Origin: the human T2T-CHM13v2.0 reference genome, Homo sapiens
Length of the DNA: 64,000 bases
Strand: one strand, 5' to 3'
NCBI RefSeq assembly: GCF_009914755.1
Contig: NC_060928.1
Position numbers and translations under genes: made by a program. Below the pieces are notes generated by a model that had not been told where the DNA came from, ran no database searches, and worked only from the letters and a program-made list of their open reading frames with translations. Shown here in pieces: positions 1-64,000 of the stretch. Position 1 is the stretch's first letter. The number at the start of each line of letters is the position of its first letter.

Positions 1-189
1 ATTATTTTTCTTTTTTATTTCAGATGCATACAATTGATTTAATTCAGATCTTGTTTTTAATATGTATTCACCATTGGACAATGCATGGTTTCTTTAAATT
101 TAATTCAGTTGGAACCTGACGGATGACTTCGGCCTGCTGGCATGCTCTTTTCGTTTTACCGTTCCGTGCGTGCTCCATTCCCCATAGCC

Positions 190-560
190 ATCATCTTGAT
201 TTTGTGTTTATCAATCCATTGCTTTTTTATAATTTTCCTGGATATACATATTTATCTAAAAAATATAACGTTTACATTTGCTTATTTTGAAATTTATTAG
301 AAAATATTATTCTGCATGTAAACTTTAGAGTCATTTTTTTGCCCAATATTTCGTTCCTCATATTTAATCATATTATTACAGATAGCTGTAATTGTTATTG
401 TTTAACACTTCGCTGTGGGAAAATGAAACAGTCTATCTATTCTCCTGTCCATGGCGTATGATTCCTTCTTGATATTATGATCAGTGCTGGTTTGAATATT
501 TTTATGTCTTCTAGTGTGTATGTAATCAACTATATAATCCTGGAAAATAATAAAATGTTT
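190..560 (-). mobile_element. Old, highly diverged L1 (L1ME-type) 3' region fragment
   Basis: T-rich sequence with motifs typical of antisense L1M 3' ends (e.g. 'tattattctgcatgtaaac', 'ctattctcctgtccatgg'); boundaries approximate. Confidence 0.4.
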
Positions 561-1914
561 TAAACTGGTCATTTTTCTCATACATCAACTTCATTTTGGC
601 TTTGCTCAGAATGAATTTCTTAGAAAAAATAGTTATAATTATTAAGAAAACATTAGAAAATATGCTGATATTTTTTCTAAATTAGATTCTTTTTTTTTTG
701 TATATGAAGATATTTCCCTTGAGTTTTTGTCACTTATCATCTGTTTTATTCCCTTGCTTTATTACTGTTTCAAACGAGTCTTTTTTTTTTTGGTTTTGAT
801 TTTGTATTAGGAAATCTTACTAAGTTCATTAGAATTTAATCACTTTTTAGATATTTTCAGAAGCATTAACAAGATATCATTGCATTTTTCATGGCTTATT
901 TGACAATCATCTAAGTTAACAAGGTCATTTGATGATTATTAAGACATTTATATGTAGGAGGTATTCCTCTTTACATCTTTGTAGAATTAAGAAGCTTATT
1001 GTCTTTCTTTCTTTTTTTTTTTAACATAGCACTTAACTAAAGTTAAGTAGTATAATGCCTAAGAACTAGCAATCTGATATCAACTCTCTAATGGAATGAT
1101 GCAGGAAATAATTTAAAATTAAATATGAGGAGCAAAAGAGAAAAGGAGCAATTTAAAATAAAGAATTAAGACAAGCATATTCATCAATTATCACTTGGGC
1201 ACAGTGGAGGAACTGGCCTGAGGGCTATTCAATTTAAAACGTTCCATAGGTACTATTGGATCCCTAAAGCAAAGTATAATAAGGAGTTGGTGTCCCAATT
1301 AAAGTATTGGAAATGTCAGCAAGCTGAAGGGGATGGCTTCATATGGTTTGAGAGACAAGTATGTTGGTAAGGCAGTTCTGGCATGAATTACTTGGAAATA
1401 TTTCAAGAATAATCAGACTGTTTTTCTTAATTTTTAACTTTTGCTTTCTCTTTATTTCCCTAAAGGGATTTATTTGTCCAGTGCCAAAAAGCACTTATTA
1501 TGAATTGACAGTGGACCAGATCATGGTGAAATTGTACAGAAACTTAAATATCTGAAATTCCAAAGGTAGATCTGGCTAGTGAGCCCTTGGGCGATTTAAA
1601 CAATGATTGTACTTTCAAGAGAGAGGAAATCAGCATTATTTCATGTCTTGAAAATGTCTTCTTTCCGAAACAATGTAACTTAATGAATTTGAACATTTTC
1701 TATATTTGAACTTGCATATAGGACTTCTATAATCAAATGAAAAAGTCACCAGTTTCCTAATTGTACCTTTATGAAAAAACTAAAGCAACTAAAATTAAAA
1801 TAATCATTCTAATTTAAGTCATTTATAATAAATTTAACTCATACTTCACAAAATTTCATTTATATATATAAATTTTTAGAAAGCATGACCCCTAATTAAT
1901 CACGAGGACATATC

Positions 1915-2090
1915 CCAGCCGATTACTTGGGGACTCTATCACCTTGGAGAATTTACTTGCCTGTGCCTCAGTTGTCTTTCCTTATGCATGGGTAATACCT
2001 GTACTCACTTCAAGGAAGTTTTATGAGATTTAATATGTTAAAATATTTCAAGACTTTAGAACACTATCTGGCACATAAAGACACAGGAGT
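1915..2090 (+). mobile_element. MIR SINE fragment
   Basis: 'ccttggagaatttacttgcctgtgcctcagttg...ttatgagatttaatatg...tttagaacactatctggcacataa' resembles the MIR core and 3' end. Confidence 0.6.
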
Positions 2091-2269
2091 TATATCTCAT
2101 CATAAGCATAAATTTGTGATTTTGATAATAGTCATGTATTAGAGCTTTTATCATTTAAAATCTTTTATGATTCATTTTTAATTTAAAGCAGCAAATATTG
2201 AACAGAAATAATTAACCAGGAGGGAAAAACCAACTAACATAAAAAATACTCTGTCATGTTTCACAGTAA

Positions 2270-2990
2270 ATTGACAGTAGAGACATTCTCTTCAAGTAAG
2301 ATAAAGGGAAACAACCTTTGCTCTCACAACTTTTATTGTATTTCTTTCTGAAGGGAGCAAATAAAATAGAGCAAGAAAACTGCACTAAAATTTGAAGCAA
2401 TTAGAAAAGAGATTAAATCATCATTTTGGCAGCTAATATCATTAGTGACTTAAGAACTCAAAATCGAAAAATTAAGGAAATTAATAATACATAATATTAG
2501 TGCTGATACAAAATATATATAAAATTACATATTTTTATGTATATTCTTTTCTTAAATGACATAATATTTAAAAAGCTTAAAGCTAAATAATTTACATAAA
2601 TCACCTTGAAGTAACTCAAGAAACAAATTTCTCTATACATCCATTCATCCATCTAACTATGTGATTTTGTTGTTCTCCATGTAAAAAATAAATAAATAGA
2701 AGATAATCTGAATAAGTTAAAAGCATGACAACATTTCAGATGAGAAAATTATATATTTTAAAAGATGTCAACACTAAAGGGTGTTTGCATATGTATGTGT
2801 ATGTTTGTATATGTAAATAAAGAATCTAAAATATTTCCTGGGATTTGGGGGAACCGCAGATAGTGATCTTGCAAACAGCAATTGCAAAAATAAATGTGTG
2901 TGACCTATACTGACAAGGTTGCAAAGAAGTGTAATCAGTTGAAATTTCCATACAACGTAATCAAGGATTATGTTCTATTGCAACATAATG
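2270..2990 (+). mobile_element. Ancient L1M ORF2 remnant
   Basis: A-rich, with degenerate L1 ORF2 phrases ('ctctcacaacttttatt', 'agcaagaaaa', 'aaatcatcattttggcag', 'aaagatgtcaa'); boundaries approximate. Confidence 0.45.
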
Positions 2991-4075
2991 AAGCATATAA
3001 TAAACTAAAATATGCTATTAGATGCTTACAATATTATATAAATTGGAAAAATATGAATACCTTATGAATCAACATTTCTTAAATATGAAAAAGAGTTAAT
3101 TCTGGATCTGTTTTTAAAGATTATACTACTTTTGGTCATACCTTGAGCAACTTCCCCTATCCAAATTCCAAAACCATGGCATTGATAGATAAGTTATAAA
3201 AAGTGATAAGCAAGATATGTCACAGAAGACAAACAGAAAAAGTAAGATGAGCCTTGCCAAAGCCCTCGGCCTACTGGGTCCTGGGGTTTTGAAGCAGTCA
3301 ACATTATGTGACTGGGAATTTGGCTCACATAAAATTCTAAATTGTTCTTCGTTAGTTGGAGGAATGAAGTAAGGTTTATGATTTGAACTGAGGGATTGGT
3401 ATAGCGATCTTTGACATGTGACTGGAGACATAAATAAGAAAGCTATTAATTGGGGGTGCAGCTAATAGGAGATGGGAAGATACTGGCCCAAGCTTGTAGT
3501 TAAGTGCTATGGTAAATGGATGGGTATTTGGATTTTTCAATATTTCCCTAATATTACCCAATATTTCCCAGTGTTAGCTAATGCAGGGACACCAAACTGC
3601 TGATATGAGACCTGGTTTTGCATTCTGAACTTGGGTAGCTATGTAGAATTCATTGTGTAACTACTACACTAAGGGACCATGGAGACAAGTGGTCATAAAT
3701 TAGAAAAAGAGTGACAAAGGGGGGGATTATTTAAAATGTTTCTATAAAGTATCATTTCATAACAAGAAGACAGCTAATATGATTAAAGCCAAATGCATCC
3801 ATAATCAGAAAATTAAATAAAATACCTTAACAACCTGAAAAGTATTTTAAAATGTTTATAGTCCCGAAGTGATAAATGAAGAATAAACATCTTTTATGAA
3901 AGGAATTTATAGAATATAAGCAAATGACAGAAAACAAGAATAGTTAGATAGAAGAAATTCAATTAGAAAAAGCATATATTGAAATATTCCATAGTAAGTA
4001 AAATAATAAAATTATCTGAATACAAAAATAAAACCAATAGTAGAGAAAGAATATTTGAAGGAACAGTAGCTGAGA

Positions 4076-4125
4076 GTTTTGTTTTGTTTTGTTTTGTTTT
4101 GTTTTGTTTTGTTTTGTTTTGTTTT
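4076..4125. repeat. (GTTTT)10 microsatellite
   Basis: Perfect pentanucleotide array read directly. Confidence 0.95.
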
Positions 4126-4555
4126 CTAACATTTGAGGAAATAACTAAGTCCTCACATTGAATGTTAAATGAAATTTAGTATCCACTTGGGCACAGTGGT
4201 GTGAAATGCAGATAATCAAAAATTAAGAGCTTTTCAAGGCTCTGAGGAAAGAAAGATTACCCATAAACAGATGAAAATAGATTGCAACGGATTTCTCAGC
4301 AGTAAAATGATCTCAGAGTGTATAGTATATACATAGAACTGAAGGAAAATACTCACATAAAATATCTTCTCTACTAAAATATTTCAGAATTATACCAAAA
4401 ATAAAGATATTTTCAGAGCAGCTTCAGGGGACTAAACCAATAAAGACCTTTTCTGAAAGATCCGTTCAATATTTTGACTTAACAAAGAGGATATTGAGGC
4501 TATGAATGGCATGGTAACCAAGAAACAGAGGTATCTATAAAAATTGATGAAAAAA

Positions 4556-4877
4556 GGTCAGGCGCGGTGGCTCACACCTGTCATCCCAGCGCTTTGGGAG
4601 GCCGAGGCGGGCGGATCACGAGGTCAGGAAATCGAGACCAACCTGGCCAACACGGTGAAACCCCGTCTCTACTAAAAATACAAAAATTAGCTGGGTGTGG
4701 TGGCGGGCACCTATAGTCCCAGCTACTCAGGAGGAAGAGGCAGGGGAATCGCTGGAACCTAGGAGGTGGAGGTTGCGGTGAGCCGAGATCTCACCACTGC
4801 ACTCCAGCCTGGGCGACAAAGTGAGACTCAGTCTCAATAATAATAATAATAATAATAATAACAACAACTAATAAAAA
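4556..4877 (+). mobile_element. Full-length Alu, AluSc-like, with (AAT)n/(AAC)n tail
   Basis: Both Alu arms; 'gatcacgaggtcagg' 2-nt deletion form; 'gaatcgctggaacc...ggaggttgc' S-type right arm. Confidence 0.92.
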
Positions 4878-5186
4878 GGTATTGGTAAATATAATTACGC
4901 TTTGACAAAGTATTAACTAATTTTTGTGATAAAAAGATGAAACTAAAACTCAAGATAAAATAGTAATCTGGGTCTTCAATTTAGTAGCAGGGTAAACTTT
5001 GCTAAGTTTTTGTCAAGAGGTGAGCCTAAACACTGCATAGTGATGTAGGAACCAAGAAACAGGAGGAGAGAATAAACAAGGAGGGGGAGGAAAAGTGTAA
5101 AAAGAAAACCTAAAATCAGTTTATAAAAGTATTTGCAATTAACAATAAATACAATCAGGTTAAACTCAACTATTAAGAATCCAACT

Positions 5187-5513
<327 letters not shown>

Positions 5514-7353
5514 TTATCTGCAAGCAGTGTCTGAAGAAGTCAGATCACAGACTCCGAGACGCTCGAAGCAGCATATTTGTCATTACTCAGAACTCGTGGG
5601 AAGCGCTGAAGACGTTGATGAAGTGCCACTCCCCAGCCCCTGACATGTAATTTTACGGGTTCATTTTTATAGGTAAGTATAACTCAAGATTTCTTCTACA
5701 CTCCTTTCTGGAACTTGTTTGGGATCCACAGAGGAGGAAACCCTATTTGCATAGAAGTAGACTAATTATAGCATACATTTGAAAAGCAATTAAATATACA
5801 ATTTTAAAGTAGGCAAATTACATCTGGGGCTATAAACAGTATCAACACCACCAACAACAACAGTAAAATGCTCTAGTTGTGCTCCAGCATAGGATTACTA
5901 CTAATCATGAACATTTTTAGTAACTTAAAATTATGAATTTTCATATATTAGAACACAGGTGATTCTAACAGTGAGAACTTAAACAGTCTTTTAATTAAAA
6001 AAAAATCATTTGTACATGCTAAATACATATATTGAAAAAAGTTAAGGATCTATTCAAGTTATTTCATTCTGGTTCAAATATAACACATATAAGTGCATAT
6101 AATGACTATTTGAGTTCACTCTCCCATAATTAGATGAATGGAGAAAGCCACATGCCTATGTTAGTTTTGAAAGTCTCAGAGATGGCTCAATTTGTGATTT
6201 TTAAGCTAACTTATCTTCATTGGCCTCCAAATAAAATAAAGGGGATAAATAGAATTTCTAAAAATTTATTGGTATTAGTGGAGACCTAATAATATGGAGT
6301 CAAGTGAAGAGTAAAGGGATGGACATTTGTAAAGACACCCTGAGAGCATCTGTTGCCCCAGATTTTGAAATCATGTATGCCTAAAGCAGGATAATTTAGT
6401 TTATCTGAATTTGGTTGTGGTGGTGGGGTCATGCAGTAACTGAGTTACAGTTTAGCTAGTTCAACATACATTACTTTATTCAAGTGGTAAGAAACCTAAA
6501 TAAAATAATGTGTATAGCATGATTTATTTTTAATATAAGCATTTAAATATCATATTAACATAATTTATAAGTACCATTATGAGAAAAATAAATATGAAGT
6601 TCACAATCCTAATATCAAAAGCTGAAAATATATATTATATTTGAACACTAGGATTCCAGGTCAGTTTATATATGACACTAGTGTTTTTAAAGCCACTTTG
6701 TGAGAATCATAATATACTTTTTTGTTACTTCATCCTTTACATATTCTGGCAGCTTTCCAGATTTTAGCAAAGAACTCTTTGAGATGTTTGGCTTTGTCAA
6801 AAACTAAATATATTGACAAAGTCTGGAAGAAAGATAAAACATAATAAAGCCATCCAAGAGAGGTGAGCGTGCATTCAAGAGAAGGTTTATGTTATGCAGA
6901 GCAAACTATGTTAAAACAAAATCTATACAGCTAAAAATCCAATGTTTTTGGATTTCTATTCTAATTTCAGTCTAATCTGCTAGGAAGATGAAAGATTCAA
7001 TGTTACTCCTCACTTTGTATTATCACTTCAACTTTAATATGAAAGACTTCGCGGAAGTCAGCACTGGAGCTTTATTTTAGTAACCATAGGGGAACCATTC
7101 TAGGAAATTGTGGAGCCAAAATCCCAATTAGACACGTTCTATATGCCCAAAGTTTATACAAGGATTAAAGTTACCTAGAAGAGCAGAAAACATATGTGTG
7201 ATGGGGATATATACATGATAGAGCCATAGTAAAAACTTACAATGATTATAACTTCTGAAGAAATAATCAGTTTGAACGCGATACAGTATTAAGAGAAATA
7301 ACTATAAAAAATGACCAGACAAGACCAAAATGCTTCTGTCCCCGATGCATTCT

Positions 7354-7409
7354 TTTTTGTAAAATTTCAATCATTTTGGGGTTATAGTTGGTATTTGGTT
7401 ACATGGCTA
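7354..7409 (-). mobile_element. Extremely 5'-truncated L1PB-type insertion (~56 bp)
   Basis: 'tttcaatcattttggggttatagttggtatttggttacatgg' matches the antisense L1PB 3' terminus (compare 41848-41890); TSD cccgatgcattct 7341-7353 / cctaatgcattct 7410-7422. Confidence 0.7.
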
Positions 7410-7956
7410 CCTAATGCATTCTATAATGTGGGAATATTTCTTCTTCTGCACAAAATCATCTTTTTCATAGTACACAACACTCTTTATTAAACCTTCACTG
7501 TGGATAACTCCAAAATTGTCAAAAGGCAGTTGTGTACAAGGCCAATAGACGTTCAAAACATTAGAAAAGTTTTCAGCTGTTTGGTTATCAGTGCATTTGA
7601 CATTTAATTTAACTATTGTAATAGATGATTATACTTAACACTTGTATAGAATAGATTTAAAGTGAAAAAAAAAGGTAAGTTCAAGCTTACTTTCAGGAAC
7701 ATTGAGAAGCTTCAATTACACTTTGGTAATGTATAGTAACCTTATATTTGTAATTTTAATTTTTCGTAGGTATATTTTTATAAAATTAATTTAAGAATTT
7801 TTAATAATTTATAAAACTATCCAGTTTTATAGAAAAAATAATAGTTAGTGTTTGTGACATTATATCTCCCATAGCAGCATTTTTTTTCAAAGAGAATATA
7901 TTGTTCATTGTAAAGTTTATCTTTGTTTAAGGTTTAAGGTTTTAGATATTTTAGAC

Positions 7957-8171
<215 letters not shown>

Positions 8172-9890
8172 TAGACAGTTTTTTTTTTTTTGTTCTTTTT
8201 TTTTTTTTAACAGATGACTTCAGTCAAAAGTTGATATAGCTGATTTTTTTTTTTTCCAATCTTTAGTTTTCCTACACAAAGAATCCATCCTACTTCTGGG
8301 TCCTTCTGATAAGTTCAAATACCTTTTGGGCTTTCTCCTAAGAGCAAATAATCATTTCTCAACTGGTTTGTCAGATTGCAATCTAATTGATAAATTAACA
8401 TTCACTTTTACTCAGCATGATATATCATCTTCCCAGAAAAAATTATATTTCCATTGTGCCAATTCTCCTTAATTATGTACTTCCTGCTATTAAACGTTTG
8501 TAAATGCTACTGGATGGACTCTAGATATAAGTGAGGCAAAAGGAATCTTACATCTGACAAATAGGAAATCTTCCCACATTATAAGCTTTGGTAATGGGAA
8601 ACCCTGTCTACATTTTCTTGCCTCCTATACATGTGCAAGTCAGTAGACTTAAAAATAGTTTTTCACTCTTAAAGGTCTATAAAAATAGTCTTTCATAATT
8701 CATTCAGATTCTATAATCTTTAAGAAATCATAGGACAAAAATGTCATATACAAGGTGTCATTTAAAGAAAGACTTTAGCAGACTGGTCATTTAATAGGAT
8801 ACTGCAACTACACAGAATGTTACTAAAATTGTTCAAGAAAGTTATTCACATGTCTTAAAATATGTCACCTTAAAATATTTTAATACATTCAAGTGTACTA
8901 CACAGCTTTTCTGGTTTATGAGAATATAAATAAATGCTTGATGAAAATACTAACTGTATATGGCATAGAGATGGAAGACAAGAATGAATTTAAGATGATT
9001 TATTTTCCAAGTATATATGGGATTTTATACTATTGGTTTTATTTATTTAAAAATGGTGAAGAGAATCTGGATTTTAGGACAGAAGTAATAATTTTATTCC
9101 TAATCATGCAAGGCATATTTAAAAAATTAACAAATGTGTAAGCCCTAATTAACAGAGCATTTGATCCTTTCTTAACATTTCCAGAGCCAGGTAGCTTTTG
9201 TCCTATGTGTGGTATAATAAAATCCATTATGAGACAATCTTTCTCACAATGCATTCTGTATGTCACTGCTGTACTCACCTTTCCTAAGAACGTCTCAGTT
9301 ACCTCCAGTAGCCCTAAATAAAGCAACCTAAAGTCCTACCTGCACACTGTGACATTAAGGCCCACCAAGCCCTGACTCTAGAGTACTTTTCTCACCTTAA
9401 CTCTCAATATTTCTCAAAAACACATAGTGATTTCCTTGTGTACAATTATATCTCACATGGAAATTCACCTTTGCTTGTATTTGCATGGCATTTTCTTGTC
9501 TATTCAGTCAGTTTTACATCAGATCTTCTTTCTGTCTAAAAACAATTTGTACACATGGGTCTCAATCCACATCCTATTCAGCTTTTTAGACCCATATACA
9601 AGTGTCTGTATGTAGCTCCCTTAATGCATTTAGACAGGACTTTTTTCTTCTCTGCTTTACATTTACTATAGCTTAATAGATGTTTACTAGAATATGCCTT
9701 AAGATCTAGGTATTTTTATGCATATCTTTCTCCCAATATAATTAAGAACTGTGGCAGTATTGTCTTGGAAATTATACCATATATCAAGTAAATATTTCAG
9801 AAGGGAAGGCAGAGGAAAACCTAAAGTCAGGCAATTACATGACCACTTAAACCTGCTTTATAAATGTTGAGAACTGTCTATGGCACATAG

Positions 9891-10152
9891 TGTATTAGGA
9901 AGCATCCAGCACAGGAGGATGATGTAGGCTGGGAGGCTAGACCCATCTCACCTTTTTCATGTCTTTCTGCTTGCTTTATATTCACTGGAAGCTGATTAGA
10001 TTGTGCCCATCAGACTAAGAGTGGATCTGCCCTCCCCAGCCCACTGACTCAAATGTTAATCTCTTTTGGTCAACACCCACACGGACACACTCAGGGTTAG
10101 TACTTTGTGTCCCTCAATCCAATCAAGTTGACACTCAGTATTAACCATCACA
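9891..10152 (-). mobile_element. MLT2A1 (HERV-L) solo LTR with internal deletion, inserted in a MIR 3' end
   Basis: Minus strand starts TGTGATGGTTAATACTGAGTGTCAACTTGATTGGATTG and ends CTAATACA; flanks rejoin as MIR 'tggcacatag-tgagcacttgataaattttagctatt'. Confidence 0.85.
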
Positions 10153-10879
10153 GTGAGCACTTGATAAATTTTAGCTATTTTCTTATATTGTAATTAAAAC
10201 CAATTTAGACACATCTTCAGAAACAATCAGCCCTGTGATTCTATTTCCTTTTAAGTTCATTCAAAGCTCTGTCTGTAAGATGAAACAGTAAATTTCAGAT
10301 GTTTATGCAGTTTTGCTTTAGCTAAATCATTGTCTAGTGTAGAAGTAAAAATGCTCAAATGACAGGTCTCATAGCTTTCATTTTTCAAGTTTTTCCCCAT
10401 TTTGCGGATAAAAGAAATGTTTTTTAACCAAGATAGTGACATCCCACATTTTTGGTAAAGACTTGACCCCTGTTTCCAGGTGGTCCTTAAAACAGTGCCA
10501 CACTTCTTACATATTCCTGTACATCATCTATAAGAGGGATGTGTAGCCTAGAAATAGATGAAACAACAGGTTTCCACAAGGCTACAGACTTTGAGTCAAA
10601 GGACACCATGAAAAAGGGTGTCCTGAATTTATTCTTAGAGACTAATTTCCTTGCCACTGTTGAATTTTGCTTATAGCACCAGAATTTTATTACCACCATT
10701 TTCTTTTTCTGAAATATGTCAAGTATTTGCAAACATAGGAGTAGATGATAGGTGTGATATATTTCAGTGATTTAAAAATAGTAAATTTTCTAAGCCCTTG
10801 AGAAAATTCCTTTTTGTTTTCTTTGGAAAATGTTGAATATGAATCTCACTGAAGTAAAAAACAATTGATTTATGTGCAT

Positions 10880-11258
10880 TGTATAGGTCCGTTCTCACAC
10901 TACTAATAAAGACATCCCCAAGACTGGGTAATTTATAAAGGAGAGAAGTTTAATTGACTCACAGTTCTGCACGTCTGGGAAAGCCTTAGGAAACTTACAA
11001 TCGTGGCAGAACTGGGGATGAACATGTTCTTCCTCACGTTGCGCCAGGAAGGTGAAGATTGAGAGCCAAGTGAAGGGGGGAGCCCCTTATAAAACCATCA
11101 GATCTCCTGAGTACTTACTCACTATCACAAGAATAGCATGGGGGAAACCACTCCCATGATTGAATTACCTCCTATTTGGTCCCTCCCACCATACATGGGG
11201 ATTATGGGAACTACAATTCAAGATGATATTTGGGTGGGAACACAGCCAAACCATATCA
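10880..11258 (-). mobile_element. THE1 solo LTR (ERVL-MaLR), THE1D-like
   Basis: tgtat...ccatatca termini, 379 bp, with 'gccccttataaaaccatcagatctc' and 'actacaattcaagatgatatttgggtggg'. Confidence 0.9.
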
Positions 11259-13894
11259 TGGGTCAAAACAAAAATGAACTGGATATTATTTATAAGTGCT
11301 TCCTCAACCCAATTTGTATTTTTCTTAGGACATTTATTCAACTTCATGAATGTAATACTATGCCAAGTGGTTGTTATGCACTGTGATTATTGGACACAAA
11401 TATTCCTAGGGGTATTACAGACAACTGTTGTGATTAAGTTATTGATAAATTTCACATGAGATCATAACAGTGTTGCATCAAAAATATTAGAAGGCTATTC
11501 ATTATATCCAGGAATATGTAATTTAATTCTTTGACCATCTTTAATTGGCTTAGAATAGTTTCCTTGGAGAATATTTAATAGAGATTACTCAGGAGAGAAA
11601 ACAGAAGAAAATAGGAATGGAATCTACTGGGCACAGCTGAAAGTGCAGTGTTAGGGATCTCCTTGTGTACTAGTCACAGGGTTATTTGGGTAGGGAATCT
11701 ACACAGTGGCTGATAGCCATTCCCTGAGATTTTCTCAGATGAAACATCTTTACAGGCATGACTGTGCATAGAAAGTTGCACCAGCTGTAGAAATTTCACA
11801 CCATCTGACTGAACATAGCCTTATCCCTCAGAGTGTAAATAAACTAACTCAAGATTACTAGCAAATCTGGACCATCCAGATGGCTCCGGCAGACATTTAA
11901 TTGATAAGACAAGGAAACAGCTATTATTTAGGGTATTTTAATTTTATTTTGTGCCATGTTTTCATATATGTGTTTATTGAATGAGTGGAGTTGCTACAAG
12001 TATAATCATGAAACTTAGTTTCTCCTCATGCCACTGTCCTTGAAACATAAAATAGTAGATCTCCCTTTTCTGCTTGGACAATATTTGTGGCAGACCTTGT
12101 GGCAAGTGTGCTTATTTTAGATATTAAGGTCTAATTTGGGGGCATTAAAATATTCATTGTTATTTAAAGGAAAATGTGAGTTTTTCATTCAGTTCAATGC
12201 TTCTCTCCCTACCCTAACTTTATCATGATTCAGTTTCAGAAACCTACATAAAGAAGGGGCACATGGTCACTTTCTTTTGTCTTTTCTTTCCAACTCTTTA
12301 ATAATAATTGTTCTTTAATATTTCTCCTGTATTCAAATTCAGAGAGGAGTTTCCCTAAAAATAAAAGCCAAGTCAAAAGTGACTAGTGTATTTGACATCT
12401 GGCATTGGTGTCTTAGCTGGGATAGATGCCCAAATATGTTTATCTCCCAACGGACTATTCTGTGGGTTGTTCTGAAACTCCCCCACGTGGGAAGCTCTCA
12501 CTGCAATATTTTGTGAAAAGGTCAATATACCTTCTGTATTCTCTTCTCACTTCCTGCTTCTGGTGTTACACCACAGAAAGACTCCTGATGGAGTCTATAC
12601 ACTCATCTCATCAGTGTAACCTTCAAGATAATTCATGTCTTTTTGTTTACCAGGGTCCTCTTGGACCCTGAAAAGAGCTAACACACTTGTTCCTTACCCT
12701 TATTAGTGCTTCTTGCTTCCTCTCTCTAATTCTGTGCCATTTTCCTCTTTCTCCTCAGTTTTACTTTTAAAAGTGTCCATGTCAGAGTCACATACACCAA
12801 ATTCGCTACATGAAGATCTCTAGGTGGTTGATTGAACTGATTTGAAGAAGTTTGAGGTGTAAGGGAGAAATATTTAACATTCTGACAACTCTTTCCAATA
12901 AATACTCACTATACATGTTTCTCTATTTGTAGATAAGCTTTAGGTAGGTGATGGGGTAAAATTTGAAGAACCAGCTTTGGGTCAATCCCTCAGCAAGTCC
13001 TGAATAAATTATCAAGATATTTATCACCAATTGTTCCCATTTCTGTGCCTCAGTTCAAAATGAAATGACAGGGGACATATCTTTTAATATCCTATCACAT
13101 ATATTTCATGTATACGCTGTCTACATGGCAAATGTATCTTCTGTTTGCTTTCTTGTTTTTTGTTTGTTTGTTTGTTTAATATCATCTAATCCTTTATGAA
13201 GGCATTTCAGCATTGAACTGAATTGCCTTCCTGTGCCTCAGGAAAAAATTTAGGCACCTATTGGAGCTGAATTATCTTAGACTATAAATCTCTGAATCCT
13301 TATTGAGCAGAACTATAATCAGGTGAAGTACTTACCGAACCATTCAGACACAAAAATATTTATCTTGGTTGATAAGAAATTTAAAAACAAAATTGATGAT
13401 CATAAGTATGTAGTGCAGCAGAATATATTACAAAAAAGAAAAGGAGAAAGATTTTATATAAGGCTTCTCTGAGATGTAGTAGAAGAACTCCCTCTTTTTT
13501 TGTTTGTATAACTGAGATTTGAAAAATGTCCATAGTGCAAGCTGATAGGTTTCAACTAGTTCTCAATTATGAAGGAAGTTTTTAAATTCTGAATTTTTGT
13601 AGGACTCTAAACAGAGAGAAACTGGAGAGCCAAGGGACGAGAAGTCAAAGTTCAAAAGTGTGACCAAAATTAAGAAATATTACAGGTATATTAAAATTAA
13701 ACAGATTATCAAATTCTGAGTGTAGAAAAAAGGTTAGGTCTGTTTGAGTAAACACATGTTTACTTAAATTATTTTATATATACCAAATATTTATAGATTG
13801 AGTCTAAATTCCAAGAAAGCCACTCTTCAGACAAATTTGAAGATGTTGCCATCATACAAAAGATTTTACATAATCTTTAAACAAAAGCATATAG

Positions 13895-14260
<366 letters not shown>

Positions 14261-14974
14261 TAAACTTAGTAGCTTTAATAAAACACATAAGAATTTTAAA
14301 TATTAACCAGAAAAATTTTTAAAAAATCAATTTATGTCATCCCCACATCACTGTGACCTATCTGTATAATAAATTCATTTAATTCTATTACATTTATTTT
14401 TTATTAGAATGTTGCTATTTACTCTGAAGTGTCAAATGATACACTCATACAATATAGCACCACCAGAAAAATATTTTATAGCAAGAGGAAACATTGAGAA
14501 AATATAGAAAATAGTTCAATTGATTTGACATGAACAAATATCTTTTAAATATGGATTTACTGGTGACCAGAGTCTTTAAGAAAATTTTACATCTATTAAT
14601 GAATATATATATATATGCTAATGAAAAAATATGAGAAATAAATCATGGTCAAGATTTCAAAATTTATAATTTTTAAGATACCACAATTTTCTGGATTTTT
14701 AATGTAGCATTTTATTTAGTCAGGAAAATTTACTGAATGTTTTTGTGCAAGGCCCTGGGAGATGCAAAAATAGGGTAATTTGAAGTCATCGGCCTTCAAA
14801 GAGATAAATTGTTAAACAAACAAGATAAGGTACATGGTGCCTGATTGACAAGGATGGTGATTCAGAGTTACGAGGCAGAAAATGCCACAAGAAACATGAT
14901 GCTTTCCCAATACTTTGCATTTACCTAATAAGTTTTGTAATATGAAATGAGTGGTGGGATCATAATTTTATGAC

Positions 14975-15480
<506 letters not shown>

Positions 15481-15889
15481 TAGAAAATTTTTTTGTTACC
15501 CCCACTTTACATGTGAAATGCTACCTACCCTTAAGCAGCTTGTATCTGGCAGAGTTTCCTAAGAAAAGCATGTCTATATGGCTCACTCCATGACTTTCTT
15601 AGGAAGATTCCTTTAAATGTCATGCAGTTTTCCATTTTCTCCTTCATCCCTTAACATTAGACCTTCCAGGTGTTTCTTGTTCATTCTAAATGAAAAGCGC
15701 GTACAGAAGAACAAAGAATAAATTGCATAATCTGGTTAGCACCTAAGTGGCAGAATCCTAATTCTGGTCCCTGTTGACAAAGCCAGTGTATCTTTTCCTA
15801 CATGAAAAGAAGAAAACTTAAGAGGGAGCAATGACTTTGGGCTGGAGGGAAATGATCAGAATTTAAGCTGGATACTAAAGGGTACTATG

Positions 15890-16260
15890 CTCGTTAGAGA
15901 TTGCATTGATCTGCATGTGACACATTTCAGCTAAAAATTTCGCTGAAATTTTTTCTCTTATAAAAAGTGCTCACAGCCAGATGGTGCCTGGCTTTGGTTC
16001 ACCAGCTTGAGGATGCTAGGGCTAAATTTCCTTTCTCTATTCTTCATGTTGTCAGATGGATGTTGAAGCTCCAGCCATTACAACATTATTTAGACAGCAG
16101 GGGAGAAAAAGGAAATGGGAAGTTTGACACCTGTATTAGTAGAGCAAATTTGCCCTCCTATGCCTGGCACATTTCCAGTTTTCTGTCATTTTTCAGAAAT
16201 GTGTCATATGATCATCCCTTCCTATAAGAGACTTTGGAAAGGTGAAGTTTTACCTTTTAA
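15890..16260 (-). mobile_element. Old MLT1 (J/L-like) LTR remnant
   Basis: Degenerate MLT1-like phrases ('gatgttgaagctccagccatta', 'gtgtcatatgatcatcccttcctataagagactttggaaaggtg'). Confidence 0.4.
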
Positions 16261-16466
16261 GGGTCATGACAGTGAATCTGATGAGACTGGTAAAATGATG
16301 GGAATGTATACCGAGTGAACTACAAATTACGTGCCCCAAAGGTGGGCTTACTTGTATGACCAGAGATGGGAGAAAGAAATTACACGCAACCAAAGGTTCA
16401 GAGATTTTGGAGACTGATGAATAATCTAGTCAGAATCAGAAAGCAGTGGTTCTTAAGGGTCAACCA

Positions 16467-16778
<312 letters not shown>

Positions 16779-18672
16779 TCAACCAAAGGAGTGGGGAAAC
16801 ATTTATTTAAAAACAGAAAAAAGTCTCATGAGAGATACAAACGAAGGCAGTGTTTTAGAAATTACAGAGATTATGGTTACAACTCTAAGAAAGATAGACT
16901 GTAGGAGGAAAAGTGAGAAAATGTGAAGATAATCCTTGAGAATAGCTTCACTGAGAAAGCGGTAATAAGACCAAGGAAAGGTGTGGCCAGAGAAGCAAGA
17001 CAAGGTGGAAAGTGAGTAGCGTCACAGAAGCCCATGCAGTGAAGGAACGCAGGGTCGCTATTTGGAGACTTCAACTATTCTACACTTGCATTAAGAAAAA
17101 TGAAACGAAAAACCCACTGCTTTTAAAGTTTCTTCCATGACTTCGGAAAGAAATTCTCGTAGACTCTCTGGGAAATGTCAAGACTCAAGGCTTGAGCTAA
17201 TTGATGGAAGAGGATAGCAGCTGGAATAAAATACAAATTATTTTAGAAGTTTTACTGTCAAATAGAAGGGAATTCAGTGAGGATGGGAGTTACAGAAGAT
17301 AACAAACATAAGAAAAGTTATTTTATGTAGTTTTTGTGTTCTGTTGCTAATGAGGAAATATTAGCATGTGTGTCAGAAAAATGCTGGTGGAAATTTAGAG
17401 ATTAAAATGGAAAAAAATAGGAGGGAAAATACTTGGTTTTTTAAGTGGATGTTTTATTTATTTTTGATTGTTCAAAGTCTGATAATGTACAGACTTACCT
17501 ATTTGCCAAATACAGTTCATTTGTTTAAGTAAGAGGGAATAACATTTATTAAACTGTTGAATGTTTACTATATTCCAGCCAAGTTACATAGGTTATCTCA
17601 TTTGGTGATTGAAAAATTCCTAAGAATATCTGCTTCAAAATGTTGTTATGAGAATGCAATTATCAACATGTAAAATGCTTAAAATAGGTCCTACCATGTT
17701 ATAAGCAGTACTACTATAGTTATAATTAATAGCGATTGTAGAAACAATCTTTTACACTGCTTTCTTTTATAGAAAACTGGAGTTCAAGTAATTTAATAAA
17801 TGGATCTGCATTAATGAAAGAAAGTAAATTAGAAATTACCTTGAAAGAAACTAAATTAGAATTCTGTCTCAGGTGTGTCTGACTCCAAACCCCACTGAGT
17901 TTCAGGAGGAACGGATTCTGTTAAACATCTTAAGGAGAGTGTCACAGCCATAGGCCTAGTTCAGGGACAGGGACAGTCTTCTACAGACTTAGTAGAGGAG
18001 TTGAGTTTATCAAAAGCAATAAATAATTCAAAACCCAATTCTTAGATAAGGTTATGGTTATTAAAAGAGAATACAAGGTAGGAACAAAATGTCAGCAGCA
18101 AAATGGGTAACCAGGATGAGCACAAGTTGGAGTTATTAGTAGTCAGGGTATTGCCTAATATTGGTGAGGTGCTCCTTAAATTTCTTCTGCTGAAATGTTA
18201 GATTTTTTTTCTGGAGGCTAGAACTATCCTACACTTGCATATGGGAGGCAAATAAATTTAACTTTTGGAAAGAATGGCATGCAAATGCTAAGAATCAGAT
18301 AAGGCATTTAATACTAAAAACTCAGTTATTAAATCAAGTTAAATAGAATAATCCTAAATTCTTTAAAAGTTTATGTAGTGCAGTTTGCAATATACTGAAT
18401 CACTGATTCTTGGATCTTAGGGCATTATATCAATTTATATACATATAGTCAATCAATCCATATATGGTCAATTTTTCATTAAAAAGTAATTGTTATTAAC
18501 CATAGAAATAAGCACTCATAAATAGAAACCACATGTAGTTACTGTATTCTTAATTTTGGAGACTTTAATGACTTTGAAATATTAATGTATGTATTTATTT
18601 ATCCTTCACTTCACAAACATTTATTATAAAGTACCGTTCAGAAGCCAGTATGCTTGGAAATAAATAATGAGC

Positions 18673-19043
<371 letters not shown>

Positions 19044-19272
19044 TTATATACCATCACATAACATATAGATTACAAAAGTAATACAAGAAAGATTTCCAAA
19101 TGAAGTAACGTATTCTTTCACACTGAATCTAAGATTTGTATATATAATTATATAAATAATTCTATCCAATTAGAAAGGTTAAAAAAGGCAAATATAACAG
19201 TTATTTTAAAATCCCAGGGACTGTGTGTATGTGTGTTTAGTAAAGAAGCTGTCAAAATTAATCTTTTAGAAT

Positions 19273-19881
19273 TGTAACTGAATGCAAGTCCAGCTGCTCA
19301 CTGCTCGAGGGCCAGAATACAAGAAGCAAAGTGTAGTGAAAGGAAAGCAACTTCATTCAAATGCTAGCAGTTGGGAAATGGTCAGGTTCTTGCCTCCAAA
19401 AGACCACTTCAAATGTTAGTCTTGGGAGAAGGGGTTTAAAAGGGAGGGACTTGGTATGGAAACCAGCAGGAGAAACGCAGGATGCAGGTCTGAATATCTT
19501 GTTCCAAAGGCTATCTTGAGTCATCGTCCACCTGGAGTGCTGGCTGGACCATCTCGGTTGTGGCTGGGTGGTAGATTATCTGTCCTGAGGCAATCTCCTC
19601 GTTGGGGAGAATTCTGCAGCTGGGCCTCCTTGCCTGGCTTGTTATAAAATTAGGCCCTGGAATTTCTTAACAAGCATGCAGTTAGATAAGTGTGCATGGT
19701 GCAAGGGACTGTCTGCTGGGAAACAGGGAAGCAGAGTTTCGAAGTACATTTCAAGGCTTTATCTCAAGGCTAAGAAAAAATGTTTCTACAATCTGTTTCA
19801 AGGTTACATCTTAAGACTTGAGAGGAAAAAAAGGAAAAAAAAGGTTTAAAATGAATTTCAAAGTTAAAATACTTGGTTACA
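19273..19881 (-). mobile_element. Solo LTR, ERV1-type (probably MER4 group; subfamily not assigned)
   Basis: TGTAAC...GTTACA inverted termini, 609 bp, near-TSD gaat/aaat (4 bp), GC-richer than its flanks. Confidence 0.7.
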
Positions 19882-20719
19882 AAATTAAATAAAATGCATT
19901 CATATGGGAACATAATCTCCGATATACGCACAAACACATATGCACGTAAATTTTCACTGCTATTGATGTTTACTATCTGTTCATTTAGTATAAATGCTTG
20001 TTTCAAGAAAGATTAAGTGTTAAAAATCGTAACTTTATCTGAGAGATGAATGAGTTAAGGCTAATTAAGTACTTCATTAAAGAAAGAGAACATACTAAAG
20101 TACTAATTATATTTAAAGCCTCAAACAATATACTTAAATTATGTACTGAGCAATTTTTTTTAAATGAGTAAGTTACAAGGCTTGTTCAGAGTAAAAAATA
20201 AGAGTGTTCTATCTATCGAAATCAAATTTTGCTAAGGCAGTTTCTAAAAATGATGAGCCAAGATGCTGTTATATATTTTAGCAAATGTTATATTTATGAA
20301 ACAATAACAATGCCAATTTATATTCTTTTTTGTGCTTAAGTACTAGATATAATGTCATGTAGGTCAGATGAAGGATATTTACATTTAAAGTGTACTGACA
20401 TCTCACTGGTTCTCAGTATAGATAGAAAGATGTTAACTAATTCTAGACTTTTAAAATTAATTCGGGGATAACCAACCATACAACAACTATTGAGTTTATA
20501 ATTTCCAATTCAGCAGAGAAAAAAAATATTGATAAACCTAATAATTGGAAATTGACTAAATGTCTTCATAAAGACAGAGATTTGTGGAATTCAATTTTTT
20601 AAAAAGTTCAACTATATAGGTGCTTTTTACAAGGAGTATAACTAAAATGTAAGGACATGAAACTTAATGATGCACACTTTTCCTGTGACTATTCAGCTTT
20701 GTTCAGAAAGTCTTAACAA

Positions 20720-20900
20720 GAGTATTGAGGTAAACAAATTAAATGCAATATATAAGAGTTGGAAAGGAAGAAAATGGAATGTTATTATTTTCGGATAACA
20801 AAATTATATATATAGAAAATACAACAGAATTTGCAGACAAATTACAGAAAAAAATAGAGTTTAGGTGGGAAGCTGAAGATGGGATCAATAAAGAAAAATA
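20720..20900 (+). mobile_element. Ancient L1M ORF2 (RT region) remnant
   Basis: 'ggaaaggaagaaaatggaatgttattattttcggataacaaaattatatatatagaaaat' resembles the degenerate FADD-region of L1 RT. Confidence 0.55.
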
Positions 20901-20939
20901 TTTTTCTTGTATAAAATATTAATAGCACAAACACCAACC

Positions 20940-21080
20940 ATCATAATCATAGTGAACCTTTTCTGTTTACTTACTGTCTATCAAACACTGTTCTAAGCAT
21001 TTTATGTGATAGGAATCATTCAAGCTTCACAACAACCCTATGGGGCACGTGCTCCTAACATCTCATTTTAGAGACTGACC
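20940..21080 (-). mobile_element. MIR fragment
   Basis: 'cacttactgtctatcaaacactgttctaagcattttat...cttcacaacaaccctatgggg...ctcattttagag'. Confidence 0.65.
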
Positions 21081-21236
21081 CACTTTCATATGGAAAATTC
21101 GTGTATGCTTGAATTGGCATTGTTGTTCAGGAGAGAATAAATGACATAAAGGCAACTGGTTAGCAATATGAAAAAAACAGAAAGAAATAAGATTCCTCCC
21201 TCACACCATACTCAAAAAATATTTGCAAGACTGACA

Positions 21237-21562
21237 GCCTCACCTCTTTCGAGTATTAGTTCAAATGTCACCTTTGCAATGATGCCTTTCACCGACTAAC
21301 TTTTAGAAACTGGAATCTGCCCGTCTGCCTTGCACACCTGATTTCCTTCATCTGCTCTAAATGCTTTCCTCCATAGCATCCATCACCTTCTTATTGTATG
21401 ATTTACTTATTTAATATGATTATTGCCTGTGGTCTTTGTCCTTTCCTGCAATGTCACTCCATAAGGACAGAGGTGTTTGTCTCTTTCCTTTACTGATACA
21501 TCTCAAGTGACTAGAACAGTCCCTGTCATGTAATAGATGCCTATGAAATATTTGTTGAATAA
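21237..21562 (+). mobile_element. L2 3' end (L2a-like)
   Basis: 'gttcaaatgtcacc...ctccataaggacagagg...ctagaacagtccctgtcatgtaatagatgcctatgaaatatttgttgaataa'. Confidence 0.75.
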
Positions 21563-22555
21563 CTTATAGATGGAGGATTCTGACCCAGGATAAATCTGCG
21601 TGAGGACTGATTCTATATTTGTTGTGAGGCTACTGAAGTTTATGCAGATAATGATTACCCTGTTACACATAAACTGATTTGTGTTATTAAAATAAACCAT
21701 TTCTTTAGAAGCCTTGGTAAATTATAAATCATTCACTGTAAAGACAGACGTTTTACTCATTCTATAGCTATTAAATAAGCTAGCCCAAAATATAATTTTA
21801 AAACTACACTGTTTAGTATGTATTCTGTTAAGGTTACTGGATATGCTAAATATAACTTTTCAATTAATGGTACTACTGTTGGTACATATATTTTAAAAAT
21901 TATTTCTAAGTGGTTAGAGGATCTGTACACAAAATAATAGACTAGGAAATCTGGACATCAGAGCTACTGTTGCATTGATTCACCTAGATAATCATGGGCA
22001 CATATTCTATATAAATTCTGAATGGGTAGTGGATGGGTCTGTGGTGTTCTTTGTCAAGAACCAAGCTCTTTGAAGAGCGCCTGGAAAATGGTAAGCACTC
22101 AATGCCTATTTGTTGAATGAATTGTTATATCAATGAGATAATCATTTATTTTCTATATTTCAGTCTTATTATCAGAAAATGAAAATAATGCCATCTATTC
22201 AATATTCCTCTTATTAGGTTAAGTGACAACATAAAACAACATGAATATCATTACAAGTGGAAGGTCAATGTCTTGTCCATCTTTCAAACAGTACTACTTT
22301 GCATATTTTATTTTATAATGTTGCTGTTTATCTGTAGTAGAGGCTGGAAATGTTAACTCTTTAAAAAGGCCTTGATTCCAGTATTTTTCACTCCTGCAGA
22401 ATAGATTTATCCTATTATGGGAATTATCTTAACATGTATTAGTGTAAGATGTTAGCAAGCCATTTAATTAAAATAATTATTATTTATATATACTTTTTAG
22501 GCTTACCAATGGCATTACTAAAATTTTATCAGTGATAGCTATTATTCAACTGAAG

Positions 22556-22891
22556 TTTTTGGGGTTTTGTTGGAGAAAGGGTTTTATTCTGTCACCCAGA
22601 CTGGAGTGCAGTGGTGCCATCATAGCTTACTGCAGCCTCGGACTCCTGGGCTCAGGGAATCAAGGGATCTTCCCACCCAAGATCCCCGAGTAGCTGGAAC
22701 TACAGGCACATGCTACCATACCTGGCTAATTTCTCTATTTTTTTTTTTTATTATTATTTTTTAGAAATAGGGGTCGTGGTATGTTGCCAGGACTGGTCTT
22801 GTACTCCTGATCTCAAGGATTCCTCAAGGATTCCTCCCACCTTTGCCTCCCAAAGTGCTGAGATTACAGGAGTGAGCCACCATGCTCAGTC
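22556..22891 (-). mobile_element. AluJ (Jo/Jr-like)
   Basis: J diagnostics 'catcatagcttactgcagcctcggactcctgggctca'; highly diverged. Confidence 0.88.
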
Positions 22892-24136
22892 CTGCTCCCC
22901 CTGCCCTCCAAATCCTAGGTTAAGCAAAGACAGATGAAATACAAGTATTTATGTCCTTGTGTTTATCATTGTACTAGCTCCTTCAGGAATTTCTATTGTA
23001 GGAGGCACATTGTTCTTTCTGGAAAATTTCCACTTCCCACTTCTCTGAGCTAAGTAGTTTGTTAAGAGATTTTTAATCATGCATAAAAACATAATGTGGT
23101 TTCTCATTCAATAAATTGTCAGTCACAAAACTATTTTTAAACAACATCAATATTTCAAGCAAGTACATCTACTAATGCATTGGCTGTTTCTTTGCTCAAT
23201 AAAGCACGTATTACAGAGACATTCTTAAATGTATTGTACATATTGAAGAGAAAATAAAATTCACTACCCTACAAATGCTATCCTCATAGCTTATCTTTTT
23301 AACTTAGCTTTCATGCAAATGGGCTTTCACCCATAAGCCTAATCCTGAAAAGAAATTGTAAGTGCTAAAGAAAAGATGCTTTGACTAAGTAAGTGTCAAT
23401 AAAAACAAAGCTCCTACAATATTACTCCATATAGAGCAGCTTAATCAGAATTTGTAAGTGATGGAAGTTAGAACATTTTAATAAGCTTTTTTTCTTTCTT
23501 TGTTTTTCAGCATTTTAGCTCCTCAGCCTTTCGTTCTAGGCCATGAAGTTAGTTAAGGACAAAGTTTTCTTCTCTTCTTTGAATATTTCTTCTTTCCATC
23601 TTGCAATCCTACATTTTCCTCTTTTCTTCAGAGATTTGTTTTCTTAAAAGAGATATTACTATAACCACAAACTAATTATAATGTTTAAGCAGCATAATTA
23701 TTTACCCCAGCTAAATGCATAGAAATACAGATGACAGAGAGCTCATCAGGAGTAAGGAAGGCTCCTGGGACCAAGGGGAATTCTTTCTGCAATGGGACAT
23801 TTCATTGTCCCTCAAATCACAAGTACCTACAATTAGTTTGTATAGTATCAGAAAACTATATTACAAAATAATAATTGCCAGTAAATTGTTTACTTTCATT
23901 ATGTATTATAATATAAATTCAAAAAATACTTAAAATAAAGGAACCAAAATAATGTTAGGATAATAATGCTGTTTTGCCCCAAATAAAGCCAAACAATCTA
24001 GGGATTATTTTCCTAAGGGAAAAAATACTATAAAGTTTTACATAAGACAGTATGAGAGTAATGTTTAAATATTTCTTATGAGGAAACAGAACAAGTTTAA
24101 ATGCTAAGAACTAGAAGAGTTAAATTCTAGTCTTAA

Positions 24137-24500
<364 letters not shown>

Positions 24501-25902
24501 TACTTAAGTTTTTAAACTTTAAATAAATCCATCATCTCTATATATTGAGAGCCGCACTTCTGTTAATGAAAAAATTAGAATAACACTGCATTATAAAGAG
24601 AATAGACTGCAATTGTTATATTGACTTTATATATTATTCATGTATTCACTGATATCACGGGACATTTTTTCCATAGCAGTAATTTTCTTCTATAATATGC
24701 TTAATGTGGATTGTAGTTACCTCGATGCTGATAACTAGGGAACCAAGTATAGGGTCTAACTCAAGACAGCTGCAAGATGGGGAATGAGAAAGAGACATAA
24801 GATAAAGGGAGAAAAGGCATACTCACTCAGAGTCTGAAAAATGACTGCAACTCTGCAGATTATAAAGATAGAATATTGGGAAAAAGTCATTTAAAGCCAC
24901 AGTCTATCTTATTCTATGAAAATAATACTTCAGTTTTAAAAAAATATCTTACCTAGGCATGTATTATTCGTGGTATGAAAATCAGTATTTGAAGGGACGT
25001 GCTTTGCCAAATACCACTTAGAGCTACTCAGGGGACACATTTGTTTCTGCCAGAAAGGTTAACAAAACAACATCTCCTTGAGAGATGGACAGTGAAACAC
25101 GTCTTTTTTTGGGGGTACTGTCTGAGTTGAGACCTCTTAGTCTTTGAGGATGGACCTTTATTGGAAATTTTTTTGATATTAGTTACTGTATACTAGATGC
25201 CAGAGACGTGAGTGGGAATGTGTGGCCTCTTCTCTCCAAAGTGTTAAATCAGGAAAAAAAAATCGTGGAATGAAGCAGATGATTGCAATAGCTTGTGATA
25301 AGTCCTTTCGTAGTGGGTGCTATGGAAAGAGACATGTGGGTTTGCGTGGTGTGTGGAGGGGGCAGGGGAGGTCTACACAGACTTTCTGGTGTGGAAGACT
25401 TCTGAGAAAAGAGTAGGAGGGAGGAGGAAGCGGGCCACAAGCAAAAAAAGCAGCATATGTAAGTGTGTGAAAGTGAGAGGGAAGCCCATGTGAGAATCCC
25501 ACATGAGGTCATAGCATGAAGAGAGAAATGAGAGATGAGACCACAGTACAGCTAAGCTAAATAGTTTCAAGATTATCTTGAAGACTATGGAATATCATGG
25601 GATTACTTTAAGTAAGGGAATAAGATGCTTTTTTTTTTTATAGAAATTATTGAGATGGAGAGAGGAGCCAGAAATGAAACCCAAATTGCGACCTTAGGTG
25701 CTTAGATGGATGGTGGAGGGCAAAGCGGGGAATGCATACTTTTATTTCGTTGTCAAAATGAATGAAGATACCTATCTAAACCTAAGTGAAGTTCCGTCTA
25801 AATCTAACAGAAAGTTGTATATGTCATGGAAGTGGATGAGAAGCAACTGGAGGAAAATAAAGACAGTAAGATAATCCTAGATTGGTTTAAAGAAAAAAAA
25901 CT

Positions 25903-26233
<331 letters not shown>

Positions 26234-26267
26234 TTACATGAGGTTGGTTTCTTTTTCAAACTAGGTC

Positions 26268-26783
26268 ATTTTTAAATAATTTTTAATTATTATAGGTACA
26301 TGATCATTGTATATATTTATGGGGTACATGTGATGTTTGATAGGGGCCTACAATGTGTAATGATCAAATCAGGGTAATTGGGGTATCCATCATCTTAAAC
26401 ATTTCTCATTTCTTTGTGTTAGGAACATTCCAGTTATACTCTTTTAGTTATTTAAAAATATACAACGCATTATTGTTAACTATGTTAACCCTATTGTGCT
26501 ACCATATACTATATTTTATTTATTCTATCTAACTGAATTTTTGTACCAATTAATCACTCCCACTTTGTAACCCCGAACCTCTCTACACTTTCCAGGCTCT
26601 GGTAACTCTTATTATACTTCATCTTCATGATTTCAGTTTTTAAAAAATGTTTAGCTCCCACACAGGAGCGAGAAAATGTGAAATTTGTCTTTTGGTGCCT
26701 GGCTTATTTCAGTTAACATAGTTCCAATTCTGTCCGTGTTGTTGCAGATAACAGGACTTCATTCTGTTTTATGGCTGAAGAAT
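26268..26783 (-). mobile_element. L1MA-type 3' end, 5'-truncated
   Basis: 'tatatatttatggggtacatgtgatgtttga...aatgatcaaatcagggtaattggg...ttagctcccacacaggagcgagaaaatg...tttatggctgaa'. Confidence 0.85.
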
Positions 26784-29700
26784 GTTTAAGATATCAGAAT
26801 TAGTGTAGTCCTCGGTGCTGCTGGTAGGTTCAGGGCGGCACACGGGCGGAGGTGAGACAGGGGAGGAGAAAGCTTCATGGAGTTGGGTTGCGTTGAAAAA
26901 TATCATGCCGCTGTGAGCTATTATTACCATGTGAATTGCCTTCCCGGACATTAACCTCACCTGGAATGATGACCTGCTGTCTTCAATTTCACAGAGAGCG
27001 TAAGACATTTCCTCATACATTTTTTTGTTATATTCGGTTATTTATTAATCAAGCATGCTTGTGCACAAAGGGGTTCACACAGTATTCTGTGAAGAAGTTC
27101 AATACATAGAAAACTTGGTTTTATGATTAAATACAGCCAAACCAGCACTAGCATGGTTGCCCTGGCAGCACATATATTTCAAATTGAATTAAAGTTTCAT
27201 AATATTTAGTTTGCATCTTTATTTCTGTAAACATAGCTCAATTGACACCCAAAGTGATGGCACTGGGGAGAACTAATGTGTGATTAGAAAGCAATGTCTA
27301 AAACAAATGCCTAAGAAGCTAATAGAAGGCAGTCGGGCTTTTGTACCTAACAGTCTTTATTCTTGTCTGAGGACATCTGCACTCAGGTTCACAGTCAAGC
27401 CGATTATCTGTTCTCTAAATCACCATTTGAAAAGCTTTCTTTTGTCATTATAAATAAAAGTTGAGAAAGCAAATCACTTTTCTGGTATTCGAACATATGT
27501 CACTGCATCAAAAGAAGAAATATAGAATAAGTGAAAGAGTTGGGAATAGAAAGCCAAAACTAGATTGCACGCTAGCCTTGCCAGTGACCAAACCAGCAGT
27601 GTGAACGCATGGACACTCCATTATGTATCCTACAGAAATCCCACCTCCACAAGGTTTCTGTCATTTGCAGTTTGATCTTGACCAGACAAATATCCCTAAA
27701 TAATCTGTAATTTTCTCATAGGTGAATGAAAACTGAATGGCAGGCCACATGTGGTCGTACGAATGTAACCTCCCAGTTGTCACAGTTGAAAATGCTTTAT
27801 TAAGTTACTTCTTATAAAATACTTATTGCCATTTTCTTGTACATTAACCTTTTAAAATAATTGCTTGCTTCTGAGTTAAAATTACCATATTTAAGTTTAG
27901 AAAAGTTAAGCAAAAACGAAGTATTTACTTAGAAAATAATCAAGAATGTCAAATTAGAGAGAATATAATGAATGTACCCATATGTAGATAAATATATGCA
28001 TACATACATATATAAAATAATGTTGATGTGCATCAACCAACATATGCTTGTATTTCTTTATAAAATTACGTAAATATCTGCTAACATTTATTTAGTTATA
28101 TTACCCATTTTATTAGTCCAGGAATCCAATCTGGCCAAAAGTTGAAGCTCTAAGATTATGTAATGTAGCTGTGTTCTGTGAATACATAGAATTTATTATT
28201 GAGATTTTGTATTAACTGTGAATTGAGCTTTATAAATTCTCACATACTTGATTTGCTAAAGCGTTCATCTTAATGGCTTTGAGTCAAAAAAAAAATGCAT
28301 GTTTAATACTTGCAGAAATACTAAAATAGCTGGAAGAAAACTTGGTTTTAAGAAGCTAGCACTGAAAATTATATTTTATTTCATTAGCATAAGTGGGATA
28401 TTGACAGTCTCTCACAAGAAGAGAAAACATAGTTGCCTTTTTTGTCATTTTAAGAAAGATTTTACAAGCCAACTCAATGGAAAGGTGATATCCAGGCATA
28501 TATTGCTAATCATAGTTAAATACTTTTAACAAAACATGCCCTTAGTTTGGGGTAAGTTAAACCAACGATTGCTTTTTATGAGACTGTGAATATATTCATT
28601 TAATTGCATCAAGTGAATCTGTACTTTCAACCAGGCATTTTTTATACAAACTTCTTAATCAAATTTTAAGTGTGTATTCAAATTAAGGGAATCAATAAGC
28701 AGTGTTTCATATATTCTTATGCAAATGTCATTTTTATGTCATTACTTAGCATTCATATGAAAATGTCTTTATATTTACAAAATATTTGTGTATTAGTATA
28801 AATACATGGAGATATATATATATATATATAGTATATCTGTTATCTAGCATTATGACATCTAATTGGAAGGATTCGGAGAACTCATTTATTTGAAAGATTC
28901 CTCAGCGTAAAAGAGACTAGTTATCAATTATTAAAATACATTATCAGAGAAATGACAAACCACAAATTAAATACTGATTGTTGGAAAACATAAAAAGTAT
29001 GCTAAAAACCATGTGTCACCAACAGACATATTTACTTCCTGATTTAATTAAGATGCACCTTTAAGTTATATAGAGTAAGCTGTGCTTTAGAAAGAGCAAT
29101 TTAGTTTTTTATCTACTTATTTAATGAAATAATATTTATATAATATTTATTTATGTTGAGAATGGAGAACATATTTTAAAATAATTCAATGGAATTAAAT
29201 TTATTATACAACCACAGGCAGTATGCTGTCTGAAATAGATTATTTCTAGTATTAAATATGACAATACAATTATTCTTAGATCACTCTGGTCATTTTCATA
29301 CAGATATACTCACTATAGCATGGTTTCTGAAAAAAAAGACTCTTGAAACATTTCCACAAGTAGAAGCTATCATGTACTGAGTGTCATTATGACATAGCCC
29401 AAGGAAGTAATTACTTTCAATGCATCTACTTGAGGAAAATATGACACAGATAGAATGAATAATTTAACTAACAATTCAACTAAAATTCCACAGCTAATAA
29501 TATTTTATTGTAATTTTTGTATATAATTAAGTAGTCCTGATTCAGACAGTCAATAACTTAATGTAAACAGAGTAAAACAAGTTTGTTCAGTTAGTGGAAA
29601 GAATAAGGAACAATGGAGCAATCTGCATATGTCCACTTCTTGGTATTTAGTTTAATCCTTATTAGTTTCCTGAAATGTTGTTTCTAAAGGAAAACTACAC

Positions 29701-31789
29701 ATCTAGAAAGGTATCTTGGTATTAGACCTATGCAAACTAAGTTAAAACTACTGTGAAATTTTGCTTTTCTTTAGTATGTACTTATCTCTGCAATATATTG
29801 CTCTTTGGAGCAGCTCAATTCTGCATTTCTCTGTATACTGGTGTCTCCATGGGTGATAATTAACATTCTTAACCTTAGACACTGAAAAATGCCTTCTCTT
29901 TCCAAACAACAAGCATTGTTTGACATTTAGGTTTGTTTAAAGAGGAAAGATTGTGATATGTAATAGTGTAAACATGTAATAGTGAAGATACCTTCAGTTT
30001 TTTAGAAAGACAACTTCAAACTAGAGATAAATAAAGAAAAGCCCTACTGATGATGTGCCAGTTACTGTTCTGTTTACAGACTGTGTTAGAAAAATAAGCT
30101 GAAAAATAAAGCCAAGTCATTTAAAACTAATAAAACAATAATGTGACCACATGATTATTATGTGTGGGAAGCAAATCTTCCTACACTCAGCTTGACAAAT
30201 CCACCAAAAAAAAAGACATAGCGAAATATCAAACTATGAGATAAGAAATGAAACATCCTACATACATTTATATTATCATAATTATAAAGTTAATATCTAC
30301 TTATGGTATTATACAGTTATTTAAATATGTATATCATATGATATATAGATAGACTAAACGTTACATATGTGTATATATTATATTAGTTAGGGATAAATTT
30401 TCTAAAATTAATTTTTATTTAGTTCAGGACTAGACTTAAATTACAAAAGAAAATCTGTTTTTTCATATGATGTGATATCAGAGATACTAGAAATACTCAG
30501 TGTTTCCACAAATCCTTACACATTCGCTAAATGATGCAAGCAAATTCAGCAGAGGTGATATATTTTTTTTTCTTAAGAATTTGAAAGCCCTTAAATGTAG
30601 AAAACTGATGTCAACAAAATATGTCACTAGTAGTGATTGGCTGCCATTAATATGAGTGGTTGTGACTTGGAAGATATACTGTATCCCTCCTTGGAATTCA
30701 AAGTTTAGTATGCTAGGGAACTGGAGAAGTGCTGGAAATCTGATTTTGCTAAAAGTGCCCAAATCAAAGCCTTGTCTCCATCACAGTTTTGGCAAGGGTT
30801 ATTCCTGATAAAATGGAATAAACTGATACTTTCGTTGTTATGTCAGCTGATAGACTCAAATAATTTCAAATGCAGAATATAGAGTAAAACTCCTTGTGAT
30901 ATCCTTTGATAATCATATGGTAAATAGTTAATTTTTATTTAACTCATGGATTAATGCCTCGCCATGAGCCAAGCAAAAGACAACTGAGTCATAGGCAATC
31001 ATAGGATGACTTAAATCATGATTATTAAGACAATCAGAATGGATTACTAATTGTAAAAATATATTAACTGTGTGACATGTAAAATAAAACTGTGATGGTC
31101 TGGGCAATATTTTAGTGCAAAATATGATTTGATTAGAATTATCTTAGTCATATAGTTGCCTTGTTTCCTAGGCAACCATCAAGGTTTCATATGGATATAA
31201 TAGCATTTCCCAAAGCAAGTTCTGTGCAGCCTTGGTGGGGAGTGCTAGGAAAGAAAAGACTGGCAGGAATTGTGGTATGCCCCCTGAAAACCTGTGGCTC
31301 CCTGCCAAGAAACAGCACCCTTAGGTCATACATGCTTAGTAAACAATATTTTTCCTTCCTGGTTTTAAGAGTCTCAGAAGGCTTGTGCCACTAAAATCTA
31401 TTGTAATTTGTTGAACCCAGTGCTTTCCAAACTTAACTTGACTTTGATAATTCTTTTTAAAGTAACACATTTTAATTTCCATGAACTATACTTTGGGAAA
31501 TGCTGTAATAGAGTTAACCCTACAATAGATAAACCAAATTAGTGCATAATACTAAGATTTTTTTCAAGAGCTTCATTTTATATTTTAACTATGTCTTTTT
31601 GTGAAGAGGCAGTCAATAGCTGACTTTCCTAGATCTTCAACAAAATGAATCATGCTTGGTTTACAACCATCACCAGTACCTAGAGTGTGTGATTTCTATA
31701 GCATATCCTAGAACTTGCTCTCAAATACCATCTAAATCCTTCTATATTAGCTGACACTTTCAGTACTCACTATGTTTGGAGATTGTTCT

Positions 31790-31985
31790 TCTCCCTTGGG
31801 TGTCACTTATTGCCTAGCTACTGTGTGCCTATATTGCAAAGCTTTCCCTGCCAGGGTCACACAGACCCTGCAAGGAAGGGTATTATTTTACTTTTGCAAA
31901 AATAAGAACACTAGCTTACAGTAACTTAACTTGCTCATGATCACTGAGAGGCAGACTTGAATGAACTGGATCCTGTTTTCTGGGC
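31790..31985 (-). mobile_element. MIR fragment
   Basis: 'gcctagctactgtgtgcc...accctgcaaggaagggtattattttta...aacttgctcatgatcac'. Confidence 0.55.
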
Positions 31986-32937
31986 CACAGTGATACACCG
32001 TTCAATGGCCCTATTCATGCTGCAGTCCAGGCTCAAGGAACCCCGGAGTAGAGACTGCAATTCAGTTCTGAACTCATGTTCTCAGGCTTTACTTCTAGGC
32101 TGTGAACTTCTCAAGGGCAGGGACACTATTCAGTGTGATGTCGCCACTGTCTATAATAGTGCTTTGCAGTTCTTAGGAGGTGCTTGATAAAAGTTGAATT
32201 AAATTGACTACTTTGATTCTTATGTATTTAGTGGAAGATTACTGTGTTTTATTGGAAAGTGGACTGAGATTCAACAAAAGCAATGTATAAATGTATCTTA
32301 AGTTAGGAATTATCTCATCTATATCATACCAATTTATTTTCTTACACTTGACTGTCATTTACAGAAGTTGATATTTGAATAAGCCTTTTGTAGGCTGAGG
32401 TGGTAGACTAATAAATCTGGAAATATCTCAGAAAATAGAGTCTGGTGTTTATAGGATAGGCTTTGTATCTAGATGCTTAAGCAGTGACAAGTTCACAATT
32501 TTAAAAAATGATTAGGATCTTATATCAGAGGTAAGAGACTTAAAATTTTAGTTGAGGTACATAGCTAGTACTTTTTCTCTGGGGATGTTTGTCTAATAGG
32601 GTTAACTCTCTTTGTATAGAATGCCTGATGAGTTTATTAAGTAATCTGAAAGGATTATGCTATTAGTGAGAAACCAATATGCTCATGGAGATAGAATGAA
32701 ATCCATACAATAGTTAGTTAACAATACAAAAATATTTAATCATTCTTTTCTTTGCCCTGAAGACTTAAAACTAAGAAGATTATTCGAATGGTGAATTAAC
32801 TTGTTGAAGAGGCTATTCCAAAGGGATAGAATGAGACTAATTTCTGACTATGTTTTGCTAGTGATGGGTGGATGGGAACAAACATTACAAGAAATAGCAT
32901 AATGAATGTAGAAAATATTTCAGTTTGGAGATGTGCA

Positions 32938-33200
32938 TGAATTAGTTTCCTAGGTTTGCCACAACAAAGCATCCCAAACTGGTGGCTTAAAAAACAGAAA
33001 TTTGTTTCATGGTTCTTGAGCCTAGAAGGTCAAAATCAAGGTGTTGGCAGGACCATGCTCTCTCTGAAACTCTAAGGGAGAAGCGTTCTTTGTTTCTTCC
33101 TAACTCTGATGGCGGCCAGCAAGCCTTGTTGCTCTTGGCTTACAGTTGTGGTGCTCCAGTTCCTGCCTCTGTGGTCACACGGGCTTTGTCTGCATCCCCA
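32938..33200 (-). mobile_element. MLT1B/C LTR (partial)
   Basis: 'attagtttcctagg...ggtggcttaaaaaacagaaattt...aatcaaggtgttggcaggaccatgctctctctgaaactcta'. Confidence 0.8.
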
Positions 33201-33335
33201 TGTGATATCCATAAATTTCCTAAAAGCGTTAGATGTCCTTTTTTTTGTTTGTTTGTAGTACAGAATAAAACTCTTAAGCAACTTGTTTCCAAAAGATTAT
33301 TCCTTGAAAGTAGAGTTAAGACATAAAAGTTTTTC

Positions 33336-33634
33336 TATGAAACTACTAGAAGAAAACATAGAGGCAATGTTTCAGAATGTTGATCTAGGCAAATATTTTA
33401 TGGTTAAGATTTCAAAAGCATAAGTCAATAAAGACAAAAATAGACAAATGGGATTGTATTCAATTAAAAAGCCTCTGCACATCAAAGGAAATAATCAACT
33501 GAGTGAGGAGAAAACCTACAGAATGAGAGAAGATATCTGTAAAATACTCATCTGAAAAAAGACAGATATCTAGAATATACAAGGAACTCAAACAATTCAA
33601 TAGCAACAAACCCAAGTAAATCCATTAAAAAGGG
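33336..33634 (+). mobile_element. L1 ORF2 3' fragment (L1PB/L1MA-type)
   Basis: 'aaactactagaagaaaacata...aaaatagacaaatggga...tagaatatacaaggaactcaaacaa'. Confidence 0.85.
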
Positions 33635-35275
33635 AAGAAAACTATGGCTAGGTCATACTCATACCTTGTAGGATATTGTGCGCTGCGATTTAGATAACAG
33701 TGTCCTTTAAATTAGTAAGTCCATTTCTAAAACTGATATGACACATCTCTCCAAAGATTCTTGATAGAAAAAAAATAAGAGTGAAAAGGTTCAAAGAATC
33801 CAGTAAAATTATAGATGCTGTTGTATGTGTGTGGTAACAAAAGGAAGTGAAGTTGGGCCTACCTAATAAAACTATAATTGAATGAAAGGGTATTGGTGGG
33901 CTTATGAACAAATTTAGGAATGGTGGAATGCAAGGATGAAACCCAGGTGCCTGGGTATATAACACTTTCTGGAAAACTGAAATATCCCAGTCATTGCCAC
34001 TACTGTCTCAACAATCACCGTGTACCTTACAGCAAATATCCTTAGCTCATTCGTGGCCTAATTGAGGTTACACACACATGCCACAGCAAAAGAAGGCTCT
34101 AGCCCCCATGCCTTCCGTAGTGGAAAGGCGTTCCAGAAATAGCTTGTATGTCAAGGCTACACACAGGGCAGTGATCACCAACCCCCCCAAAAAATGTAAG
34201 GTGCCATTAGGAGGAGAAATGATGCGAGATATCCACTGTATACTAACAGGAGTGATGCCAGAAAGGATTAATAATTTGGGGAGTGGAATGATTTTATGAG
34301 ATGATAACTTTGCTAAAAATATGAGTCAGGTTTCTGCGTAAATCAGGTAAAGCAGCTACCCTTATTTGCAGACATCCTGAGAATGCAATATGATGAGCAA
34401 CTTCTGTTTCCCCAATCCTTGCTGAAGGTAAATAAGATTTATTGTTGCCAAAACTCTTCAATCTACAAAATATTTTTTTCTTTATAAAATGCTTTTGGTC
34501 TCTTGTTTCATGTCTATATATTTTCTAAGCCCTCTTCTTCTCCCATTGCATGGCTGTCCTCACCCTCACTCTTACCTTTGTTTTGCTGTTTGCAGGACCT
34601 CCTGGTCTCTGTCAGAAAAGACTTGTAACTTTCCAAATGAAATGTTGCAACTTCCTATTTTTCTGAAATCTATTTACTAAATGTTATGCAAGACATGAAA
34701 TTTTTGCCTACTTTATTCCACCATCATTTGTTTTATGAAACAAACAAACAAAAAAATCTCTAAACCTAACCCAAGTAGAAGATGCTTAACTTTAAGGAAA
34801 CACTAGGCAACAGGCAGTATCATGGGGTGTCACAGGATATGAACAATGGAAAGGTCTCTTGGAAACTGGAGGAGGTGCTACTGGGAACTAGCAGTGCTCT
34901 CTCCATCTCTCAGGGCCCAACCCACATGGTTTCCAGTTTCTTTGATTCTCTCTATCTCCTCTTTTATTCTGCTGCTGCTGCTTGGTCAGTCCTGAATCAA
35001 AGAGCCCTTGAAGGCCTTTTCATACCATGGATTAGTTAACGAACTTTCTCTCTTATAGAACATGAAGGATGTATCACTGGATAGCTAATTGGCCAATTAC
35101 CTGTCCTTGTTTAAGTATCTTTGTCAAGGTAGGCAAGGAAGGCAGACAACGCTGCACGCATAGGCCATGTGATGTGGATCGAATACGGCAGCTGCACAGG
35201 CCTCTCCCATCTCAGATTGTGAAATGATTAATTAATATTTTCAGTTAGTAAAAGAAACTGGGGTCAGCAACTCTA

Positions 35276-35298
35276 TGTGTGTGTGTGTGTGTGTGTGT
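35276..35298. repeat. (TG)n microsatellite
   Basis: About 11.5 TG units read directly. Confidence 0.95.
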
Positions 35299-36649
35299 AC
35301 CTGTGTGGGGGTTTATATTCACAAATATCTGTATATTTGATTAGAAAACCCACAGAGAGATCAAGGGCTCTCTATATCCTGCTAAGTTCTGAAGGATTCC
35401 CCCATAATGTGCCCCCACCTACTCACTACCCTATCCTCCAATGTCATAACTGCAATAGAGATCCACTTCCATCTGCTCGAGGCTATTTAGTAGTTCAATA
35501 ATAAACAAGGTTGTTGTTTAGAGAAAAAGAACCAGTGTTCCCCTGCCATTTTTTTCAAACTTTCACTTTACTTGTTCTGTCTTATTAGATCTAGTTACCC
35601 ATAGGACCTTTCCTATAATAAAGCAAACAGTTACTGCTAATTATATTTCAGGACTTGTAAGGAACACTAAAAATATAAAGACATATATGCCATTATATCT
35701 ACTTGCAGAGTATTTATAGTCTTTAGAGGGGAACAGAGAAGTAAATTAAAAACTAAAGGGTGGTGACATAAATACTATAAGAAAGAGAAATAAGGATGCA
35801 ATAGGAAACCCTGAAATCAGGTTTTTTTCTGACTTACCTCAGTTGACTAGCCCAGCACATTAGATCCACCCTCCCCTTTTCCAGCTCCTGAAGCTTACTT
35901 CAAACAAAACCTGTCTCACCTCCTCTCAGTCCCAAGACTCAGATCCATTTTCACACCTATGGACTATTTAGTTTTGATGAGAGTAAATAGCTTCTTCATA
36001 CTGTAACTATTCTACCTGATATCTTCAAATGTATTAACATTCCTTTATCCTGTAGTTATATAGTTGATGGTATTTCTTACATAACATTGTATTTCTGGTA
36101 CACCTTCTTGGTTTTAAGAAGTATTGCTACATTCATCATACTATGTGCTTGAGTTTTATTCATCTCCCTGTTGATGATTCCAGAAATGCAGGTTGATGTA
36201 TCACACAAATAGCCCCTCTAACTATAGTTCTCATAATAGACAACAGTTAAATATTTTTGTCACTCCTTAAAGCACTTTCTTAGAACAATGCCAACTAATA
36301 TGAGGCACAGAAGTGCATCAGTCATTACTGCTTTTGTTCACATATGCAATCTGTCATCACCAGCTTCTTTGCCTCTGCTTACAAAAATACTAAGTATTTC
36401 TCAACACTAAAGAAACACAAATTCAAAATTTTTCCGAAGTTATCTTGCTCCCACAAGGATATCCCTGCCTTTAAGGGCTAACTTCTCAGATTACACTCAC
36501 TACCTCTACTTCCTTACACTTACACCTTACGTCTTGAAACTTCACTTTGAATAATTTTGTAGTAGGGTTCCACGAACGACCAGCTCCTTCTTAAAACCTG
36601 CTTTTATATTCATCCCTTGGGGCTGGGCGTGGAGGGGCAGAAGAAAAAG

Positions 36650-36792
36650 TCAGATGTGGGTTCACATTCTAGCTCTGCTACTTCCTGAGGATCCTTTGTC
36701 ACAGTGGCAGACCATAAAATCGGATTAATAATGCTTACTCCTTAAAATAATTTACAAAATTAAAGGAGAAATCAGTTGTGCAAATCTGTCTC
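36650..36792 (+). mobile_element. MIR 5' part, interrupted by the retrocopy; 3' remnant resumes at ~39652-39700
   Basis: 'gggttcacattctagctctgctactt...ataaaatcggattaataatg...aattaaaggagaaatc' on the left; 'cattagataattaatcattttagttccctt' on the right. Confidence 0.55.
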
Positions 36793-36846
36793 TTTTTTTG
36801 CCCTTTCAGTTTATTTTATTTTTATATTTTTTAACATTTAAAGATA

Positions 36847-36852
36847 TTTATT
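36847..36852 (-). terminator. AATAAA poly(A) signal of the CTAGE-like 3' UTR
   Basis: tttatt on + strand, ~15 nt from the A-rich tail at 36810-36832. Confidence 0.7.
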
Positions 36853-37065
36853 TGAAAAATAATACCTTACAATCCTAGTCCTATCAATCAAACTTCAGTA
36901 AGAGCAATTTTAGCATCAACTAACAGTAGCTAAACTAACAACAGATCAACTGAAAGTGTTTTAAAGGGAGCAGAACCAGCTGATGTTCTGTAGAGTCCAT
37001 GGACATTCAGGACCTGGCTACAAGGAAAGCAAAGCCAAACCGGCAGGTGGTCTGGAGAGAAGCCC

Positions 37066-38546
37066 TCATACCCACACCGTGACCAGCTTCCCTCCTGGTG
37101 GCCCTAGCGGCCCATGAACCCCCTGTGGGGTTCTGAGCCCCTGTGGGCTGTGGGTCAAACCCCAGAATCCAAAGGGCCACTCAGGAAAGGCTAGAACTTG
37201 GAACTCAGTCATCTGGCTTCTGCGTGTTGTGGTCATTTTCTTTCTGGAGCACCTGGAGCACTCTCTTGGTGGACGTTGTGGCCATCCAGCCTTCCTGGGC
37301 CATTTTCTCACGGAAGAAGATCTCCCTATGAAAATTGGAAGCGTCTTCCTTCAATTCCTGGGCCAGGTCTTCTTGTAGTGGTTCTGAGCCATTTTCTTGT
37401 AGTAGTTGCGGGTGTAACACACACGTTTCAAATTTTTTTGCACCTTGAAAAGTCTCTGGTTGAGGTGCAGGCAGTGGGCGTCCTCCTCCGTGGACTCCTG
37501 CTGAGGCCCCATTGTGGGTTCTTGGTGCAGTGCAGGTGGAGTGGGATCCTCAGCTGCAGCTTCAGGAGCTCCTTCTCCAGCTGTGTCCTTGCACCCTGCA
37601 GAGAGCCCTGCTGGTCCAGTCAGACTTTGGACTTGTGCTGTGACTTCTTTCCTCCTTTGGATTTCTTTTCACAACTGCATGTCTGCTTCTTCAGTCTCCC
37701 CCTCAGGACATTCGAGGGACACATCTAAGTCACCATCATCATCCACACTCTTTGGAGGGTCTTGTGGCCAGGACACTGGGGAACCACCATGTCCCGCTTC
37801 CCTGTTCCCCTCCACTGCCGAGTTACCATCCTCACATGATCTCCCACCCTCAAGCAGATGCAGGATGCTCGGCGGGGTGTGGCCCGGGGAGGTCAATCAC
37901 CTCACTTCAACATTCGTGGTCTGCTTAATTCCAGTCTTGGCCTGCTCCTGCCTTTCCTTCTTCGCCTTTTTTCTGGCAAACGTTGCTTTCATCTCACAAT
38001 TTCTTGGTGGGGCAGCTCTGCAGGTGGCTGACAGTCCGTGCTGTCCTTCAGATCCTCCGCAGTTTGCCCCTGAAGATCTTCTCCCTCGTGCTGTGAAACA
38101 TGCGGGACCCGCTTTGTTCAGTCACTCGGGGAAGTTCAGGAGATTTGTGTTTTTGTGCTTTTTTCAGAGGCACCCCGAAGTCCTGATGGGAAGACTTGCT
38201 TATTTCCTTGAGAACCCTTGAGTAGAGGGTTTGGAGTGATCGAGGACTGGCCTGCGGCATGGGCAATATGAGGCCACCACCACCCTGGGGTGCTGGCTGA
38301 ATCTTGACTCTGGCCTTGATGATCTCACCCTGGGCCGACTCCCTTTGGGCTGGCTCTTCCCTTCTTCTCACCGCATGTCGTCTCCTGACTATAAAGGCCG
38401 CCACAACAGTGCACGACCGTATCACCCAGGATATCCATAGTTTGCAGGCATTAGTCCCAGGATTCTCTACATCACTAGCACTGTCACCCACATGTGGGCC
38501 AGCAGCAGCTCAGAAGGCATTTCGTGGTGGGAAGCAGGCCCTCCGT
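37066..38546 (-). pseudogene. Frameshifted, intronless CTAGE/MIA2 (TANGO1-family) coiled-coil pseudo-CDS
   Basis: Stitched frames give 'QDPPKSVDDDGDLDVSLECPEGETEEADMQL*KEIQRRKEVTAQVQSL', 'QLEKELLKLQLRI', 'YYKKMAQ..DLAQELKEDASNFHREIFFREKMAQEGWMATTSTKRVLQVLQKENDHNTQK'. These are collinear with recalled cTAGE5 'LNASLKTLEGERNQ...FENENQKLQQKLK...[57 protein letters not shown]'. Start context gccACGg at 38546; multiple stops and frameshifts. Confidence 0.8.
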
Positions 38547-39591
38547 GGCTCCCGAGAGCTCTGCAGCTCTGCCTCTCCTTGCCAGTGGCGTGTGGGCCAC
38601 AGCTGACCACTGGGAACTCTGCAGAGTGTTCCGTCTCCAACACAAGAAATGGCCCACCAACAAGGTAGACCATCCATCTGCTGGGGATAGGGAAGGTATC
38701 CTGTGTTCCAGAAAACTGTGTCCCTGATTTTGCTGTGCAAATAGAAAGTGACATTACTTATGCAATGCCTTGGGGAAGTGGAAAGAGCTCATGGCAGCCC
38801 CTAGCTCAAGCCACTCCAGATCCTACCAGGCCCTAAAGCAGAGCTAGAGAGTCAAAGCAGGGCCACGCCATGGTCCTGAGTCCACACATGATCCTCTCAA
38901 GGCAACATGGTGGCCCATCCCAGGTGAGGCTCATGACCGTGATTTCATGTTTCCTTCTGCTGCAGGGAAGCCTGGTCCTACTTGCAAAAAGTCTGTCTAC
39001 CTTGCTAGATTGAGCTGCCTGAAGAAAGGACTCTGTTTTCTTCATCTCCATATCCCATGTATCTAGCTAATGCTCACTACACTCCAGGGACTGGGTCATT
39101 GTTTATCTTATTTTTTTGTTGACTCTACTCTGACTTAGGACGTGCCACTTTCCCTCTTGACCTCCATATTCAGATCTGTACATAAGAGGAAGTGGGTAAA
39201 GTTCCCTCTAGCTTTAAAACTCCTCCAATACAGAGAGAACTCTGAAACCAGAGCCAGAAGCTGAGGAATGGTGAAGATGGTGAATGGAACATTTTCCTTG
39301 GCATGATGGAGGGGACCTGCAGGTTTGGCTATTAGGGTAGCATCTGGCCACTTCAATGCCTCTGCAGAATTTGATTCCAGCTTTCAAATCAGACTCAGAA
39401 ATGATCTTCAGTGTCGGTGGTTTTATGGTTTGTTTCTTTTTTTTAATTGACACAATAGCTTCTGAAAATCTTTTTCATGGAGAGTATGGGGGCTTCTTTG
39501 ACCAAATTGCGTGGGTGCAGACTCCATCTGCTCATCAGCCACTGTCTGGGCCACAGCGTGTCTTCAGAGTCCTGCTCCTGTACATAGGTTT

Positions 39592-39651
39592 AATCATGGC
39601 AGAAGGCAAAGGAGACCCAGACACGTCTTCCATGACCAGAGCAGGAGGCAA
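39592..39651 (-). mobile_element. MSTA (ERVL-MaLR) LTR-derived first exon of the retrocopy
   Basis: Minus strand 'ttgcctcctgctctggtcatggaagacgtgtctgggtctcctttgccttctgccatgatt' matches the MSTA R region and ends where the consensus continues GTAAGTTT. Confidence 0.8.
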
Positions 39652-40759
39652 TGTGCAGATCTTTCTCCATGCATTAGATAATTAATCATTTTAGTTCCCT
39701 TTCTGCATTCTTTCTTTTAGCAAATTGTGTGCCTTATGTGATACTGGCTTAGAACAATACCAAATAAGCTGTAGGAGTATGTAAGTTCTTAGAAAGAAAC
39801 TAGCGGAAGGTGATGGTTTTCAAAAGAGGGTTATATTTTCAAAGGGAAAATGTTATGGACCTAAACTGAGTATTTTACCTTTAATTTAATGTACGCTACA
39901 ATATATTTATACCAGTGAATAAAATCATGATTTTTTGCTTAAACGATTTTATTAAAGATAAACTGAGAATAAGATGACTGCTATCATGCTTTAAAAACAA
40001 GACTGTGTTCTCTTCATCAACATTTTCTTCCCCTTCATTTCAGATCACTTCTTCCCTTTTATTTCAGACCATAATTGATTCTACCTTTGAATTCTCCTAT
40101 CCTCCTCTAATTGCTACCAGCATATTTTCCAAGGAACTTCTTAAAAGTGTATTTTCAAGACACCTTTCTATATGCCTCTAACCAGAATTACATTCCTTTT
40201 CTTTTGTGCCCTTATAGCATACTGTGTATATTTATCATATGATGTTGCTTTTGTCGTTGTTGTTGTTTGTAACTTGCTTGGTTGTTGTTGCTGCTTTTCT
40301 GGACTTATCTTATTGATAGAATTCTACATTTTAGCATTAGAAGGGACATCTGAGTTTGTGGTCAACTCTAAAATGAGTCCAAAGTTCAACTTTACCTCTC
40401 AATTACTGAATAGACTTAGCAAGTTATAAAACCTCCTACCCATTAGATTCTGCCACTATAAAATTGAATTAATGTCAATTTTATAGAATGGTTATAAAGA
40501 TTAAAAATAATACCTCTAACTAACAGGGTGCCTGCTGTATAATAGGCCATCAGTAGTTATTACTTGTAAGATTTTAGACAGTGTACCTGAACATGTCTTT
40601 ATCCTGTGAAAGTTCTGTTACAGGGAATGCCTTGCGTTTAATATGTAATTGAAGAAAGGAAGAGTTGGAAAGATGATTGGACATCTAGGGCTATGGTGAT
40701 CACATGCATAGCTTGCAAAACTTAACAAAATAAAGATAATACTTAAGAATTTACAGGAA

Positions 40760-41055
<296 letters not shown>

Positions 41056-41403
41056 AAGAATTTACAGGAACACAGCTTAAAACACTGTAACTCAACTGTG
41101 GAAAGCTGGACAATAATTAAAATGGATATAGTTCTTACATTGTAATAAAGAAAGGAAGTGTTCTCTTTGTGCAAAGATCTGGTCAGTGGTTTTAAATGCA
41201 AAGTTAGAAAAACTTACTTATTAACTTAATAACAGATGCTAGTTAATATATAAACTTCATTTGCTTTGGTATAAGACTAATGATGCTACTTTCTTCTTTA
41301 AAATCATAATTATAAAGAATGAAATTACCTAATTTTAAGCAAAACTAAAAACACATTTTTCTGCATAGTAAGTAATAGAATGATCTACTGATCAAAAGCA
41401 CAG

Positions 41404-41492
41404 TAGTTTCTTTCTTTTGTACTACTGAGAAAGAATCATTAGTTCATAGTTTCTTTCTTTTGTACTACTGAGAAAGAATCATTCATTCATAG
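41404..41492. repeat. 43-bp tandem duplication (2 copies)
   Basis: tagtttctttcttttgtactactgagaaagaatcatt(ag/ca)ttca x2. Confidence 0.95.
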
Positions 41493-41798
41493 AAATCCCC
41501 AGGAAAAGGTATTTGCAATAATAAGGTCTAAAAATTCTGTATGCTTCGAAGTAGTTCCCCTGCAGGCATGAGGTAGACATTGTAGAAGCTGCTCAGAAAA
41601 CCATTAAGTCTTTTTAATCATGTTAACATTTTATGTTTAAATAAGTTAGTCATGAATATGAAATTGGAAATTTGGAAAAAGAATGTCTAAGATGATCAGT
41701 TTTCTCCTCTTACGATGAGTATGTGTCATCTGTTTGTGAGGACAAGACCATAGAAATGGCATTGTCCTATATAAGAAGGTGCTACATCTGAAAATTCT

Positions 41799-44700
41799 TT
41801 TTTTATCACATTAAGCCTGCATTTATTTATATTTTTAAAATATTTTTATTTCCATAAGATTATTGGGGAACAGGTGGTATTTGGTTACATAAGTTCTTTC
41901 TTGGTGATTTGTGAGATTTTGGTGCACCCATCACCTGAGCAGTGTACACGGCATCCTATTTGTAACCTTTTATTCCTCGCACCCCCCACCCTTTCCCCCT
42001 GAGTCCCCAATGTCCGTTCTGTCATTCTTATGCCTTTGCATCCTCATAGCTTAGCTCCCACTTATGAGTGAGAACACACGATGTTTGGTTTTCCATTCCT
42101 GAGTTACTTCACTTAGAATAATAATCTCCAATCTCATCCAAGTCACTGTGAATGCCATTAATTCATTCCTTTTTATGGCTGAGTAGTATTCCATCATACA
42201 TATGTCTCACAGTTTCTTTACCCACTCATTGATTGTTGGGCATTTGGATTTGTTCCATGGTTCTGCAGTTGTGAATTGTGCTGCTATAAACATGCGTGTG
42301 CAAGTATCTTTTTCATATAATGACCTCTTTTCCTATGAGTAGATACCCAGTATTGGGACTGCTGGATCAAATGGTAGTTCTACTTTTAGTTCTTTAAGGA
42401 GTCTCCACATTGTTTTCCATAGTGGTTCTAATAGTTTACATCCCCATCAGCAGTGTAGAAGTGTTCCCTGTTTCCAGCATCCATGCCAACATCTATTTTT
42501 TTTTTTTTGATTTTTTTATTATGACCATTCTTGCAGGAGTAACGTGATATTGCATTGTGGTTTTGATTTGTATTTCCCTGATCATCAGTGATGTTGACCA
42601 TTTTTTCATATGTTTGTTGACCATTTGTATATCTTCTTTTGAGAATTGTCTATTCATGTCCTTAGCCCATTTTTTGATAGGATTTTTTTTTCTTGCTGAT
42701 TTGTTTGAGTTCATCATAGAATCTGGATATTAGTCCTTTGTCAGATGTATAGATTGTGAAGATTTTTTCTCACTCTGTGGGTTGTCTGTTTATGCTGACT
42801 ATTGTTCCTTTTGCCATGCAAAAGCTCTTTAGTTTAATTAAGTCCCGGCTATTTATCTTTGTTTTTATTGCATTTGCTTTTGGATTCTTGGTCATGAAAT
42901 CCTTGCCTAAGCCAATATCTAGAAGGGTTTTTCCAATGTTATTTTCCAGAATGTTCATAGTTTCAGGTCTTAGGTTTAAGTCCTTAATCCATCTTGAGTT
43001 GATCTTTGAATAAGGTGAGATGAGGATCCAGTTTCATTCTCCTACATATGGCTAGCCAATTATCCCAGCATCATTTGTTGAAAAGGATGTTCTTTCCCCA
43101 CTTTATGTTTTCGTTTGCTTTGTCGAAGATCAGTTGGGTGTAAGCATCTGGGTTTATTACTAGGTTCTCTATTCTGTTCCATTGGTCTACGTGTCTATTT
43201 GTATACCAGTACCATGCTGTTTTGTTGACTATGGCTTTATAGTATAGTTTGAAGTCAGGTAATGCAATGCCTCCAGATTTGTTCTTTTTGCTTAGTCTTG
43301 CTTTGACTATGTGGGCTTTTTTTTTGTTCCATATGAATTTTAGAATTTTTTTTTTCTAATTCTGTGAAGAATGATGGTGATATTTTGATGGGAATTGCTT
43401 TGAATTTGTAGATTGCTTTTGGCAGTATGGTCATTTTCACAATATTGATTCTACCCATTCCATTTGTGTCATCTGTGAAATATTTCAGCAGTATTTTGTA
43501 GTTTTCCTTGGAGAAGTCTTTCACCTCCTTGATTAGGTATATTCCTAAGTATTTTATTTTAATTTTTTTGCAGCTATTGTAAAGAGTTGAGTTCTTGATT
43601 TGATTCTCAGCTTGGTCGCTGTTGGTATATAGAAAAGCTACAGATTTATGTACATTAATTTTGTATCCAGAAACTTTGCTGAATTCTTTTATCATTTCTA
43701 GGAGCTTTCTGGAGGAGTCTTTAGGGTTTTCTAGGTAAACAATCATATCATCAGCAAACAGTGACTGTTTGACTTCCTCTTTACTGATTTGCTTGCCCTT
43801 TATTTCTTTCTCTTGTCTGATTGCTCTGGCTAGGACTTCCAGTATGATGTTGAAGAGGAGTAGTGAGAGTGGGCATCCTCATCTTGTTCCAGTTCTCAGA
43901 GGGAATGCTTTCAACTTTTCCTCATTCAGTATTATGTTGGCTGTGGGTTTGTCATAGATGACTTTTATTACATTGAGGTACGTCCCTTGTATGTCAATTT
44001 TGATGAGAGTTTTAATCATAAAAAGATACTGTTTTTTGTTAAATGCTTTTACTGCATCTATTGAGATGATCATGTGATTTTTATTGTTGATGCTGTTTAT
44101 GTGGTGTATCACATTTATTGATTTGCATATGTTAAACCATCCCTGCATCCCTGGTATGAAACCCACTTGATCATGGTGGATTATCTTTTAGGTATGTTGT
44201 TGGATTTGGTTAGCTAGTATTTTGTTAAGGATTTTAGCATTTATGTTTATCAGTGATATTGGTCTGTAGCTTTCTTTTTTGGTTATGTCCTTTCCTGGTT
44301 TTGGTATTAGGGTGCCACTGGCTTCATAGAATGATTTGTGGGGGGTTCCCGCTTTCTCTATCTTGTGGAATAGTGTGAAGATGATTGGTGCCAATTCTTC
44401 TTTCAGTGTCTGGTAGAATTCTGCTGTGAATCCGTCTGGTCCTGGATTTTTTTTTATTGGTAATTTTTAAATTACTTCAATCTCACTGCTTGTTACAGGT
44501 CTGTTTAGGGTATCTAATTCTTCCTGATTTAAGCTAGGAGGGTTGTATCTTTTTTGGAATTTATCCATCTCTTCTAGGTTTTTAAATTTATGTGCATAAA
44601 AGTGTTCACAGTAGCCTTGAATGATCTTTTGTATTTTTGTGGTGTCAGTTGTAATATCTCCCATTTTGTTTCTTATTCAGCTTATTTGGATTTTCTGTCA

Positions 44701-47490
44701 GTCTCTCTTTTTTTTTGGTTAATCTTGCTCATGGCCTATCAATTTATTTATCTTTTCAAAGAACCAGTTTTTTGTTTCATTTACCTTTTGTATTTTTTGA
44801 TGTCACTTGAATTTATTTAGTTCTGCTTTGATATGGTTAGTTCCTTTCTTTTGCTGGGTTTGGGTTTGGTTTGTTCTTGTTTCTCTAGTTCCTTGAGGTA
44901 TGACCTTAGATTGTCTGTCTGTGCCCTTTCAGACTTTTTGATGTAGACATTTAGGTCTATGAACTATCCTGTTAGCACCGCCTTTGCTGTATGCAGGAGA
45001 TTTTGATAGGTTTTGTCATTATTGTCATTCAGTTCAAATCTTTTTTTAATTTTCATCTCTATTTTATTTTTGACCTAATGATCATTCAGGAGAAAGTTAT
45101 TTAATTTCCATGTATTTGCATGGTTTGAAGGTTCTGTTTGGAGTTTATTTTCAGTTTTATTCCACTGTGGTCTGAGAGAGTGCTTGATATAATTTCAATT
45201 TTCTTAAATTTATTGAGGCTTGTTTTGTGGCCTATTGTATGGTCTATCTTGGAAAAACTTCCGTGTGCTGTTGAATAGAATGTATATCCGGCAGTTCTTG
45301 GATGGAATGTTCTGTATATATCTGTTAAGTCCGTTTGTTCCAGGGGATAGTTTAAATCCATTATTTCTTTTCTTTTTTTTTTTTTTTTAGAAGGAGTCTT
45401 GCTGCTCTGTCCCCCAGGCTGGAGTATAGTGGCACAATCTTGACTCACTGCAAGCTCCGCTTTGTGGGTTCATGCCTTCTCCTGCCTCAGCCTCCCTAGT
45501 AGCTGGGACTACAGGCGCCCACCACCATGCCCAGCTAATTTTTTGTATTTCTAGTAGAGACAGGGCTTCACCTTGTTAGCCAGGATGGTCTCGATCTCCT
45601 GACCTCATGATCCGCTCGCCTTGGCCTCCCAAAGTGCTGGGATTACAGGCCTGAGCCACTAAATCCATTATTTCTTTGTTGGCTTTCTGCCTTGATGACC
45701 TGTCTAGTGCTGTCAGTGGAGTATTGAAGTCCCCCACTGTTACTGTGTTGCTGTCTATCTCCTTTCTTAGGTCTATTAGTAATTTTTTTTATAAATTTGG
45801 GAGCTCCAGTGTTAGGTGCATGTATATTTAGGACAGTGATATTTTCCTGTTGGACAAGACCTTTTATCATTATATAATAACACTCTTTGTCTTTTTTAAC
45901 TTCTGTTGCTTTAAAGTTTCTTTTGTCTGATATAAGAATAACAACTCCTGCTCACTTTTGGTGTCCATTTGCATGAAATGTCTTTCTCCATCCCTTTACC
46001 TTAAGTTTATGTGAGTCCTTATGTGTTAGGTGAAGGGCTATCTCTTGAAGGCAGCAGATAGTTGGTTGATGAATTCTTATCCATTCTGCCATTCTGTAGT
46101 TTTAGGTGGAGCATTTAGGCTATTTACATTCAACGTTAGTATTGAGATGTGAGGTACCCTTGCATTCATCATGCTATTTGCTGCCTGTATACCTTCATTT
46201 TTTGGTTTTTGCTTTTGTTTTTCAAATTGTTTTTGATATATAGGTCCTGTGAGATTTATGCTTAAAGAGGTTCTGTTTTGATGTGTTTCCAGGATTTATT
46301 TCAAGATTTAGAGCTCTTTTTAGCAGTTCCTGTAGTGGTGGCTTGGTAGAGGAAAATTCTGTAAGCACTGGTTTGTCTGAAAAAGACTGTATCTTTCCTT
46401 CATATATGAAGTTTAGTTTCACTGGATACGAAATTCTTAGCTGATAATTGTTTTGTTTGAGGAGGCTGAAGGTAGTGCTCCAATCCCTTCTAGCTTGTAG
46501 GGTTTCTGCTGAGAAATCTGCTGTTAATCTGATAGGTTTTCCTTTAGAGATTACCTGGTGCTTTTGTCTCACAGATGTTAAGATTCTTTCTTTCATCTTA
46601 ACTTTAGATAACCTGATGACAATGTGCCAAGGTGATGATCTTTTGGCAATGAATTTCCCAGGTGTCCTTTGTGCTTTGTTCCTAGGAGGATTATGGCTGC
46701 CTCTACTGTGTCATGCAGGTTGTCAGGGAAGTGGAGGGAAACCCAGCAGTCACAGGCCTCACCCAGCTCCCGTGCAATCCGAAGGGCTGGTCTCACTCCC
46801 ACCGTGCCACCCTGTATAGCACCGAGTCTGTTTCAAGGGGTAGGTGAGCAGTGCTGAGAACTTGCCCCAGGCTACCCGCCTCCCAGCTGCGAAAGCAAGT
46901 ATGGCTTTCCTTCTACTCCCGCCTGTGGAGTCTGCACACTGGATTCACTCCCCTACCCTGAGTTCTGGCAAGAAGACTTCTTGATCAGCTCAAATTGTTA
47001 CAAAGTTCAGCTGGAGCTTTCCTTCTCCCTGTGGCCTTTTCCCAGGGCCTCTGGTGCCCTCCCAAAGGACCCCTGTGAGACCAGGCAGAAATGGTTTGCT
47101 AGGGGACCCAGTGAGCTCACAGGGCTTTCCTGCTGCTTTCTCTACCCCTGTATTTTGCTCAGCTCTCTAAATCGACTCAGCTCCAGATGAGGTCAGAATC
47201 TTCTCTTGTAATGTAGACCTTCAGTTTCCCCAGTTGAGGGGTGTGTATGGGGGTGGATGATCTCCCTTTCCCACTTCCACATTTTGGGCACTCACAGTAT
47301 TTCGGATGTCTCCCAGGTCCTGCAGGAGCAATTTGCTTCCTTCAGAGGGTCTGTGGGTCTCCTTGGGTTTCCTGATTTATTCCTGCAGTCATTCCGAAGC
47401 CAAAATTCACAGTGCGGGCCTCCGCATACTGCTCTGTTCATCCTAGTCAGAGCTGCAATCTGGTCCTGTCTCCTGTCTGCCGTGTTCTGC
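41799..47490 (-). mobile_element. L1PB1 (L1PBa-type 5' end) with both termini, an internal deletion and decayed ORF1/ORF2
   Basis: L1PB1 3' end 'tttccataagattattggggaacaggtggtatttggttacat'; ORF2 fragments (EN, RT '[23 protein letters not shown]') and ORF1 C-terminal fragment 46222-46596; perfect 17-bp TSD ctacatctgaaaattct (41782-41798 / 47491-47507). Confidence 0.93.
45371..45660 (-). mobile_element. AluY nested in the L1PB1 ORF2 endonuclease region
   Basis: AluY diagnostics; TSD aaatccattatttcttt (45354-45370 / 45661-45677). Confidence 0.95.
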
Positions 47491-48069
47491 CTACATCTGA
47501 AAATTCTAATAGCAATTATTATAATAAAATAGTAGTCCTCACATTTCTAATTATTAATAGTTATGAATACAAAAAGCAAGAAAAGGATTACTTGTGACAG
47601 AAAAGTACTTCATTGATCATTGGCATCCTTCACTGCCATCTACGTTGGCAGAAACACTTCTGATTGTGGAAATAGTCATATGGGACCATATGACTCATAC
47701 AGATGACTTACATGTTTTATTGGGTTTCTATCTTTTTATTTCTGCAGTGAAAATGAAAGGTGGTGAAACTGGAGGCAAAAAAAAAATGAAGCAAAGATGC
47801 TTTTATTTTCTTTACTCTGAAGTTATTTTGCCGGTAGAAAAATGAGGGAACATTGAGATAATAAAAGAGCCTGCAGCTGTGAAGAAAAGCTCTCAGAATT
47901 CTCAAAGACAAGAGCACATAGTCTGAGAGGTTTTGCCACTGACATTGCTAAATTTGAAAACTCCAAAATTCTTTCTGCAATGTGTGAAGAGGACTAAGAC
48001 TAAATATTATAATTGTTAATAAACAGTGAAAAGAAAATAAATTGTATTATCTACATGTATGAATATATA

Positions 48070-48288
48070 CACATAATCCCTGACTCAGCATGGTTCAACT
48101 TACAATTTTTTGACTTTACTGTGTTACAAAACACTACACACTTTCACTATACTCCTTGAATGACAACAGGGTTACATCTGGAGGAACCCATGGTAAGTTA
48201 AAAATATCGTTAGTTAAAATGCCCTTTTGACCCAGGATATATTCAATGTGTAATGGGCATAACTCCATCATCAGCTGAGGAGCATCTG
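48070..48288. mobile_element. MER47/Tigger5-derived DNA transposon remnant
   Basis: Ends 'catcagctgaggagcatctg'; internal 'cccatggtaagttaaaaatatcgttagtt'; TA on both sides. Confidence 0.75.
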
Positions 48289-48290
48289 TA

Positions 48291-48998
48291 TAGCCGTCCC
48301 TCTATCCACAAAAGATATGTTCCAGGTCTCCCAATGGATGCCTGAAACCACAAATAAGACAGAGCTGTCTATATTATGACTTTTCCTATGTTTACATTCC
48401 GATTATACAGTTCAATTTATATATTAGGCACAGTGAAAGGTGAACAACAGTGACTAATATTAATAATAGTAGAAGAAATTATAATACACTATCATAAAAG
48501 TTACATAAATGTGGTCTCCTCTGTCTTTGTCTCTCAAAATGTCTTGTGGTGTACTTACCATTTTTCTTCTTATGATGTCGTGAGATGATAAAATGCTCAA
48601 GTGCTGAGATGAAGAGAGGCAAATGATGAAGGCACTGTTATGTAGTGTTAGGCTATTGACCTTCTCACAACAGGATAGAAGGGGGATCATCTGCCTTGGG
48701 AGATCCTGGATCATGGGGCCATGATGTGGATGGTTGGATGTCAGGAGCAGACCACGTTGATGACTAATGGGTACAAACGGTGTGGATACCCTGTGTACCA
48801 CAGGGTACACATGTCCCAGGGACATGTGGGAAGATTCATGTCCCAGGCAGGACAGAGCAGGATGCTACTCAGAACTTACCAATGTAAAACTTATAAATTG
48901 TTTATTCTAGAATTTTCCACTTAATATTTTCAGACTTTGCCTGATTGAGGATAACTGAAACCATGGAAAGGTAAACCATGGATAAGGGGAGATGACTG
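48291..48998 (-). mobile_element. MER44 (Tigger7-derived) DNA transposon remnant, ~710 bp
   Basis: Ends 'ttccacttaatattttcagac...ccatggataaggggagatgactg'+TA; other end 'gtccctctatccacaaaagatatgttccagg...tggatgcctgaaacc'. Confidence 0.8.
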
Positions 48999-49060
48999 TA
49001 TCTACGTGTGTGTCAGACAGAATATTCATTTGGACACGTGGGCAGAAAATGGCCTTTCCC

Positions 49061-49347
49061 AGCCGCATGCAGTAGCTCATGCCTGTAATCCCTGAAGGCC
49101 GAGGTGGGAAGATTGCTTGAGCCCAGGAGTTTGAGACCAGCCTAAGCAACATAGGAAGACTTCATCTCTACAGAAAAATAAAAATATTAGCCAGGTGTGG
49201 TGGCATGTGTCTGTAGTCCCAGTTACTTGGGAGGCTGAGGTGGGAGGATCACTTAAGTCAGGGAAGTTGAGGCTGCAGTGAGCTGTGATAGCCCCACACA
49301 CTCCAGCCTGGGCAACAGAGTGAAATCCTGTCCCTTCCCCTTCCAAA
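49061..49347 (+). mobile_element. AluJ (Jo-like)
   Basis: 'gattgcttgagcccaggagtttgag', 'gaggctgcagtgagctgtgat'; TSD core ggcctttccc on both sides. Confidence 0.9.
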
Positions 49348-51606
49348 GAAAGGCCTTTCCCGTGAGGCAACAGCAGTTAGTTATTCCCGGTAACGATCAG
49401 GACGGAGAGCCACACTTACTGAACTATTAACTTTAGACATAGAACTTCCTTGAGTTGCAAATAACATGCTTCACTAAAGCAATGCAAGCTGTCCTGGTAT
49501 TTTCTTTTCCTCTCACAATGGCCCTGTATACACATTAATCTGTGATCTTCATTTCACAGCGTCATTCTGAAGCACTAAGCCATGTGCCAATGGGACAGTA
49601 GTGACTCAGTTCTGTATCCCAATTTATCAGCAGGGCAATGCTCACTATGTATCCTCCTGGGCTTGAAGGGAAGGAAGCCATCTAGGAGACGTCCTCCCTC
49701 ATCATCCCTTGCTCATGTTTCCCCGGCCCTCCCTCACGATACCTGCCCTTCCTTCCCACTGCAATAATATTCCCCAAGGAAGCCCTAGAAGGCTTTTGGG
49801 TTCTGTTGACAATTACAGGAATAATTTATTTTCAAATGGATGTTAATCTGATAGAAGTAGTCAAATTTTCCCTGAGCTCAGGCAGAAACAAACTTCTTCA
49901 TGGCAAGTATACTGATTCCATCCGCTATTATTGTGATGGGGAAGACAAATTATCCAATTACTAAACACAGTGCTCTAGGCAATACAAAATAACATCCTGA
50001 TTAATCTAACTACATAGGAGAGATACTTCTGTTTATCACGCTTCCCCTAAAACAAACAATATTGGATTACAAATAAAGATGAGTCATATTTGTTCGGCAA
50101 TACTCATGGATATTTCAGTCCTGAAAATAAAGAGCTTACTTAAGGTGAGAAATATTTATATAAATGGCCTTAATGTAGTATGCACTTAAAATTACATTCA
50201 CGAGTGAAAGTATATTCATAAGATCATTTCTGAGCTAAAATACTGAAGATTTTATTCTAGCTCATTTGTACTAATTAGAAACAAATTTTACTTCTTCCAT
50301 CTGTGTGCTATATTTAAAAATGAAACGTTATAGATATGTAAGCAGATGCTGAGATTACCAACTGGTCAATTTAGACAAACATCGTATTATTTGCCATGAA
50401 TGTCAAATGATTCAGGTTTTTGTTTCCTCCACAAGGAAAACAAAAAGCAATAAAAATTTTGGTGATGACATAAACATTTTAATGTCATCATCTAAATTAT
50501 TAAGGGAATGTTTAACCTTTAATGATGTATCTGGGAAATTTTTGACCCTGTGACAAATAAAGAGAGTGAATAGAGCAAGGAATAATGCCTGTGATCTACC
50601 TCTAGTCTATGTAAACCACATCATATTCTATAGCCTTTACCTCCTCAGCTTGCCTGCCCCTCATACATCCTGTCCTTGACTTAAGATGACAATCTGGACT
50701 GTGATGCTTTGCAATTCTGCACTTGGATTGGAACAGTTCCTATTTCCTATACTTTGAATTTACTTCCTGTTTCATTTTACTTCCTCAGCTGACACCTTCA
50801 TCTTACTGTGTTTCCAACAATATTCTGTATCCCTACTTACTCCCAATTCCTGACCTGCTTTATTGCTTGATAGCAGCAGAATGGGCCTTGATCTCCTTCC
50901 TCTGATAATGACTGGAGTCATTAACAAAATTACAGTCTTAGTTTTTCCACAGATAACAAAGAACATGGCAAGTCTATGAATTACATTTAAAACAGACTTA
51001 AAAGATAAATGAAAGCATGTCAGTGGCGCCTGAAAAGGGGGAATAACAAATTCTTTTCTCCAGGAAGTCATCATTCTTAGATAGCTTTTGGGAGGACATT
51101 GCTGGAGCTCTCAGAGAGAAAGGGCATACCCGTGCAGCCATCCAGGTGACCTTGGTCAACACAGGCTGTCAGTGGAACTACAGATGTCAAATAAAGCAGG
51201 ACCACCTCAGATCCAGGGGCCATCAACCTTTTTTTTTTAATTTTTTTTTTTTTTTATTTTTTGCTTTTTCGTAGGGGGTGGGGTGGAGAGGTTTTTAGTA
51301 GAAGATGAACTATTTAGTCAGAAATGTCTGTCTCATTCCACTTTTTTTGTGTAATTCCATTTTAGAAAAATATTTTTCCAATTCTCCTTAAATATTAGCT
51401 CTTCTACATTGTACTGTGTGACATTGATGAGTTATTAAATTTGCCAAGTCCCAGTTTCTTTAAATGTAAAAAGAAAAAAAAATTGTATCTATGTCACAAG
51501 GTTGACACATCGAATGATAAAATTCGATGATTTAGCTCATGGGAAATCACCTGAAGTGCTTGATATAGAGGATGCTTAATATTAAGTTTTTAAACAGCAA
51601 GACTAG

Positions 51607-51916
<310 letters not shown>

Positions 51917-52254
51917 TAGCAAGGCATTCTAATTAATGTAATTCCAAATCCCAAATAATATGTTCACTTCCACTTTTAAAAAGGATTTTAATTTGTTTTG
52001 TTCAGAAATATTTGGTTGCAACTAACAGAAATGTACTTAAACCAGATAGATCAAATGGGGGTCTGATAAAATGGTTTTTTAGATCTGTTCCTTTACCTAT
52101 ACCCCTTCTGAGTCATGAAAATTATTGACTATTTTTGTGGCTCAATAATTCAAAGATCTTAACAATGCACCCAAAGTCAATAAGGTGATTGGCTTTGGAA
52201 TCTTTGGGTGATGTTAACAGGGAATTAATACTGACAGTGTAAAAGGCCTCATTA

Positions 52255-52762
52255 TCTACAATAAACTATTACAATGGTCACCCCCAGTGAGCCACATACG
52301 CAAGTTGTCATACTGTTGTGTAGTTTCTAACACATTGACTCTGGGTGTAGCCAAATAAGTTGCTTTGGCTAGTAGATCTAAGCCAGCCCAATGCTTGTTT
52401 AGCATTAATTGATAAGCATGCACTTGATAAGCATTGCACTTTGGGGCTTGCCCTCTTAGAATATTCCCTCATCGGACCAGTTATATACTATAGGAAACCT
52501 AGGCTCTCCTTCTGGAGAGAAAAACTGCTTGCAGAAGTCCTGGAAGATAACTCCACCTGGAAAGGGTGGTTATGTGAAGAAGAACTGAGCCAGACTCCCA
52601 GCTAAATGCAGCTGGAAGAGTGGCCCAGCCGGCAGGCACCATGTAGTGGAACCCAAATAATACCTAGTGAACACACAATATTATGAGAGACAATAAATGC
52701 TGGAGCTGGTTGAAGCCACTAATGTTTGAAGTGTTTCTTTTCACAGTAACAGATAAACTCAA
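52255..52762 (+). mobile_element. MLT1 (G/H-like) LTR
   Basis: 'ttggggcttgccctcttagaa...aatgcagc...aataaatg...gaagccactaatgtttgaagtg...cagtaacagataaact'. Confidence 0.7.
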
Positions 52763-52780
52763 GCTGAAACCTTTTATTTT

Positions 52781-52917
52781 GATTTGTATTTTTATTTTTA
52801 TTATACTTTAAGTTCTGGGACACATGTGCAGAACATGCAGATTTGTTACATAGGTATACATGTGCCATGGTGGTTTGCTGCACCTTTCAACCCATCATCT
52901 ACATGGACACATGGAGG
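52781..52917 (-). mobile_element. Short L1PA7-like 3' insertion with a tiny 5' inversion
   Basis: Antisense L1PA7-type 3' UTR to 'catcatctacat', then sense 'ggacacatggaggg'; TSD gaaacctt(t/a)t(a/c)tttt. Confidence 0.8.
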
Positions 52918-53174
52918 GAAACCTTATCTTTTAGGTAATATGATGGGATATCAGGGTGTGCACCTCTTTGACCCTTTTTCCATCCTCAGGATCTACAGCT
53001 TTATTCCTCATCACCATGACAACTTGCATAGGAGGCTGATTTTATAAATAATTGGAATTCAGAAGGCAAAGGAGAAGGGCCAGGGCTAAATTAAAGTAGA
53101 TGACACAGGTGAGGAAAGGAAGAAAGAATGCCCCAAGGAGATATTTCCTATAAAACTGGAATGCAGGGCACACT

Positions 53175-54480
53175 GTATCACTCAGCATGCTTTGGGTGGT
53201 AACACAAAAAAACATCTGAAAGTGTCATAGACAGGAAAGGGGATTCATTGGCTCATGTAATCAAAACTGTCTGAGGTAGGGAGATAAATGAAGCCTCCTC
53301 CTGTGTTTCTTTCTGGTATTTTGGGTTCTGTGCTTCTCCAAGTGTGGCTTCCTCTTCAGGTGTCTTCCTGTAAGGAAAAAATGACTGCCAGCAATATAGT
53401 TCTTCCTTGACATGCAGGAGAGGGAGAGATAGTCACTTTCATAATGTCAAACAGAATGCCTTATCTCCCTTGAATTTATCTATTCTTGCATCAGTCACCT
53501 CATTGAGGCAAGGGGAAATCTATGCACTCAGTGACATATATCTATTACAGATGCATTGCCAACATAATCTCTAGGCAAAGAGAATGTCATTCTCCTAATT
53601 GGATGAAAGTCACTAATTATTAATGTCTAACAAGGGATTACCATATGTACACCTAGAAGTAAAAGTCCTCAGAGCTCTTCATTCTTTCTTCCCTCCTCAA
53701 GCAAATAAGCATTAAAGTCTGCGCTTTGTGACTGTGTCTTCCTGGCACTAATTGTTGTATTGGTTAGGAGGCTTTCCGCTGCAAGTAACAGAAATATTTA
53801 ACTCAAACTGACTTAAAATAGAGAAAGTTTATTGAATAAACTTAATAAATTTATTGACTAAATAAAATAAAGTTTTTGAAACTGAGACATTCAGAGCTGT
53901 GATGTTCTTTCCACACAGTTCAATTTGGGCTCTGATTCCATTTACCTTTGATTTTCTCAGCTTTCCTCTTGTCTGCGTAAGATTACTACCTTCACGGTTG
54001 AAAAACAACTAACACCAAAAAAAAAAAACCCAAAATAGTGACAGTACATTGGTCATGAGCATAATCCCAGCTGCAGACTGCCTGAGCTGACAATCCAGCT
54101 CAACTATTGATTAGACATGTGATCTTGAGCATTTACTTAACCTCTGTATTTCAGTTCACTCATATGGATTATCTGAATAAGCACAAACTCCATCTCATGA
54201 AACTATCGTGAAAATTCAATAACCTAAATCAATAGAATATGCTTAGAAAACCAACATTTGACACACAGTAAGCACTTCATAATTTTAGCTGTTATTGTCA
54301 TCATCACCTGTTCAGATCCAGAGGGAGAGAGACAGTTCTCACAACCATCAAATACCCATCTTAAACTTGGCTTGCCTCCGGTCATCTCCAAATCAACCAC
54401 CATGGTAAGGAGAATGGAACCATTCCTAAGAGTTTAGACCACTTAAAGCTCATCCCTTCCAACTACATTCACAACATGGA
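53175..54480 (-). mobile_element. Cluster of old MLT1J/K-like LTR remnants with an embedded MIR (~54070-54300)
   Basis: 'tgtattggttaggaggctttccgctgcaagtaacagaaa...actcaaactgacttaaa' and 'attcattggctcatgtaat'; MIR 'tgtgatcttgagcatttacttaacctctg...cacagtaagcacttcataattttagctgtt'. Confidence 0.5.
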
Positions 54481-56759
54481 GGGCTGAAATGGCTCTTGAG
54501 AAAACAACTACAATGTCCACTCTATACCCTACATAACGAGAATGAGAGTGCCACTCCACACCAGTTGTAAATGTGGGGGAGATGGGTGATTTAAAGAGAG
54601 CTGAAAACAGCTCCTGAAACTGTCACCCTGTGTGCGCTATGTGGTATGGAATATATGCCTAAAACCAAAAATAGAAGATTCCCTGTACATTCTGTTGGGT
54701 TTTTGTAGGCACTTAAAAATAAGTCTTTTTCTTTATGGATTATATAACTGTTTCCTCTTCATGACAGTGGGACTGGTGCAATGGTTACATGTCAGAAGAA
54801 TATTTTGCAGGGTTATTGAACTCTAACTACAGGTGAAAGAAAGCACCAGTTAAACTGAGCAAAGAGCATTTTATGAATATACTTAACTGTTAATTTAAGA
54901 GTTCCAAGGAGTTAAATGGACTCAGTGAGAGTGGTGATGGTGTTCAGTATACCCACTGAAGGAATGAGGGACTTAGGACCCTGTAATCTCAATGCCATAG
55001 CTGATGGATGAATGAAATTCTTGAGAATGAATATTTCAACCAAAGCGAAGAAGACGCCAGACTGTGAGTTTCTTGTCAGATTCAGTCAGTGACTCACAAG
55101 GCTTCTGAGATTAGATGAGAGGAAAGGGGAATAGGAAGTATGCTGTCTATTGAAAGACACAATAGGCAATCTCAGAACCTTAAGGAAACAGAAAAGCTAA
55201 AATCAGGACACAATGAATTGGAGCTCCAAAGACAGATGCTGAGTCTTTACTATGGACTGTTAAAAGCAAAGCCTCTGACAAATACTGCATCAATGTTAAT
55301 AAAGAGATATGGTAGTGCTAATACCATGAATTTGCCAGTGATATCCTTGATGGACAATATCTTTCTCTGATAATAAAGAGAAATAGTGCTGTTTTCATAT
55401 CTCAGTAGCCAGTGTTGGAAGCCATACTAAAATTTAGGAAATGATTCCTGTGATTTATACTATTACAAACTTAATCCACTTTTTATTGATTTATGAACTT
55501 AGAAACACATTTCTCCTCTTTTTAGATTTTTTTAATTTTTAAGGAAACTAAAATAACTATATCTTCTATGACATGCTCTGAAGATTGTTTTTATAACATT
55601 TTGAAACTGGACTACGGTGAACACAGCTAAATGGTTATCAAACCCTAATTAAGATTTAAGTCAAACAATTTATATGAGCTTGTCTCCACAATAGCAAGAG
55701 AAAGACACATTAAAACTTCCCAACACATCTCCATTCATTAGAAATAAAAAGCTGTATACTGGAAATTATGAATATATTAGTAATAATAAATGTACACTAA
55801 ATTATGTTTTTACCTCTTTGAAATTCATAGCCAAATTACCCTATCAAAGTCTCCGAGAGGTCTAATAATACTTTAGTAAATCCAGCTGATCCTGAACTTA
55901 AACGATCACAAGAAATCCCCTTTTGCAGAACATGAATTAGCATCTTCTAGGTCTAAAATTCCATGGACCAAAAAAAAGTGTTTTAGTTCATTCTTATCAA
56001 GATGTGAATGAAGACAGCGAAGACATTTAAAATAACAACATAAAATTGCTGCTTAAAGCATTAAAATGTTTCAGGAGATTATGTATAAAAGTTAAAATTT
56101 GAGGGATTTCTAGAAAAAGTCGACATTAATTTTAGGGATGTTCTAGAGAAAGTCTAGACATTAATAAATTGTGTATATTTTTATTCGCTGATATTTTGAA
56201 ATTATAAGCATGTGTGTATTTATTTTTACTCTTTCCTTAGAAGATTTAAGACATACTTATCCTCCCTACAGTACGTGCTCCATATAGAAGCAGGATGATA
56301 CATACGAGTAACAAAATCAAACTACCATTCTCAAAATGTAGAATTAGTGTACATGTTTGTATCTTGCTGATGAATTCTGATATTTCCAACTTTTTAGATC
56401 TACTATCCCATCTGCAATGTCCCTTTTGCTAGGATATAGAGATATACATTCTCCAGACAAACATTCTCTATTACTGTGCAGTTTGTTAATTCCTGACAGA
56501 CTTAGAAAATATGTTTTAGATCATTTGCCTTTTATCCAGGTCTCACAACAATACATTGATCTTCTTTTCTATGGGAAATGTGTAATTACATTTCCTGGGA
56601 TCCTGCTGCCTGTGAGTATAAAAATTTTAAAACAGAAATTCTAGTAAGCTAATGGAATATTCTTTTGTGTGTAACACATTTAGTATGTGACTTTATTTTA
56701 TTGTAGTCTTTTGTGACTTAAGCGAAATTATGTGTAAAAAGAGGAAGATTCCATTTTTC

Positions 56760-57135
56760 ATGTGTTTGGCCACTGACAGTGTTCAGTCCCCACTCCTCCC
56801 CTTCCTCCTTGTCCCACAGCTGGGTTGCTCTCCATCTCTTGGTGCTGAAAAAATTTCAAACCATGCAGATCCTAGCTCATGGACTTGAACCTGTGCTCCA
56901 GCCTTGCCTCCTAAGCACGGTAAAAGCCTAAGCCAACCCACCTTGCTTCCCTCTTGCCCTTTGGACAGGCTTGTGCCTCTCCTGCTCCTCCTGGAAATTC
57001 TCGTCATGTCTGAATAACAAACTTTCTTTCATGCCTCATTGGTGCATGTATGATGTCATTAGTCTCCATATCTGAATGAATTCTAAATTTTAGGCAGAAG
57101 GTTGGTCCTACCCTCCACATGACAATCATAAGACA
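56760..57135 (+). mobile_element. ERVL-type LTR remnant (MER74/MER73/MER54-like)
   Basis: 'aatttcaaaccatgcag', 'gaataacaaactttctttcat', 'ggtgcatgtatgatgtcattagtctccatatctgaa...aattttagg'. Confidence 0.55.
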
Positions 57136-58039
57136 GTATAGAACTCAACAGTTTTAAATACATACATATGTGGATGTCATATTTAATATTTGAGTGTGGT
57201 GAGTGTGTGTGTGTACACTTCAGATGGGACATAAATTATCTATTTTACCTCAGTGCTCACTGCCCCCTATAATAGCCAACGTCACAAGCATTGTTTCTTT
57301 ACACCATCTGTTTGATCCCTACAATAAGCCTCTATTTTGACAGCTGTTACTATAATTGCTAAAAATCACGAATATAATCTGATGAGCTGAGAAATATCTC
57401 TCACAGAGAATTAATTGTTTAACTATGCTTAACTCAGTCTTCTCATAACCATATTTTATAACAAGTAACACAAGTTTTGTAGGAAAACGGTGCAGTGTCT
57501 GTTAATTTAAAGAAAGCAAATTATCCAAAAGCAGGAAATTACCAAAATTAATTTGGATGAGTGCTGTCACTGACTTTTAGCATATAGTAGGTACGTGTTA
57601 AATGGAGTTTTTAAAAATAAAATATTTAACAGTGAAATAATTATAAAAAGAAGTCCACTATAATGTTGATATTTTTGTTTTTAAAAAATCACTAACATAT
57701 GATAAAAGAATGGATGATTAATATTACAATGCATATTTAAGGGATTATGTTTTAAATATTCAAATACGTATGAAATTTTCACCAGAGGTTATTTTTCTTT
57801 TTAATTTTTTTTTTTTTTTTTTTAGTAAAAATCCAACTTGAGAACTGTCACCAAAGATGTCTAGGAACTTTGAAGAAACATGAAGGTTTGTCCTCATTCT
57901 GTCCTAAGTTGAAATGAGATTTAGAAAAGAGTCTAAGTGAACATTTCCCAACCCAATTCCTGTAGCACCCGATGAAATACACAGCTATCCTATTTCTCTC
58001 TATTGAAATTACATATACCCTAAAACAGTTTGAGAATTT

Positions 58040-58250
58040 ATCACGCACCAGGCTTACCAAGTACTTTATAGAAACCATATATGCTCTTTTATTCCTTACA
58101 AGAGCCCCATGAGAAAGATTCTGTTATATCATTCTTTGTAATACCTTTGAGGACATGAGGAACAAAGAAGTTAAATGACATGAAATTCCCACAACCAGCA
58201 AGTAGTAGACCTGGAATTTGAATTATCAGGAAATCTTGCTCTAAAGAATA
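58040..58250 (-). mobile_element. MIR fragment
   Basis: 'ttattccttacaagagccccatgaga...gaagttaaatgac...cacaaccagcaagtagtagacctggaatttgaa'. Confidence 0.65.
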
Positions 58251-58478
58251 TAGGCTTCATCTTTATATATGTATGTTTATATTATATTTATTATGCATAA
58301 AACATCTACATATACTTGCACATATTAAAAACTGGGGTCTTTGTTAATGCCAGGCCAAATCAATGACAAATATTTGATTCTTTCGCACTCTCACTTCTCA
58401 TAGTGCTGGAAGAACAGATGCCATGCAAAAGAGGGACTATTTTTATCTTTACAGATTTGTACTATTTTGGAATTCCAG

Positions 58479-59014
58479 TGTCACCAGGTGAATCCCAAAA
58501 TGGTTTAGCTTGGGAGGACACGTGGGTTCTTGACTTCTAACAGGAAGAGATTTAAGAGTCGGGGGACAGAGAGAAGTTCAAAGGAAGTTTATTAAGAAAG
58601 TAAAGGAACAAAAGGGTGGCCACACCATAGGCAGAGCAGCCTAGTTGGCTACATTTATGGTTATTTCTTGATCATATGCTAAACAAAGGGTGGATTATTC
58701 ATTAGTTTTTCTGGAAAAAGGCAAGGAATTCCTGGAACTGAGGGATCCTCCCTCTTTCGGACCGTATAGGGTAACTTCCTGACATTGCCATGGCATTTAT
58801 AAACTGTCCTGGTGCTGGTGAGAGTTTCCTTTAGTATGCTAATGTATTATAATTAGCTTATAATGAGCAGTGAGGACAACTGGAAGTAGCTTTTGTTACC
58901 ATCCTAGTTGTGGCTGGTGTGGGCTGTCTTCTTTACTGCGTCCTGTTTTGTCATTGGGATCTTTGTGACCTGTACCTTGAGAAACAGCAGAGCCAGTGCC
59001 ACCAAACTATCTCA
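58479..59014 (-). mobile_element. MER41-family solo LTR (ERV1)
   Basis: 'ggttatttcttgatcatatgctaaacaaagggtggattattcat...tagggtaacttcctgacattgccatggcattt'; TG...CA ends; perfect 4-bp TSD ccag (58475-58478 / 59015-59018). Confidence 0.85.
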
Positions 59015-59645
59015 CCAGTGGCAGTTGGAAAAATCATTCTAGATGTTTACCAGGCCTGCTACAACTAGTTCATGAAGAAAAGCAATTGATATTTTTAATG
59101 AGGACCCAATGTCTCTGGGTAATGAGAAGCAAGAAGTAGGAAGGAGCTTAGCCTATACATCACTCAACTCGGAACACAAACCTGAGTACCCAGTGGGTAC
59201 CGATCCCTATACTTCCCTCACCAGCTGGGTCTGTAGTTCGGCTGCTAAAAAATGAACTAGCCACCTTTAACATATACATTTCTTCTTCCCATTTACCCCA
59301 ACTACTCAATAAGGAATAGGCACCCTTTTCTGAAATTCATCTGTATGCCTTCTTGTAAGATCCATGATACTCAGAAAAGGAGTGATAAGGACTTATGTTC
59401 AAATGGAGAATTGTTCAGAATTGAAATAAGAATGTAAAGTAGCCCAGTTTTAAAGATTTCTGGCCCCATGGATTGCAAGTGCCTCTCTGTGTGTGCATAT
59501 AAATAAATCCATGGCTACACTTAGCCTTTGTCAGCTTGTAAATTTTAGGAGACAGGAGGCTTTAATACAAATATTTTTTAGATCTTCTAAACGTGATCTT
59601 GATGATTTTTGGATTGCATGAGCCAATTTAATTTTCTAACTTGTT

Positions 59646-61284
<1,639 letters not shown>

Positions 61285-63834
61285 TAACTTGTTAAAAAAC
61301 GGTTTGTAGCTAGAATACAAAAGCATAAATACTCATGCTTTCCTATTTCACTCACCTTTCTGGTTTGATAGAATACTGATACAAATAAAAATATGAATAG
61401 GAATGAATGTGATGGATTAAATACATTTAACACTATGCTGTTACTATGCTTCCTTGGCCTTTGGACTGTGTGTCTGCATTTCCACACGATCAACACCAGA
61501 TGATGCACTGTTACATTAACTTTGCTGGGAAAATACCCTGCATTCTTCATATCATGGAAGTGTTATTTTACGGAATTAACAAACAACACATACAGAGCTT
61601 ATGTATACACTGAATGATGAAAAAATTAAGTCTCCACTCAGCTATGAGATGAAAAATTTACCTCTTTTGGAAGTAAAAACAGGAATGCATAAAAATATGT
61701 AGTTAAATTTTAGTTTATAATTAAAACATGGTTTTCTCTAATATTAACTTATAGACTTAAAAAAATCTCATTTGTATATATTAAGCACTAATAATAACTA
61801 ACAGAATATTTTCCATACTCATAATAAGTTTCATAGTCTGCTTTTTCCCGTTAGTTTTAATTTTCGACATAACACTTTTTATTTAATAGATTTCACATAG
61901 ATTATCTCTCATAGCCTGAATACCTTTTGATTAATTAAGGATGTAGGAAGTCAGAAATTGATTGTAATTCAGTTTTTCATTCTTTCCTCTACATTTCTTC
62001 TACATTGATACTAAGATGTTTAATTTAAATGTAATACAGAAAATATTTTTAAAGAATATTTAATGCAGGCATATGTTTTAGAAGTCTCAAATTGTTATTC
62101 TCTTTGATTCATAAAAACATCTGTCATAATTAAGAAGCAAAATAAAAACAAAACAAAATAAATCTTAGACAATACTGTGTGTAAAGGAATATTAATCACA
62201 ATATGATTTATAATTAGCTAATGCCTATAAAGTCTTAAATGTTCACTAATATGAAATGAGGTGTTATACTTTCTTCCACGGCACAGAAATCTATACAGTC
62301 TTGCAAATTGTACTTTCAAAAAATATCTAAGACTATTACAGACAATTTTAAAACGATCACAATACAATATAATTGTGCTTCAAATAAAGCAATATACCAA
62401 CTTACATACAGTAAAATGTCAATTTTATGAAACAGATGTAAAGGTGTTTATTTGAATGAGGCATCATTTAATGGCCTCAGTTACTCACTGAAGTTTTGTT
62501 TACTAGTTTCTAGAGATTAAGGCACATGAAAATATAAGATCACATTTTACAGATAAAATTACACATACCCCTCAAAAAAAGACGAGAGGGTATAGAGAAG
62601 TTGTTACACTGAAACAAAGTCAAATTTAGTTGTCTGAAATCCTGCAAAATACCTTGCAAAATATAATTGTTACTTAGAGAATGGAGTTTTCATGAAGCAT
62701 TTGCTTTTCTAGCTTAAGGCTAGGATTTGAAGAGTCAAAACACAGGAAAGTGTCCTACACCAACGGGCCAAATCTAGCACAGATAAACACAGGCGCTTCC
62801 TGTGGTTGAAGATTCAAAGAGTGTGAAACCAAGTTGGAGCAATTGGATTGTAAGAAAACTAAAAGTTGATAGCAGAAACCAATATAAGTAATTGTGTCTA
62901 ATGCAGGCAAAATGATTGTATTTATTTCATTTTTTGATGTGAGATTGATTAAAAATTGCATGTGTATTGTAATAATATTGTTGAGTATTAGTTGATGTGC
63001 TATGATTTCTCGACCTCACTCAGTTCCTAGGTTTTCTGTATACTGTGTTACTAACCTTCTCCAAATTGTACCCCTAGACAACAGAAATGTGTTGCCCAAG
63101 GGAGAAATCTTTAGTGTGGAAGCAGAGGAGAAAAGTGACACATTCTTCATTTTTAAATCTGAAAGCTGCTGTCCCGGAATAAGGCAGAAGCAGAAAGCAA
63201 AACAGATGTTGATTTGGGTCTTTGAGAAGGAGTCCTGTGTCCCTGGTTCTTGGGAAGAGTCCATTTTAGGGAAATGGATTTGTGCTCATTTGTCTGATAG
63301 AAAGCAGTAGATTAAAAATCATGTTGTAGTGTCCAGGCATAAGGGACTTGGAGCAGCCTCTCATTATCCGAGATTTCCATGGAAGAGCATATGTTTTCTG
63401 GGCCTTTAAAGGATCCACCAACTGGCCTGGCAGGTAAAAATGTGTTTTAAGGTTAAGTCAGAGACAGGACATGTGGACACATGGGCATACGGACAGTTCA
63501 TTGAATTCTCACATAGGGGTATAATCAGACAAGAGAGTGTACATATCAGTGGACGCTATTTTAAATTGGTAGTATTGACCAGGGACCAAATGGACACCAC
63601 TTGCCATCTCAAGGCTGTAGGCCCATAAATCTACGTAAATCCTTGCAACTAGTGGTCACTTCAGGGTGAAAGAGGAAGAGCAGAAAACCGTTAATTGATT
63701 AAACTTAATTTGAATTTATTCAGTCTACCTGGAAATGATTGTAACTGTCTCCCTCAGGAAGAATGAAGATCAAAATAAAGATTATGCAAAATTATTGAAA
63801 TAATTACATTTTCCATATTTATGTATTCACCCCT

Positions 63835-63960
63835 TATATTCATTCGACAACAAAAAGTTATTGAGTCCTTACTATGTCTTATGAGTTATGAGTATTGATA
63901 ATACCAAGACAAATAAGACACAGTTTTGTTCCTATTATATTGGAGCAGACAGATAATTAA
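63835..63960 (-). mobile_element. L2 3' end fragment
   Basis: 'ttcattcgacaacaaaaagttattgagtccttactatgt...aataagacacagttttgttcct'. Confidence 0.6.
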
Positions 63961-64000
63961 ATGGATAGACATAAATATACAAAAAATGTACAGAAGAGTT

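What the first reader, a model, noticed from the sequence alone, without database searches (positions are those of the whole stretch)
36777..39667. Fossil mRNA: ~2.86-kb retrocopy of an MSTA-LTR-driven, spliced CTAGE/MIA2-like transcript
Seen: a 16-bp TSD (14/16) in a split MIR brackets, on the minus strand, an MSTA LTR exon, ~1 kb of leader, a CTAGE-like pseudo-CDS, a 3' UTR and poly(A). The insertion is therefore ~1.1 kb longer at its 5' end than the pseudo-CDS alone. Known: MaLR LTRs (MSTA, THE1, mouse MT) provide oocyte/early-embryo promoters and first exons, and L1 retrocopies sample germline RNA. Inference: an ancestral primate locus expressed a diverged ER-export-factor paralog from an MSTA promoter in the germline, and this copy records that transcript.
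Basis: partly seen in the sequence, partly recalled or inferred. Interest (0 to 1): 0.85.

Follow-up and report, generated by a model that had tools for sequence, protein, structure and literature searches.

The report
Retrocopy preserving an LTR-started FAM120AOS–cTAGE-like transcript
This is a dead, reverse-transcribed copy of an ancient messenger RNA that began in a retroelement LTR, was spliced onto exons of the FAM120AOS gene and carried a cTAGE5-like coding region; it is one of at least 22 such copies in the human genome.

Summary
Window 39651-36793 (minus strand) is an L1-type processed retrocopy with a 16-nt target-site duplication (14/16), AATAAA and an A-rich tail.

Its first about 57 nt match the middle of a MaLR/MST-type LTR. 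They start 35-38 nt after the LTR's TATA-like box and stop where LTR copies read GTAAGT.

The next base is the first base of exon 2 of an intron-bearing locus on chr9. That locus lies head-to-head with FAM120A exon 1, so it is FAM120AOS.

The "leader" is FAM120AOS exon 2, 479 nt of exon 3, and then the 5' UTR of a second unit. That unit encodes a decayed, roughly 500-aa cTAGE5/MIA2-like protein. Intact relatives are annotated in fox, hippopotamus, bats, camel and horse.

The copy is not unique. There are 21 siblings, 3 older relatives and the source locus. Of 11 retrocopies that keep the exon-2 boundary, 8 use the CpG-island exon 1, 2 use an alternative donor in it, and only this one uses the LTR.

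Human FAM120AOS holds neither the coding unit nor a matching LTR within 82.6 kb.

The parts
39652..39667 (-). 5' target-site duplication
   Evidence: 14/16 match to 36792-36777, directly outside the insert
39592..39651 (-). LTR-derived first exon (about 57 nt of a MaLR/MST-type LTR, from near its transcription start to its splice donor)
   Evidence: 89.7% to LTR positions 197-254 of a 392-nt copy. A TATA-like box starts at LTR position 159. LTR copies read GTAAGT/GTGAGT right after the last matched base in 3 of 5.
39470..39591 (-). Equivalent of FAM120AOS exon 2 (insert positions 61-182)
   Evidence: Matches L018 6512-6392. In the chr9 locus this stretch is flanked by a polypyrimidine-AG acceptor and a GCAAGT donor.
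38991..39469 (-). Equivalent of the first 479 nt of FAM120AOS exon 3 (insert positions 183-661)
   Evidence: Matches L018 3607-3156. In the chr9 locus it is preceded by a polypyrimidine tract and CAG. Homology to the chr9 locus ends at positions 661-674.
38589..38990 (-). 5' UTR of the cTAGE-like unit (insert positions 662-1063)
   Evidence: Shared with all siblings and, from about position 662-673, with the older copy L026. Absent from the chr9 locus.
37022..38588 (-). Decayed coding region of a roughly 500-aa cTAGE5/MIA2-like protein (several frame changes and stops)
   Evidence: tblastn of extant ~500-aa proteins: P0143 residues 2-495 map to insert positions 1064-2630 in changing frames. 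ORF fragments. Weak hits to CTAGE loci.
36833..37021 (-). 3' UTR with polyadenylation signal AATAAA at 36852-36847
   Evidence: Aligned with 16 siblings. 10 of the 17 aligned sequences end at this site followed by an A-run.
36793..36832 (-). Degenerate poly(A) tail
   Evidence: A-rich run that begins where siblings' tails begin and ends at the 3' TSD
36777..36792 (-). 3' target-site duplication

Best explanation
Window 39651-36793 (minus strand) is an L1-made processed pseudogene of a rare 5' isoform of an extinct chimeric gene.

Inferred history: a full-length mRNA copy of a roughly 500-aa cTAGE5-like gene became joined in sense, at a non-splice junction, to the first 479 nt of exon 3 of FAM120AOS. 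FAM120AOS's promoter and its exons 1-3 then drove a fused transcript that ended at the unit's own poly(A) signals.

This transcript was abundant enough in the germline to leave at least 22 retrocopies. Their divergence from the family consensus is K2P about 0.14. That is roughly 60 Myr at an assumed 2.2e-9 substitutions per site per year, a recalled rate.

Most transcripts began in the FAM120A/FAM120AOS CpG island. The one copied here began about 35 nt downstream of the TATA-like box of an upstream MaLR (MST-type) LTR. It used the LTR's own GT donor and was spliced to the exon-2 acceptor, skipping exon 1.

Shown: the TSD and tail, the LTR match and its two end points, the exact exon-2 and exon-3 boundaries with introns at the chr9 locus, the siblings with other 5' exons, and the cTAGE-like homology.

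Inferred: germline expression, the way the fusion arose, the position of the LTR, and the age.

The copy itself is non-functional. It has several frame changes and stops, and no gene is annotated there.
For: 1. Retrocopy features. There is a TSD of 14/16 plus AATAAA plus an A-tail. The two introns of the chr9 locus, about 400 bp and 2.8 kb, are absent here.

2. LTR exon. Window 39648-39591 matches LTR positions 197-254 at 89.7%. The TATA-like motif starts at LTR position 159. In 3 of 5 LTR copies the next bases are GTAAGT or GTGAGT. Franke et al. 2017 (PMC5538554, passages read) state that MaLR LTRs carry a splice donor near their 3' end.

3. Acceptor. The base after the LTR piece is the first base of an exon that, at L018, follows ...ttgttctttttttggAG. 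Exon 1 there ends ...ctgaag|GTacag.

4. Same acceptor, other 5' exons. 8 siblings carry exon 1 up to the distal donor (L003, L011, L013, L015, L016, L019, L020, L021). 2 carry it up to an upstream GT donor (L012, L017).

5. Identity of the chr9 locus. The plus-strand ORF beside exon 1 is 98-100% identical to proteins named FAM120A.

6. Closeness of the locus to the family. Its exons 2 and 3a are K2P 0.088 from the family consensus, within the siblings' range of 0.064-0.12 over the same span.

7. Coding unit. The family consensus aligns gaplessly to CTAGE ORFs at 33-36% over 210-218 aa, E about 1e-31. It aligns end to end with extant ~500-aa proteins at 32-47%, best E 1e-99. Sources name those proteins MIA2, cTAGE family member 15-like or CTAGE5-like.

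8. Fusion point. Homology to the chr9 locus ends, and homology to the older copy L026 begins, within positions 661-674.
Against: - No LTR of the matching type was found in chr9:105,601,500-105,684,145, which includes 65 kb upstream of exon 1. The one MaLR LTR there, same strand and about 62 kb upstream, matches the window's piece at only 33 of 76 aligned columns, against 55 of 76 for the reference LTRs.
- The coding unit is not in human FAM120AOS exon 3 or in the 13 kb downstream, so the master locus as inferred does not exist in this genome.
- The LTR start is seen in 1 of 11 copies only.
- The retrocopy's 5' end lies 35-38 nt, not about 30 nt, from the TATA-like box.
- 2 of 5 LTR copies lack GT at the donor position.
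- The TSD has 2 mismatches, and 2 of 200 shuffles matched as well.
- No TSD was recovered for any of 13 siblings with my crude end points.
- The consensus is a plain majority rule and still has one frame change.
Confidence: 0.8

Rival explanations
1. Template-switch chimera. During L1 reverse transcription of the ordinary FAM120AOS-cTAGE-like mRNA, the enzyme jumped to an unrelated LTR-containing RNA. The LTR piece was therefore never spliced to exon 2.
For: L1-made chimeric retrocopies are known (recalled). The matching LTR is not found near the source. Only 1 of 11 copies has the LTR piece.
Against: The jump would have to leave the mRNA exactly at the exon-2 start and enter the LTR RNA exactly at its GT donor. 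The copy would then have to end near the LTR's expected transcription start. Three coincidences are needed where splicing needs none.
Confidence: 0.07
2. Chance neighbour. A retrocopy truncated at position 61 landed beside a pre-existing 57-nt LTR scrap, and the apparent TSD is a chance match.
For: 2 of 200 shuffles gave an equally long match. Old LTR scraps are common, and another MaLR LTR lies at window 10880-11258.
Against: The TSD copies sit flush against both ends. No other LTR sequence flanks the scrap. Truncation exactly at an exon boundary and a scrap ending exactly at the LTR donor are each unlikely.
Confidence: 0.04
3. One reading: a stand-alone cTAGE-like gene whose normal promoter and first exon were an MSTA LTR.
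For: The LTR piece has the right start and donor.
Against: 10 of 11 copies that keep the exon-2 boundary start in the FAM120A/FAM120AOS CpG-island exon. 601 nt of the leader are FAM120AOS exons 2 and 3.
Confidence: 0.05

Closest known systems
LTR-initiated chimeric transcripts from MaLR/ERVL LTRs (mouse MT/ORR1 in oocytes and zygotes; Franke et al. 2017, PMC5538554, passages read)
   Same: Transcription starts inside the LTR, a splice donor near the LTR's 3' part is used, and the transcript joins a host exon's acceptor.
   Different: It is known here only as a DNA fossil. It involves a primate MST-type LTR, there are no expression data, and the LTR is not found at the human source locus.
Processed pseudogenes as records of past splice variants (Shemesh et al. 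2006; seen only in the reference list of PMC5470649)
   Same: Retrocopies preserve alternative isoforms. Here three different 5' ends are joined to one acceptor.
   Different: The record includes an alternative LTR promoter, and it concerns a gene that no longer exists in this form.
Chimeric retrogenes that recruit a host gene's promoter and 5' exons (review PMC5470649, sections read by passage: jingwei, TRIM5-CypA, Carelli et al. 2016)
   Same: A retrocopied coding unit is fused to another gene's 5' exons and promoter.
   Different: The master is absent from the genome and is inferred from its second-generation retrocopies. The junction lies inside an exon and is not a splice site.
cTAGE5/MIA2/TANGO1 ER-exit-site proteins and the human CTAGE retrogene family (review PMC4565863, passages read)
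   Same: Homologous second coiled-coil region, and a membrane-anchor-like N-terminus in the extant ~500-aa relatives.
   Different: Only 33-36% identity to human CTAGE ORFs. It is about 500 aa with only a short proline-rich end instead of a long PRD, and it forms a separate lineage from the known CTAGE copies.
Orphan retrocopies whose parent is lost (Ciomborowska et al. 2013, as cited in PMC5470649)
   Same: Copies persist although the parent form is gone from the genome.
   Different: All copies here are pseudogenes, and the parent was itself a fusion.

Membership tests
L1-mediated processed retrocopy | Target-site duplication flanking the insert | tested here: met
   16 nt, 14/16, flush with both ends; 2 of 200 shuffles matched as well
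L1-mediated processed retrocopy | Poly(A) tail after a polyadenylation signal | tested here: met
   AATAAA at 36852-36847 and an A-rich run at 36832-36793. 10 of the 17 aligned sequences end at this site with an A-run.
L1-mediated processed retrocopy | Introns of the source are missing | tested here: met
   The chr9 locus has about 400-bp and 2.8-kb introns at insert positions 60/61 and 182/183, and the window has none
L1-mediated processed retrocopy | L1 endonuclease-type target (TTTT/AA-like) | tested here: inconclusive
   The site is pyrimidine-rich on the nicked strand but is not the consensus (read; the consensus is recalled)
LTR-initiated chimeric transcript | 5' end inside an LTR, downstream of its TATA box | tested here: met
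   The match starts at LTR position 197 and the TATA-like motif at 159
LTR-initiated chimeric transcript | The LTR part ends at a GT donor | tested here: met
   GTAAGT/GTGAGT follows in 3 of 5 LTR copies; the other 2 read ATAAGT and CGAAAG
LTR-initiated chimeric transcript | Joined to a genuine acceptor of a host exon | tested here: met
   Polypyrimidine-AG precedes the same base at L018, and 10 siblings join other 5' exons there
LTR-initiated chimeric transcript | The LTR is present upstream of the host gene | tested here: not met
   None of the matching type in chr9:105,601,500-105,684,145. Further upstream and other species were not examined.
LTR-initiated chimeric transcript | Transcript evidence (oocyte, embryo, testis) | not testable with these tools
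   No expression data on hand
MSTA subfamily of MaLR LTRs | Best match to the MSTA consensus in a repeat library | not testable with these tools
No Dfam or Repbase. Only genomic LTR copies were compared.
cTAGE5/MIA2/TANGO1 family | Homology of the coiled-coil region | tested here: met
   E about 1e-31, 33-36% over 210-218 aa, gapless with the C10 ORF. A profile search finds proteins of TANGO1, MIA2 and cTAGE5 lengths.
cTAGE5/MIA2/TANGO1 family | C-terminal proline-rich domain that binds Sec23/24 | tested here: not met
   The consensus ORF and the extant ~500-aa relatives end after a short Pro-rich stretch. CTAGE ORFs carry about 250 more residues.
cTAGE5/MIA2/TANGO1 family | Membrane anchor near the N-terminus | tested here: inconclusive
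   Extant relatives have a hydrophobic stretch after an FPWE-like motif. The window's equivalent is frame-shifted. No predictor was run.
MIR as the target site | Both flanks continue one MIR copy | tested here: inconclusive
   No hits; resemblance by eye only

The most novel reading that the evidence does not exclude
Human FAM120AOS, an 'opposite strand' gene of unknown function, is the surviving 5' stump of an extinct early-primate chimeric gene. In that gene the FAM120A/FAM120AOS bidirectional promoter, and occasionally an upstream MST-type LTR, drove a roughly 500-aa cTAGE5-like ER-export-type protein at high germline levels. The coding part has vanished from the human locus. The 22 retrocopies, with at least three different 5' ends, are its only record in this genome. 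The 5'-cut copy 44 kb away inside FAM120A (L009) may be a remnant of the master itself.
Probability: 0.35. Interest if true: 0.65.

Novelty: new member of a known kind. Interest (0 to 1): 0.5.

Why it matters
The copy gives sequence-level evidence that, at an estimated 60 Myr ago (divergence K2P 0.14 at a recalled rate), a MaLR LTR acted as a promoter with its own splice donor onto a host exon. Such use is normally known only from present-day RNA.

It also uncovers a family of 22 retrocopies that I did not find described in print. That family reconstructs a lost fusion gene and links FAM120AOS to a fast-evolving cTAGE5-like lineage still intact in other mammals. The copy itself has no function.

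Tried and rejected
- Pfam on five window ORFs, on the FAM120A exon and on a CTAGE ORF gave no family.
- Rfam on 35500-41000 gave nothing.
- The PDB sequence search gave only chance-level hits, E 0.9 or higher.
- The first protein search with the window's 114-aa ORF returned only two unnamed ORFs of the same family.
- MIR test: BLAST of both flanks against about 330 kb of fetched DNA found no hits. A genome search with the 3' flank found only itself.
- A TSD scan of 13 siblings found none. My 5' end points are approximate and old TSDs decay, so I draw nothing from this.
- Search for the source LTR: the 64-nt piece and two full LTR references against chr9:105,601,500-105,684,145. The single MaLR LTR found is of another type.
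- Search for the coding unit at the source found nothing in L018, L031-L033, L039, L040, L043 or L044 apart from L009.
- I considered that position 661 is a splice donor whose G was lost by CpG decay. I set this aside because the older copy's homology starts at the same point.
- I considered L006 as a fourth splice isoform, with exon 1 joined to about position 752. The junction fits GT..AG but also microhomology, so it is left open. L022 and L029 are internal deletions without GT-AG.
- Literature: FAM120AOS with 'retrocopy' gave 0 papers. FAM120AOS with 'pseudogene' gave 8 listings, none judged relevant from title and abstract start. Supplements were not available.
Full report
**What is in the window.** On the minus strand, 39651-36793 is a GC-richer block (0.52-0.57, against about 0.31-0.40 in the flanks). 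It is bounded by GAGAAAGATCTGCACA (39667-39652) and GAGACAGATTTGCACA (36792-36777), a 14/16 match. It ends with AATAAA (36852-36847) and a degenerate A-run (36832-36793). In one search the same scan on 200 shuffles of the 3' flank gave an equally long match twice. The real pair, however, sits flush with both ends of the insert. Rfam finds no RNA family here.

**It is one of a family.** A search of the window's own genome with the insert found the window plus 25 other loci:
- 21 siblings at 71-81% identity that together cover insert positions 61 to about 2850;
- one intron-bearing locus on chr9;
- three older relatives, at about 60% identity over long lenient alignments and 67-76% in short pieces.

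Positions 4-60 matched only unrelated places at 85-91%. Ten loci began their match at exactly position 61.

Seventeen 3' ends, the window's among them, were aligned:
- 10, including the window, stop at the same poly(A) site and continue with A-runs;
- 4 (L009, L021, L025, L030) run about 250 nt further to a second AATAAA;
- 3 are unclear.

A majority consensus of 20 sequences, made in a script with the LTR part left out, lies K2P 0.10-0.19 from its members. The mean is 0.138 and the window is at 0.139. At a recalled neutral rate of 2.2e-9 per site per year that is about 60 Myr.

**The first 57 nt.** Five of the places hit by positions 4-60 were fetched. They align as one LTR of about 375-392 nt with TG...CA-type ends.
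- Window 39648-39591 matches positions 197-254 of one copy at 89.7% (which also served as the positive control).
- A TATA-like motif starts at LTR position 159, so the retrocopy's 5' end lies 35-38 nt downstream of it.
- Right after the last matched base the LTR copies read GTAAGT, GTGAGT, GTAAGT, ATAAGT and CGAAAG. That is a consensus 5' splice site in 3 of 5.
- Franke et al. 2017 (PMC5538554, passages read) report that MaLR LTRs carry a splice donor at about this position.
- The subfamily name MSTA could not be tested.

**The source locus.** At L018 (chr9:105,611,500-105,621,000, minus strand) the family's sequence is interrupted by introns:
- A CpG-rich first exon ends ...ctgaag|GTacag.
- About 400 bp later comes ...ttgttctttttttggAG|aaacc, and aaacc is insert position 61.
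- That exon (positions 61-182) ends ...aaaaag|GCaagt.
- After 2.8 kb comes ...tttcttttcAG|atttcc, which starts positions 183-661.

So the LTR piece in the window is joined exactly to the exon-2 acceptor.

The plus-strand ORF next to exon 1 is 98-100% identical to proteins that NCBI and UniRef name FAM120A. The minus-strand exons are therefore FAM120AOS. That gene name follows from its position opposite FAM120A and is my inference.

Exons 2 and 3a of this locus are K2P 0.088 from the family consensus. Siblings over the same span are at 0.064-0.12. The locus, or a then-identical duplicate, is therefore the source and not an old paralogue.

**Other 5' ends on the same acceptor.**
- Eight siblings carry exon 1 up to the distal donor: L003, L011, L013, L015, L016, L019, L020 and L021. 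L011 also has a later 610-bp TG...CA element inserted 4 nt past the junction.
- Two, L012 and L017, lack the last ~88 nt of exon 1. They join ...gcag|aaacc at a point where L018 reads ...gcggcag|GTgctc.
- Only the window has the LTR.

That makes three different upstream sequences on one acceptor, two of them ending at GT donors visible in the source. These are the marks of splicing. They argue against a template switch or a chance neighbour.

**The rest of the leader and the coding unit.** Homology to FAM120AOS exon 3 stops at positions 661-674. No GT follows in the chr9 locus. Homology to the older copy L026 (chr21) starts at 662-673. So positions 662 to about 2860 are a second unit, joined at a non-splice junction.

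The window's 114-aa ORF gives weak hits (E 0.006-0.3, 34-43% identity) to loci with 800-860-aa open frames on chr7, 6, 10, 13 and 18. Two were fetched and encode 777- and 811-aa proteins that I recognise, from recall, as CTAGE family members.

The family consensus aligns to these at 33-36% over 210-218 aa, gapless with one of them, at E about 1e-31.

A profile of 11 unaltered ORFs found 216 proteins at E of 1e-3 or better among 1.84 billion. Many are 480-530 aa with the match at their C-terminal end. Sources name relatives of one of them as follows:
- 'Melanoma inhibitory activity protein 2' (arctic fox, 492 aa);
- 'cTAGE family member 15-like' (hippopotamus, 504 aa);
- 'CTAGE family, member 5-like' (camel);
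- uncharacterised proteins of horse, deer, rhinoceros, yak, another bat and elephant seal.

The consensus matches these from about residue 13 to the end at 32-47%, best E 1e-99, with one frame change. In the window the same region (38588-37022) needs several frame changes and contains stops. The Atlas look-up puts the best relative next to clusters named TGO1 and MIA2 (a lead only). No sibling has an open frame above 198 aa in this region.

**What does not fit.**
- The human FAM120AOS locus holds neither the unit nor the LTR. The unit is absent from exon 3 and from the 13 kb downstream.
- Two LTR references and the window's own piece find nothing in chr9:105,601,500-105,664,145.
- The only MaLR LTR in the next 20 kb is of another type: 33 of 76 columns match, against 55 of 76 for the references.
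- One family member, L009, lies 44 kb upstream of FAM120AOS exon 1 on the same strand, inside FAM120A. It starts abruptly at position 999, has no detectable TSD and no clean A-tail. With 21 siblings in 3.1 Gb, a copy within 50 kb of the source is expected by chance about once in a thousand (my estimate). It may be a remnant of the master or of a local duplicate. I could not decide.

**Mechanism proposed.** A full-length retrocopy of the cTAGE-like mRNA landed in sense in exon 3 of FAM120AOS or of a duplicate of it. The fused gene was expressed in the germline from the bidirectional CpG island and, rarely, from an upstream LTR. L1 copied its mRNAs at least 22 times, and the master was later lost. 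The first and last steps are inference. Chimeric retrogenes that borrow host 5' exons are well known (PMC5470649, passages read).

**Comparison and novelty.** Every ingredient is a known kind: the processed pseudogene, the LTR alternative promoter with its own donor, the chimeric retrogene, and the retrocopy as a fossil of an isoform. What I did not find in print is this family, its link to FAM120AOS, or a retrocopy that preserves a MaLR-initiated first exon. Only listings were seen for most papers, and supplements were closed. I rate it a new member of a known kind, with moderate interest.

Noticed in passing
L009 = chr9:105,660,901-105,662,645 (T2T), minus strand: A family member holding positions 999 to about 2900 lies 44 kb upstream of FAM120AOS exon 1, inside FAM120A and on the FAM120AOS strand. 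It has a sharp 5' edge, no TSD and no clean A-tail. Its proximity to the source is unlikely by chance.
   Followed up: partly
L018 6392/6391 (chr9 about 105,617,891): Intron 2 of the FAM120AOS-side locus starts with GCAAGT, so it is a GC-AG intron in this genome.
   Followed up: no
window 10880-11258, minus strand: A second, more diverged MaLR-type LTR copy (65-79% to the LTR references).
   Followed up: no
L011 5794-6403 (chr13 about 35.478 Mb): A 610-bp TG...CA element with a 4-nt duplication (a solo LTR by its look) sits 4 nt past the exon 1/exon 2 junction of that sibling.
   Followed up: partly
L026 (chr21:36.59 Mb), L027 (chr21:37.22 Mb), L028 (chr4:179.97 Mb): Three older copies of the cTAGE-like unit alone, without FAM120AOS exons. 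They are as far from the extant ~500-aa proteins (31-43%) as the young family is.
   Followed up: partly
L012, L013, L014: Three siblings each lack about 530-570 nt of the coding region, with different end points (positions 1205/1737, 1581/2121, 1413/1984). They read as separate deletions, but this was not examined.
   Followed up: no
L006 about 1490-1501 (chr20:19.86 Mb): Exon 1 is joined to about position 752 at a point compatible both with a GT..AG splice and with a microhomology deletion.
   Followed up: partly
L044 7273-7630 (chr9 about 105,681,418-105,681,775), minus strand: A MaLR LTR of another type lies about 62 kb upstream of FAM120AOS exon 1 on the same strand. Its donor position reads CT.
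   Followed up: yes
P0001, P0002; P0123: Public protein collections hold ORFs predicted from these human pseudogene copies. One is 99% identical to the window's 114-aa ORF, and one matches L027.
   Followed up: no

What the first reader, a model, noticed from the sequence alone, without database searches (positions are those of the whole stretch)
39585..39651. LTR homology ends exactly at the MaLR splice donor
Seen: the minus strand reads ...ttctgccatgatt|aaacctatg, and only 60 nt of LTR are present, starting right at the TSD. Recalled: MSTA continues ...ccatgatt|GTAAGTTT, the conserved MaLR donor, and the pyrimidine-rich start lies near the LTR TSS. Inference: this is a spliced exon 1-exon 2 junction, so the retrocopy is nearly full length to the cap and lacks its own U3 promoter.
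Basis: partly seen in the sequence, partly recalled or inferred. Interest (0 to 1): 0.7.

Follow-up and report, generated by a model that had tools for sequence, protein, structure and literature searches.

The report
Fossil of an LTR-started spliced mRNA
A broken, intron-less gene copy on chromosome 4 starts with about 60 bases of a retrovirus-like repeat joined exactly at that repeat's splice site to the second exon of the FAM120AOS gene, so it is likely a DNA fossil of a germline RNA that such a repeat once started, made by a well-known copying route.

Summary
Observation confirmed. The minus strand 39651-36793 is a processed pseudogene (both introns gone, decayed A tail, 14/16 target-site duplication). 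Its first 57-60 nt match MST-type MaLR LTRs: 25 of 39 genomic LTR hits end exactly at 39592 and all within 3 nt; 13 of 19 copies read continue GT. From 39591 on it matches a family of at least 20 other human loci, 10 of which start matching at that very base. The intron-bearing source is the FAM120AOS locus (chr9:105.62 Mb), where a polypyrimidine tract and AG precede this base. The junction is thus LTR donor to exon-2 acceptor, with no microhomology. The 5' end maps a median 32 nt after the LTR's TATA-like word, so near the likely start site; no U3 is present. Downstream lies a decayed ORF of about 500 aa, TANGO1/cTAGE5-like. Not found: the donor LTR. None of the matching type lies in 86 kb upstream of FAM120AOS exon 2, and the copy shares more variants with a processed sister at chr4:187.84 Mb, so the direct template is open. 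Known mechanism, neat example; moderate interest.

The parts
39652..39667 (-). 5' copy of the target-site duplication (16 nt; may extend over 39651-39649)
   Evidence: 14/16 identical to 36777-36792; 4 of 2000 random pairs reach this
39592..39651 (-). Exon 1: MST-type MaLR LTR piece from about the start site to the splice donor (clear homology 39648-39592)
   Evidence: 39 LTR matches at 82-91% ending at or within 3 nt of 39592; 13 of 19 continue GT; start a median 32 nt after the TATA-like word
39470..39591 (-). Homologue of FAM120AOS exon 2 (121 nt at the source, between a 401-nt GT-AG intron and a 2786-nt GC-AG intron)
   Evidence: 78.5% identity to source exon 2; locus named by UniRef match
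38991..39469 (-). Homologue of FAM120AOS exon 3, joined to exon 2 without the intron; homology to the source stops at 38991
   Evidence: 83.1% identity over 391 columns
37022..38588 (-). Decayed ORF of a ~500-aa TANGO1/cTAGE5-like coiled-coil protein: at least four frame changes and five stops
   Evidence: tblastn of the intact 495-aa relative P0017; P0017 found by profile search; Atlas clusters TGO1 0.95 and MIA2 0.94
36847..36852 (-). AATAAA polyadenylation signal
   Evidence: sequence
36793..36832 (-). Decayed poly(A) tail, 29 A of 40
36777..36792 (-). 3' copy of the target-site duplication

Best explanation
The stretch 39651-36793 is an intron-less copy whose first exon is an MST-type LTR piece ending at the LTR's splice donor and whose second exon begins at the FAM120AOS exon-2 acceptor, so it is likely an L1-made cDNA of a germline transcript that an MST LTR started and spliced into a FAM120AOS-type gene. 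Shown: donor position, acceptor at the source, loss of both introns, A tail, duplication, absence of U3. Inferred: that an MST LTR lay upstream of the template and fired in the germline; that reverse transcription ran to within a few bases of the cap; that this happened roughly 45-65 million years ago (non-CpG distance 0.19-0.20 to the source exons, with recalled neutral rates). The copy kept only the transcribed R part of the LTR, so it was likely silent on arrival, and its ORF has since decayed.
For: LTR homology ends at the donor. Family homology starts one base later: 10 of 18 non-self matches start exactly at 39591 and none earlier. The source has exon1 GT donor, 401-nt intron, 17/20 pyrimidines and AG before that base. 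The same acceptor takes other donors: UniRef FAM120AOS models join two different upstream exons to it (P0001, P0002), and the chr20:8.98 Mb copy lacks exactly the 87 nt between an alternative GT donor and the main donor. Intron 2 is also gone. No shared bases at the junction (TT|GT versus AG|AA). A random join would hit both an LTR donor (1 of ~195 transcribed positions) and one of 2 acceptors in ~3.3 kb about 3 times in a million (my arithmetic). MaLR LTRs supplying start site plus donor and splicing to exon 2 are described (PMC5538554; PMC3836709; MSTA in human oocytes, 10.1101/723254).
Against: The donor LTR was not found: chr9:105,613,155-105,703,700 (86 kb upstream of the acceptor) holds one same-strand MaLR LTR, 63.5 kb away, of another type, 42/61 identical and with a decayed donor, against 49-55 matches for the 19 best genomic copies. 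An LTR upstream of FAM120AOS exon 2 would have to fire antisense through FAM120A. The window shares only 1 of 27 derived columns with the source but 7 of 31 with a processed copy. The 5' flank (CATG|GAGA) is not a canonical L1 nicking site. No second copy with this junction exists. No expression data were available.
Confidence: 0.88

Rival explanations
1. Same splice event, different template: the LTR spliced not into the ancestor of today's FAM120AOS locus but into a secondary copy, either a lost intron-bearing duplicate or an older processed copy such as chr4:187.84 Mb, using the exon-1-terminal AG as a cryptic acceptor (a retrocopy of a retrocopy). This refines the best explanation and does not exclude it.
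For: 7 of 31 window-derived columns are shared with the chr4:187.84 Mb copy against 12 of 293 for the other ten copies (binomial 2e-4, chosen after the fact, about 2e-3 over ten); 9 of 38 in the wider scan; the pair is split from the rest with bootstrap 98 in the whole-length tree. No fitting LTR at FAM120AOS. LTRs reviving processed pseudogenes are described: 78 of 842 mouse cases (PMC5538554).
Against: In the 5'-region tree the pair has only 56/92 support and a window+source clade is not rejected (p-AU 0.155). Processed junctions are poor acceptors (8-11/20 pyrimidines, 7 copies). No MaLR LTR in the 11.4 kb read upstream of the chr4:187.84 Mb copy; further upstream was not read. That copy now lacks nearly all of the 3' part.
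Confidence: 0.4
2. The chr20:8.98 Mb copy is the template: it has a same-strand MST LTR with an intact donor 2.1 kb upstream of a CAG|AAACC acceptor.
For: Layout fits: LTR at L052:2100-2523, donor 2078 nt above the acceptor.
Against: Its LTR matches the window piece at 43/61, well below the best genomic copies; shared derived columns are at background (10 of 178; 2 of 23); it lacks about 530 nt that the window has, though that loss could be later.
Confidence: 0.07
3. Chimera made by a reverse-transcriptase template switch between an MST RNA and the gene's mRNA (L1- or LTR-mediated), with no splicing.
For: The donor LTR was not found in cis. Template-switch retrocopies exist (PMC5131818).
Against: The join falls on both splice sites to the base; no microsimilarity (25 of 29 junctions had it in PMC5131818); no LTR at the 3' end; L1 hallmarks present.
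Confidence: 0.04
4. An ordinary retrocopy landed in or beside an old MST LTR and later deletions trimmed both.
For: MST LTRs are common (19,782 MSTA copies listed in PMC3836709).
Against: The duplication encloses the LTR piece; no LTR remainder on either side; two deletions would have to end on both splice sites.
Confidence: 0.02

Closest known systems
L1-mediated processed pseudogenes
   Same: Introns removed, A tail, 16-nt duplication, decayed ORF.
   Different: Its first exon is an LTR piece, not the gene's CpG-island exon 1 that at least eight sister copies carry.
MaLR LTR-initiated chimeric transcripts (MSTA-RHOBTB3, THE1B-HEY1, MLT1B-PPCS, MSTD-IL33)
   Same: Start site and donor from one LTR, spliced to a host exon 2 (10.1101/723254, PMC3836709, PMC5513427; passages).
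   Different: Here only the retroposed cDNA is seen; the LTR in cis was not found and no RNA data were examined.
HERV-W processed pseudogenes
   Same: L1 copies of LTR-started RNA that lack the 5' U3 and so their promoter (PMC5775608, passages).
   Different: Those copy the element's own RNA; this one copies a host gene under an LTR first exon.
Pseudogene recycling by ERVL/MaLR LTRs in mouse oocytes
   Same: Would be the upstream step if the template was a processed copy (PMC5538554).
   Different: That work shows LTRs driving pseudogenes; this would be the product retroposed once more.
CTAGE retrogenes / MIA2 (cTAGE5), MIA3 (TANGO1)
   Same: Distant protein likeness: weak hits (E 0.006-0.6, 30-61% over short stretches) to loci with 804-863-aa open frames that I recall as CTAGE retrogenes; Atlas names for the intact relative.
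   Different: A separate, more diverged family with FAM120AOS 5' exons; the window ORF is broken.

Membership tests
L1-mediated processed pseudogene | Introns of the source precisely absent | tested here: met
   Intron 1 replaced at its acceptor, intron 2 (2786 nt) removed to the base
L1-mediated processed pseudogene | 3' A tail after a polyadenylation signal | tested here: met
   AATAAA 36852-36847; 29 A of 40
L1-mediated processed pseudogene | 7-20 nt target-site duplication | tested here: met
   14/16; 4 of 2000 by chance
L1-mediated processed pseudogene | TT|AAAA-like endonuclease site | tested here: inconclusive
   Flank reads CATG|GAGA; not canonical, but the site is old
L1-mediated processed pseudogene | Empty site in an outgroup genome | not testable with these tools
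   No related genomes are held
MaLR LTR-initiated spliced transcript (full 5' exon co-option) | Exon 1 ends at the LTR's own donor | tested here: met
MaLR LTR-initiated spliced transcript (full 5' exon co-option) | Joined to a true host acceptor | tested here: met
   AG after 17/20 pyrimidines at FAM120AOS exon 2
MaLR LTR-initiated spliced transcript (full 5' exon co-option) | Start site inside the same LTR | tested here: inconclusive
   5' end 19-39 nt (median 32, 19 copies) after the TATA-like word; fits 35 bp in PMC5513427, a different subfamily; no CAGE data
MaLR LTR-initiated spliced transcript (full 5' exon co-option) | Donor LTR present upstream of the template, same strand | tested here: inconclusive
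   Not in 86 kb at FAM120AOS or 11.4 kb at chr4:187.84 Mb; two candidates fit poorly; most other copies were read only about 1.5 kb upstream
MaLR LTR-initiated spliced transcript (full 5' exon co-option) | Spliced reads in germline RNA | not testable with these tools
   No expression data
MSTA subfamily | Best score to the MSTA model among MST/THE1 models | not testable with these tools
   No repeat library; best genomic matches are solo LTRs with a TTTAAAAG-type TATA region; the label MSTA is recalled
LTR-mediated retroposition (template switch) | LTR sequence on both sides | tested here: not met
   No LTR match near the 3' end
LTR-mediated retroposition (template switch) | Microsimilarity at the junction and no L1 hallmarks | tested here: not met
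   None at the join; A tail and duplication present
TANGO1/cTAGE5-like proteins | Homology over the membrane and coiled-coil region | tested here: met
   33-71% pieces to P0017 over residues 2-495; P0017 nearest Atlas clusters TGO1 and MIA2; no Pfam family above cut-off for the window frames or P0017
TANGO1/cTAGE5-like proteins | Intact reading frame | tested here: not met
   At least four frame changes and five stops

The most novel reading that the evidence does not exclude
This copy is the sole record of an extinct MST-promoted germline isoform, made by relay (gene to retrocopy, LTR capture, second retrocopy), and human FAM120AOS is the surviving 5' stump of a lost TANGO1/cTAGE5-like gene that seeded more than 20 unannotated retrocopies, which together preserve three different exon-1 choices of the ancestral gene.
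Probability: 0.3. Interest if true: 0.6.

Novelty: new member of a known kind. Interest (0 to 1): 0.4.

Why it matters
Retrocopies with LTR first exons are dated, base-exact records of which LTRs were promoters in the ancestral germline, where the start site lay and which donor was used, even when the LTR or the gene is gone; a genome-wide screen for 'TSD + 57-60 nt MST + foreign exon' would give a fossil map of such promoters. The side result, that FAM120AOS exons are the 5' end of a decayed cTAGE5/TANGO1-like gene with many retrocopies, offers an origin for a poorly understood antisense gene. The locus itself is likely inert.

Tried and rejected
Sibling copies with the same junction: pattern search, 22 matches at up to 3 mismatches against 28 for the control, only the window at fewer than 3. 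Donor LTR at FAM120AOS: one MaLR LTR of another type, rejected. chr20:8.98 Mb as template: rejected on LTR identity and shared variants. Donor LTR near chr4:187.84 Mb: none in 11.4 kb; beyond that, and the chr11:69.9 Mb copy, stay unread. Pfam on seven window frames: 0 of 7 with a match. PDB sequence search: nothing meaningful. Word-indexed homologue searches with a chr18 frame and with alignment A1: none; the exhaustive profile search found 35 proteins, one of them (P0023) a repeat-driven false hit. Rfam on 36700-39800: one sub-threshold match, taken as chance. Whole-family tree is nearly star-shaped, so it does not name a parent (one row per locus for 21 loci, about five further listed loci not read; the chr10:18.98 Mb row was left out of the tree). 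FAM120AOS as a disease gene: the one passage read says that the proposal was overturned by reanalysis (PMC10465531).

Full report
Observation. The minus strand reads ...TTCTGCCATGATT|AAACCTATG across 39592/39591. Searching the genome with 39560-39680 returned the window and 39 other matches (40 of 105 candidates scored), all to the left part only; 25 of 39 end at 39592 and the remaining 14 within 3 nt. I read 19 of the 39: they are solo MaLR LTRs; after the homologous base 9 continue GTAAGT and 13 continue GT. Clear homology is 57 nt (39648-39592); three more bases are ambiguous between LTR and duplication. The subfamily name MSTA is recalled; no repeat library was on hand.

The insert. A 16-nt duplication (39667-39652 and 36792-36777, 14/16) encloses 2859 nt; 4 of 2000 random pairs score as well. 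The 3' end has AATAAA at 36852-36847 and 29 A in 40 nt. The 5' flank is not a canonical L1 nicking site. Upstream to 44000 there is no U3, only Alu matches and 14-24 nt scraps.

The other side of the junction. The body matches at least 20 other human loci at 77-87% (40 of 136 candidates scored, about five further loci listed but not read). With 39300-39595 as query, 10 of 18 non-self matches begin exactly at 39591 and none earlier. At least eight copies carry a shared GC-rich 5' region in place of the LTR piece. One locus has introns: chr9:105.62 Mb. There the GC-rich exon ends GAAG|GTACAG, a 401-nt intron ends in 17/20 pyrimidines and AG, a 121-nt exon starts AAACC and ends at a GC donor, and a 2786-nt intron leads to exon 3. 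The minus-strand ORF of this locus is 99% identical to chimpanzee FAM120AOS in UniRef; the plus-strand ORF I recall as the start of FAM120A. The window joins exon 2 to exon 3 without the intron. The acceptor is used by other donors too: UniRef models P0001 and P0002 translate across two different upstream donors into this exon (these are annotations, not reads), and the chr20:8.98 Mb copy lacks exactly the 87 nt between the alternative and main donors. So the window junction is LTR donor to exon-2 acceptor, with no shared bases at the join.

How near the cap. In the 19 LTR copies the base matching 39651 lies 19-39 nt (median 32) after the first base of a TATA-like word. For an MSTD promoter, 5' RACE put the main start 35 bp after the TATA box (PMC5513427, passages; figure not seen). 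The copy therefore likely starts within a few bases of the start site; this is inference across subfamilies.

What the gene was. Seven window frames have no Pfam match. One frame weakly hits loci with 804-863-aa open frames that I recall as CTAGE retrogenes. A profile of seven family frames found 35 proteins, among them intact 495- and 508-aa ORFs; the Atlas places P0017 nearest to TGO1 (0.95) and MIA2 (0.94) clusters. P0017 maps to 38588-37022 with at least four frame changes and five stops. The mRNA was thus FAM120AOS-type 5' exons followed by a TANGO1/cTAGE5-like ORF. At the human source, homology stops at 38991; the coding part is found 45 kb upstream on the same strand, inside FAM120A, without an A tail. 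I cannot explain that order.

Age. Non-CpG Kimura distance to source exons 2 and 3 is 0.196 (105 columns) and 0.19 (387 columns); with recalled neutral rates this is roughly 45-65 million years, in the range recalled for MST activity.

What does not fit. The donor LTR was not found. chr9:105,613,155-105,703,700 holds one same-strand MaLR LTR 63.5 kb above the acceptor, of another type, 42/61 identical, donor decayed, while the 19 best genomic copies give 49-55 matches (these are the top of a search, so not a random sample). The chr20 copy has an MST LTR 2.1 kb upstream, but 43/61 and background sharing. The window shares 7 of 31 derived columns with a processed copy at chr4:187.84 Mb against 12 of 293 for ten others and 1 of 27 for the source; tree support is 98 in the whole-length tree but 56/92 in the 5' tree, and a window+source clade is not rejected (p-AU 0.155). 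No MaLR LTR lies in 11.4 kb upstream of that copy; further upstream is unread. Processed junctions are weak acceptors (8-11/20 pyrimidines in 7 copies), which favours an intron-bearing template. The direct template is open: the FAM120AOS ancestor with an LTR since lost or further away, a lost duplicate, or an older retrocopy. No sibling with the same junction exists.

Mechanism. Shown: donor, acceptor, intron loss, tail, duplication, no U3, broken ORF. Inferred: an MST LTR upstream of the template fired in the germline, its donor spliced to exon 2, L1 proteins copied the mRNA to near its cap and inserted it here; lacking U3 it was likely silent. Template switching is unlikely because the join hits both splice sites, has no microsimilarity (25 of 29 junctions had it in PMC5131818, passages) and has no second LTR.

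Comparison. Each step is known: MaLR start-plus-donor first exons (PMC5538554, abstract and passages; PMC6102241, passages; PMC3836709, passages; MSTA in human oocytes, 10.1101/723254, passages; PMC5134097, passages) and L1 copies of LTR-started RNA lacking U3 (PMC5775608, passages). I found no paper on this locus, on retrocopies bearing an MST first exon, or on a FAM120AOS-cTAGE link in ten searches (listings only unless named above); the library lacks most subscription papers and I did not open supplements, such as the human co-option table of PMC5538554, which may list FAM120AOS or a sister locus.

Verdict. New member of a known kind; interest 0.4.

Noticed in passing
L051 1892-3330 and L028 1490-1950 (chr9:105.61-105.62 Mb): FAM120AOS exons 1-3 are the intron-bearing source of a family of at least 20 retrocopies that continue into a decayed TANGO1/cTAGE5-like ORF; intron 2 has a GC donor.
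   Followed up: yes
L009 1501-3245 (chr9:105.661-105.663 Mb): The coding 3' part of the family sits 45 kb upstream of FAM120AOS exon 1 on the same strand, inside FAM120A, with no A tail; it groups with two other chr9 copies (bootstrap 97). Order unexplained.
   Followed up: partly
L014 3888-3930 and L052 2100-2523 (chr20:8.98 Mb): Retrocopy that preserves an alternative-donor isoform (87 nt shorter exon 1) and has a same-strand MST LTR with intact donor 2.1 kb above its acceptor: a candidate for an LTR-driven transcript in its own right.
   Followed up: partly
L016 2079-2693 (chr13:35.478 Mb): A 0.6-kb LTR (MER41-like, recalled) is inserted 4 nt into exon 2 with a 4-nt duplication; a MaLR LTR lies inside the same copy.
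   Followed up: no
L021 1431-2460 (chr4:187.84 Mb): Closest sister of the window copy; keeps the 5' region and 475 nt of exons 2-3, then a 72-nt inverted piece of the ORF region, rest lost.
   Followed up: partly
L010 4008-4098 (chr12:54.79 Mb): A 91-nt inverted duplicate of the region matching window 38819-38729 (90% identical) lies upstream of that copy.
   Followed up: no
window 10880-11244, minus strand: Solo MaLR LTR of another type (THE1-like, recalled) with an intact GTAAGT donor.
   Followed up: no
window 41130-41153, minus strand; 41404-41492: 24-nt scrap like a MaLR LTR 3' end 1.5 kb upstream of the insert, and a 43-nt tandem duplication.
   Followed up: no
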